A stretch of 64,000 bases of DNA from Ruditapes philippinarum. Its lineage: Eukaryota. The notes under the pieces are model-generated. The model ran no database searches, was not told the DNA's origin, and saw only the letters and a list, made by a program, of their open reading frames with translations. Positions 1 through 64,000 of this stretch are shown here, in pieces (positions within the stretch are counted from its first letter, which is position 1; each line of letters opens with the position of its first letter). The position numbers and the translations under genes are program-made. The stretch is from the NCBI RefSeq assembly GCF_026571515.1, contig NW_026854050.1:1-64000 (forward strand). The letters run 5' to 3'.

Positions 1-435
1 TTAATTCTTAGGCCATTTTTCATCGCCTCTTGCTTAAAATCTGATAGATTTGAGAAAATTTCTGACGAGTGATTTTGTAATATGAACAAAAGTTTTCCGT
101 CGAACTCTATGACAGAACTCTGACAAATTATCATAAGAATTCCATCCCTGGTGTAACAGTTCCTCCTCCGTGAAAATGCATATCACATTTATTCAAGGTT
201 TTTTGTTTCTTAAATCCGAAGTGGCAAAAGACGCTCAAATGATATCGCTTTCAACATTGTTGAAATCAAAATTATTATTGACTATAGAAACAAGCGTCGA
301 ATTTTGCTCTCATAATTTATCTAGCTCATGAATAAAGTGTCAAGAAACAAAATTATCTTTGCTGTTCATTATTCGTATCTTATTTTGGGAACGCTCAGAT
401 AACATTTGCATAAATTATTTCCAATAACATTTCAG

Positions 436-3400
436 AATCGTTTTCTGATATTTGCATTCATTTTGGTTCATACGTTTGGACAAACACGGTGCACAGGTAA
501 GATAAAATTATATGCCTCTTTTAATGCAAGTTCTATGTATAAGAAATCCCAATGTCAGTCATGTAAGCATTGTATGCATAAATTACATATAGCCTACATG
601 AAAAACTTACCTGATTTTAAAACATATCTAACAATCATATTCAATTTAAAAAATGCCCGCTAATGTTCAATTATTACCAAAATCGTCTACAGATAAACTT
701 TTGTGTACTTTTTGTTTCTACAAATATAATAATAAGTACCTGTATATGAATAATAAATTGTTTACTTTTATATCTAAAGATTTACTTAATTTAGGTGGAC
801 TTTTCCTCGTTATATTGGAATAAACTTTAGCATTAAGTTGATTTTTGTTTACATGTTTAGTTTGAAAGTGTAGGACATGTAGGATAGACCGAACGTCCGT
901 ATCCGTTCAGTGTAATTCTTACTATTGTATCCGAGGTCCTTATCACAAGCTTGACGGAAAGAACCTAAATGCGAATATTAAGTTTGATGAAGGCTTAGCT
1001 AAAACTGTTCAAATAGACGCCACGTTAACACGGTTAAAAATACGGTTAATGCGAAAAAGATGCTATAAATATTCAAACTTAGGCCTTACCTAGCTCAATG
1101 ACTAAGTATCAATTTATCAAGAAAATGAATAAGGACACTCATTCGTTAATAGAGGCAAATAATCAGGATTCTTGTCAGATGACAGTCATGTATCCTTTCA
1201 CCCTGAGTATTTATAGACAAGAATTCAGTCAATGAGTAGCATAAACTAATTAATTCAGTCAGATCTTACAATTGGAATTGATATATAAAACAATGCAACA
1301 ATTTTGTATGGTGGCAAGGTGGCATACAGGGGACATGTTGTTAAATTTAGTACGTGGTCACGCGATATACTAGTATATAACGTGGCAACGCGATATATAT
1401 TACGTACACACACAATTAATTTTACGTGAACACAGGATAGGTATTACGTACGCGTGCGCACATGCACATCGTATAGTCACATAATGACTTTAACGTGCAT
1501 AGGTAATAGACGACTGGAAGTCACGTCATACTATCACGTAAGCTCTATTAGCTATCACGTCCGGTCGTATTAGCTATCGCGTGCACACGCTATATCTATA
1601 GCGCGGCACTAGTAAATAAAAGATTCCTATAACCTCTCTATGCAACTGTAATTTCGTCAGCCGTTTTATGATAGCACAAGGATTCAATTTGATTTATTTA
1701 AAAGAGTGAAAACGACAGTCGACCAACATCGATACGTGTGGTTAATAAAATAATAACGGCGCAAGTACTCATCCATCGTCGGATACCCACGATTGATAAA
1801 CATGTCACATAACATGCTGATGAATGATAATGGTTCGGCCGTGGGTATCCGACGATGGTACTCATCTGAATATCTCCAGTTTCTTTAAACTCAATCACAA
1901 ATTTCGTAAAGGCATAATGTTGAGACGAAACTTTTATTAAGAATTTACTAGAATGTTTTAAAGGGCTTTATACGCCATCATTTTTTTTTGCGTTCCTAAG
2001 TGATTCTGAGTTATCGCTTTTACTTTTTCCAGGTACTTTTGGACGAGACTTTAACATAGGTATACTTAAAACATATAACGACAATTTCGGAAAGTTTTCA
2101 CTTCTTATTACCTCAAATATGACAGGAACGGCTATAATCTACATACCACATTTAGGCATCAACACAACACGTAGTTTTAATCAAAGTTTAGAATACAAAG
2201 TAACGGGTGACACCATAACAAAGGTAAATACAACAGTGGAACACAAGGGTATACATGTGACAACAGATGTCGACGTGACACTTACTGTTATGAAATATCC
2301 AGGCGGTACATGGGAAGGTTTTTTGGCACTTCCGACTGACATGTTGTCTACTGAATACATAATATCGTCGTATGAGCCATATTCCAGCAGCCAGTATAGT
2401 GATTTTCTTGTTGTTGCTGTACATGACGACACTTTTATTAATATATATCTCAATAAAAATGTAGTAAAAGTCAAGTTGAATAGACTAGAGACGTATCTTG
2501 TACGAAGATATGACGATTTAAGTGGAGCAAGAGTTAGCAGCAATACATCTGTCGCTGTTTTCTCTGGACACGAAGCTACGATGACACCAATAACTTGTGC
2601 TGGCTCGGGAGAATATTTTGTAGAGCAACTTTTGCCTACCAAACATTTTGCTCAAGAAATTATCGTTCCGCCGGTACCGCCAAAATCACAATATGTAGTG
2701 CGAATATATAGTTCATCTCAAAACACATCTATAACATTTCGTAATACAACGAATCAAAATAGGCAAATTCTTTTGAAAGTTGGTGAATTCTATGAAATTG
2801 TAAGTAGTAAAGACGCAATGTACGTTTTTGCAACCAAACCTGTTCAGGTGATGTTGTACAGTACATGTCATTTTGATAATGGTATTGGCAACGTGTTCAT
2901 GTCTATAGTCCCGGCAATCAATCAATATAGAAACTTCTATCATTTCTCCATAATTGCAACCAATGAACCTTTTACTCATTATCTAACAATCATTGCAAAA
3001 ACTGAGGATCTATCTGGACTAAGAATCAATGGAAACCAAATGGGAAATATCTTTTATAGCTATGTGACACACGCAAACAATGAGACGTTTACAGTTAACG
3101 TATACAAATTGACAGCCGGTGAATATCATCTGTATCACGTGACCGGTAGAACATTTGGAGCAATACAATATGGCTTTTATTTAAATTATGCTTACGGATA
3201 CCCGCTTGGGATGGAGGTTTACACAGGTAAATGCAAGTACATTGTTTTAGAAAATAAATTAAATTTATAATTAATAATCGGTAAAACTTGGTTCTCTTGT
3301 GACTGATAAGTACTAATTTCTAAGTGTTGTTTTCTTATTATACATGATTGAATGTTTAATGTTATTCTTAACTGGGGTAGTAATATTTCGTTTGACATCA

Positions 3401-6400
3401 TTTATTTCTTAGTACTTTTATTTTCTTTGATATAGTTAAATTGACACAATATCAATTACAAGTAAATTATATCGAAACATTTCTAATACAGTGAGTTTAA
3501 AAGCAATAAAAATTGTTAAGAACTTATTTGTATAAACCAAGTTTTGATATTTGGGAAGGTGGTGTGTGAATTTCCGGCTTTGTGTTAGGCAAAACTTAAC
3601 TATTTCAAATAATTGCGGATTTTGCAAGAAAAAAAAAATCATCATTTCGATGGATAAGGGACCACATCACACTTTAAAAGCACCTGCGAGTGTTAAAACT
3701 ATATGTCCGCTTTCTTCAGTTAAAATGATATTGCTTGAAGTTTGAAAAATGATACATTCAAAATATAAGAATGATAGAAATATGTTTGGATATATGCTTA
3801 TGCGTATGCATGAAATCATTGCTTAATGATAAAAATCTATTGAAAATGGCAGCACAATCGGATAATATTTTGTTCAGGATAATTTTATTCTAAATGTAAT
3901 AAGTAATATATGCAATATGCATGTGTGCTAAACAACAGAGAAAGTCTTTATCATAACTCTTTTGAGAGTCTGCCATAATTTTATGGAAATAACACAGCCG
4001 TATATAAATTTGTAAAAAAAAAATATTTGATATTTACTGAATATTTTGTTGTAGTCACTTTCTGAGTTTTTTTATTTTGCTACTCGCAAAGTTGGAAAAT
4101 TGATATCTCACGAGACCCACAGTGGTAAGAGTCAAGTGTTTTCACGACCATAATCAGTCACTCCGCCATACAATAAAATTGCTGGTAGCATTTAATATAT
4201 ACAACCCGGATTATTGATTTATATTATTGATTTGGAATACAATATATATTAAGCACCTACTCGCACAATTAATAAAAAACCTTATTCTCTAAACATTGTC
4301 ATAGTATTACTCAATTATGTTTCTTTCCATATTTTTTTGTTATTAGAAAGCACGGGAAATGACGAACTTAAATGTTTCGACTGTAATGATATGACTCATT
4401 TGTACCTCTGTGACACCGTTAGTAAATGTTTGAGCGGCCAGGTATACATTTTATTTTATTACCATGTGTAAGCCGGGCTTATAGTTATGTTAGACACTGT
4501 AAACAGCAAACGACGACTTTCAAGCTTCCATGTCAAAGAACTTATGTATCCCTATGTGTTTTGCTTTATACAGTGATTGCACTATACATGTTTATTGTTG
4601 TTGCAAAGAGGTTATTGCTCTACATAAGAATGTACTGCAGAGGTTGAAAAAAATTTATTCACGAACTTGCAATTGCAATTTTGTATGAAAATAGTATTGA
4701 AACTGTATAATTACATGTTCATATTAACAAAAAAGATGTTCTATGGTGTAACATTAAGAGTTATGTGTACAGTGTTCCGTGAAGGTCTGACAACAAAAAG
4801 CGCAAAGTACGACATTACGATGCTGACAGTTCGACAGTACAATGGCAAAGCGCTGCAGTTCGGAGGTGAAAGTTCGACAGTACGATGGCAAAGCGTGGTA
4901 GTTCGATGGTGATGGTCCATCGTATTGTCTTATTGTCACCATCGTACTGTTATGTCATACAGTCTGACCAGTACGGTGTTCCATTAGGGCCCGAAGCATG
5001 ACAGTACGATGGTGACAGTTCGTAAGTATGATGACCAAGCGCGACAGTATGGTCGTGACAATACCACAGAACGATGGACAGTCATCATCGTACTTTCGTG
5101 CATTAAACTGTTCGTTCACACAGAAAATGCGCTGGTCCTAACGGAAGACCATAGACCAGACATATGATTGGCGATTTTTCTTTAACATAGTTTGTGATTT
5201 GTATTTTGTAAGGTATGCCATGTGGAGTCCTATAGAACCAACAGTGGGCAGGTGAAATACAACAGTGGATGCTTAGCCTCAGAGGTAAACAAACAAACAC
5301 ACAAAAGAGTGACACACACAACTATACGCACGCATGCATACATACACACACATTGTGAAATGTTAAGGGTTTGAACCAAAATACATATTAATAGAAAAAT
5401 GTAATTGATTATTTAAAAAATTGCATTAAAAATAATTTTTCTTTAGAGGAACACGCCATGATGAAACTGTTTTTTCCCCGTTCATTCCGAACAAATTTTG
5501 GTTTAAACACATTGTGGGGTATAAAAATGATTGTGGTTTTAACAAAGACCAAAAAATAAATAAAACAACCTCTATATCCTAAAGAAGACCGTTATCTCTC
5601 TGTCCGAATTTCGTTTCCGAGGTATTTCTCAGAAACTAATGGTTTGATTTCAATAAAACTTTCCGGGAACATTCAATACTAAAATGAGATGCGCATTATC
5701 ATCTGCATGCTCCAAACGAAACATCCAAGATAGATTTATTGCCCCTGAAGTTTAAAAGTACATATACAGAGTGATATTCTTTTCACGATACATCTCGGTA
5801 ACTTCTAACTGGATTTCAACCGAACTTTATGAGAGCCAACACATAAGTTATTAATTCGTGACCTTGACCTTTAAATGACCTTGACCTTCCAGATCAAATA
5901 ACCTTGTATTGATTTTTCTAAACTACATGTATGACAGTATCTTTGTTATTTTATTACTATTTCTATAAATGTACTTGGACAAAATAATGCTAAAATAAAG
6001 GAAAGCCAACATGGTGAAATGATAAAGAATGAACTCGTCCATGACCCTTTTTGTACTTGTTGTGATTAATGATAACCCGTATTCGGCAGGGGATATAAAG
6101 TAAACAAAATGTCTTGTATTTAACGGTGATCAAGTTGAACATTCGCGAATTCATTCAAAAGAAACCTTTGGTGATTTTAAAGTAAATTCAAAATGTGAAA
6201 TATTAGAAAAAGTATTTTTTTCAATATATGTTGTGCTTTATTTTGTGTTAACAGCAATGTTCTAGTAAGAAACGACAAACAAGTCAGAGTAAATCCAAAT
6301 GTGTTCACTGCTGCTCTTCACCACTTTGCAATTCGAACGGCTGTGGAGCTGAGGGTAAAGAAAACAACTTTTGACGTTTTTAATTACTTGCAGATAGAAA

Positions 6401-8968
6401 TTTTCCTTCGTAATACTCAAACGGTATCACTAGAAAATAAAATGGTGCGTTGTTAAATGTCTTTTATGGTGCGGTATAAATATTTTGTTCTGCTGCAATC
6501 GTAACAACTTAGCTTTCTCCGATGACTTCATGTATTAGCCCGAGGTTTTCCGATTGGTTCTACTGTCACGTAGCGCTGGCAAAAAAGAAAAAACCGCCAA
6601 CAATTTAAAACGGAATTCTATCTTGTCTCACGCTGAAAATATGCCAACATGTTTTAAGCGTCCTATGGTTTTGCAGGACCTCATAGTCTAATGATTAAAG
6701 TACGCCGATCATTGTTTCTCAGGTTTGCCTCCCTTTCAACTACGAGGACCGTTATGCTACGACTGCTCGTATGTTTCTAACATGGATGAGTGTAAGACAG
6801 TAAGGCTGTGTTCCAAAGACGAAGTAAGACGCCATTTTACACACTCCGTATTAAACCTGGCATAACTATAGAAATTTGTAGAAAAAGCATAAATGATTGT
6901 AGATGAGTTGCTTTCTTTTTTCCCTTGTTAATTCAATAAAAATAACATTTTATTCTTTACACTTTGGTTCGGCTCCTGGCATCAGTCAAAAATTTCAATG
7001 CTGTTCACTTTGTGTAATAACGGTAGTGTGTCCACGTATCAGCTAAAGGAGCGAATATTTTGATATGCTCTTTAATTAGAATTTAAGCTTTACAAAAACG
7101 GCTTCAAAGTTACAAATCATGAACGTGGTTTAACTTTACGAAATTTTACGAAATGAGTTAAGAAAAACCTATTTTGTAAATTCCTCATTAAAATGAGCGG
7201 ACAGTTGAGTGGTGAGAAACTTGACATAAAGTATCCTTAAAAACATGTGCTTTTATTTTGTTTCAAGGTTTGTAGCGTAGAGAAGTATGACTGGGGTGGG
7301 GTATATGACCATTACACAGCAAAATGTCATAACAAACAGGTATTGATATAAAATACAACAATTTAGCGTTTTTATGATTGCCTGGTCTTTCTGGAACATT
7401 GGTACCGATTTTGTTAGTGATGAAAATAGAAAACTATATATTTAACGGTGATGTGGACATTCGGCATGTAAAACAATTTTTACTCCATTAAATGAACTAA
7501 CGAATCCAGCGATTTTCATTTACTTTTGCTTTTCATTGATCTCGTGGTCTTCAAAATTTAAAATCATTGCTATGAAGATCTGATTTTATATTAAAAAGTC
7601 ATCATTTTCTCTAACAAAATAACTTTTGACAAATGTTGTTAGTTAAGAATACAAGCCTTTACACCAGAAAGTCATTTTCTTAATGATTGAACAAATATAT
7701 AAACCAGAGTAGGCAAAGAGATTATTTCTTCTACGTTTTGGATGAAATGCCATCTTAAGAATATTTGGCTTACTTGAACTTACTATTAGATATAGGTAAT
7801 TAGATAAAAAATAAGTTTTTATTTGGCCAGTTCCATTAAAATCTAAGTTATGGGTACCACCAAATTCAGTCTGTAACACTCACTCATGATGAAGGGCTTG
7901 AATCTTTTATGTACTTGATATATATATATGTAAGACCATATGATTTTCCTGAGGCTAAAGATATAAAGAAAACCTCATGTACCTATTATTATATAAGTGC
8001 TTAATTTAAAAAAAACGATACGGACACAGGTTTTTATAAAGTGTAACATTTTCCCATTTTAGTGTATTTCGCACAAGAGACAAACTGACGTCACATCTGC
8101 ACGAGAATCACGATCAACGCCCGTATGTAAAACCTGTTGCGACGCCGATCTTTGCAATACCGATTGCTCAAAGACGTCACAAAATGGCACTGACGTCATA
8201 ATTGTTGGTATGTTATTTCGTTATACATTTATGTGTAAATATTTTACATATATTTGTAAGTGCACTCGTACTCCTTTTAACAATATAAGAAATAGATAAG
8301 ATAAGTGACCATAACGTGAAGAAGAATGTTAATAATAATAACTATGATAATTATGACGAAGACATTTTTGAGTGATAATATTAATGATGATGATGATGAT
8401 GATGATGGTGAATGCAAACATAGGCCCACGCTTTATGCCCACGAATTGCACTGTCCGTCTGTCCTTGCAGCCCAACTAACACAACATTTGTGTCCCGACT
8501 GTAAAGATAATATTTGTTGGTGATGATATTGATGATGATAATGATAATTCTAATGATTCTGATAATGAAAGCAGACATATGCCCATCTTTCAACAAAAGG
8601 AAATCTGAACACAATAGTCTGTAATCTATTTATCACAACATCACTGCGGACAAAAGAAAATAAGAAAATAAGTAACTTTTAGGTTATTGTCAAATTGAAT
8701 TACAATGTGTATACGATAATCAGATGAATATATTTAAATTGTTGTTGTAATCAATTTGTGCTGGAAATATAAGTTGTATCTTTGTATTGCCCTATACTAT
8801 ATATGTATCTAATTGTAAGTAATGTATTTTTCGTGTATTATTTTCTCGAATGCAATCAGAGAATATGTAAATGAAATTGATTAACTTGATCTAGAGACGT
8901 CCTGCAATTCTTTCGATTAAAGAATTGAGACTCCCTTATGAATGCCTTTTTTTTATCTTCCAGGATGA
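436..8968 (+). CDS. Multi-exon gene for a secreted IgGFc-binding-domain protein with two C-terminal Ly6/uPAR-like domains. Exons 436-496, 2033-3226, 4347-4441, 5213-5284, 6255-6354, 6723-6823, 7268-7339, 8063-8207, 8964-8968(stop). Start codon not located.
   Basis: Every exon has AG/GT boundaries and the phases chain without stops (1,1,0,0,1,0,0,1). Exon 436-496 is hydrophobic like a signal peptide (NRFLIFAFILVHTFGQTRCT). The terminal exon G|GA TGA is followed by AATAAA near 9023. Confidence 0.8.
700..970 (+). repeat. Interspersed repeat fragment, same family as 25330-25850 and 36680-37145
   Basis: Shares GGTGGACTTTT..TATATTGGA, TTTGTTTACATGTTTAGTTT and GAGGTCCTTAT..GACGGAAAG with the two longer copies. 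Confidence 0.6.
1774..1857 (-). mobile_element. 84-bp minimal MITE, deletion derivative of the element at 22466-23023
   Basis: 18-bp TIR CATCGTCGGATACCCACG / CGTGGGTATCCGACGATG; 9-bp TSD GTACTCATC at 1765-1773 and 1858-1866. Confidence 0.85.
2033..3226 (+). CDS. Exon encoding an IgGFc-binding protein (FCGBP) N-terminal domain
   Basis: ORF 2119-3270 extended to acceptor ccag|2033 and cut at donor ACAG|gtaaat. Family motifs GRDFNIG, FLALPTDMLSTEY, VAVFSGH, VEQLLP, PVQVMLY, MSIVPAINQY and FGAIQYG..YAYGYPLG. Confidence 0.9.
4347..6354 (+). CDS. Ly6/uPAR-like (three-finger) domain 1, three exons (4347-4441, 5213-5284, 6255-6354)
   Basis: Spliced translation LKCFDC..LCDTVSKCLSGQ/VCHVE..NSGCLASE/QCSSKKRQ..KCVHCCSSPLCN, with N-terminal CxxC and C-terminal CCxxxxCN. 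Confidence 0.8.
4741..5153. mobile_element. Degenerate MITE-like element with internal ACAGTACGATG subrepeats
   Basis: Short CTATGG...CCATAG ends and many degenerate (G)ACAGTACGATG motifs in both orientations. Confidence 0.4.
6723..8207 (+). CDS. Ly6/uPAR-like domain 2, three exons (6723-6823, 7268-7339, 8063-8207)
   Basis: PLCYDC..ECKTVRLCSKDE/VCSVE..TAKCHNKQ/CISHKRQ..VCKTCCDADLCN. Same exon phases and same 72-nt middle exon as domain 1. Confidence 0.8.
8330..8570. repeat. (ATA)n/(GAT)n microsatellite-rich intronic stretch
   Basis: Visible GATGATGAT and ATAATAATA runs. Confidence 0.7.
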
Positions 8969-9069
8969 ATTCGGGCGTTGTCATGAAATTACTTCTTGGT
9001 GATGGGTGAAAAAACTTTATATTAATAAAGACAAAAATAACTACCATTTAGTAATACTTATTTTTTTTA

Positions 9070-9822
9070 GGAAATAGATATCAATTCTGAGTGCATTGTT
9101 GTATAATAATGCACGTTTTTCGTTCAAATGCTTTGTAATTAATCACTCAGGCCTATCGGCCTTCGTGATTATATTACTACGCATTTGAACGAAAAACGTG
9201 CATTATTATACAATAATGCACGAAGAATTAATATCTATTTCCATTCTAACACGTCAAGAATAAATATAATTATTATTTTTAAGGTGTACTTTATGTTTGG
9301 TGGTTAGATTTGTTTTCGCCTAGGGGTTCCCAATAGAAACGTTCTTTAAAGGCTGTTCCAGTGGGTTGAAAAATCTGTCGTTAAATCTACCGTGTGTAGA
9401 AACATTTTGAGAATAACGAATTTTGAAAACGTTGGTACAACTTTGTTTCATTATTTTATTTCACTCTATAATTTTTCAAGCGAAATACAAATTATGAAAA
9501 GTGAAAAAAAAAATGTAAAACTTAACTCGTTTGCGACATTAAAATAGCGTAATTGATTTGATTGTTTTGCACGTGCAGTTTGGCGCTACATTTTGACGTC
9601 ACGTAAACAACACTTTAAACGTCTGTACAGCGTTAACGACTGAATTAAAGATATTGGTGTTCGGATTCATTTTCTTAGTTAGACCATTTTCTTTCATTCT
9701 AGATAGTTTTCACAACAAAATTCAACAAAAAATTGTTTTTATTTATAAGATTTTTCAAACAAAATGGCGCCCTCAATGTGAAAATACACAGTGAGATAAT
9801 AAGAACGGCGAGTGCATTGTTG
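9070..9822 (+). mobile_element. Non-autonomous repeat starting with a ~175-bp palindrome; inverted copy at 63278-64000
   Basis: Arms GGAAATAGATAT..GTGCATTGTTGTATAATAATGCACGTTTTTCGTTCAAATGC and their complement around AGGCC-TATC-GGCCT. The whole body matches the reverse complement of 63278-64000. Confidence 0.75.
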
Positions 9823-10825
9823 TACCGACAGCTGGTTTTTGATTCTTTTTCTTGCATATTACATGTCAATTATTTTCGGAACAGAAATTATGAAAACTGA
9901 TATTCTCTTTCGCACTTCTTTCTTATAGTAGCGAATGAACAAACAATTTCATTCATAACGGAAAAATGATGTCATCTTAAGAACGCGATTCATTCATAAA
10001 AGGCGCGCGTAAATTACGTCATTTAAAGCACGCGACTTGTCTTACATTGGGGGTGTAAGACAGATTTTTCTAGCACCGGTGTAAACGGTAGATAATCCTG
10101 TCTGATATGCAAATATATAAGAATCTTACATCGGCTGCCGGTACAGACCGGAATATCTAGCTCGAGGGTAACTGTTTAGGATTTAGCTCAATACGGGATT
10201 GGAGCAGTACCTCTAGACGCTTGCAGAAATCATGATCACAAAATAGACAAATAACGTTTTTTCGCCGAATTTTACATTTTTCGTTGATTTTCGTATTTGA
10301 TTCGGTGTGAAAAGATGAATTAGACCTGTTAAAGTTCATTCCGTTGGGTAAAAAGACAAGATTTTAGCATTTTATCATTCAAGCGCATTGTCCGGTATAT
10401 ACCGGAATACGGTATTTAGTGTGGTGCTCCAATCTTTTTTTTTTTAGTCACAGCCAACTGTTTACGGCGGTAACGAGGCTCTGCCGAGTTTCCGCTTAAC
10501 AGTTACCCGAGAGCTAGATATTCCGGTCTGTACCAAATGCCGGTGTTTGATTCTTTTTGTTGCATATAACATGTCAATTATTTTCGGAAAAGAAATTATG
10601 AAAACTGATACACTCATTACGCACTCTTTTCTTATAGTAGCGTATGAACTTACAACTTCATTCATAACGGAAAAATGACGTCATCCTTAGAACGCGATTC
10701 ATTCATAAAAGGCTCGCGTCAATGACGTCATTCAAAGCACGCGACTTGTCTTACATGGGGGGTGTAAGACAGAGTTTTCTAGCACCGGTGTAAACGGTAG
10801 ATAATCCTGTCTGAGATGCAAGAAA
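9823..10825 (+). mobile_element. Repeat with directly duplicated ~290-bp arms (9823-10110, 10530-10825) and internal inverted repeats; related inverted copy at 58600-60030
   Basis: Near-identical blocks TTTGATTCTTTTT..GTAAACGGTAGATAATCCTGTCTGA; inverted pair GGTACAGACCGGAATATCTAGCTC / GAGCTAGATATTCCGGTCTGTACC. Confidence 0.7.
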
Positions 10826-10833
10826 AGTATTAT

Positions 10834-11270
10834 CTACAACATTTATGTATGAAAGTGATTTAGTAACATCCACCTTTGTATTTTTTATTACAACGCATGT
10901 GACATTTTCCTGGCTCTCCATGAAACACATAAAGCACCTAGGTAACAGAACTAAACACATGTTTATCAACAAATTTACTTTCACATATTACAGTAAGACC
11001 ATCGTTACGGTGTGTACATGTACGGACTGGAGGAATGTTCGAATTAAGAAGACTACAACATTTATTAGGGATTTAGTTACATCAACATTTGTATTTTTTT
11101 ATTTTAACATGTGTAACATTTTCGTGGCTTTCTATGAATAACGATGCATAAAACACATAGGTATCAAAACTAAACACATTTTCATCAACAAATTTACTTT
11201 CACATATTACAGTAAGACCATCGTTACAGTGTGCACAGTAGAGACTTGGAGAGAGTGTTCGAAAATCGTG
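10834..11270 (+). repeat. Two diverged tandem copies of a ~218-bp unit
   Basis: CTACAACATTTAT..GATTTAGT..CAAATTTACTTTCACATATTACAGTAAGACCATCGTTAC occurs twice. Confidence 0.75.
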
Positions 11271-11514
11271 AAAATCATTACTTCAAAATATTCGATTCAC
11301 ACAAACGCGCACGCACTCACAAACTCATACTTATCATGGCTTTATTCTGTAATTCCGGTTTTCTAAACATTTTAAAAATTTGAATCTTTTTTCATATGGT
11401 AAAAGTATTGTACACTTTATTATTTATTTATAAAGAACAGAACCGAAGTTTATGGAACCAAATTGACTTTAACACTTGGGTTCATCGTCATAAAACATAT
11501 ACAGCTACATAAAT

Positions 11515-11741
11515 GAGCCGCGTCATGACAAAACCAACATAATGGGGTTTGCAACCAGCATGGATCCAGACCAGCTTGCGCATCCGCGCAGTCTGATCAG
11601 GATCCATATTTTTCGCCATCAGTTTCTCTACTTGTAATAGAGTTGGAAAGCGAACAGCATGGATCCTAATCAGATTGCGCGGCTGGTCTGGACCCATGCT
11701 GGTCGCAAAAGCACTATGTTGGTTTTTTCGTGACGCGGCTC
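11515..11741. mobile_element. Fold-back MITE, Sola-type (copy 1 of 5)
   Basis: GAGCCGCG...CGCGGCTC long TIRs; 4-bp TSD AAAT. Confidence 0.85.
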
Positions 11742-12472
11742 AAATTTATTATATATACCATAGCAGGAGCCAATTACATGTACTTTACTAGTACCAAAAG
11801 TTATTTACGTTACATATCATAATAATAATATTAATATGTCTACATATATGATAAGACAATAAAGAATACAGCAGTTTGTAAGTTTAATAATAAAAAAAAA
11901 CATTATAAGATTATCTGTTTTGATGAAGGAAATTACATGTTTATATATATATGTTGTAATATTCTTTGAAGATCTTATTAAATGCCTTAAAATTAATGGA
12001 CACAGGAACTTATTATGCCATTCTTGAGTCTAAGGGGCAGTCTATTTTACCAAATTGACTTTATCCATCGACTTATCATTCGTGAACACCTTCTATTATA
12101 TTTTCACTCGTGGCTACGCCACTCGTGAAAATATTGCATCTGGTGTTCACTCAGTGAAATTATATTTCAATCTTACTTGCCAAACAAACAAATATCCTCT
12201 ATATGTCATCTACTTTGTTGTTGTTGAAGTATTTTAGTATGATTATTATTATTCTTTTACTCCTTTCTTATTTTTACCTTCTTGTTTAAAACTACCAAAT
12301 TCTTCCTTGTATTTATGAGTCAAATAAAAGCAGATTACACACTTTAATAAGCAGTAAACAAACCATGAAAGAATTAACAGAAGACTTTGTAAATTAAGCA
12401 TTTATAATTGTTGTTTATAGAATTCCGTTATGTACATTCTCGCAACCTCGAGTCGGCGAAAAGAAAATATAT

Positions 12473-12701
12473 GAGCCTTGTCATGACAAAACCAACATAA
12501 TGGGTTTGCGACCAGCATGGATCCAGACCAGCCTGCGCATCCGCCCAGTCTGATCAGGATCCATGCTGTTTGCTTACAAACCCTATAACTAGTAGAGAAA
12601 CTGATAGCCAACAGCATTAACCCTGATCAGACTGCGCGGATGCGTAGCTGGATCCATGCTGATCGCAAACGCACTATGTTGGTTTTGTCATGACGCGGCT
12701 C
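12473..12701. mobile_element. Fold-back MITE, Sola-type (copy 2)
   Basis: Same sequence; TSD ATAT. Confidence 0.85.
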
Positions 12702-14174
12702 ATATCTATTTAAGTATCTAGATTACACCGAAAGCTATTCTACCATGCCAGTTGTGAGAACGAAAATTCCAGTTGCTTAATGAGACATTCTAATTGTCAA
12801 TTCCTGAATAATTTTTCGTCATATTGAAGAAACTTTGGATAAGAATAATGGTACAAATTAAGTTGATTAATCTGCCTTTTAATCCACCTGATTCTTTAAT
12901 TATGTATTCGGGCGTCAAGTGGGTGAGCTTTACACATATTTCAAAATTGAGCAACAGAGCATCATAGAACCTCATATGTAAAAGTGTTTTTTGTGTTGCT
13001 GTGGGTTTCTTTGTTTGTTGTTGTTGTTTTTTGTGTTTTTGTTTGGGGGGGGGGAGTTTATATATGCACGTGACGTAAATGGTTTTTAGAAGGATTCGTG
13101 ATTTACAGAATTCAAGTATTTTGAAAAATCTTTTCCGAAACGGCACATCAGTCAAAACTCTGACAGGCGACGCCTCATGATCATTTGATTTTCAGATTTG
13201 TTTTTGTTACTTAATTTTCTGCCATGACGGAAAATATGCTGAAATTTTATGCAACAGATTTTATTCTATAGTTGTTTATGCGTAAAGATAAACGAAGTAC
13301 TCCCGGAAACGTATTAAACACTTTTTTACAGAAAGTTGTAAACTGAAAGTCTTGTGCGGGTGGACTACTTGTGCGGACAGACTACTTGTGCGGACGGACT
13401 ACTTGTGGGGGGACTAACAAACTAGTCAAATTTCACTGTTTTATTATTCTTGTCACTCCTGTTTGATATCTCATTTTCTTTTATGTGGAGAGGTTATTGA
13501 AATCTGTAACTAGTCTTATCTATCAGAGGTAACATTACTTCACAATTGCATGTGAATAAATCTTTAATTAGTAAAGCTAAAAGCTTAAAACGTTTCACTT
13601 TAGATAAATTCCGAGATATATGTATGCCTTTGAACTCTATACCACTAGTTGCCTATAATTATATTGATAATGGATACAGACTAACAACTTGAAATACGTT
13701 GATTGCATTTTGTATAATTAATCTAACGATCTATAATCCAATTTGTCCTCAACAATGGGGTGGCACGAAACCATAGAATTGAGAATATTGGATAGCCGTT
13801 AAATTAAGTCGGTTCTTGGTTTTCTGACGTTGTTAAGTTGATCAATTATTCACAGACACCATCCGTCGAGTGAAAAAAGTTTACCGGTGTGCGTAAAGAT
13901 TTAATTATTGTAATATTTGAAGCATTTTAAATTAAGTATTGGAATGAATGTAACCAGTGGGCGTGACTTCTGCTAATTTGCTTACAAATCTCTGTTGAGT
14001 ATTGCAAATGTATTATTATACTACGAAGCGCTGGTACAAAGAGTTTATTTAATCATGGATATACTAGACGAGCCTTTATTATATCAATCGTTATTTTGAG
14101 GTATCTTTGAAACTAGAATTCTAAATCTTAAGAAGGAATATTCAAAATATTAAAACTGGACAAAATTGATTACA

Positions 14175-14487
14175 ATGTTAAGAACACAGTTGTCCGGTTT
14201 GATAATTATATTGTTTATTGTGATGAAATTTCACGCTGTAGATGCAAACTTTGCCCGTAAAATTTTTCTGGGGTAGGTGTTTTAAACCCCGGGCGCGTTT
14301 TCAGGTTTTGGGGACCGGAAGCCCATTTTTATGCTGCCAACCCGAAATGGCAGAGGGGCGGGCTTTGGGTTTTGGGGCCGTGGTTTTTCAAAGAAAAAAC
14401 GAATTTTGAGCCCCTTCAAAAATCCCTTTGGATAATCTTAAGAAATGCGTTGGTCATGACGTCATCTTCAAAACTGACTTCCGGGTG
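14175..14487 (+). pseudogene. First coding exon of the CCP gene with frameshifts/stops in a homopolymer-rich patch (sequence error or true decay)
   Basis: Clean signal peptide at the 5' side and clean KKCVGHDVIFKTDFRV|gtaagt at the 3' side, but the length is 313 nt and there are in-frame stops in 14260-14430. Confidence 0.5.
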
Positions 14488-17400
14488 GTAAGTATAATGA
14501 GTATATACATGTATATATTTTAGGTAGATCATAAAATAGGTCTGTTGATAAAACCTAAATCAGTAGATCTGATAAAAGATCGTCTTCGTCTTACTCTGAT
14601 GTTGAAATGATGCTCATTCACCAGTTTATTTTTTTCATTACTTATATGTAAGTTTCGTACAAAGGTTTACGCTTCCCTAACCTATTTTAGTGTCACGTGA
14701 TGGACAATGCACGTGACACCAGTTGTGCTGTCAAACAAACGAACTAGTTCCATCACGTTTTTCTTAAATAAGATCAAACTCATTATCTTAATATTTAATT
14801 TTGTAAATCCAGCAATGAAATTCACAATTTAAAGATCCTGTATGTTGTAATTAAGGTTGTTAGCACACTTGAGTGAAATTTTATATATGTATATAATTAT
14901 GCTACTAAAACAATTTTCAAACATCGAATAATATGTAAAATATGTACTGCAAATATTTGTCCACATTATATTAAATCATTGATATATATGCATTCATTTC
15001 TTATTGGAAAATTTGACTTAGACTTTATAGAAAATAAATTTCTAATTACCCCCCGTTATTTACATGAAATGTAAATTCGGTAATACCTTTACAAATAATG
15101 CTTTTTGGAACTCACAATACCGATAAATCTATATGTATGTACTATATTTATGATATAAAACCATAAAAAAAATTGTGTTACAATGTCTTTAAGATGACAA
15201 ATGGTTGTGCAAAAACAACGCACAAACTATGATAAACAGACTTTTTGTTACAATGGTTCAAAGATTTCGAATAAAATACCATTTAATAAACGTTCTAATA
15301 ATTCTATGACATCTTTTAAAAATAAATGAGCCGCGTCACGACAAAACGTACATAATGCTTTTGTGGCCAGCATGGATCCAGACCAGCCTATGCGTCCGCG
15401 CAGTCTGACCAGGATCCATGCTGTTCGCTTACAAGCTCTATACTGCAGTAACTCTATTACAAATAAAGAAACTTATAGCGAACAGCATGGATCCTGATCA
15501 GACTGCGCGGATACGCAGACTGGTCTGGATCCATGCTGGTCGCAAACGCACTATGTTGGATTTGTCATGGCGTGGCTCAAATATATATATTTAAAAAGCA
15601 TATCATGCAGATCAAATAAATATCTTCATAACTCTGTCATTATGTCATTATGATGCATGTTATTTTGTTAATTTGTTATTTTATTAATTATTTGTGAAAG
15701 AAATATATATGAATGTTATTTTAATGTTGGTTCAAAACATTGGAATTATGTCTGTCATAGGACCAAAGCTTAATTGACAAACGGAATAGTTGTTACTGTT
15801 TGATGATGTTGTTTTGTGTGTGTATTTTTATATATTGTTTAGAAGGCCACATTTAAAATTAAGATATGTTTATTGTGATTTACGATGGTGTATCTTCATG
15901 CGTTACCTTTTTACTAAATAAAATTAATATAATTATTGTCGTTGTCGTCTTCATCATCNNNNNNNNNNNNNNNNNNNNNNNNNNNNNNNNNNNNNNNNNN
16001 NNNNNNNNNNNNNNNNNNNNNNNNNNNNNNNNNNNNNNNNNNNNNNNNNNNNNNNNNNNNNNNNNNNNNNNNNNNNNNNNNNNNNNGTTGAAATAATTAT
16101 TATCATTTTTATTATCATCATTATTATTATTATCATCATTATCATCATTATTATTATTATTATTTTTAGTGTTGTTGTTATTATCATTATTATTATTGTT
16201 TTTTGTTTGTGTTGCAGTTGTTNNNNNNNNNNNNNNNNNNNNNNNNNNNNNNNNNNNNNNNNNNNNNNNNNNNNNNNNNNNNNNNNNNNNNNNNNNNNNN
16301 NNNNNNNNNNNNNNNNNNNNNNNNNNNNNNNNNNNNNNNNNNNNNNNNNNNNNNNNNNNNNNNNNNNNNNNNNNNNNNNNNNNGTTGTTGAAATTATTAT
16401 TATCATTTTTATTATCATCATCATTATTATTATTATTATTATTATCATCATCATCATCATCATCATGATCGTCACCATCAGCATTATTATTATTATTATC
16501 ATAGGATAATAGACCTAGCTTTGTAAAGGCTTCCTAGATTTGATTTTGTTTGTCTGACCAATCGTGTGTACATTGTATGATAAAGCTTTATATTGGTTTT
16601 TAACATTTCTTTTCTTCTAAATTCCGTTTTTTGTTGTTGTTTTTTATGCATCGCTAAATTGTTGTAATGCTGTATTTTAGTAATGTATAATTCACTTAAA
16701 TTATCATTTCGCCGGGAGTAAGAGTACATATAGTTTTTCTACCCTGTCATATATATTCAACAATAAGGAAAATTCAAAACGTGTAGCCGCCTCCGAAGGG
16801 TCGAGGGGTTAGAGTCGATGACTTCTAATCCAGTTACCTCTCTGGCGTGGGTTCGATCCCCAGGAGATGCTTTGGTAGTTTAGCACGGAGGAAGGTAGTC
16901 TAGTACTGGTGTAACTCTCCAAGAACGATGGTTAGGAAACTACCCACCTATATGACTAAAATACTGTTGGGAAAAGGCGTAAAATGAAACAAACAAACAA
17001 ACAGGTTGATAGTTGCTGCCTGTCATTTGGGTTAAACATAAAACGCGGACGAATACATTGTCTGCATCAGTTGTTACATTATTGTTTAATAACTAATCCG
17101 TCCTGAAATGTTGGTCTTTTTCCCCAGTAGACCTGCAGACCGATATTCCGATGATCCCACGTTTGAGTCCTGCAAATTTTTCTCGCCTACACGTGAACAG
17201 ATCTAGTGGCGTTGATTAACGCAGGTGCAACTGTATAAACGATTTATAGTTACCATAATATTTATGTACTTTGAGCAGGCTATTAAAGCAAAATACAAAA
17301 ACTGATTAATGCAAGTGTTAAATGTTTTGAAAAATATAATAAAATGAATACTTCTAAGTGAATGGAATAAAAATAAATGACGCAAACGATATACTAATTG

Positions 17401-20400
17401 GTAATTCAGCCAAGTAATTAAACAAATCGATTAGTTTTAATCTCTGACGTCATTATTGTGTTTCAGGAAACAGCTGGCGCGTGCTCTGGTTCATGTCCAA
17501 TTACAGGTACTCGTTATTTAATATATCGTATTAATGAATTCCAATGAAGTTGTTTTTTATAGGTGAAAACTTGAAAAGAATTGAAATATTTTTTCAAGAC
17601 ATGTGTACCATATTTGATGTAGGTTGGACCAACCATTCAGCCCACATATTCCCTCGCTCTGTTTTAATTGCTATTTTGCAAAATGATCACAAAAACAATT
17701 GAAAAGCATTATCTAGAACGCGTTCCACCCAAACCAGGGCTAAAATATTTGATGTTCATATTCGTTTACTGTCTTTTACAGATTTTTTCCGATTCGAGTG
17801 CATTACAAAAATTTCAAACTTTCATGTTTTCGATTTATTATTTTATATTTTTATCTTTTTTGTAGGAGCTCCTTTATAAAAGATTGATCAGACTCCATTG
17901 TTATAATAAACACTAGTATACATAGAACATAAATATTACATCTACAGATGAAATGCAGGCTTAAAACTGCAATCTAATAATGCATTATATACTAGTAATT
18001 GTTAAATTTCAAATTTCTCCACCCCATCCTCGGGGGGGGGGGGGGCTGAAGGTCAATGAGGGAAAACCACTGTCGGAGTCAATGAAGTGCTGTTGTTTTT
18101 CCGAAGAATATGTTTCAATGTCAATGTGTCTGGGCTTAAGTGGGGATTGATCCATCTGACTTTTCTTTTGATCGTTTTTTTTTTCTTTAATAATTCATAT
18201 AATTCTACTATATAATATTAATGAATTTTATTTCATTTTTCTAAATGTGTGGTTTTTTTTAATATTAGTCCACGTTGATTATGTGTTTTACCATGCAGTA
18301 CTAGTATATTGTCATATTGAAATTTGGTTACTCAAACTCCATTGATTAAATTTAACAATTAATCAATTAAAACAAAAACAATATCAAAAGGGGGCGAGGA
18401 TCATGGTCGTATTTTATAAAAAAGCAGGGTATGGATCACAAGAAGGCGCGCTTGAATCCCCCCAACCCGGGACCTCTACATCATAAAAAGTGTTGTTTTT
18501 TATCACAATAAATATATTAACTACTGTATACCAACCGTAAATATACATTTCTGACAAAATTGTTGTCTATTTGCTGTATATGAGTTCAATATCAAGAAGT
18601 CACACTAACTTGATTTGTGCTTACTCAGATTGTGATACTCCTGACGTCACAGACGCAGAAACGTTTGGAAATTTGCGGCAGATTGGAGATGTCGTAAAAC
18701 TGAAATGTTTACAAGATGGCAGCGTTAGTTACAAAGAGTGCCAATCGGATGGCCTTTGGTCCCAACAACCACCTTGTCCATCTTCAGGTACGTATATTAA
18801 CCGCCCTACCAACTGCTGGAAAACATGTATATCTTAAAGGCCAATTATGTTTTTATAGTTACCCATTCCATTTCCAATTTCATTTCATTTCTCAATGCGA
18901 CAATACATTAATAAAATTCCATGATAATGAGTATTTTCTATGAAAGAAACACGTAATTATAATTAATGTACTTTAACATCTTTGTTTTTCTTTATTAAAG
19001 TTACCACGTGTGGCACTCCCGCTAACATACCTAATTCAGTGGTTACCTACAGTTCTTTATCAATCGGATCTGCGGCACAATACACATGTTTGCCTGGATT
19101 CACTAGTTCACCAGCGGGTGCCACGATGTCGATAACATGTCTCACTGGAGGGCAGTGGGAACCTGTTAGCTTCAGTTGCCAACAAGTAGACTGTGGCTTG
19201 CCAGGAAACGTTGCCAATGCGCAAAGAACATACACTGGAACGACTGGAGGATCTGTGGCGACATTCTCCTGTATTTCTGGTTACGAAGTATCACCAACTG
19301 GTGCATCGATGGACGTTACTTGTCTAAACAGCGGTCAATGGGATTTGATTGGTTTTACATGTCAGCTAGTTGTCTGTGGTACGCCACCAGATGTAACAAA
19401 TGCCCAAAAAGTATTTTCGTCATCAACTGTCGGCTCAAATGTTACATATACTTGTGATTCGGGTTATACGGTTTCTCCAGTAAGCAGCCCATTGTCATTT
19501 GTTTGTCTAAATACAGGACAATGGGAAAGTATTGGTTTTACATGTCAACAAGTAAATTGTGGTGCGCCATTGGATGTAGCCAATGCTCAAAAAGTATATT
19601 CGTCATCAACTGTCGGCTCAACTGTTACATATACTTGTGATTCCGGTTTTACGGTTTCTCCAGTAAGCAGTCCATTGACCATTGTTTGTCTAAATACAGG
19701 ACAATGGGAAAGCATTGGTTTTACATGTCAACAAATCAGTTGTGGTACTCCATTGGATGTAGCCAATGCTCAAAAAGTATATTCGTCAGCAACTGTCGGC
19801 TCAACTGTTACATATACTTGTGATTCAGGTTTTACGGTTTCTCCAGTAAGCAGTCCACTGTCCTTTGTTTGTCTAAATACAGGACAATGGGAAACCATTG
19901 CTTTTACATGTCAACAAGTAAATTGTGGTACACCATTGAATGTTGCCAACGCTCAAAAAGTATTTTCGGCAACAACTGTGGGCTCAACTGTTACATATAC
20001 TTGTGATTCCGGTTTTATGGTTTCTCCAGTAAGTAGTCCATTGTCCTTTGTTTGTCTAAATACAGGACAATGGGAAACCATTGCTTTTACATGTCAACAA
20101 GTAAATTGTGGTACACCATTGAATGTTGCCAACGCTCAAAAAGTATTTTCAGCAACAACTGTGGGCTCAACTGTTACATATACTTGTGACCCGAGTTATG
20201 CGGTTTCTCCAGTAAACAGCCCATTGTCATTTGCTTGTCTAAATACAGGACAATGGGAAAGTATTGGTTTTACATGTCAACAAGTAAATTGTGGTGCGCC
20301 ATTGGATGTAGCCAATGCTCAAAAAGTATATTCGTCATCAACTGTCGGCTCAACTGTTACATATACTTGTGATTCCGGTTTTATGGTTTCTCCAGTAAGT

Positions 20401-23400
20401 AGTCCATTGTCCTTTGTTTGTCTTAATACAGGACAATGGGAAACCATTGGTTTTACATGTCAACAAATCAGCTGTGGTACTCCATTGGATGTAGCCAATG
20501 CTCAAAAAGTATTTTCGTCAACAACTGTCGGCTCAACTGTTACATATACTTGTGATTCGGGTTTTACGGTTTCTCCAGTAAGCAGTCCATTGTCCTTTGT
20601 TTGTCTAAATACAGGACAATGGGAAACCATTGGTTTTACATGTCAACAAATCAGTTGTGGTACTCCATTGGATGTAGCCAATGCTCAAAAAGTATTTTCG
20701 TCATCAACTGCCGGCTCAACTGTTACATATACTTGTAATTCAGGTTTTACGGTTTCTCCAGTAAGCAGTCCATTGTCCTTTGTTTGTCTAAATACAGGAC
20801 AATGGGAAAGTATTGGTTTTACATGTCAACAAGTAAATTGTGTTGCACCTTTGGATGTAGCTTACGCTCAAAAAGTATATTCGTCATCAACTGTCGGCTC
20901 AATTGTTACATATACTTGTGATTCCGGTTTTACGGTTTCTCCAGTAAGCAGTCCATTGTCCTTTGTTTGTCTAAATACAGGACAATGGGAAACCGTTGCT
21001 TTTACATGTCAACAAATCAGTTGTGGTACTCCATTGGATGTAGCGAATGCTCAAAAAGTATTTTCGTCATCAACTGTCGGCTCAATTGTTACATATACTT
21101 GTGATTCAGGTTTTACGGTTTCTCCAGTAAGCAGTCCATTGTCCTTTGTTTGTCTAAATACAGGACAATGGGAAACCATTGCTTTTACATGTCAACAAAT
21201 CAGTTGTGGTACTCCATTGGATGTAGCCAATGCTCAAAAAGTATATTCGTCATCAGCTGTCGGCTCAACTGTTACATATACATGTAATTCGGGCTATGCG
21301 GTTTCTCCAGTAAGCAGTCCATTGTCCTTTGTTTGTCTAAATACAGGACAATGGGAAACCATTGGTTTTACATGTCAACAAGTAAATTGCGGGACACCAC
21401 CTCCTCTTTTCAATGGACAACCTAGCTACAGTTCCACATCTGTAGGGTCAGTTGCGCAATACAGTTGTACCTCAGGTTTTCTTGTCGAGCCTAACGATGC
21501 TGTAACATCCGTGACATGTCAACTGTCAGGGGAATGGGAGACCGTTGAATTTAGATGTATAGGTACTTCTTTTATATTTCACCAATTTCTCAATAGTTTA
21601 CGTAAAATGTATTTTGACGTAATTTACAAACAGCTGGTAAAAAACATTTGTTTATTGGACTTTCACCGGTTACAAAGTATTTTAACAATGTTAAAATCAT
21701 CAAAACATCGTCTGATGCATCTACCAGTAAGTCTATATAAAAATTCGCTCAGTTTTTATTTTATTTCATGCTTTTTTATATCATCTGTTTCGAGACTAAG
21801 AGAATGTTTGATTCTTTTAGCGTCTGTTCAACCTGGTAGTAGTTGTAATGTTGATTCAGACTGCGTGGATCCAGCACAAAGGTGTCTTTATACAGGACTT
21901 TATTCAATAGGGAGCCGTTGCATTTGTAAACCACTGTACGAATTTAACCAAACGCTTACTGTGTGCATAAAAGGTAGGTTAGGAACCATATATGAGCCGT
22001 GTCATGACAAAACCAACATAACGCAGTCTGATCAGGATCCATGCCGTTCGCTTACAGACCCTATAACAAGTAAAGAAACTGATTGCGAACAGCATGGATC
22101 CTGATCAGACTGCGCGGATGCGCAGGCTGGTCTGGATCCATGCTGGTCGCAAACCCATTATGTTGGTTTTGTTGTGACGCGGCTCATATCACACTTGTAA
22201 TTTTCATGTTTTCTCATGAACAGTTTTTATATTTCATTGTCTCCAATGAATAAACTCTATCAAACTCAGAATATCATTTTCATTGATTTATTCGGTTTTC
22301 TATACTTTCGGGAGATCTTTGTCAGGATTTTCTATTGCATTTGGTCTCTGGGTAATAATTTTAAGGGCAATATGACGACAGATGTTTAACTTTTAGATAT
22401 GGAGAAAGAATAATAAGTGCCCCCTATACAACTTTTGCAATATACATTAGTGGTTACCCTCCCGTCATCGTCGGATACCCACGGCCGAACCATTATCATT
22501 CATCAGCCGTGGGATTTTTTGCCGATATTCAGTCGATTAGAGGTGTGTCAAAGGCAGCTATTTCATTGGCTGCCTCACGATTTCATGAGGCGATTAAAAC
22601 CAATCAAAACGCTCGTTCTGTACGACGCTCGGTATTACAGACAATATTGCGACAACCATAGACGACGTAAAAAGTTTAACATCGAAAAATTAAACGATTT
22701 CCAGCAAGAAAGTATAGATAATTTACTTTTACAGCGTGATTTTTCCTTTATGATTGATATCTGCTTGCAGAAGAACTAATTTGGCGATAGTTTTTGCCAA
22801 TGATTTTAGCAAGACACGTGCAACAGTTTTTAACCGTGGGCGCTGCCATTTTTTTCTTATTGTTTTTACCTCCGCTGTTGAAGAATATAGATTTGTTAAA
22901 CGCGATGTCATTGGTAGATATTTTACGCACCTGTTGCTGTATGTCGACGCAAATCGATTCATTTTACCCACGGTTGATTGCATGTTATGTGACATGTTTA
23001 TCAATCGTGGGTATCCGACGATGCCCTCCCGTATGGTAGATCTGGAACATACGATAGTACATCCCAGGGTAGATGGAATGTTTACTACAGAACAAAGTCT
23101 TGCTGAATCTGAAAATAAAACTTAAAAATGCCAACTGGTATAAAAATCAATGATTTTAACCAAATATGAAATCCTATATATAGACACGTGTGTCAAGTCC
23201 AACTTCCTAAACTTTTGCGACATATATATAATTAACAAGATTAGATCATTTCTATCGTACACCGCCTGCCCTAGGCCAATCAGAACGGAGACATAAGTAA
23301 CACATGATTACAAAATGGACGACAAAAAAATCGAAAAAAAAACCCAACAAATCCCGGCGCCTTGGGGTATGCCATGTTTTTCTCGGGTTACCTTTATATA

Positions 23401-24970
23401 GACTAAATGTAATCTTAATGTAGACTCCTTTGGAGTAACAACATTTCTCTTAAAAGAAGGAACATAAGCTTTGTTGATGAGAAATATGTCTATTTCACAA
23501 AAACATACCGGTATTTCTGGCGGAACTTCGATTCCCAGCAATTTTTGAAATGCTTAATATACATGTACATGTACCCATACTCTTGTCATTTTTATCTTAT
23601 AGGAAAACAAAACCTAATGGTTTCTTTTTCTTTCTTTTTTGCCTTACATATAAAACGTGGAATTATATTAAATCAGAATATATTTTTTACATTTATTAGA
23701 GTTGTATGATGAATTTAGATTGAGAGCCGTTACTGTTTGCAAAATGAGCATTTATTTAACTTGCTAAATAATAAAAGAGAAGCATTTTCCAAATTAACTT
23801 GTTTAAAATATTTTTTTTGCTCAAATTGTTTGTTTTTTTCTGTAGAAAGGTTAATTATATGTTTCATAATGTTGCAATTGTGTATTAAGAACACTTAAAA
23901 TGAGCCGCGTCACGACAAAACCAACATAATGGGTTTGTGACCAGCATGGATCCAGACCAGCCTGCGCATTCGCGCATTCTGATCAGGATCCATGCTGTTC
24001 GCTATAAGTTTCTCTACTTGTTATAGGGTTTGTAAGCGAACAGCATGGATCCTGATCAGACTGCGCAGGCTGGTCTGGATCTATGCTGGTCGCAAACCCG
24101 TTATGTTGGTTTTGTCGTCACACGGCTCAAATAGCGTCAAATAAATTCTGATTAAGGTATCAAAATGTAAACAAAGTAAAGTGGTATTTTTTTGACTTCC
24201 ATACAAAATATTTAGTCGCTATATATGTACGATTCACCAACACGCAAAATCAACTTTTATGGCCAGTAAGTAACATTTTGGAGATTGTAGCGGGACAAAG
24301 ATAAAAACAAACAAACTAAAAACATTTTGAAAATATTAAGATATTTTAGGTTTTAAGCAGCATCTCTCAAAATCCATTGCAAAAGGCACCTATAATCTAC
24401 GTACCAAAAAGTGGTCAAAATATACAAAAACTTAGCCCTATATACGTTAGTCACGCAGTAGAAATATGGTAATTAATACTGCAAAATTAGTCATTAATCG
24501 CACATTACATGAAGATAATAGTACTTGAATCATGAAATTTTTACTTTTATTTGAATTGTATAACATGTTTCTCAAATTTAATCATCTTGAAATATTTTGG
24601 CTCACCTAAAGGCATGCAGCTTTATTAAAATTGTTCGATAATTTTTATTTTATGTTATAACAAGACATATCTTTACCTCATTTTTTCAGTTTGTGACAGC
24701 TATACATCTTTTGAAAGGTACGAGGGGCAATATATCCGTAAGAACAATGTGGGCGACAGCAGCGGCACCCCTTTGACAGAGTCAGAATGTCTGGCGTTTT
24801 GTGCGAATAATTATGGCAACCAATATCTGTCCGTAGACCATAGGCATGCCCGTCAATATGGAACAAACTGCTATTGCGGAAGTGCCACGAGACGGCAAAT
24901 TCTCGACAGTAGTCCGGACCTACTGTATGATGACTCGCAATATACACTGTTCACTAGAACGTGTAACTAG
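14175..24970 (+). CDS. Multi-exon gene for a secreted Sushi/CCP-repeat protein: signal peptide, PAN-like region, 15 CCP, EB/EGF-like, C-terminal PAN. Exons 14175-14487 (corrupted), 17467-17506, 18629-18787, 19001-21562, 21821-21973, 24690-24970.
   Basis: Signal peptide MLRTQLSGLIIILFIVMKFHAVDA-N. Downstream exons have AG/GT boundaries and phase-1 junctions; CCP C..C..C..W..C pattern. An extra small exon between 17506 and 18629 is possible. Confidence 0.75.
15328..15578. mobile_element. Fold-back MITE, Sola-type (copy 3)
   Basis: Same sequence; TSD AAAT. Confidence 0.85.
15930..16502. repeat. (ATT)/(ATC) microsatellite containing two assembly gaps (N 15959-16086 and 16223-16383)
   Basis: N runs flanked by ATT/ATC arrays; near-identical sequence follows both gaps. 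Confidence 0.9.
16786..17001 (+). mobile_element. tRNA-derived SINE, family A (uninterrupted copy)
   Basis: A-box-like GGTCGAGGGGTTAG, B box GGTTCGATCCC, (AAAC)n tail; three copies in the window. Confidence 0.85.
18629..18787 (+). CDS. Exon encoding a divergent short Sushi/CCP domain
   Basis: DCDTPDV..FGNLRQIGDVVKLKC..KECQSDGLWSQQPPC; ctcag|..|gtacgt; phase 1-1. Confidence 0.8.
19001..21562 (+). CDS. Giant exon encoding 14 tandem Sushi/CCP domains (183-nt unit)
   Basis: 2562 nt = 14 x 183; repeated CGTPLDVANAQKVFSSSTVGSTVTYTCDSGF..CLNTGQWE..FTC; acceptor taaag|, donor ATAG|gtact. Confidence 0.92.
21821..21973 (+). CDS. Exon encoding an EB/EGF-like cysteine-rich module
   Basis: PGSSCNVDSDC..RC..RCICKPLY..C; ttttag|..AAAG|gtaggt. 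Confidence 0.8.
21994..22185. mobile_element. Fold-back MITE, Sola-type (copy 4, left arm internally deleted)
   Basis: Same sequence; TSD ATAT. Confidence 0.85.
22466..23023 (+). mobile_element. 558-bp non-autonomous TIR DNA transposon with 9-bp TSD
   Basis: Perfect 18-bp TIR CATCGTCGGATACCCACG; TSD CCCTCCCGT at 22457-22465 and 23024-23032. Confidence 0.88.
23902..24128. mobile_element. Fold-back MITE, Sola-type (copy 5)
   Basis: Same sequence; TSD AAAT. Confidence 0.85.
24690..24970 (+). CDS. Terminal exon encoding a PAN/Apple-like domain
   Basis: VCDSYTSFERYEGQYIRKNN..LTESECLAFC..SVDH..NCYC..YTLFTRTCN*; acceptor ttttcag|, phase 1. Confidence 0.75.
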
Positions 24971-25300
24971 ATCAGACGATAGAAATAAACTAATCTATAT
25001 GGCTATCACAGAACGTATAACTTGATTATTGACAAGAAAGGACAGATATTAACCAATCTATACGGCCGTTAGAACGTGTTACTTGATTATAAACAACAGC
25101 TAGAAGACAGAAAGTAACCAATATATACGGCCATCAGAACGTGTTACTTGATTATTGTGATTATTGACAACAAAGGTCAGAAATTAATCAATCTATACGG
25201 CCATTAGAAAGTGTAACTTGATAATTGACAACAACTAAAAGACAGAAATTAACCAATCTATACGGCAATCGGAACGTGTTACTTGATTATTGACAACAAC
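24935..25300 (+). repeat. Degenerate ~60-70 bp tandem repeat (about 6 units) spanning the stop codon and 3' UTR of the CCP gene
   Basis: Recurring ACCAATCTATACGGCCATTAGAACGTGTTACTTGATTATTGACAAC. Confidence 0.75.
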
Positions 25301-25329
25301 TTAAATATAATTATACAACCCATTCGGAA

Positions 25330-25850
25330 CTGTCTCGGCTATTATCTATAATAACCTCGGAAACAATACGGATTGAAAGTAGTTCTACCACGTGGTTTCA
25401 GATGTAAACAGTAACAGAGATAATGTAAAACGAATGTATATATTTGACATCTTATGTCTGTTCCGGTATTCTTATGCTTGAAAATATGTCTGACAACAAT
25501 GTGTAATTTAAATATACCCACTGATGTTTAATTTTAAACAAATCCGACCAAATGTCAACAGGTTGGTTTTTCGTACTTTCGGTTTCTACAACCATAATAA
25601 TAAATTTATAAATAATGTATTGTTTGTTTTTTCACCTATGAATTCACTTATTTTGGTGGACTTTTACTACATATATTGGAGATAAACTTGTCAACAACTC
25701 CCAGCATTAAATTACTATTTGTTTACATGTTTAGTTTCTTAGCGTAGGTTAGACCGAAATACCGCATCCGTTCTGTGTATTCATACTAGCTATTGTGTTC
25801 GAGGTCCTTATACGAAGACTGACGGAAAGGGCCGAGTAGTTGCGATTGTA
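25330..25850 (+). repeat. Interspersed ~500-bp repeat, copy of 36680-37145
   Basis: Colinear matches TTCTACCACGTGGTTTCAGATGTAAACAG, TCAACAACTCCCAGCATTAAATT, GAGGTCCTTAT..ACGGAAAGGGCCGA. Confidence 0.75.
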
Positions 25851-26932
25851 TACAACCACCATGACGTGTAACTTGATTACAAAAATTACCGATCTATACT
25901 TAATTAAAATCAAATATAATTAATTTATTATCAATCACTGCACATATACTTATCATAAATGTCAAAAAAATCTAAATGTAAGCTGTTTTGAAAAAAAAAA
26001 TCATATTTCAACATCTATAATATTATAGATTTATAAATATAACAATATATTCTTTGAAATTTGTTGGTAGATGATAAAGGGTGAGTTTTTTCTTTCTGTA
26101 TTTCCACTTTCCATTTTCATTGTCAACCAATTTTTGTGTTAGTGCGTGGACACGTAGGCATGCTTTTTAGTTGCTATATACATGTACATGTATTCACTTC
26201 TTAATTGTGTATTGGCATGTAATAAAGTTTATAAATCAGGTCTAAACAATGACAAACGAAGAATAAAATCCAATCGGTCTGCCTTATGGAATTATTATAG
26301 CCGCGCACACGCGGCGTCTTTGCACGCGGCGTCTAGTAGAAATGCTTATGTCCATACAGCAATGGGAAAATTTTAGAGTTGATTTTGTGTATAATTTTTT
26401 TTCAACAAAAATCACACTGTTTTCATTCTTTTCTGATAAAAATAGCTTTTCTGATGTACAACATGACAAAGGGCTTTAAAGGATTAGAATAAACGTTTAA
26501 CTTTCAAAGTGATAGTGCCATGTTTGAATATCATATTCTCTTTATCATTATTGGAGAGGTCATCAGACCTCTCCATAGTGTTCAGACTGATTGCTGGCGG
26601 CATCCATTTTTGCGTATCTGATTTGCAGTGAATGAATATCATTTTAAGCGCAAAAGCATTAGGAGCAGTCTACAAAAATTGTTTTGCGCATGCCCCGTTT
26701 CAAAACACGGCTTAACTTAAACGAAAAATTAACATCGAAATGAACAAATCGGTACATAGAAAAATCGGAAAATATCATTTACGTTACTTAACACTAAGTG
26801 CATGGATGTTTCATTCCGTAACTGTATAAATCGATTACCGTATTGTTTTCTGAATAACGTTTTACTATTTCATGTTCTGATAAATAGTAACAGTGAACAT
26901 TATAGCTACAATATCACCATGCACTATATATA

Positions 26933-27099
26933 CCGCCTCCATGGTCGAGGGGTTAGAGTCGATGACTTTTAATCTAGTAAACTCTCTGGCGTGGGTTCGA
27001 TCCCCTGGAGATGCTTTTTTTGTTAGTTTAGCGCGGAGGAAGGTTGTCTAGTACTGGTGTAACTCTCCAGGAACGATGGTTAGGAAACTACCCGCCTAT
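26933..27099 (+). mobile_element. tRNA-SINE family A, 5' part (interrupted by the YR retrotransposon)
   Basis: Matches the 16786 copy up to ACTACCCGCCTAT and resumes at 32145. Confidence 0.9.
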
Positions 27100-27255
27100 A
27101 GTCTTAACATGCCTACTCACAAATAACATAACACAATGTTGCAGTGGGCAAGACTTCGATAGAACAAATACAAATGTTAGAGACTTGTTTAAATTCAAAT
27201 TCGAGAACGAATACAGAAATAGATCTAATAGTATACTTGTATATTAGACATATGT

Positions 27256-28296
27256 TTATAACATTAACGTCTTAGAAACAGACAATCTCTTTTGAATAGA
27301 ATCTTTTATGTATGAATCTTTAGCTAAATCAGACTTCCATCTTCCATGTCGCTTAAGGCAACGTTCTGAAACACCTTCTGCGTTCGCGACCGCGGAAGCT
27401 CCGCTTGCGCGTAATGAATGCGTACCCAAATTCATGTCTGGCGCGACTAATTTTAACTTGCTAACAATACATTCACGTGCGCGAGAGTAACTAAGCTTTT
27501 TGTCTTTCTTTAAAAGAAAACATCTCGAACCAGATCTGCACGCTGGACGAAACAAATACATATCCGAATTAGAACACAAACCGGCACAATTCATGTATCG
27601 TTGTAACATAGAAACCGGACACGCACTAGTGACCCCTTTAGCAATTACTACGTACTTGCCTTCTCGATATACATCTGTTTTGCTTTTCTTAACAAAAACC
27701 TCTATGTAATCAGCAAAAAATTTAACATCACAACATCGTAAATCACTAACTTCATTATATCTAAAGAAAGCAGCAAAACACAAAAGAATCATTGTTAAGT
27801 CTCTTAAAACTATAATGTCTTTTGTTGTTGAAAATAAGTCACAAAGCTTCACTAAATGTTCCGGCAATAAAACATCTTTCTTCTGTACAGGCTTAGAGTT
27901 TGTTCTTTTTGCACATTCAAGCATTCTAATCACAATGGCATTCTTTGTGGGATCAGTTAAATCGTTTATTTCATGTAACCACCTTATTGCGTAAAACGCT
28001 GCTGAAACAACAGTGTCAGATTTATGTAAATCTATTAACTCCGAAAGATACATCGCTACATGGATAGGAAAAGCTGGGTAAGCTTGAAATCCGTGTTTTG
28101 AACAAAACTCTTTAAATTGTTTAACATGTGAATAATACTTTGAAATAGTTCCATCCGCTCTGGAATGTAAAATTTGATCGGCCATCCTGCCCACTACATT
28201 ATCAATATTTCTCACTGGAACTCCGGCATCCAGAAATTGATTTTTCAGATTTCGTGTTAAGCCAACACCTGAAAATATATTAAGCATATTAAACAA
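27256..28296 (-). CDS. Tyrosine recombinase of the DIRS element (probable splice acceptor at 28269, exon from 28268)
   Basis: Catalytic residues in FFRYNE (R), KSKTD (K), HSLR (HxxR), HGRW and the terminal SYI (Y); N-terminal SAM-like region. Confidence 0.95.
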   Translation of the reverse strand: MFNMLNIFSGVGLTRNLKNQFLDAGVPVRNIDNVVGRMADQILHSRADGTISKYYSHVKQFKEFCSKHGFQAYPAFPIHVAMYLSELIDLHKSDTVVSAAFYAIRWLHEINDLTDPTKNAIVIRMLECAKRTNSKPVQKKDVLLPEHLVKLCDLFSTTKDIIVLRDLTMILLCFAAFFRYNEVSDLRCCDVKFFADYIEVFVKKSKTDVYREGKYVVIAKGVTSACPVSMLQRYMNCAGLCSNSDMYLFRPACRSGSRCFLLKKDKKLSYSRARECIVSKLKLVAPDMNLGTHSLRASGASAVANAEGVSERCLKRHGRWKSDLAKDSYIKDSIQKRLSVSKTLML

Positions 28297-28349
28297 TCTT
28301 GAAAATTGACTGTACTATACGTTTTTTATCTGTTAAATATTTAAATCTT

Positions 28350-31300
28350 TTAGCTGGTACAGTCGCACCGCAATGCCATCATTCTGAAAGAAAACGGTTC
28401 TTTGCTGAAAACACCGTTGTTTCCCTTGCCTCTACAAACTGCGCCTGTAAAGGGTAACACAAATGTATTTTTAATGAAATCTTTAAATTGTCCCTGTGTA
28501 TCTACCAATAAAGGCCAAAATGGTGCAGACTTCCACTTTGGAACAATAAGTGTACCAATACACTTCTCTATTTCCAGTTTTACTATCGTCTTAGCAACGT
28601 TGCTTGGTGGTGGTACCAACCAATTATTTTCATTCTTCCACACCTGATCAAAACAATTAATACCCTCTGTACCAGGTACCCACCATTTTGAATTAAATCT
28701 CCGACACTTGCAATTATAGTGTGTAGCAAATCGGTCTACAGTGTGTGGACCCCACATTTTATCTAAATACTGAAATACATGATTGCTTATATACCAGTCA
28801 TCTGAGTCTAAACATCTACTTAAATGATCAGCTCTACTATTTAACGAACGAGGAATCCAGTCAACGACAAATGTAATTTGATTCTCATCACATGTTCTGT
28901 GAAAATCTAAGCAAGTTTCATGTAATTGCTCGACATTACTACCTGATTGAAGGATAAACTTTAAATTTTTGTTATCAGTAAAAAATTTGATACTCTTATC
29001 ACGTAGTTTCGGAAGATTACTTAACAACATCCTATACATTGCCTCTAATTCTCTCCATGTAGAACTACTTTTTATTTCTTGCGCATGCCATGCGCCAACT
29101 AAATGTGATACTTTCCCTCTAACACTGAACCCTTGATCATGTTCGTAATCTGCATAACGATCTGAAAATTCATACAAATCACTATCATACATACAATGCC
29201 CATCTAAAACATTATTTTTGAAAAAATGGTCCGTTTCCGGGAACCCACTAAAACGACAGCTCACTTCCGGGAGCCCGTCTATCCTCGTGTCATATACTAA
29301 AGACACGGAACTTGAGATCACTTCCGGTGAATCTATATTAGCGTCCTCTTCCGGGGACGATATTGTAATGTCCATTACATGAGTCTTGCAGTTCAAGACT
29401 TTTACCCTTGACAAATTCAAGTCCACTTCCGGGGACTTATTTCTTAAGTCTTCTACTGAAGACTTGTGGTTTAAACATTTTACCTTGCATGCTTTGTTCG
29501 AATCCAGCTCCCAGGATTCCTTGATTGAGTCTACCTCCGGAGACTTAATGTTTACTTCTTTTGCGGGCACCAGGTTCGAATTTATTACTTTCTTAAAATC
29601 TTTACTTCCAGTCTCAAAATTTTGGGCATACTTACTTCCTGAACTTACTTCCTTACTATCAAATGTATTCACAAACTCAATATACCCACCGTAGCCCAAT
29701 CTACTTGCATCTGTAAACACGACTGCATCAACTACTAACTTTTCTTTCCAGATTTTACCTTTTTTGTTCATACCCGACGCATTTTCTCGCCAAAACAACA
29801 ATTCTTGTAAAGCTTTGTCTGTCACACTTACTTTGCTATTCCAACTTGTTCTATTTTCTATACACTTATGCAAATACCTCGTTTTGCGACAAACCACTGT
29901 CCCCATGACACTAAGCAGTGATATCACCTGGCCTACAACTGAGGCTAAAGATCTCACCTGAATAAGTTGTGTATTTTCAGCCCTGAGCATTAACAACAAA
30001 ACATCTATAGATGATTCGAGACGTTTAATTCTCTCACAACTGATAAACAATCTATTCGACAAAAATTTTAAATCATGCCCCAACCAGCTAGCATGTTGAG
30101 ACGGTAACCAATTACATTTTTCTTGAGCTATCAAAAATCCCAATTCATTTAACGTTTTCTGAATGAACAAACTTGAAATGTTAGCTTGCTGAAAATCCGC
30201 ATTACCTCCAATGCCGTCGTCTAAAAACATAACGACTTTGTGACCTAAAGATCGCCAAAATTTTACTACACACCTTAATAATTTTGTGAAAATATGACCT
30301 GCGGTTGCTATGCCAAAAGGGAGGACGTTAAACATATAATATTTTGTTTTACCCTTAGATGTCCAAGAAAAACCTAAAAAAGTTCTATGTTTTGAAAAAA
30401 TTTCTACATGATGATAAGCGCTTTTTAAATCAAATGTATATACATAACTGGATATGTCAAACAGCTGTTGAGCGACTTTAATGTCTTCAAATTTAATTTT
30501 GAACAAATGTAAACAAGGGTTGATGTGCCTACAATCTAAAACTAATCTAGGCTTACCAGTTTTACTGTAAGCGACTGTTAAAGGGTTAATTATTCTTGGT
30601 TTATTCTGAACCTGTGAGATAACACATTTGCTCAATAAAGAGCTTATTTCTGATTCTACAAAATCTGGATTTTCTCTTGAAGACTTGTTATTTTTTAAAT
30701 ATATATCCGGGGGCGTTTCTCTAAAGGGTAGCCTATATCCATTTTCTACAACGTCAAGTAAATAACTATCTGAAGTGATTTTTCTCCAGTATTCTAAAGA
30801 TTCCTTAAGACGCCCTTTTGGCGATAAACCATTAATACTAAAATTACTTACATGATTTTTATCCTTTTCAGCAATAGTAGAAATTTCACATTGATCAACA
30901 TTATTGCAAATATAATTCTTACCGAAAATTGCTGGATAATCGTTACTATGACAACCAGACTTCAAGTTACTAGCTTCTCTACAATCTAAAGAATCAACAT
31001 TTAACGTGGTATCTAACATAATACCCTCTCTCTGGACAGAAAGTCCGTTGTCAACCATACAGTCTTGCGACTTTTCATCACAAAAAATATGACAATTAGA
31101 AACACTTAACTTATTGTTAGGACGCCTGTTTTGCTGACAGTCTGCCTTCCAGTGTCCAAAATCCCCGCAGGTATAACATGCTCCTGTACGCTGAGTCTGT
31201 CCTGTAGAACCCATAGAACGCTGAGGCTGACTAGTCGTCTGTTCCCCCGTGTTGACTCGTCTACGATAAGGCAAATTCCTTATTCTCGCCTTCTTGACCT

Positions 31301-31471
31301 TATCCGCCTTAGCCTTCCTATTCGCCCTGGCCTCCGCTTTGTAAATGCGCTTCTCGTCTTCACTGCCAGACGCAATTGGATTCGACTCATACTCCGCCAC
31401 GAGGCGCCAACCCAGCTCAGAACCATCAGCCAGTTGAATTAACTTCTGCCTCCGTTTTATAAGGTCTTTTG
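28350..31471 (-). CDS. gag C-terminus + CCHC zinc knuckle + reverse transcriptase + RNase H + Dam-like methyltransferase, in one frame
   Basis: gag RQKLIQLAD..GWRLVAEY; CYTCGDFGHWKADC; RT FDLKSAYHH, LPFG, FLDDG; RNase H FTDAS, WRELEA, FTDN, WIPRSLNSRAD; MT WGPHTVDRFA..WLVPP. Confidence 0.93.
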
Positions 31472-31659
31472 CTAAATAAAAATAAAGCATTTCAATTATA
31501 CTGTACATAACTCTTTGCAAATATTTTATACATGCATTCAATACACATTTACTGTTACATCGAGTCCATACTATGTTTACATAGTGCATACCTTAGACTA
31601 CACTGATCAGGCCACGCAAATTTATAAAATTGGTTACGAACGAAATGAAAAAATGTTAC

Positions 31660-31948
31660 CTTCTATAACTGAAACTCGTGCTCTATCGATATCTTGTGAA
31701 GACAAAGATGTGCTAACATCTTCTAATTTAGCCATTACTTTAGCATTATGTCTGTATTGCTCGTCATTACTCTTCCTTTTAAGTTTTGGTTTTTCTTGAA
31801 TATCAGAACAAGAAGGAATTGGAACACTTATCTTATTTATCATGCCCTCAATATTTTTCAACAGCTGCTCATTATTCTCCTTCAATGCTGACTGCACCTT
31901 GTCTTCAATAATCCCCTCCATTCCATCCATCCTGTCGTCGTCAGACAT
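31660..31948 (-). CDS. gag exon 1 of the DIRS element
   Basis: MSDDDR..KRKSNDEQYRHNAKV..VIE-G|gtaac; joins in frame to tttag|CA AAA GAC at 31471. Confidence 0.85.
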
Positions 31949-32144
31949 TTTCAAAATAAAGCCTAATAAAATTTACGCCTTGAAAGGACAGAAGTCAAGC
32001 CTAGAATGAAAACCCGCTCTGTTTTGCCGCCAAATACAGCCTAATACCACGTGACCGTTATGCACAAATGACTCGCGCATTTGTGAATCCCGCCATGTTA
32101 AGACATATGTTCTGTACTATACTATGTAACGTACAGAACTTTCA

Positions 32145-32191
32145 ATGACTAAAATACTGTTTGGAAAAGGCGTACAATGAAACAAACAAAC
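32145..32191 (+). mobile_element. tRNA-SINE family A, 3' remainder after the YR element
   Basis: ATGACTAAAATACTGTTTGGAAAAGGCGTACAATGAAACAAACAAAC matches the tail of the 16786 copy. Confidence 0.9.
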
Positions 32192-33651
32192 ATATTATAT
32201 GACCGAGTGAACCGTGTATTGAACCGGTATATCTAAATAACGCAAAGGGAGATTTTTTGGCGCAAATGGCACAAATTTTATCTCAAGTTTGATTTTCTTT
32301 TAATATTGTGGTTGGAGGCATGCAGCTTTATATACTGTTTATTCCAATAAACAGTATATAACAGTATATAACAGTATTTACTGTTTATTCCAATCAAATA
32401 TCAACATTTTTTATGTAAACTTGTTTGATTAACATACTTTATACTCGTTTTGGAAAATGTAGAGGAAATGCTTCCTTATATTTAACAAACCAGTGACCGA
32501 AAATTTGCTTATTGAACTTTACAAGAAACTTTTATTTTGAAAATACTTTTAATATAGATATATTTTTTCTAGTTTAAAATACAAATGTAAATGATATAAA
32601 TCATTTAATTTACATAAAGTAATTTTACAATTTTTTTTTGTAGAAAAAGTATCCCTAATGCGCCAAGAAAAAAGTCCATTTCTCCGGCATATAATCTTTT
32701 AAAACATTAAAAAAGATGAAATGTAAAACAAACTTTCATTGCAATATATATAATAAATTCTATTTTGTTTAATAATTGTAATTTATAAGCATTCATTGTG
32801 TTTGTTATGCAAAAATATCCCCAAATATTTTCGAATGAAACAAATTTTCCACAGCAGCAAAAAGACCTCTCGCATGCTTCTTTTTAAAGAAGCAAACTTG
32901 TCTAATTTTCTACATAATTGAGCTCGCCGTTGAGAGAGGTAACGACTGAGGCAGTGTCACTCACTTCATTTGCTCCGCCTCTGCTGAAGTTCAGATCCGC
33001 CTTAAATTGTCGCCAAATTTAATATGGTACGCCGTATGCTAGTATTTAGTATTCGTTGACGGGGAGGAAACCAGAACAACTTTGATCAATATCACTTGTC
33101 GAATCGTTAAATTACAAGTTACTAAGCCTAAACCACGCCCAGTATCAGATAGGCGGTTCTTCCTTAACCGCCAAACTATGTGCACCGGTTACGCTCCGGC
33201 CAGTAAGGCGAGATCACTGCAGAACAGTTCGTCCTCAAAATCATTCGACCATTATGCAATTCATACCAATATTAAAATGGACATATTCTCGGCACATATT
33301 GACTTGAATTTATTTTAAGTATACCAATCATTTCAATTTTACTTGTTATCCAATTTATTATGCTTCGACCAGACGTTTCAATCTTTGTCGCAACAGACAA
33401 ACATTTCAGAATTTCAGACATGGCATTTCTTTGTGAATAATTTTATGCATTAGGTTCTACTTTTTCACAAAATATGCAACTTATCATTATTAACAGCGAG
33501 CACATTCAAAGAACATGGAGAACAAATTGAATTGTGCTTCGGATATTCAACTGTAATAGAGAACGAGTTTCAATGCTGATTGAATGTTCACATCATTTTG
33601 CGGCGTCTTTGATGTGCAGCATCAACATTTAACTTGTAAATATTTATAATG

Positions 33652-34240
33652 GGCCAGTTACACAGACGGTCGGTCCAAAATCGGTCATTTAATTTTAGAT
33701 TTACTCGCTGTTATGATCGGTTGTCATGCGTGATTTTATTTCTGGTTTTCTGTGTAAACGGCCATAGGTGACAGAAAGCAAACTGAAACGGGGTTGGATC
33801 GGTGATAAAAGTGCTGAAATACTATCGGTTTTTATCGTTTGTAAATCGAAGCTAAATCGGGCGTAACGCTGATTAATCGGTGTTCGATAGCTAGTCCATC
33901 AGTGGTTTAACTCGTCAGATATGGCCGGTGATTCTTTTTTGGTTATTTTTGTCCGATCGGCGACATCGGTGATTAGGAGCTCGCATATCTCGTGATATAG
34001 GTTGCTGTCGGTTATTTCTAAAAAAAATTTCACCGATCCTGAGATTTTTAAACATGTTTAAAAATCCCAATCGGTAATTTTTCACCGATAAAACTTATCT
34101 TTCCCCAATAGCAGTTGATAGGTGAAAAACAGGTGGCCAATAGGTGATATCGGTGTTAAATACGTTGTCATCGGTTCACTCTATATTTTGGCTAAAAAAA
34201 AACTACCGATCAATCACCGATGGCTCTGTGTAACTGGGGT
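33652..34240. mobile_element. Degenerate TIR element (possibly PIF/Harbinger-like MITE)
   Basis: CCAGTTACACAGA ... TCTGTGTAACTGG inverted ends and many internal ATCGGT/ACCGAT motifs; TSD unclear. Confidence 0.55.
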
Positions 34241-34447
34241 GTTATTATGGCACGATAGCGTTATGAATCAACAGTAATGTTTACATGACGCCGCTTGTTT
34301 CCCATGTAAGTATTTCTGTTTAATGCGGCACGTTTGTAACGTAGCTTTTCATTGGATAATCGTCACGTTTATATTATTAGTTATAAAGATTTTTGACAGG
34401 TTATATGGCCCTATATAAACGATTGTTTGGAAATATAATCCGAGGTT

Positions 34448-34740
34448 GCCAGCCCGCATAGCTCAATCGGTTAGAGCGCGATACTTGTAATCTCGACATT
34501 GCGGGTTCGATTCCCGGGCTGGCCAACTAAAATTACTAATCAGTCTTTCGGATGACATTTTAAATCGAGGTTCCGTGTATGAGTGCTTAAACACTTGCCA
34601 TGCTAAAGAAGCAAAAGCTTCTGGAATTGGGGCATCTTTCTGTATCTGTATCTTGCACTATCCTCCAAAAAATATAAAATGACTTATACTCTTCTGGAGG
34701 ACTCGCCCATATGGTCAACCGGCGGCGAGTATAAATAAAC
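34448..34740 (+). mobile_element. tRNA-derived SINE with Meta-type core
   Basis: A box TAGCTCAATCGG and B box GGTTCGATTCC, followed by GTCTTTCGGATGAC..AAATCGAGGTTCCGTGT, which resembles the Meta-SINE core from memory. Confidence 0.7.
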
Positions 34741-35062
34741 TCAATTACACACAAAATAACGTTTGCCGCTAGAAAGAAGGAAGTTTATTTTTTGTATTAA
34801 AGACGTATTTTGATACCGAAAATTCGTTTTGGGCTTGATTTAATGGTAAATATCAACATCGTTCGCAATTGTCAACAAATGCTAGTACACTTCATCGCCA
34901 ATTTAACAAAAAGTATTCAATTTGCAGAAAAAAATCAAATACTGCTTAAAAACCAGACATATTTAGCTTCACAAAAGTGTTTAGTTTGGAAAAATCGATT
35001 AAGTTATGATACGTTGCAACATTACCTCCGGTGAACTCGACGTAAACCTTTTTACTTTCGTT

Positions 35063-35308
35063 CATAGGCACTTGATGGCAAAATTTTATTTTTATCTACT
35101 ACCCGTTGTGACCGACTCTCCGCCGTGAATTTTATAGATTTCTAAACTTTTATTAATAACTCAAACACTTATTAAATCAATAAAAATCTACCGCCAAAGT
35201 AGATTTTTTATTGATTTGATAAGTGTTTGAGTTATTTATAAAAGTTTATAAAATTCACGGCAGATAGTCGGTCACAATGAATTAAAATGTTGCCATCAAG
35301 TGTCTATG
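35063..35308. mobile_element. 246-bp fully palindromic MITE (CATAG termini, ~8-bp TSD; P-element-like)
   Basis: CATAGGCACTTGATGGCAA / TTGCCATCAAGTGTCTATG; arms pair up to a 7-nt loop; flanks CTTTCGTT / TTTTCGTT. Confidence 0.75.
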
Positions 35309-35634
35309 TTTTCGTTTTCTACGTTTCGAGGGGCAGATGTACAACAGTGATGTAACACAAGTGTAATTCAAAGCTATACAAAAAAATATTTTAATTAATT
35401 TCATATCGAGTTAATTATCATACAAAATAAATTTGAATGTTTAAAAAAATACAAATCACATAAGAAGAAAATATACATTAGTTACGATAATTAATCCAAA
35501 TAATTTGTATTTATTTTCAATTGTAAATTTCAAATTACAGACGACAATAATATGCATTCATAATGACGAGTGATGTTTGTCGAAATTTGCAACCAGTATG
35601 AATGTATATTATATAAATTAAGATTGAAGAAACA

Positions 35635-35822
35635 AGATTGTGTGTTTGGGTTTACGTCGCAACAATACTGTAGAGGTCATATTGCGACTTTCCAGCTTTG
35701 TGGAGGAAGACCTCTGGACCCCTCCGGGCATTATTATAGACACAAGCGGGATTCGAACCTATAACGGGGAGGGGCAAGTGGTTTGAAGTCAACGACCTTA
35801 ATCACTCCGCTGCGGACACTCC
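35635..35822 (-). mobile_element. tRNA-SINE family C, internally deleted copy
   Basis: Reverse complement of the head and tail of the 50813-51060 SINE. Confidence 0.65.
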
Positions 35823-36679
35823 AACTGAAGAAGAAATCGGACTTTATTTCTGCATTTTTTGAGATGAACAATCTACAGAAAATACTCAGTGAGTAAGAGT
35901 TTTAATTACAATCAGTCCGCTCAACCTCTTAAGTTAAGGAACATTCGGAACACCTGGAAGATAATAAAGGGGCTAAAAGTTGCGGATCAGGTGTACAATA
36001 AGTTCCAGTTACAGAACAGACTGTTTTAGTCCAGAACGTTTGCAAGCTCATGTATTATTTTTACTTTTTTATTATTATTTACTACATTTGTACAATTAAA
36101 ATAGATCTCCGTTTTATACAAAAAGTGAAAGAAATGTATTTTATCGTCTTTATCGTCCAAAGACTCCTCTCGGAATACAAAAAAGAAACTGACCCTTTTC
36201 TATAGAAAATATCAGAGGCCTAACATACTTTTTATAGAACCATACTAATCATTCTAAACCTTTCAGATTTTGGTTCAGAAGATACACACAGCTAGTTGAC
36301 ACGTGAATTGGGGATTTTGTGCCACGCCTACAATTCATTATCAGCGAGGAGGCGGAGTTCGGGGCTGATCTGTGAGCTGGAGAAGGCGGGGTTCTGACGG
36401 GGTTGTAATTGTTCACAGTGAGGGATGTGGCAAAAAATTCCAATTTTGGAATGCATGTGGGTGCATCACCAAGCCTGGGTATTTGCTGAAAATAAACAAA
36501 TAATAAATATCAGTATTTGTTTTACACTAAAAGTGTGTCCACCAAGTATATTTATTTCTGTTGAAATACTTATTTCTGTTGAAATACTTCACAGAACCAG
36601 TACAAAAAACTTAGGACATGATCATCAAAGCTTGCAACATTTAACTTTTTATCATGATAACAATTGTTAAGCGGAACAT

Positions 36680-37145
36680 CCTATAACCTCGGAGTTAATA
36701 CGGTTCTACCACTTGGTTTCAGATGTAAACAGAAACATAGATAATGTTAAACCAATGTATATATTTGACATCCAAATGTCAATATATTCTTTCTGGTACA
36801 ATGATGATTGAACATATGTTGGACAACCATTTTTAATTAAATATGCCCACTTATGCGCAACTTTAAACAAATCCGACTTATTGTCTACAGGATTGCATTT
36901 TGTACATTCGGTTTCTAAAACCATAATAATAAGTATATAAATAAAGTATTCTTTATCTTTATATCTATAAATTACTCATTTTAGTTGGACATTATTTTGA
37001 TATATTGGAAAAAAAACTTATCAACAACTCCCAGCATTAAATTTCTACATTTTGTATTTGTTTACATGTTAAGTTTCGTAGCTTAGGTTTGAATTCGAGG
37101 TCCTTATCCGAAGACTTACGGAAAGGGCCGAAAAGTTGCGATTGC
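36680..37145 (+). repeat. Interspersed repeat, copy of 25330-25850
   Basis: Colinear similarity, as noted for 25330-25850. Confidence 0.75.
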
Positions 37146-37230
37146 GTCAAAGGTATTATTTAACCTATGCAATCAATTTGAGGTCTGCGACCTTCAGGAA
37201 CAACAGCATTTCTATCGGCTGCTGAAATAT

Positions 37231-38370
37231 TTATGTTAAATACAAATGCCTTGCACATACCGCGACATACGGCTGTTTCTTCTTTCGAGGCGGCGGTGGG
37301 CGTGTCTTCAACACAGGCGTTCTTTTCGGCACGGGTGCACCAGTAGTTTTGCACGGGTTCTTCTCACATGTTGGCAAAACATTACACTTTTCCATATGAC
37401 TTTGGTTTGGGTACCAACGATGGTCGGAGCTTTTTGGTGAGCAGGCGCAGCTTCGACAAGAACAGGCATGTGTATCGTAATAAGGCAGACTACTAAAATC
37501 ACGAAATTCGTTTAAGCGTTGGTAAGTATACTCCTCACTGGAAAAAAAACAGGATATGAAAACAAGGGTCAATCAAGGAAATAATTTTTTATGTAAATAA
37601 TTTTAATGTTTATTAATGATATCAGACTGACGTCTATACTGAGGCTGTACACAAAGTCCCGGAACTATATATAGGGTGGTATGCTTTGTTATATAGACAA
37701 ATAATTGAATTTAAAGATTAAAAAAACAACTCGAGTCTGTAATGCATCTGTCAATAGATGGAAAAAAATGGTTGAGTTTTTACCTGCCGTCTTTGCCCTC
37801 ACTGTCAGATCAATGCTGTTGTTTTGTTTTGGCGCCAAAATGGCCAAAGACCTGTCCAACCGACCGTGCAGGAGCTTTAACTAGCGGATTGTCCCCAGAT
37901 TCGTGACAATTGTTTTGATAAAATAAAAGTAAAATATCGGCTTATTCCCTTGGGCTGGAGGCGTGGTTATTTGAATAATTGACCAGTACTCACCGGTATT
38001 GTTCCATATAACTTGAATTTCTCCGGAAGTGCCTGAAACGTCGCCCTATCTTAATCGGAAGTACTTTGTGGCTATTAATACTTCCTGTAGAACTTGAATG
38101 ACTTGCGTTTACGTCAGAATTGTTCGATGACGCGGAACTCTCCTTTGAAGGGATGCGAGGTGAACTAGACCTAGCACCATTTCTGTAGCGATGACGTGTC
38201 AAACGCATCATAGCCGGAAATGACTTTAAAGCAGGGGAACTTCGGGATTTCCCATGTCGTCTGATCGTATCTTGAGCCTCATTTGCGTTTGTGGGTGGTA
38301 TCTGGTTACCGGCGGTTCCCTGAACGTGAGGTCTGTCACAAACTTCCCAACCTTTTAGACCTCGTTTTAA
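37231..38370 (-). CDS. Last two coding exons (38370-37994, 37537-37231) of an uncharacterised Arg/Ser/Pro-rich protein with a Cys cluster
   Basis: tttag|TTA AAA CGA open through TAC CG|gtgagt, joining ccag|T GAG GAG in frame (phase 2) to the stop at 37231. GC content is higher than the flanks. No family recognised. Confidence 0.6.
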
Positions 38371-38564
38371 CTAAAACACAAACAAGAAAGTTACAGGTTG
38401 TGAATAATGCAAACTTTTTGAGACTGTAAGTTAACACAATTAAGTTTATGGAAACAGAAGTGTTTTTTAACTTCTAAATAAACTATTCAACTGCAGCACC
38501 TTATTATGGTGACTGATTTGTGCCATTCGTGTTTTCGCCCCGCGGCCCTGACAAGCGGAAAGTT

Positions 38565-38776
38565 TGTTTTTTGTTTCATTTCACGCCTTTTCCCAACAGT
38601 ATCTCAGTCATATAGGCGGGTAGTTTTCTAACCATCGTTGCTGGAGAGTTACACCAGTACTAGACTATACCTTCCTCCGCGCTAAACTACCAAAGCATCT
38701 CCCGGGGATCGAACCCACGCCAGAGAGGAAACTGGATTAGAAGTCATCGACTCTAACCCCTCGACCACGGAGGCAG
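38565..38776 (-). mobile_element. tRNA-SINE family A (third copy)
   Basis: Reverse complement of the 16786 copy, including the empty site CCTATATGACT. Confidence 0.85.
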
Positions 38777-38835
38777 TTTCAAGCGGAAAGTCGAGAATCC
38801 CTGACCCAATACACCATGGTGTTAACTGGCAATAA

Positions 38836-39724
38836 CACGGGGGGATGGAACCCCATATGAATCGGTAAAAAGTATGTGAATTTCCGCTGCTCCAGATGTG
38901 AAGCATAACACCAGATGTGACAGTGAAATTAGGTTAATCGCAGGGCAAGTTTTCAACTTTTTTAACAATGGACAGCAATAAAGGGAATGATTGCACGGCA
39001 CATGACGTCAATAAATCAAAATAAGCAAGGCCTTTCCATCATATCTACGTATTATTAGCACCTTTTGTCTGCAGAAAGTCTTTTATCTGTATGGATACTA
39101 GATGTTATTCAAGCTCGTCTCATGAAAATGTTTCTACTTCGGATAATAGTTTTTATTACAGATTGATACACAAAAGAATAAAGTATAGATTGTTTTATGA
39201 AGGTGATCCGTAATAATGTTGCTAATTTTTATATCATGCACTTATGGCATTCTTCTGCACATGTGGAGCTCAAATGCAATTTTGAACAGCAATTCTTTTG
39301 TTTTTAGCCAAATCTCAGTGAATGTTTAAATCAGGATTTGTTCGAATGTTAAGCATCGGTCTGTGGTGAGATTTCGTAAAATTTCTTTATTTTGCGTCCG
39401 TTAAGTGACATTTTCTTCATACACATTGTATGTTTTGGCAACACTAGAACCCACGACGAAAAGAATATCTCGATGAAGAAAAATGGGTTATATAGAAGAG
39501 AGTCAGGAGGGTAGAATCACATTTCGATTTTCTTTAAAAAAAAAACAAAAAAAACAAAGGTTTGAATTATATATAACTGTTTAAAAAGTTGAAAACTTAC
39601 CCTGCTATTGACCTAATTTTACTGTCACATCTGGTGTTATGCTTCACATCTGGTGCAGCGGAAAATCACATATAATTTTTACCGATGCTCATTTTTGAGA
39701 TTCATATGGAGTTCCACCCCCATG
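38836..39724. mobile_element. Non-autonomous DNA transposon with ~140-bp imperfect TIRs, CAC terminus, flanked by AATAA direct repeats
   Basis: CCAGATGTGAAGCATAACACCAGATGTGACAGT and its reverse complement near 39620-39655; AATAA at 38831-38835 and 39725-39729. Confidence 0.75.
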
Positions 39725-41097
39725 AATAAGGTTCAAGAGTCAATCTGTCAATGCAAGTGTACTGAGTCTGAGTCTGTGTAATGAAATTACGACTCCTAGA
39801 GGATCGAACCAGCCACCCTGAAACACCAGTCTGATGTTGTCCCTATTAAGCTAATGGGTGGTCCTTTTAATTAAGGTAATGTAGGAATCGATAGTTTTCA
39901 ATGCAAACGCTTATAAATAAGTTGAGCTGCTATCGAAAAAAAGCTGATACATTACATAAAATTTGTATTTTTTACTTCATCATTAAGCTGAAGTACAATT
40001 TATACCCAGTAATCGAAAAACGAGACATCAGTTCTTAACACGGCGACAGTAGCTTTTGTTTTTCATATACATGTAATATATGAGTCTCTATGAAAGTAAA
40101 TCAATATGTATCTGTTTTAGCTCAATTTCTTGTGAAAAAAACCCGGAGCTATTTACAAGACCCACCAAGTGACGTCGGCTATTGTTTACCATTGTTGTTA
40201 AAGATCATGTATGTTGTGATCAAAGTGGTAAACCACACTTAGTGATATTATACATGTATATACATGTATGTACATAATTATGCAAATAAAACAAAAAAAA
40301 TCTGGAAACAAAGTGATCCCTCGGAAGCATTAATCACAACAAAATTACATAAGAATTGCAGACTCGGTTTGATTGAGTTTGTACATGAGGGATAATGAAT
40401 AAGTGCAACAACCCTCATGCCCCCTAGCACCGGCTTGAGCGGTACTCAATTCTCAACACTTAATAGTGCCGGCATCAATGATCCCGAAGGACCCGAAAAA
40501 TATAACAACACTGAAGTGAAGTATGGGGCAAAGTTTATGTTTCTTTTAATGCCAATTCAATATTTATAATAATTACGCCTTTTCTAACACAGAAAGTTCA
40601 TCCCGGCACCCCAGCCTGTTAATATATAGGTACAGTTTACACCCAACAGTTAACACGGAATAATATCCTGATACTAGTAGTTACATATGCCCTCTTTTAC
40701 ACTCGAGTTTGCTCTTCCATGAAAAACCATATGTTTACTTGGAAAAATCACAAGCGCGTTTTCAAAAAAATTCCAAGAAAACTCTAACAACGAAACACTC
40801 TTTAATAACTGAAGTTTTTATATCTGTTTCTTTTTCGGACCTTTTTTTAAAGGCCAAAAATAGGTCTTAATAAAATAACTTACGATCCAAAGTGTTTCTT
40901 CCGATACTTTTCGGAAAAAAGTGTCCTAAATAATTTAAAAGAAGAAAAATTAAATTAAATCAAAACACATGTAAATGTTTTTGTCAACCATCAAGACTAT
41001 ATCAATATTCAAAGTTGATGATTTATGATATAAGCAGCAGAGAAAAAGTGCCGCCTGACCAGATTCTAATCTAGAACTCTCACATTAAGGTTCCAAA

Positions 41098-41280
41098 GGG
41101 ATGCGGTGGCCTAGTGGTTAAGGTATCTGCCTCTCAACACAGTGATCAAGGGTTCGAGCCCTAATCGGGTCACGACCATGTTTCTTCATATGACACAAGT
41201 ACTGGTTGCTTCCAGGAAGCGGACTCGAAAGTGATTAATATAAGTTGCAAGAACTTGATTCGCAACCGAGCTTTAATAAA
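41098..41280 (+). mobile_element. tRNA-derived SINE
   Basis: GGTGGCCTAGTGGTTAAG A box, GGTTCGAGCCC B box, non-tRNA body, AT-rich tail. Confidence 0.7.
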
Positions 41281-41339
41281 TATTATATAGTATGTTTGAA
41301 CCATTAAGACTCCGCAGCTCAATGAGCTCGGCGTTTGTG

Positions 41340-41645
41340 GTGTTGGTTTAGTTTTCGCTCCGGGTCACGCTGTCAGCCACATTGAATTTACCAAAGCACA
41401 GTTCAGTCACCGCATCGTTCCTTGGCAAGCTGTCAAGCATTTTACCAGTTCTAGTAGTTGCCTTCACTCTATGATAACTTCTGTGTATGCAAGAGCAGAG
41501 GTACAGTGCGAATGACCGTAAAAAGGATGTCATGATCAATTTCAACGAAAGTGACCTGCGCCGTGCGCGAATCGAACCCGGGTCGCCCGCTTCACAGTTC
41601 AACACTCTTCCTATGAGCGCAATGAGCTCTATCGTCGAGTTACCC
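41340..41645 (-). mobile_element. tRNA-derived SINE (different family)
   Basis: Minus strand has a GGGTTCGATTC B box followed by a conserved-looking core GTCACTTTCGTTGAAATTGATCATGACATC. Confidence 0.6.
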
Positions 41646-41699
41646 ATTATACTCTATAGTTACATACAGTGACAACGATGATACATTATCATTATTTTT

Positions 41700-41880
41700 G
41701 TTGTTGTTGTTGTTGTTGCTGCTGCTGCTGCGTTGCACCAACACAGAAGATGTCATAATTATGGCGACTTTCCAGAGGAAGACCTCTCGGGTGCCGCTCA
41801 GTGCATTATTTCAGGCACGAGCGGGCAGCTGACCAGAACCATCGGCGTTCCGTAGGCAGCTAGCTAGGTAGATTCCTCAA
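41700..41880 (-). mobile_element. 3' fragment of SINE family C
   Basis: Matches the reverse complement of the 50920-51050 body and tail. Confidence 0.55.
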
Positions 41881-42552
41881 ATGGGGCAACTGTGACTGGC
41901 GGCTTCGTTCACGAGCAACGTCGCTGCGAGTGGGTGTTTGTACAAGAGGCGTCACCCATTCCTTTGGCTAGTGTACGTCTATACGGACAAGTTGGTAAAA
42001 TGGTGGATTGTGGTGCATATTTGGAGCGTTGCCCTCACGTGTTTTAAAAATAAACTGAAAATATTTGCCATTTAACATGTGAATCATAATATATCAAAGT
42101 CAGTACTGTCAGCATCTCCCAACTGTCCCCGTATTTTATCAGTATTAAATGATCCGCCTGATTTCATTGCTAATGTCATAAACACAAGTCTGATATTGAC
42201 ATGGACAACAATTTTCACTGAGAAATAAGAAGCGCGAGGTAATTACACGGACGATATTTTTTTAAAGCAACAATAAATAACCTTACTGGTAGAGGAACTA
42301 TTTTATATAGAACAGATTTCGCTCATCCGTAGTTCGACATACGAATTCGTTTGTAAACTAAAACGACGTTAACAAATAGATCTACAGTATAGTTGAGAAT
42401 AAAGCGCCACTGGTAGACTTACAAGATACATTTGGTAATTTGGAAAATGTATTGTAGATCTATATTATATATGCTTACAAACTGCAACGGTCATTCTATA
42501 TGAACATTGTAGAATTATGCACAAACATGTAATTAAGTAGGCTTAAATTGCG

Positions 42553-43252
42553 GATTTCAACCGCATACACACGTGAGTCTTTCTGATTTTAACCGCATAC
42601 TCACGTGGGTCTTTCTGATTTTAACCGCACACTCACGTGGGTCTTTCTGATTTCAACCGCGTACTAACGTGGGTCTTTCTGATTTCAACCGCATACGCAC
42701 GTGGGTCTTTCTAATTTTAACCAATTCTCACGTGGGTCTTTCTGATTCCAACCGCGTACTCACGTGGGTCTTTCTGAACTTAACCGCATACTCATGTGGG
42801 TCTTTCTAATTTTAACCGCATACTCACGTGGGTCTTTCTAATTTTAACCGCATACTCACGAGAGTCTTTCTGATTTTAACCGCGTACTCACGCGGGTCTT
42901 TCTGATTTTAAACACGTACTCACGTGAGTCTGTGATTTCAATCGCGTACTCACGTGGGTCTTTGTGATTTCAACCGCGTACTCACGTGGGTCTTTCTGAT
43001 TTTAACCGCGTACTCACGTGTGTCTTTGTGATTTCAACCGCGTTCTCACGAGGGTCTTTCCGATTTTAACCGCGTACTCACATGAGTCTTTCTGATTTTA
43101 ACAGCGTACTAACGTGGGGCTTTCTGATTTTAAACGCGTTCTCACGTTGGTCTTTCTGATTTCAACCGCGTATTCACCTGCATTGGTCTTTCTGATTTCA
43201 ACCGCGTACTCACGTGAGTCTTTCTGATTTTAACCGCGTACACGCGTGGGTC
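42553..43252 (+). repeat. 32-bp minisatellite, about 22 copies
   Basis: Unit GATTTTAACCGCGTACTCACGTGGGTCTTTCT, head to tail, no spacers. Confidence 0.95.
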
Positions 43253-43315
43253 TATATATAGGCAGTTACTCCACTGGTAGGCTGGTAACAGGTAATATGT
43301 CTGAAGACATACTCT

Positions 43316-44130
43316 GGTTGGAGAGACATAAAATATTGACACCGTTGAAAATTGACTCCATGGATCATTTTTCAGCGGATTTTGATCAATTTTCAACGTT
43401 TTTTCATACATGTGAAACAGTAACATATCTGTATTCCTTTCAAATTTTTAAGCGGTGAACATTTATTTATTTTATTACAGTGGACTATATACATTTGCCA
43501 ATCCATCAGCAATATATTTGATAATGGAATGCTATATGCCACTTATGTAGTGAACTATTATATTACATTGCATACAGAATAAGGTATGCTAATGTTTTTT
43601 TCCGCTATCACAGGGGTGGGGCGTTTCCTAGTATTAAAGTAACTGTCTCTTACTGTTAATAATATTTAAAAGATATTACACTAGTTAAAATCTATCTACC
43701 CCTCTGCTAAGAATGCAGCCTTCGTATTGGTCAGGGGAAGTAACCGCTGCGAAGTTTGTAGTGTAACTCCCAACAATGGTTACTTCCCCTGGTCAGTAGC
43801 CTTGATATTAATCTTGTGATATTTGTTTGTACACTAAGTAGGCGGAGCCTAACAATCAAATTTAAAGGTACTGCATGCAATATATGCATATTTAATGTAG
43901 ACTTTAATAAGAAACATTGTAGAATTAAATATGAGAGATTCTGCCTCCAAGCGATTCTATACTAAAATCAGACGTTAAACTAAAATGACACTAACTATTA
44001 ACAAAATAACCCTATTTTGATAAAAATTTAAAAACTGATCAGTGCTCAACGACTTGTTCATCAACATTAAAAAATAACGGTGTCCCATAGGATCGATTTT
44101 CAACGGGGTCAAAATTTAATGTAACACCTG
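43316..44130. mobile_element. Degenerate TIR element
   Basis: ACATAAAATATTGACACCGTTGAAAATTGA at the left and TCGATTTTCAACGGGGTCAAAATTTAATGT at the right are imperfect inverted repeats. Confidence 0.45.
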
Positions 44131-45791
44131 CACTTAATTACATTTTTTTGCAATATAACTAAATTATCTTATATATATTTAAAATATTGATCCGCTTTCA
44201 CAAAGTTCGGTTCAAAGCTTTTACGATACACTACAAGAATTATTCATTAATTGGAATAGTTCTAAACCGGTACTTCTTTAAGGTCCTGAATGAGGTATAT
44301 ATACAAACATAGTCTTTTTACCCGCAACAGTACTTAGATACATTAAACACTTCAGTTTTAATTTTCAAAACTAGTTGGAAAATCAGCATCAATAAATTAT
44401 TTTTTACATTTTTACATTTATCTGTTTGTTGTTGTTTTGTTTTTGATTTTTTTTTAATGATATTTCATCTATTTTTGAAATATCTTTTCCAAGTCAGTGG
44501 TTCTAACGGTCTGCCTTATAGTTATGTCAGTTTAGTCAGTTTCTAAATTCAAAATTTTACTATTTCATGTTTAAATGTTGAATTCTGCTTAAGCCGGTGC
44601 TAGGGGGCGTGGACGGTAACTTGCACTTTCCAGTACCGTCCATGAACAGGCTCAATCAAACCGAGCCTGCAACATTTTCAATTGTGCCGTGTTGGGCTTT
44701 CTTTAGGGATTCTGTATTTATCTATTTTAGTAAAAAGAACGTTTTGGGGCAGTTTTTGTTGTTTTTGTTTTTTTTTGGGGGGGGGGGCTGTTGATGTAAT
44801 TTGACGTACATTGAAAAGTTTACCAAATTAAAAAACTCTATATTTGGGTAATCATGCACTGTACTTGTTTGTAATAAAAAAGCAACACAAAAAACAACAA
44901 CAACAAAAAACAAACAACATAAATTTAGTCATAGCTGTATATAAAGTATACATCAAGTCTTGCGGTACCTATGTCTCGGAGTTATCTCTGCAACCAGTAG
45001 AGCTTTTTTTTAAATCAAAAAGAGTTAATAATTAGAATCTACTTTAAGTGCATGGAATTATATTTGTCCAAAATTTTGAAATCAAATGATTTGTTCATCA
45101 ATACATTTTATCAATTAAATTAACACCAACTTGTCATTTTTAGAGTATATCATACTCGCGCGTTAAAAAGATGTATAACATGTAAACATTATTTCAACCA
45201 GTAGAATATTTTTTATGAAATTGTCAAATATACGCGATGAGCGGACAAAACCCGCATAATAGATCTGCCACGTGATCAGATTATTAAATCCGTGACGTCA
45301 TCGGTTGAATACATGTATTACTTTCGGGGAACACTTGGAAACATGGATTTCAAAGAATTGAAATATTTTCGTGAATTTTTCAAACGCATGTTCATAATTT
45401 TTCTCTATTTAAGAAAATCGGACACATTCGACATCAATAAAACTGGCCTTGTCGACAAGCTATTGAAAACGGCTGTCTGATCTTTGCATATAATCTTTAC
45501 CTGCATATTGAAATAGTTAATTAGTTTGTAAGGAAAATATATCAAATTAAAAAGCACCTCGCTTTGGTGGCTATCCTCTCAAAAAAATCATGACAAAAAA
45601 TTAAGCGCGCATTTATCGAAAGTTCGAATCATGTAGGTGGCGAATATGTCCCAAATGACGTAACGCGACATTCATGTTATCATTATTTCCAGGAAATACA
45701 GCTGTATCTCATCTAGGTCGTCTGTGAATGGTGGGTAAGTTATTTTCATTACGATTAAATTTGAATAGAATTATATCTGATTTCAGTTTAC

Positions 45792-45979
45792 CTTGGATAA
45801 GAATTTCCTTTTCCATCTGCTATTAGATTGTTTTCAAAATATACCGCGCATGAAATGACGTCATCCAAATTTGACCAATCGTTTACTTTCTTTTCATGTT
45901 CTTTGACCTGCTGCCGACAATTCAGGTGTAGGTGTTGTAGTGCCTTCCTATTCTCAATTTCCATCTCTGACATTGTCAT
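45792..45979 (-). CDS. Probable first coding exon of the minus-strand unknown gene
   Basis: AAAATG start, 62-codon protein-like ORF ending at CCAAG|gtaaac. The link to the 38370 exon needs an unresolved intervening exon. Confidence 0.45.
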
Positions 45980-46153
45980 TTTTCATATTAGCTAGATTTA
46001 TTTTACTCTTGTGTTATTTACCTATTTATTTCTAATTGTTTTTTTTTTGTAGATAGTTAATTCAACGTGACTTCGGTTCACCCCAGTGACCTCATGAATA
46101 ATTCATAGAATTTAGAAGGAGGCTTTAGTGTGTCGGTTTGTGTAGGGTTGAAA
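45980..46153. promoter_or_regulatory. Putative compact bidirectional promoter / 5' UTR region
   Basis: 174 bp between two divergent ATGs; contains the palindrome ATGAATAATTCAT. Confidence 0.4.
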
Positions 46154-49100
46154 ATGTCGGATAGAGAGAGTGGTGACGAGCAACAAGCTCAGGGTTAGTA
46201 TATAATTAAAAACATTCTGTAATAATAGATCAAATGGTCTACTCTAGATGTGTGCGTGCTGTGTTCAAATTAGCTTTTCTTTCGCTGACTTTGCAATTTT
46301 CCCGCACTCGTGTCAATTTTTCCTGGCTGAAAAATCCCACATTTTGTTAGCTTACTCTCAATGTCCTGTCAAATTTAACGAATGTCATTTGATTATTTAT
46401 GTATACATGCCTTTTATTTTGTATATTCGATGCAAACAAGATTACATGAGACAGGTTTTATGTGTTTATTTTGATATTTTTCTCGCATGCGGCATGAGAT
46501 CAAAATGCACCAGAAAACCAACATGGCAGCTGACCTAGATTGACAATCAACGTCAATTATTGTTAAAAATTTAGTTGTATTTTCTTCTAAAAGACAGAAT
46601 TTTCACTGGTATTGTGACTCATTTTTTATTTGTTCCAACAGTGTTTACACGAAATCTTATCTGGGTTTATAATTTGGGATAAATTTGATACACTTTCCAG
46701 CGGAAGTTAAATCTTAATTGGTTAGATTAATCTCCCTTGCACTCTTTAATTCATTTTATATTAGTTATATTCAGAGAAGTGATTTATTTTGGGATTTTTA
46801 CCATGAAAATATAATAATAACTGTGATGGGTTCTTTAATATCACACTAAATATTTTAAATGGACTTGTCCATCTTTCAATCTGGACTAACCCATTAATCA
46901 ATTTTAGGGAAAATTTTACAATATGTATTGATTAAATTGTCAACAATGCAGGCCATGATCTTGTACTATACTGGTCATATGTATAGGTTATAGGTTATAT
47001 ACAGAGTTTTAATAAATTAATTTTCGAGCAAACGAAGTGAAGCGAGAAAATTTAAAAAAATTTAAACAAAATAGAACGATTTTATTGGTAGACAAACTTT
47101 TGGCGAACTATAAGGATAGATAAAGTGCCACCAGCAGGGTGCATATTTAAGTCTTTAAACCTACCTGTCAGGTCTTGCGGCTTAGTGTGAATTTATCAAT
47201 TTTTTTATGATGATGTGTAATATTTAACGTTCTTGCACTGTCCACAGAACTAAATTTAAATGAAGAGAACTCCATCAGGGATTTATTATCCAGCAAGTTC
47301 ACATTTTCGCAAGTTTTTCTGAGACTATTTTTCACACAAGAAAATTTACCAACATGTGCACCGCAATATTTATGGTAATCAAGAGAAGTTAACAAAAAGA
47401 AGTTGCAGAAATGTAACAAGCAATATAGATTAAGAATGTGTAAATTATTTTTTATTCTTATGTAATTGTTATTCTTATAAAATTATTGAAGGACTCTTTT
47501 TGGAAAAAAAATCAGGACTTAGAATTCAGAATTTTTCTAGGAGAGCATTCCATTTCAAACATATAAAATCCACTGGAAAAAAATTGAAAAGAAATGCTGT
47601 TTGTGACAGGTTAAATTGATCTGTTTCACATTGTTTTTGTCAGCAGAATATTGTATATCTACACCCTTTCAGTTTCACATGGTTCCATATTTGTCTGGAT
47701 GCACCAGGAAGACTCAATTCTTCCTCAAAATGTTTCACAATAGCAAGTTATAAAAAAAAACCCCAGATATTTAAACGGTAGTTTATTGATATTTAACCAA
47801 TATTTAACCAAATAAGAAATGGAAAACACTGATATTACCCTTGCTTAGAGTAGCGACCCTCTTCCTCCAAAGTCGATTGAGGGCTCTGTTATATTAATCT
47901 GACTAATGATTGAAACTGCTGTACAATTTAACCAAGTTCTCTTCTGGCAATTAAGCAGTGATTTTCCTGGAAAGTTGAATAATAATGTACCGTTACTGTT
48001 ATCCACGTGATTATGTTAGACATTGTATCATTTTGAAAAGACTTAATCCTTTAAGACAATATCAATTATCATATTCTCTACATATTTCCAAATGTGTGCG
48101 TGAGTTTTTTTTACACCAGTCATTTGTTGCCACCCCCACCTACAACCAAATTTGAAATTTTGTAGACCTATTTTTGGTTAATCATACCCTGGTCTGTATA
48201 TGCCCGGCTCCAACCTGGCAGAGGACAGTCATAAGGTAAAATCCCCTCCATAAAACTGACACAGCCACTTGCCCAGTAAGAAAAATTACCTGATGTTGGT
48301 GACATCAAAGGCTCTGACATTGCAAGGTTAATTGTTGAGAATCACCGTCTTAACTCAAAAAACTGTTAAACTCCTAAACTACCTCATTTATGCCCACAGG
48401 GTAGGGAGGGGTGAGGTTACAAATGACTGGTGCGTTATCTCTGTGTGTTTACAAACTCACATGTGTGTTTTCACTTTTTCGAATAATTTTGTTTGTAAGT
48501 TTTCCCATATACATCACTATTACTAGATATATCCATTACCCACCATATTTTATCTTCTTATTGGCGGTGTAGGCAAAGACGAGACCGCTGGTTCAAAGCA
48601 CGAAGATGAAAATGGTACGTAACTTTTCCAAAAACTCAAATTTAGCTTGGAATGAGGGGATGATAAGAATGAAAATTTTGTTAGCTACATGCACATGTTT
48701 ATTGTATAAATAGGTTTATCAATAAAATAATATCTTAAGATATTAACAACTACAGTTTATATATTAATTCTGTTGGCTAAATTAGCATGTTGCATGGAGT
48801 TTCGGTTTTTCTCACTCATTTATTGCAGGAATTTTAGAATGCTTTGAAATAATTAAAACTGTTACTGGTATTTTCATTATTTTTATTACAAGATGGCCTT
48901 GGAAAACAAGAATACTTTAACAGTATAGCCTTATAAAAATAATTGACCACAGAGATTCATTCATAGAAGAAATAAGTTGATATATTTAATTATTTGTTAG
49001 ATACAGTCAAACCTGAAAAAAAATTGACCAAAGAGATTCATTCAAAGAAGAAATAAGTTGATATATTTAATTATTTGTTAGATACAGTCAAACCTGAAAA

Positions 49101-52100
49101 ATAATTGACCAAAGAGATTCATTCATAGAAGAAATAAGTTGATAAATTTAATTATTTGTTAGATACAGTCAAACCTGAAAAATAATTGACCAAAGAGATT
49201 CATTCATAGAAGAAATAAGTTGATAAATTTAATTATTTGTTAAATACAGTCAAACCTGTGAACCAAGGCCATTCCAAAGGTTAAGGTGGGCCCAAACATA
49301 TCCTTTATAGACATGTGGTCTTTATTTGGAGGTGACTTCTATTTTATCATTGAAGGGTTGTCAAAGAGTTGCCTTTTCTCACAGGGTTATTATTATTTAT
49401 AGATAGATGGTCTTTTGCACAGGTTTGGAAGTATTTTTGTATATATTACATTTTCAGCTTTTGAACAGTTAATTATGCCCCCCTTCGAAGAAGTCGGGGT
49501 ATATTGCTTTGCACTTGGCAGTCGGTCCATAGACAAACCGTTTTGGATCAATAACTTAAGAACTCCTTGTGCAAGGAACTTCAAACTTGGTTTGGAGATT
49601 GGTCATAACCACTTGATTATGATAGCAACTTTTGATTATGGGGTCAAAGGTCAAGGTCACAAAGACCTTTTCTGTAAAAATAGTCTTTGACCAATAACTG
49701 GACAACCAATGAGTCCTCAAGCTTCATAGGTGCATTGGTCTTGGGCAGTAAAGGACCCCTTATGAATTTATTATTGGGGGGTCAAAGGTTATGGGTCATT
49801 TTGACCTTGTATGGCAAAATGGTTTTCAAGCATCATTGCAAACAACTAGTGACATGCATAAGAGTTGGGCATACATGTGCATGTTTTACAAACATCTCTT
49901 GTTACTATATTTATTTGTTTTAGTGATATGAGATATAAATGATTAAGTTCATAACGTTATAAAATTATATGCAGAATTAAACAGAGAAATTTTTCATTTA
50001 GTTTATATACAGCTGATTGATTATTTATCTTTTTTTTGTCTTATTAAATCATTACCAAATATTTGATTTATGCTTGCATGTTAAATTTGTTTAATTTATC
50101 TTTGCAATTTTACATATAAAGACAAGGCAGGGATCAAAATAACAATTCAGAGCCACTCCTGAGGATTATCTTCAAATTTCTACCTGTCCTGCATGCTATG
50201 ATACTCGTCCTGCATTTTAGGCATGATTTTCAAGATAAACTTTGCCGATGCAATACAAGATACTTGCCGATGCAATAGACCTAGAAATTTTCATAATCAG
50301 TTTCGTTTACATAAATTTAACAAACAAAAACCGGAAACAAAGCTTGTGTTTTCTGTTATGTATAAATGGCGCACTTTTATAGAGCATTGTCATGCTTATT
50401 CCATTCACACCCGTATCCAATTAACAATGTGTTCAGAACTTTATAAAGTGTGCATTTTATCATAACCTAAAACACTAGCTTTGTTTTCATTTTTCTATCG
50501 TTAAAAATGTAAACAAACTGAGAATTTTAGCTTTCTATTACATCGGCAAATTTCAGCTTACTTATTGTATATTATATTTGTCCTGCATCGATCTCTACTG
50601 GTAACTATGAGTGGACAAGTGGAATTTTTGATCCCTGCAAAGGTTTTTAGCACACAAGAACATTTTAAATGTTTACAAACAGTTTTATGCATTAAAGGTT
50701 ATTTAATGTCTTGCCATCCATTTTAACTAGTTGTTAATTAAAATGCAGTGTAGAAGAAAGGAAGAGTGAGTTGAACATTTTGGGTGTGAGTGGTATAGTT
50801 AAGATCATTGGTGGGGCGTCTGTGGCCGAGTGGTTAAGGTTGTTGACTTCAAACCACTTGCCCCTCACCGCTGTGGGTTCGAATCCCTACAGTGACTTTG
50901 GATTCTTTTATGTGAGGAAGCTATCCAGCTAGCTAACGGAATAACTGAAATAATGCATGGAAGGGCACCTGAGGTCTTCTTCCACCAGTAAAGCTGGAAC
51001 GATGCCATATGACCTATACTGTGTCGGTGTGACGTAAAACCCAATTAAACAAACAAACAATCTAAGATAACTGGCATTACATTTTGTCAATCATAGGATC
51101 TTGTCTTCAAAAATCGTGTGTTACATGTTTAAGTCTTTGTGTTTCAGAGGTGATTTTGCAAAATTCTGTAAGCCAGGAATCATGCAATTGTAAGTGGACT
51201 AGTTCTAAATGATTTAATGTTAATGATTTTCTTATTGTTTTAAATTGATGCAGGAAAGTATTGATTTTGTTGAAAACTGTTGGGTTTTTATTATGTTCAA
51301 ATGTTAAAACATTGTATTAAATTTGTTATTTTCTTCGTCATAAGGTTTTAAAACAACAAGCCTATTAAAGGACTAGTGTGTGTTGCTTTTTTTTACCAAA
51401 ACTTTGATTTGTTTTAATTATTAAAACAATTCTGTCAAGTTTACAAATCATGATTTAAACTAGTTTTAAGATAGGCCATTACCAATACTCTATACACAAG
51501 TTTGTCAAATATGCAGAATTTTTTCTTCCATCATTAGTTACTAGGTATGTCTTGGTGGAAACATATTAAATTATGTTTTTTTTTAGCATAATGCATCAAA
51601 TGTTTTATCTGGATTTTAAATACTTAAAAACATTTTTTAAATTGTTCATTTTTTTCATGTTTACTCAATCTGGAGGCATGCTCGGTTCAAAAGTAAGATA
51701 GAATATAAGCTTATATTTGTTTTCATAAGACGAGAGTAAAATTATTTATTTTTGGACTTTAGGGGTCGGCAAAACCTGATTTTGTCTTACTTGTTTGTTT
51801 TTAGCTCGACTATTCGCAGAATAATCGAGCTAATGCAGTCACCCATTTGTCGGCGTCGGCGTCCCTGTGGTTAAGTTTTTGTATGTAAGCTGGTATCTCT
51901 ATAACTACTGAAGGGAATGGATTGAAACTTCACACACTTGTTCTCTGTGATTATCTAAGATGATTGGCACAAGTCCCATAACTCTGATTTGCTTTTTTAC
52001 ATAATTATGCCCCTTTTCGACTTAGAAATTCTTGGTTAAGTTTTTGTATGTAAGCTGGTATCTCCATAACTACTAAATGGAATGGATTGAAACTTTACAC

Positions 52101-55100
52101 ACTTGTTCTCTGTGATTATCTTAGATGATTGGCACAAGTCCCATAACTCTGATTTTCTTTTTTACATAATTATGCCCCTTTTTCGACTTAGAAATTCTTG
52201 GTTAAGTTTTTGTATGTAAGCTGGTATCTCCATAACTACTGAAGGGAATGGATTGAAACTTCATACACTTGTTCTCTGTGGTTATCTAAGATGATTGGCA
52301 CAAGTCCCATAACTCTGATTTGCTTTTTTACATAATTATGCCCCTTTTTCGACTTAGAAATTCTTGGTTAAGTTTTTGTATGTAAGCTGGTATCTCCATA
52401 ACTACTGAAGGGAATGGATTGAAACTTTACACACTTGTTCTCTGTGATTATCTAAGATGATTGGCACAAGTCCCATAACTCTGATTTGCTTTTTTACATA
52501 ATTATGCCCCTTTTTCGACTTAGAAATTCTTGGTTAAGTTTTTGTATGTAAGCTGGTATCTCCATAACTACTAAAGGGAATGGATTGAAACTTCACACAC
52601 TTGTTCTCTGTGATTATCTTAGATGATTGGCACAAGTCCCATAACTCTGATTTGCTTTTTTACATAATAATGGCCCTTTTTCGACTTAGAAATTCTTGGT
52701 TAAGTTTTTGCGTGTAAGCTTGTATCTCCATAACTAATGAAGGGAATGGATTGAAACTTCACACACATGTTGTCTGTGATTATCTAAGATGATTGGCACA
52801 AGTCCCATAACTCTGCTTTGCTTTTTTACATTATTATGCCCCTTTTTGGACTTAGAAATTCTTGGTTAAGTTTTGTGTGTAAGCTTGTATCTCCATAACT
52901 ACTGAAGGGAATGTATTGAAACTTGAAGGGTTTGTACCTTTTCGGACAATTTTATGTATTCATATAGGTAAGCATTATTATACTCAATGAAACACCCTTG
53001 TGACAAATTTTCGAATAGTCGAGCGTTACTGTCCTCAGACAGTTCTTGTTATTTGATATATTTCATAACTTGTCTGTATGATATTTATATAGTAAGTTAT
53101 AGAAAATTTCCACTTGTCCGTACAGGCTGTGGGACAACATGGGCAGTACGGACAATTGATTTTGCGCCCCTGAGTCTTTATTATTGTATGTTAGTCTCAT
53201 TGATTAATATAATGTTACAATTTTGGATAAGGCATAATTTTAATTCCGAGTTTAATTATCCGAAAGTCAAAAAAGGCGTTGGCTGGTATTAAAGTGTTGT
53301 TTTATCAAATGTTTGGAAGGCTCGACAGACAAAATTGAAAGATAAACATAATTAATATTAATACTTAAATGGTTAAAAAAAAACAACAACAAACAAGGCC
53401 ATTAAATTTCATCTAGATAAATATTGAATGTTAATGATATCATTTTATAGGGAAGAAATTACGAAATCTTGCATATATTTATTTATAGGTTGTCATCTGT
53501 CATTTACTGTTTACTTAATAATGATATATTGTATTGTAAATATCAAACTGTTAGCTAAACCTGTTCTGTACAGTGAGTGCATGTTTATATTTTGATTAAT
53601 TGCTCAGGTATAAACGTCCTACTTTTATTTCATTTTAAACGGAATGTCATTGAAATAAACATTTCTTGTGATACCTCGCTATTTCCAGGAATTTCCCTGA
53701 TTGTGCAGGTGGTTTCAGTTTTCAAATGATCAAGATTTATTTGCAAATGTTAGCTGGTTAAATTGGTGTGTAGTATTTCAAAATAAAAATTCAAAAGATG
53801 TTGAAATTTAAAGTTTATGTTGAAATTTAAATGTTTACAAAATTTGCTAAACCAGAGGTGGTCTTTTTTCAAGCCTTTGTACATGCCTATACAATATAGA
53901 TATTATAGGGCCTCCAGGACTGAATGATTAAGGTTACTGGCTTTGAACCACTGGCCCTTTCACATCTGGGTTCAAATCTTACTAGGGACTTGGGTTTGAC
54001 TGAGGTGTTTATTTAGATTAATGCACAAAGAGTTTTAATAATACTTTGCTGAAGTGTCATGCACACAATTTAATCCCTGTGGCCAAGGTCAAAGTCACAG
54101 AGGTCAAAGGTCAGGTAAACATTATGTAATTGTGTGGATGGCAAATGTTGTAGTCTTTAACTGGGGGATTATTTCACAAAATGTTCACATGCATGGAAAG
54201 GTTTTGGTATTTATTGACAAGTCTTCACTTTCCTGGAATAATTAATTTGTTTCAGGCGTTAAATGGAAACGATACGGTATTCACTAGTGTTGTTTATTTC
54301 TTTATGGGCAATAACTTCAATACAGTTAAAGCTTAGGTTACATGGAATTCTAAAAACTTAATATATCAACTTCATTTGTAGCCATTTAGTACAGGTGTAC
54401 TGTGAAATATTTCTCTTTTATATTTAGACCAGCTTGTTGCTATGTTGACAAGTCCTAATATTTGTTATGTGAGACATTTTAATTGATTGTTCCTGGGGTC
54501 AAAGTAATAATGTTTGACATATGTAATAATATTATTTGTGTATTAACAGATATTTTTGTATAGGGAAAGAGAATTTATGTCTATAAGGTTTATTATAGTC
54601 ATCTGTGCTTTACAAACATTTCATGACAATTGCTTGAATGTAAGATTTGGAAAAACTTTGCTTCAACAGTTTTATAATAATAGATGTTATTCGGAACTCA
54701 GCAAATGTGGGTTTTTCCAAGCTAATGTCGCTGTACAAACAAGCTTTTACCATTCACTTCCAGTCATTTGTACCCCCAGATAAGCAAAGCTGTAATTGTA
54801 AAAGTTTGTTTGAACCCTTTGGTTTAGCTGGGAAAAACCAAAAGTATTTTAAATTTCGGAGTAAGTCTATTAATGTATAAGTCATGTATATGTATTATAA
54901 TTCAGTGTCTGGGGAACAAGCTAGTTTAAAGTCCTATGTATGTATATTATAATTTCAGTGTCTGGGGAACAAGCCGGGTTAAAGTCATATGTATGTATAT
55001 TATAATTTCAGTGTCTGGGGAACAAGCCGGGTTAAAGTCATATGTATGTATATTATAATTTCAGTGTCTGGGGAACAAGCCGGGTTAAAGTCATATGTAT

Positions 55101-58100
55101 GTATATTATAATTTCAGTGTCTGGGGAACAAGCCGGGTTAAAGTCATATGTATGTATATTATAATTTCAGTGTCTGGGGAACAAGAGTTGGCTACCAGAA
55201 CTCTGACCATACAATCAAAACGTTTCTACCTTGATGTGAAACAAAACAGACGTGGACGCTTCATCAAAATTGCTGAGGTATACATATTTCCATATATTTA
55301 CACCAATTGTTTAAAAGCAACATTCTCTCTACAATGAAACAGTGAGTCTTCTGCCATCACTTTTCACATCACCAAGGAAAAGACAAAAACGTAGAAAACT
55401 ATACTTCAAATGAAGCATTAAATACTTTCATACTAGTTAACCCCTTAAAAAAAACTAGTTAACCCCTCGAAAACAAACTATCACATATGCTGAGAACTTT
55501 ATAGTCAAAGAATTGAGTGTTTTAAAACCACAAGCCATTCGGGCTTAGTAATTAGCAATACATACTGGCCCAACAGCAACTAGGTTTTTTACAAGCTCAT
55601 AAATGTTAAACTGTTTTTGTTGATTTTTATGCCACTGAATATATTATTTTTTTTACTTATGGTATACGTGGAACATTCAGATTTGATGTTCTTCTCATTT
55701 GCATTTTGTTTCTCCACTTAAATCATTTACAACATTAGTAAAAGACTAATAGCATTTTGAACATTGTTAACACGGTTGTCACGAAATAATGTTCAGGTAA
55801 AAGATGGAGGGGAAGAGATTTGGTGTTGTCCGTCTGACTGATTCTCTGTCATTCCATCCTTTCCAGCATCTGTTAGGAAATTGTGTGACATAGAATTGAA
55901 TAGAGCATAAAACTTTAACTTTTTTTCAGTTAAGAACCTTAAACTTTATATTTGGTTTAAGCCATGTGATTTCTACTGTGTTGGTTGCGACGTAAAACCT
56001 GACCTAAAATAACCCAAAAAAACATCGAATTGAGAATTTAAAGTGAGATGTGTTCAGTAGATAGAGGATATTGAATGAGTGTAGATTCAATACTGAATTT
56101 ATTGAACAAGTTGAATAAAATTCAATTATGCGGGCCTCTACGGAACAAAATATTTTATTTAACGAGTTTAATAAATTCAGTAATGAACCAACAGAAATAC
56201 ATGTATATATAATATTCTATTTATCACATATCCACGGAGTCGCAAAATTGGCACAGGTATGTGATAAAGAGTGATACAGTGCAATGGAACAGTTACTCAA
56301 CATTTGAATATAATTATTTGGTCTGAGGCTCATAATACTTAAGGCATTAAATCATTCGACAGATGATGTCAATTTCAAAGAAATTTGCTTGTAGATCTTA
56401 AAGCAACATGCATGCCTCAAGATGGTAAAATGAAAAAAGCATTTCAAGTAATAGCAAATACAGGTCTAGTAAGTTATTGTGTGGGCTGATATTACTTGAA
56501 TTTTATTTTTATAATAAATAGTGTGTATCAAGGTAGAATGTCTGTTTTCCAAGCAGAAATGTTTAAATGTGAATGTTGGTAAGCAAAATTTCAATTTCTT
56601 TCAACTATTCAATGAACTTGAAGAAATATTTTGAAAATTGCTACAGCTTTAGATCCGAAATTTTTCTCTGTCAGCTAGACTGACAAGTCAGTAACAATTA
56701 GGTGTAAAATAATTTTACTAAAACCACAAAATCTCTGGTTTTGGATAAGGTGAATTTTGAGGAGAAACCAAATTATCCTAAGGCTGGTACTAAAATCGTG
56801 TTGAATAATATATCAATATGAACACTTTTATAGTTGGTTTATTTAAGCATGTATCATCAAATACTGTTTAAACAAAATATATTTGTTTGTCTTGGCTTGG
56901 TTTCAGTTACATAGTTCATTGATTAATTTATGATTTTGTGAATATATATACAATATATATATCTGTGCTTCCAAAAAAAGAGTTATTTACACTTATGCTC
57001 ATAGGACCCTTATTTATTGACTGATAACATTCATATTTGGTATGTTGATATCTTGAGTAGTCCTTGGGTAGTCCTCTGTATAAAGTTAGGGGGCCACGTG
57101 GGTCAAGGTCACTGGTGATAATAGATTGTTTAATATTATTGCTTATACAGCCTTTATCTGTTCTTTCATATCTGGTAGGTAGATACATTGAAATATCTTA
57201 TAACTTTGTATGAAATTCGGGGTCACTTGGGTCAAGGTCAAGGACACCTGTGCTAAAAATATATATTTACAATCTTGCTCATACAGTCTTTATTTATTGG
57301 CTGATGTGCATTAAATAATATTGATAAATGAGCAGGTTTGTGGAACATTCATCACTTTAAGGAAAAATTTGTATTTACATGTATATAAAGTTGATGTTTT
57401 GTAACGTCTGCTTGTTAAGCATTTTCATTTAATCTTGACATATTTATGTATAAAGGGTAAATGGTTGGCAATTATTTCTGTAATTATATTGTTTTATAAA
57501 TTTAAGAATTTTTATAGGTTTCAGTATGCAAGTTATGTTTTGCAGAGTTGTATGTTTAAAACAGTGACAATTGTAAAACAAAACAAAGAAACAAACAAAC
57601 AAAAAACTTTCACCATCCTTTTACACCCTTATGAACATCATTATCAGACTTCATAGATGTAATGTATTGGTATATTGTAGGTTGGAGCAGGGGGGAAGAA
57701 AAGTCGCCTCCTTCTGGCCATGTCCTCAGCAGCAGAATTCAGAGACCACCTCACAGAGTTTAGTGATCATTATTCCTCTTTAGGTTTGTTTTATATCCTT
57801 TTGCTTCCTTAAAAGTACAGAAAAAATGTGCAATGTCATGGTTTTTGTAGTTTGTTTGTTTTCATTATATAGTATAATTAATTGAAGTAAAATATTGTAT
57901 AATCTGCAATCATAAAATGATGCTCCCTCATTGAAATTTAAAGGGATGCCACTGACATGACAAGACTGGAAATAAATATATAATAATATATATAGTTTTA
58001 GATTTTTTGTACCATTGGAACTGCTGTAGGTCTAAAATAATGAATTGTGCCCACACTTTCAGATCAATCGCTAACTGACTATTTTTCCAGAATAATAATT

Positions 58101-61100
58101 TTCATTGTGCTGAAGTGAAAAATGTTTGATCACTTTTACTTAAAGTCAGGCTAAGAATCACTCTAAATACATTGTATATCCATCATTTTTAAGGAAATTT
58201 CCAAAATAAGTTATAACTGAATAGCCAACAGTGCAGACCATGATCAGACAACAGGATTTGCCAGCTGATGTTTGTCTGCGCTGTTCCCTTGGTTACTGTT
58301 AGTTGCCACTAGCATGCTTATTGAGGTTGCATTATAAAATATGTTTTATTAAAGGTCCTCCAAATCCAGACAACTTACCAGAGGACGGTAAACTAAAGAG
58401 TGAGATGATGACAAAAGACAACAAGAGATATTACCTTGACCTCAAAGAAAATCAAAGAGGAAGGTTTCTTAGGGTAAGTTTCTAAGGATGTTTACGATTG
58501 GAATGTAAATCGGGGGATGATAGTGATAGTCCAGGGCTTTACTTTTGTGTTTTGTCTGAAATATTTATTTGACCCATTACTTGTTGTAACATCACTTTTC
58601 TTACATTTCGGATAGGATTATCTACTGTTTAGTAGTTTACACCGGTGCTATAAAAAAACCTGTCTTACACCTCCCATGTTAGACAAGTCACATGCTTTAA
58701 ATGATGTCATTTCCACGGCCTTTAATGAATGAATTGCGTTCTTAGAATCATACATGTGACATCCCGGCGGGATTTAAAAAAATCCCGATATTTCAACACT
58801 GATCCCGATTCCCGATATTACAGCTTGAATTCCCGATATTTAAAAAAAATCAACAAAAAAAATCAAACACAGCACCTGTATCTAAAATGTAAACCGTGCC
58901 TCCGGGCATTGATTGTTATCTGTCCATATCCTAAATTATAGCGGATTAAATGTTGAGAGCAAGGTGACGTAATAAACAATCCTATACCCAAAGTTATTCT
59001 CACATGTTTAACTTATCACATGTCGTGTGTCAATCAATTGACCTCTTTTGTAATTTGGCAGTAGGTATTACACGCTACGTCATCAAAACTTCCCTGTAAA
59101 TTTACATGTATGAATTCGGCTCAACCTTTGATTTTCTTTGATTAGTGCCGCACTGATAAAGATAAAAGGTGAGCAGAATCATTTAAAGTGGATCATTCAA
59201 AAACCTGTTCGAGATGTCTAATTAACCTATTTTTAGTGAGTGGGTATTTTTTTTGTTTTGTTTAGGAATTACACTATCATCCAGGCAAAAATGTGGATTT
59301 AATTAACGGAACGATTCTTGTATTTATTTTGAGTCTTCTACTTATGTTACGTTATTTAACTGTCACAGTCTTATGTTCATGAATAGTTGTTGTACGTTTT
59401 CAAATAGCTTGTAGACAATTATTGAATGACTGAAAAGACAGATAAAATTCTTCAAACTGAAAATAATGAAATGTGAAAATGTGACTGTTTTGAAATAGCC
59501 TGTATGACTACACTTATTTATTTATCTATTCATTTATTTTTTGTGAAATAAATTAATATTGATCCACAAAAAAATCATAAAAAGTATAACCATTTAATGA
59601 TTTTGAGGGTAATATAGATTCTTTGAACCAAATGTGCCAAACACGCTTTGAAATTCAAGTCGATAAAAAAAATCCAGTTTTGAGCCCCAAATTCCAGCTG
59701 AAAATCCAGATTTGGCCCATTTCATTTGTCACATGTATGTCTTAGAATGATGTCGTTTTGCCGTTCTGAATGAATTTGTAAAAATTATATATGCTACTAT
59801 AAGAAAAGAAGTGCTAAATGAAAATATTAGTTTTCCTAATGTTTTCCCAAAATATGATTAATATGTTATATGCAAGAAAAAGAATCAAACAGCAGCTGTT
59901 GTAACAGACCAGAATATCTAGCTATAGGGTAACTATAGCGAAAACTGGACAGAGCCTCTTTACCGCTGTAAACAGTTTCCCTAGAGCTAGATATTCTGGT
60001 CTGTACTGGCAGCTGGTGTAAGATCCTTATAGACTACTAACTGGGTAATACTGATAATTGATTTTGCTGCCCTATGTGGTATTTAGCTTATCATAGTAAA
60101 GTTACTAAACAGCTGCAGGAAGAGAATAAAAGGGCTGGGGGGATTCATTGAAACATTGTATATAAGTTCTACAGAACCTGTATAAAGCAATAACCTGTTT
60201 ACAACAACAGAATCAAATCTTCTGAAACAAAGATTTTACATGGAATTTAACCTCTCTTAAGCAACACCTTTTCATCAACAACCAATTACAGATAAAAGTC
60301 ACATATAATACTAGGATTGTTGGTTCTAAAAGTTATGTGTGACACACACAGATATATCTATGATATTATGATATTATCGCTGCTGATGGCTTAGAGGTTG
60401 CAAGATTCAGAGGTTGCAAGGTTGGATGGCAATTAACTCTTTTAATATGAGTTTAGGTAAAAATGACAGGTGACAGTTGGGTTAGTTGTCTTACTATGAA
60501 CCAAACCTTGGTCCGACAATTACATTATTGACAGTGATTTGCCTTCTTATAAAACAAACTACAATAAAAGGCCTCTTCCCAAATGAAATTTTCTTTGAAA
60601 TCATGCAGTTTTCCCAAAAATCTGAACTTAAACCAGCTTTTTTTTCCTTCCCAAATCCCAAAATAGCAATGATAGTGACAATTTTTCCCAAAATCAAGAG
60701 GCAAAGGCCCCTTCCAAATTAAGTGTGAAAAATCTCTGATTGAATAAACTATATAACTGGTATAAATTTACATCCCCATTGGATGATATCATTATTCAAG
60801 TAACTTTTATTCACAGGTAGCGCAGACGGTACAGAGGGGAGGACCAAGGTCACAGATTGCTATCCCAGCACAGGGACTGATCGAGTTCCGTGATGCTCTA
60901 ACTGATCTCCTTGATGAATTCGGAACTGATGATCATGGTAAATTCTGCTTAAACTAACCAGGGATTTTTTTGGGGGCTTATTATACCCCCACAAACGAAG
61001 TTTAGGGGGGGTATATAGGAGTCAGCTTGTCGGTCGGTCCGTCCGTCGGTCGGTCCACATCATGGTTTCCGGACGATAACTAGAGTTTGGAATGAGGTAT

Positions 61101-62699
61101 TGTAATCAAACTTGGAATATAGCAACCTTATGTGGAAACTCCGGTTGGTATTGCATTTGGACCCCCTGGGGTCAAGGTCAAGGTCACCGTTACTAAAAAT
61201 AGAAAAATGGTTTCCGGACAATAACTAGAGTTAGGAATGAGATATTGTTATCAAACTTTGCGTATAGCAAGCTTATATGAAGACCTTGGTTGGTATTGCA
61301 TTTATGCCCCCTGGGGTCAAGGTCAAGGTCATGGTTACTAAAAATAGAAAAATGGTTTCCGGACAATAACTTGAGTTAGGAATGAGATATTGTAATCAAA
61401 CTTGGTGTATAGCAAGCTTATATGAAGACCTGGCTTGGTATTGCATTTGGACCCCCTTGGTTCAAGGTCAAGGTCACCGTTACTAAAAATAGAAAAATGG
61501 TTTCTGGACAATAACTAGAGTTAGGAATGAGATATTTATTAAAACTTGGTGTATAGCAAGCTTATATGAAGACCTGGGTTGGTATTGCATTTGGACCCCC
61601 TGGGGTCAAGGTCAAGGTCACCGTTACTAAAAATAGAAAAATGGTTTCTGGACAATAACTAGAGTTAGAAATGAGATATTGTAATCAAACTTGGTGTATA
61701 GCAAGCTTATATGAAGACCTGGGTTGGTATTGTTTTTGGACCCCCTGGGTTCAAGGTCAAGGTCACCGTTACTAAAAATAGAAAAATGGTTTCCGGACAA
61801 TTACTAGAGTTAGGAATGAGATATTGTATTCAAACTTTGTGAAAAGCAAGCTTATTTGGAGACCCCAGTTGGGATTACAATTAATGAACACAGTTGATAG
61901 TTTGTGTTGAAATTTTTCTTCAGACTACTTAGTTTTCAAAAAGTTGCGGGTGGGGGTATTAATCACCTTCAGTGATAGGTCTAGTTTTATCAACTGAAAA
62001 TACAAGCTATTTTCCAATCCACAGGAAAAAAAATCACAAATTTTTAGTTACAAAATAAAAATATTGAAAAAAAAAAAGAAAGAATTAAAATCTTTGGTTT
62101 CCTCTCAATAACTTGTTTGCTTTGGCCTATTGACAAAAAAATTGGTGTACGGCAGCTTATATCAAGATGCAGCTTGGGATTGCTACTTAGATATCTGGGA
62201 GCAAGGTCAAGGCACTTGCTTACAAGAGCATTTTCAGCTTCTTATCAATAATTTCAGTACACTTTGACCTATTGATACTTAATTTGGCATGTGTGTAGCT
62301 GAACATGTAGCTTACAGCCTGGCATTGATACTCCGGTAACTGATATGTTTTTATTTTAAAGTACTGAAACCAACTTTCTGTGTTGGTACAATTAACAGCA
62401 TCATCTTTTCTTCCCTGCCATATTTCATTCCTAATTTCTGTCACGTCAATACTTTGTGGTTGAAAACCTAGTTTTTGTCATTGTCCCATTGCATCCCTTC
62501 TTGACAGGGTACCAAAAATTAAAAGCTTTAAATTTGAGATACTTCTGAGGCTTAATGGGCCTTTAATGTTTGGGTTTTTTTATGAATTACAGAAGGACAA
62601 AGTGACCTTCCAGAGAGTAAATACCTGAGAGTTGAGAACAAAGTGTTCTATTTTGATGTCGGATCAAACAGACGAGGGGTGTATTTGCGTGTCTCAGAG
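46154..62699 (+). CDS. PURA: Transcriptional activator protein Pur-alpha (invertebrate PUR orthologue), 3' end beyond the window. Exons 46154-46193, 55171-55277, 57681-57783, 58355-58473, 60817-60937, 62593-62699; possible optional exons 48573-48614 and 54256-54276.
   Basis: [10 protein letters not shown] start; [32 protein letters not shown]; [18 protein letters not shown]; [17 protein letters not shown]; [27 protein letters not shown]. These are PUR repeats I-III, and all phases are consistent. Confidence 0.95.
48940..49258 (+). repeat. ~81-bp tandem repeat, 4 copies, each ending in a MITE-like terminus
   Basis: AATTGACCAAAGAGATTCATTCATAGAAGAAATAAGTTGAT..GATACAGTCAAACCTG repeated. Confidence 0.9.
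49247..49433. mobile_element. Degenerate Tc1/mariner-like MITE
   Basis: TA-CAGTCAAACCTGTG ... CACAGGTTTGGAAG-TA. Confidence 0.5.
49472..49903 (+). mobile_element. Short Helentron-type non-autonomous element (HINE-like)
   Basis: ATTATGCCCCCCTTCGAAGAAG..GGGGTATATTG start, GGTCAAAGGTCAAGGTCA motif, 3' GGGCATA plus hairpin TGTTTTACAAACA and TTGTT end. Confidence 0.6.
50128..50637. mobile_element. hAT-like MITE
   Basis: CAGGGATCAAAA / TTTTGATCCCTG TIR; no convincing TSD. Confidence 0.5.
50813..51060 (+). mobile_element. tRNA-derived SINE family C (MESC/RUDI-like)
   Basis: TGGCCGAGTGGTTAAG A box, GGTTCGAATCC B box, core TGTGAGGAAGCTATCCAGCTAGCT, (AAAC)n tail. Confidence 0.8.
51798..53050 (+). 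mobile_element. Helentron-type non-autonomous element carrying a 166-bp satellite array (6 full units plus a partial one)
   Basis: SubTIR GCTCGACTATTCG / CGAATAGTCGAGC, GTCGGC microrepeat, 3' hairpin CTGTC-CTCA-GACAG; units start at 51869, 52034, 52200, 52366, 52532, 52698, 52864. Confidence 0.88.
54879..55185 (+). repeat. 53-bp tandem repeat (6 copies) duplicating the 3' splice site and first 15 nt of the Pur-alpha PUR-I exon
   Basis: TATAATTTCAG|TGTCTGGGGAACAAG with the AG ending at 54905, 54958, 55011, 55064, 55117, 55170. Confidence 0.95.
58600..60030 (-). mobile_element. Inverted copy of the 9823-10825 repeat family, split by a nested transposon
   Basis: TTTACACCGGTGCTA..GTCTTACAC..GACAAGTC at the left and CAGACCAGAATATCTAGCT / AGCTAGATATTCTGGTCTG at the right. 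Confidence 0.65.
58749..59739. mobile_element. 991-bp non-autonomous TIR transposon with 9-bp TSD
   Basis: Perfect 12-bp TIR CATACATGTGAC / GTCACATGTATG; TSD TCTTAGAAT at 58740-58748 and 59740-59748; subterminal TCCCGAT and AATCCAG repeats. Confidence 0.85.
60980..61987 (+). mobile_element. Helentron-type non-autonomous element with a 145-bp tandem array (5 full units plus a partial one)
   Basis: ATACCCCCAC / GTGGGGGTAT subTIRs, GTCG/GTCC microsatellite, 3' hairpin ATCAC-CTTCA-GTGAT; units at 61062, 61207, 61352, 61497, 61641, 61786. Confidence 0.88.
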
Positions 62700-63277
62700 G
62701 TTTGTATCGTATAATTGTTTGGTTTTACAGGTTTTTGTCCCCCCTGCTTTGGGAATGGTGCCGGTAACGGACAGATTGGGGAAAAATGCATTGGTTTGAC
62801 TCAAATTGGTAATTTTACTTTAAGATGCCAAATATTCATGGGGAATTTCTTTTATCCATGGAGACATGCAAATTATACATAATATACACTTCTAAACCAT
62901 GTGTATTTAACTTATAATATTTTTGGCTATTTTAGGTTGAAAATGAAAAAAAAAAAATTACAATTATTGTACAAAATGAATGATGTTTAGGTGAGAAACA
63001 CTAAAAGTACAAAATGAACTGGGTACAAATATCGCTTATCAGTATGGAAGCATCCATTACTGTTTATGTTTACCTTTAAATTTACCGATTTTTGAGGAAA
63101 TTATCAGTGTTATTTTTGGAATTTATCAGTTATGAATTGGGAAATTTGCTGTTTATTTTCAATTGGGAACGATGCCGTTTTCCGGTATAAGTTATATAAG
63201 GGGGAAAAAATGCTGGGTTATATCACATTCTAACACTATCGGAAATTTTTCTATATAAAACAAAGAAGGCCCGAAGC

Positions 63278-64000
63278 GTGCATTATTCTACAACAATGCA
63301 TTCGCTGTTCTTATTATCTCCCTGTGTATTTTCACATTGAGGGTGCCATTTTGTTTGAAAATTCTGATAAATAAAAACAATTTTTTGTCGAACTTTGTTG
63401 TGTAATGAAAGAAAATGGTATAACTAAGAAAATGAATCCGAACACCATTATCTTTTATTCAGTCGTTTACGCTGTACCGACCTTTAAAGTATTGTTTACA
63501 TGACATCGCAATTTAGCACCAAACAGCACATGCAAAACAATCAAATCAAGTAAGCTATTTTAATGTCACAAACGAGTTAAGTTTTACATTTATTTCACTT
63601 TTAATAATTTTTATTTCGCTTGAAAAATAATAGAATGAAATAGAATAAACAAACAAAGTTTTATCAACGTTTTCAAAATGCGTTATTCTCAAAATGTTTC
63701 TACACAGGGAAGATTTAAACAGTTTTTTTCATACCACTGTAACAGCCTTTAAAGAACGTTTCTGTTTGAAACTCTGAGGCGAAAACAAATTTAACCACCA
63801 AACATAAAGTTCAACATTATAATAATAATTATATTTTTTCTTAACGTGTTAGAATGGAAATAGATATTAATTCTTTGTGCATTATTGTATAATAATGCAA
63901 GTTTTTCGTTCAAATGTTTTGTAATTAATCACTCAGGCATATCGGCCTTCGTGATTATATTACTACGCATTTGAACTCAAACCATGCATTATTCTACAAC
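63278..64000 (-). mobile_element. Inverted copy of the palindrome-headed repeat at 9070-9822 (runs off the window)
   Basis: Colinear reverse-complement similarity over ~720 bp. Confidence 0.8.

Follow-up and report, generated by a model that had tools for sequence, protein, structure and literature searches.

The window analysed here, 64,000 nucleotides of Ruditapes philippinarum DNA (contig NW_026854050.1, positions 1 to 64,000), carries on its reverse strand a retroelement whose gag is split by an apparent intron and whose recombinase frame lacks a proper start, which raises two questions: how is the recombinase produced, and why is an intron retained by an element that is copied from RNA?

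The gag-pol frame (28350..31471; this and all following features lie on the reverse strand) was delimited by ORF analysis and Pfam and contains the reverse transcriptase (RT, ~30452-30072), RNase H motifs and a methyltransferase (MT, ~28805-28575). Pfam matches were obtained to RVT_1 (PF00078), zf-CCHC (PF00098), Dam (PF05869) and Phage_integrase (PF00589); the Dam match, which follows RT and RNase H, has an E-value of 2.4e-6 and a score of 27.8 bits, just below the 28.1 cut-off. No RNase H domain was matched in Pfam at E<=0.1, and the motifs visible in the translation, FTDAS..ELEA..TDN..ADHLS, split by an insertion, are putative RNase H motifs. The domain order of the original prediction, gag-zinc knuckle-RT-RNase H-MT, thus has Pfam support for zinc knuckle, RT and, marginally, MT, with RNase H as a translation motif.

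Judged by domains and repeat layout, the element is a PAT-like tyrosine-recombinase (YR) retrotransposon, present as a copy of the form A1-ORFs-B1 (27101..32145, from comparison of genomic copies). It is bounded by the split direct repeats A1 (181 nt, 31965..32145), which recurs after B1 in full copies, and B1 (62 nt, 27101..27162, also from comparison of genomic copies). The window copy, like L037 and L042, terminates at B1 and is without the tail of repeat A2, spacer and B2 present in full copies, in which the internal repeats (B1-A2) lie downstream of YR; the complete order A1-ORFs-B1-A2-B2 is found in sister copies such as L031, L032, L034, L035 and L039-L041. No target-site duplication was found at 27101..32145. 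Genomic copies carry many indels, some of which are probably assembly sequencing errors. A DIRS1-like identity was rejected, as the element ends without inverted arms and has direct repeats instead. An Ngaro identity was likewise rejected on the presence of MT, Ngaro elements being defined, in the relevant passage of PMC4157794, by split direct repeats and no methyltransferase.

The first exon, GagN (31660..31948, from ORF analysis), comprises 289 nt, or 96 codons plus 1 nt from the ATG, and ends in GAAG in phase 1; among 14 family representatives, 12 have a GagN of 89-108 codons and two are frameshifted copies. It ends at donor D1 (31654..31662, AAG^GTAACA, phase 1, with ^ marking the cut), whose homologous phase-1 site reads GT in 14/14 families and AG^GT in 13/14. 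Intron 1 (31472..31659; 188 nt, GTAACA..TTTTTATTTAG) has stops in all three frames, a GC content of 0.29 vs 0.50 immediately downstream, and the GT..AG ends, pyrimidine tract and exact removal of a U2-type intron. Beyond its acceptor, A1, lies exon 2 with the remainder of gag (31110..31471; zinc knuckle ~31181-31131; ORF, Pfam and family comparison). The pol frame after intron 1 is open for 1039 codons, and the summed exon lengths give the expected 1136-codon spliced gag-pol ORF.

That this segment is a spliceosomal intron, as first proposed, is borne out by its base-exact absence from four of the 13 gag-spanning copies (L039-L042, reading GAAG^CAAAAG); the donor and the YR acceptor recur at homologous codons in divergent families. 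Nor is it a private insertion, since it is carried by the nine other copies, and its position and phase are common to seven families with unrelated intron sequences (176-940 nt; no blastn similarity among the seven family introns compared). These seven families form one clade on a quick YR tree (SH-aLRT 95); the tree omits L073, L079, L080, L091, L092 and L095, whose starts are frameshifted, and its branches are long among distant families. In seven families without intron 1, D1 lies within an open gag frame, and we infer a single gain of intron 1, at a donor that gag already contained. The proposed use of D1 with two acceptors stands, with the addition, missed earlier, that D1 is used without any intron 1 in half of the related families. 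D1-A1 joined copies also occur in L056, L071 and the L068 family, the latter with three continuous full matches and one partial vs 15 split (40 of 70 candidates scored, GT..AG verified in two). Substitution density in eight young copies is 2.1% in intron 1 and 1.9-2.1% in the flanking exons, an equality that says nothing about selection on the intron.

D1 and acceptors A1 and A2 were all part of the original prediction, which missed D2, a further donor of non-canonical type just past the zinc knuckle that is new in the present analysis. D2 (31104..31112, AAG^TTAAGT, cut between 31110 and 31109, phase 0) is recognised from 14/14 families, from the L108 join and from a contig break in X6. The motif MAG^[A/T]TRAGT occurs in phase 0, 24-60 nt past the zinc knuckle, in all 14 families, and its intron side begins with AT or TT, never with GT; its background frequency, 0.024 per 90 nt, overstates the significance, as the motif was noticed by eye before counting and the families are related. 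At distant loci a related motif lies 2-35 nt after the gag stop (8/8). Splicing from D2 to acceptor A2 would remove pol as intron 2 (28269..31109), with TT..AG ends in the window family and AT..AG ends in most families. For the L083 family this splice is demonstrated by L108, which reads TCTCAG^GTTTGA and in which the Gag frame ends two residues on; in the window family, the stop three codons after acceptor A2 in the phase-0 frame (28257..28259) would end Gag at 220 aa. Such a stop falls at codon 2-4 after the acceptor in 13/13 families.

Other readings of this region were discarded. U12-type 5' sites read RTATCCTT, with introns ending in AC or AG; D2 reads [A/T]TRAGT and matches U1 except at +1. 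Canonical phase-1 donors between zinc knuckle and RT are not conserved, scoring >=7.5 in five of 14 families, at unrelated places. Entry into YR by a -1 frameshift on the D2-A2 RNA meets, in the window family, a YR-frame stop just before the junction. RefSeq models P0029, P0122 and P0124 had suggested a donor between zinc knuckle and RT. In human cells, only GC exceeds TT and AT in use among non-canonical donors (PMC6280755).

RNA data bear on D2 as follows. No splice junctions were found among the joints listed for four runs, one of them DNA-like. RNA contigs from X6 are interrupted at 31110 and again at 28270, and the depth left unexplained is equal at the two points (291 and 290 depth x nt); this fits a D2-A2 junction only indirectly, and the X6 depths (about 10 vs 14) suggest a sizeable spliced share. 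Unspliced D1 is carried by X6 and X4 contigs, and at D1 the X6 depth is fully accounted for; the whole unspliced element is found in an X1 contig, X1 being an RNA run by guess only. A missing branch in X1, X4 or X19 was not counted, as contig cleaning drops short junction paths.

D2 might instead serve mainly as a U1-binding site that guards the long RNA from premature cleavage, splicing being a side effect. The +1 position is never G in the 14/14 and 8/8 sites while the remainder matches U1, and U1 inhibits premature termination of the RNA of the Copia element EVD, as stated in the part of PMC5580714 concerned with it. We consider this unlikely as the main role, given the exact D2-A2 copy, the fixed phase of D2 with a stop within four codons of acceptor A2, and the X6 depths, although U1-binding and splicing roles can coexist.

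The second acceptor, A2, closes an AT-rich spacer (28269..28349, GC 0.20) ending in ATATTTTCAG^ in phase 1, so that the junction at 28269 reads ATATTTTCAG^GTGTTGGC; a homologous phase-1 YAG is present in 30 of 39 YR frames. It is followed by the YR exon of 336 codons (27256..28268, ORF and Pfam). Exon lengths and phase agree with the proposed in-frame 433-aa GagN-YR fusion, and use of the same donor for the YR acceptor is upheld by the conserved phase-1 D1 and A2 and by an exact natural GagN-YR copy, L139, which belongs to a sister family, reads GTCGAAG^GTCTGAG, and has a single frame running from gagN into YR. Regulation of the Pol:YR ratio by acceptor choice is plausible. D1-A2 and D2-A2 are each represented by one retrocopy among ~100 copies spanning acceptor A2, both in sister families; searches for A2-spliced copies in the window, L068, L075, L056, L093 and L070/L072 families returned none, and none of the 120 listed homologues is a GagN-YR protein. 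In L144 and L145 a short gap ends at acceptor A2, but both copies are too decayed to call. L043, of the window family, is ambiguous in this respect and serves as an example of a microhomology deletion.

YR could alternatively be made from the first in-frame Met after acceptor A2 (28185), by re-initiation on the D2-A2 Gag-stop RNA or from an internal transcript, D1-A2 being minor. A Met ~28 codons after the acceptor is kept in 13/13 fused-clade families, several RefSeq models begin at this Met (P0015, P0036), and the sole RNA hint in the window family points to D2-A2, with none to D1-A2. Against this, the stretch of 28 codons between acceptor and Met is conserved and, in 13/13 families, open, with both other frames stopped in all of them; four of the 39 YR frames lack any Met within their first 70 codons; D1 is retained in families without intron 1 and without another known partner; and L139 is an exact D1-A2 copy. 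A Met start thus appears quite improbable as the principal route.

The original prediction held that only unspliced RNA is copied. This is contradicted by the genome, in which DNA copies of all three junctions are present (D1-A1 in the window family, the other two in sister families), with all four sites and their phases conserved. That these joined copies are DNA deletions at 2-4 nt microhomologies, with the 188-nt segment a private insertion, is hardly credible and already largely refuted: AG, AGGT or TCAG is common to both sides of the joins and such deletions do happen, as in L043, but in at least six families the joins coincide, repeatedly and independently, with predicted splice sites, and the distribution of the segment among copies and families, with shared position and phase and unrelated sequence, speaks against it. 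The four intronless window-family copies do not form one clade (AU p 0.0015), and two of them, L041 and L042, share 12 derived changes, so that intronless copies may sometimes be copied onward in trans. Separation of genome RNA from mRNA is likely enforced after copying, because spliced copies lose D1. Intron 1 would persist for the same reason: copies losing it also lose D1, could not make YR in cis, and would die out as likely dead ends, so that the intron would survive though ~1/5 to 1/3 of copies lose it.

Exact retrocopies in the window family or its sisters show the use of two donors and two acceptors; it is probable that the element makes its proteins in this way, and unspliced RNA would serve as the genome. 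D1-A1 splicing would yield Gag-Pol, D1-A2 a GagN-recombinase, and D2-A2 Gag followed by a stop; the AT or TT start would weaken D2 so that pol is often retained, and GagN might help to carry YR into the particle. On balance we favour the broader view of a conserved PAT-like programme, in which the AT/TT donor sets Gag vs Pol and the gag donor provides the YR start, while in one clade the intron has become unlosable, the genomic RNA non-coding and all spliced retrocopies dead ends.

This scheme offers a specific solution to the question of how a recombinase whose frame lacks a proper start can be produced by YR retrotransposons, and a testable reason for intron retention in a retroelement, namely that the spliced copy loses a needed site. 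It also supplies AT-AG and TT-AG splice sites that are natural and conserved, from more than 20 element families, whereas most known examples are rare or mutant sites in humans, and it shows that the splice isoforms of a retroelement are recorded by its retrocopies. Automatic annotation of such loci, with YR starting from an internal Met or reached via an arbitrary GT, is likely wrong. A literature search conducted without two key reviews found no published account of shared-exon splicing in DIRS-order elements.

In retroviral env and foamy-virus pol, a startless 3' gene is reached via splicing from a 5' donor, and weak sites leave unspliced genome RNA; in the window element the donor lies instead inside gag, giving a fusion protein, and without splicing the RNA of the intron-1 clade has coding capacity for no more than a 104-aa GagN stub. 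Penelope-like elements and Ogre also keep a spliceosomal intron despite reverse transcription, whereas the window element shows a sequence-level reason, as intron removal destroys the donor required for YR. The major-spliceosome TT-AG and AT-AG introns of human FBXO9 and ETV1, as presented in the pertinent passages of PMC6280755, resemble intron 2 in having AAG^TTAAGT-type donors cut at +1 with otherwise high U1 pairing; the human sites are rare and mostly secondary, whereas the D2 mismatch is conserved across a whole element group. According to passages of PMC4157794 and PMC3266345, Pat1-like elements (PAT group, order DIRS) occur in molluscs, and those of the echinoderm form (SpPat1, Lottia, Nematostella) share with the window element a zinc-knuckle gag, RT-RNase H-MT (RNase H being putative in the window element), a YR of like orientation, split direct repeats in which B1-A2 follow YR, and no target duplication. 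These passages do not mention an intron or splicing; the window gag, unlike theirs, is intron-split and fused in frame to pol, and YR and Gag would be obtained via splicing. A parallel in gene expression, from the passages of PMC5580714 on Ty1/Copia EVD of Arabidopsis and of PMC3735527 on BARE1 of barley, is splicing that terminates the frame behind gag to give a Gag-only RNA, with separate RNA pools for translation and copying, as in the scheme proposed here. EVD and BARE1 are LTR elements with one canonical splice, while the window element has two donors and two acceptors, its Gag splice starts from an AT/TT donor and takes out the entire pol, and its integrating enzyme itself would need a splice.

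The element is a retrotransposon spanning 32145 to 27101 on the minus strand, and encodes Pfam zinc knuckle, reverse transcriptase (RT), Dam-like methyltransferase (MT) and phage-integrase domains. It is embedded (26932-27100 and 32146-32330) in a repeat of very high copy number that carries a motif resembling a tRNA B box and that we take to be SINE-like. Sister copies display direct repeats in the order A1 (181 nt), ORFs, B1 (62 nt), A2, about 600 nt, B2, and B1 is the last repeat of the window copy. Because of the MT, the zinc knuckle and the internal repeats behind the tyrosine recombinase (YR), which do not fit DIRS1 or Ngaro, the element is placed among the Pat1-like elements of echinoderm form, whose definition, in the accessible part of PMC4157794, it fits. 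Five loci (L045-L049) consist of A-spacer-B only, the counterpart of copies ending at B1; for Ngaro, the accessible text of PMC8547959 reports AB repeats standing alone.

Named homologues come from bivalves, and two close YR homologues labelled as bivalve gill-symbiont MAG (P0025, P0070) are likely host DNA in MAG bins. About 180 extra residues, including repeated SPEVD-like units, lie within the RNase H region (29660-29130) and are missing in most related families. Nine window-copy bases at 30836 are missing alike from contigs of sequencing runs X6, X1, X4 and X19, and empty-site joints in X19 present the element without target duplication. The window also holds MITE-like inverted-repeat structures (22022-24132 and 35063-35308) and a plus-strand tRNA-Thr(TGT) predicted by ARAGORN (34451-34525).

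The original prediction placed a 188-nt intron (intron 1, 31659-31472) in gag between donor D1 (31660|31659) and acceptor A1, with D1 also in phase with the YR acceptor A2 (28269|28268); this observation is confirmed, all coordinates and phases holding on recomputation. Intron 1 is real. Among 13 gag-spanning copies in the clam genome, all with different flanks (40 of 55 candidates scored; L043, deleted, L044, decayed, and L067, cut by a contig end, were left out), nine carry the 188 nt and four are the anticipated intronless copies, reading GAAG|CAAAAG, the predicted junction. A single clade for these four was rejected by the tree (AU p 0.0015), and therefore intron 1 was lost at least twice; L041 and L042 have 12 changes in common. 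Six more families, among divergent ones found using the YR protein, have a GT..AG intron that interrupts the same codon in the same phase, so that the segment is an intron and not a private insertion. These introns measure 176 to 940 nt, and blastn found no similarity among the seven introns compared. Precise intronless copies occur in three of the six families (L056; L071; L068, L114 and L115); in the L068 family, where 40 of 70 candidates were scored, three full matches and a partial one continue through the site and 15 break there. Two RefSeq models of a clam (P0122, P0124), both computed, place the gag join at this residue too. In the L068 family C4138 and C10643 (G000) show gaps of 6.4 and 3.2 kb where intron 1 lies, which probably represent other elements that have entered it.

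In seven additional families gag and pol form a single continuous frame, and the homologous codon still shows AAG|GT. When one copy from each of 14 families is compared, D1 is a phase-1 GT in all and AG|GT in 13, in which it is the sole phase-1 AG|GT within exon 1. In a quick YR tree (33 rows) the families that carry the intron group together as one clade next to the continuous-frame families (SH-aLRT 95). Judged from these sequences, D1 appears older than intron 1, the simplest reading being one intron gain at a pre-existing donor. After splicing exon 2 starts with C or T, and D1 is therefore destroyed.

A phase-1, pyrimidine-rich YAG stands at the place homologous to A2 in 30 of 39 YR frames; four of the other nine have the YAG motif followed by a frameshift. 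For 28 codons past A2 the YR frame is stop-free in 13/13 families, both other frames containing stops in all 13, and upstream of A2 the YR frame itself has stops in 11. YR could alternatively be made from a conserved internal Met; protein conservation begins at the acceptor. The proposed fusion of gag exon 1 (gagN) to YR by D1-A2 exists as a precise DNA copy in a sister family: among some 100 acceptor-spanning copies (our own count, several families), one, L139, begins two bases before the YR exon, comprises repeat A1, gagN, GTCGAAG|GTCTGAG, YR and repeats A2 and B2, and reads in a single frame through the junction (KIVE-G-LSLKN). In the window family the fusion has only an ambiguous counterpart, L043, whose gagN-YR join runs through a 10-nt near-repeat lying about 20 nt ahead of D1 and 45 nt past A2; L043 could be either a D1-A2 copy that was trimmed or a plain deletion. 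Two decayed copies (L144 about 5002-5009, L145 about 4767-4776) have a common 85-nt gap from the pol end to the YR acceptor, possibly a third small splice.

A second, non-canonical donor, D2 (AAG|TTAAGT, 31110|31109), lies behind the zinc knuckle. The pattern MAG|[A/T]TRAGT occurs there in phase 0, 24-60 nt away, in 14/14 families (+1 base A in 11, T in 3), against eight occurrences in 29.5 kb of downstream pol, or 0.024 per 90 nt; the motif was seen before counting, and the families are related and not independent. A distant clade in which gag and pol occupy separate frames has a related motif after the gag stop at constant phase in 8/8 loci examined, the pattern having been loosened after inspection for three. 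In L097-L107, from distant families whose separate gag and pol frames overlap, this AT/TT donor-like motif falls in phase 1 of the pol frame (7/7 where the frame can be read), as does the YR acceptor in its own frame, and D2-A2 RNA could there encode Gag plus a polN-YR fusion. In human cells, according to the accessible part of PMC6280755, TT and AT come next after GC as non-canonical donors, and cleavage at AAG TTAAGT sites occurs at +1. D2 might instead be a U1 decoy; a natural copy in a sister family, L108, joins D2 exactly to the YR acceptor, with pol gone, D1 unspliced and the Gag frame terminating ASQV-stop. The phase-0 frame meets a stop within four codons past A2 in 13/13 families.

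Most of the element is present in 20 of the 24 runs listed, X6 being the only one on record as RNA. No splice joints were among those listed for contigs of X6, X1, X4 and X19 against the window, and X6, X4 and X1 carry unspliced D1. X6 has a contig end at 31110 and a contig start at 28270, exactly the places at which a D2-A2 path with a shared AG would branch; on the YR side depth goes up from 14 to 29.6, and by bin arithmetic the unexplained depth is equal at both breaks and nil at D1. Coming from assembled contigs and not a junction read, these breaks and depths are consistent with a D2-A2 splice.

Three junctions are present as DNA: D1-A1, D1-A2 and D2-A2. By arithmetic, their likely products in the window family would be Gag-Pol (1136 aa), GagN-YR (433 aa) and Gag (220 aa), while unspliced RNA, encoding a 104-aa stub, would serve as genome. 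The original interpretation, that acceptor choice sets the Pol:YR ratio and only unspliced RNA is copied, is partly supported and here extended: D1-A1 and D1-A2 exist as DNA copies, but spliced RNA is copied too. The DIRS-1 RT, in the accessible text of PMC7192593, acts in trans and copies spliced and unspliced RNA alike, which fits these retrocopies. If neutral, intron 1 should disappear fast, given that a fifth to a third of copies lose it; it survives in seven families whose YR identity is 50-62%. We infer that its survival is best explained by a lock, in which intronless copies, deprived of D1, would be unable to make YR in cis.

Full-text searches on these elements and on spliced retrotransposon RNAs turned up no paper dealing with introns or splicing in PAT or DIRS elements; spliced YR elements may be described in Goodwin and Poulter 2004 and in Poulter and Butler 2015. 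Neither 'intron' nor 'splic' occurs in the accessible text of PMC3783388 and PMC3266345, and the accessible parts of PMC8547959, PMC12477816, PMC9940879 and PMC13465315 add nothing on this splicing. Spliced Gag RNAs are known from Copia elements, according to the accessible parts of PMC5580714 and PMC3735527, and a spliced Gag RNA of this kind is what we propose for D2-A2.
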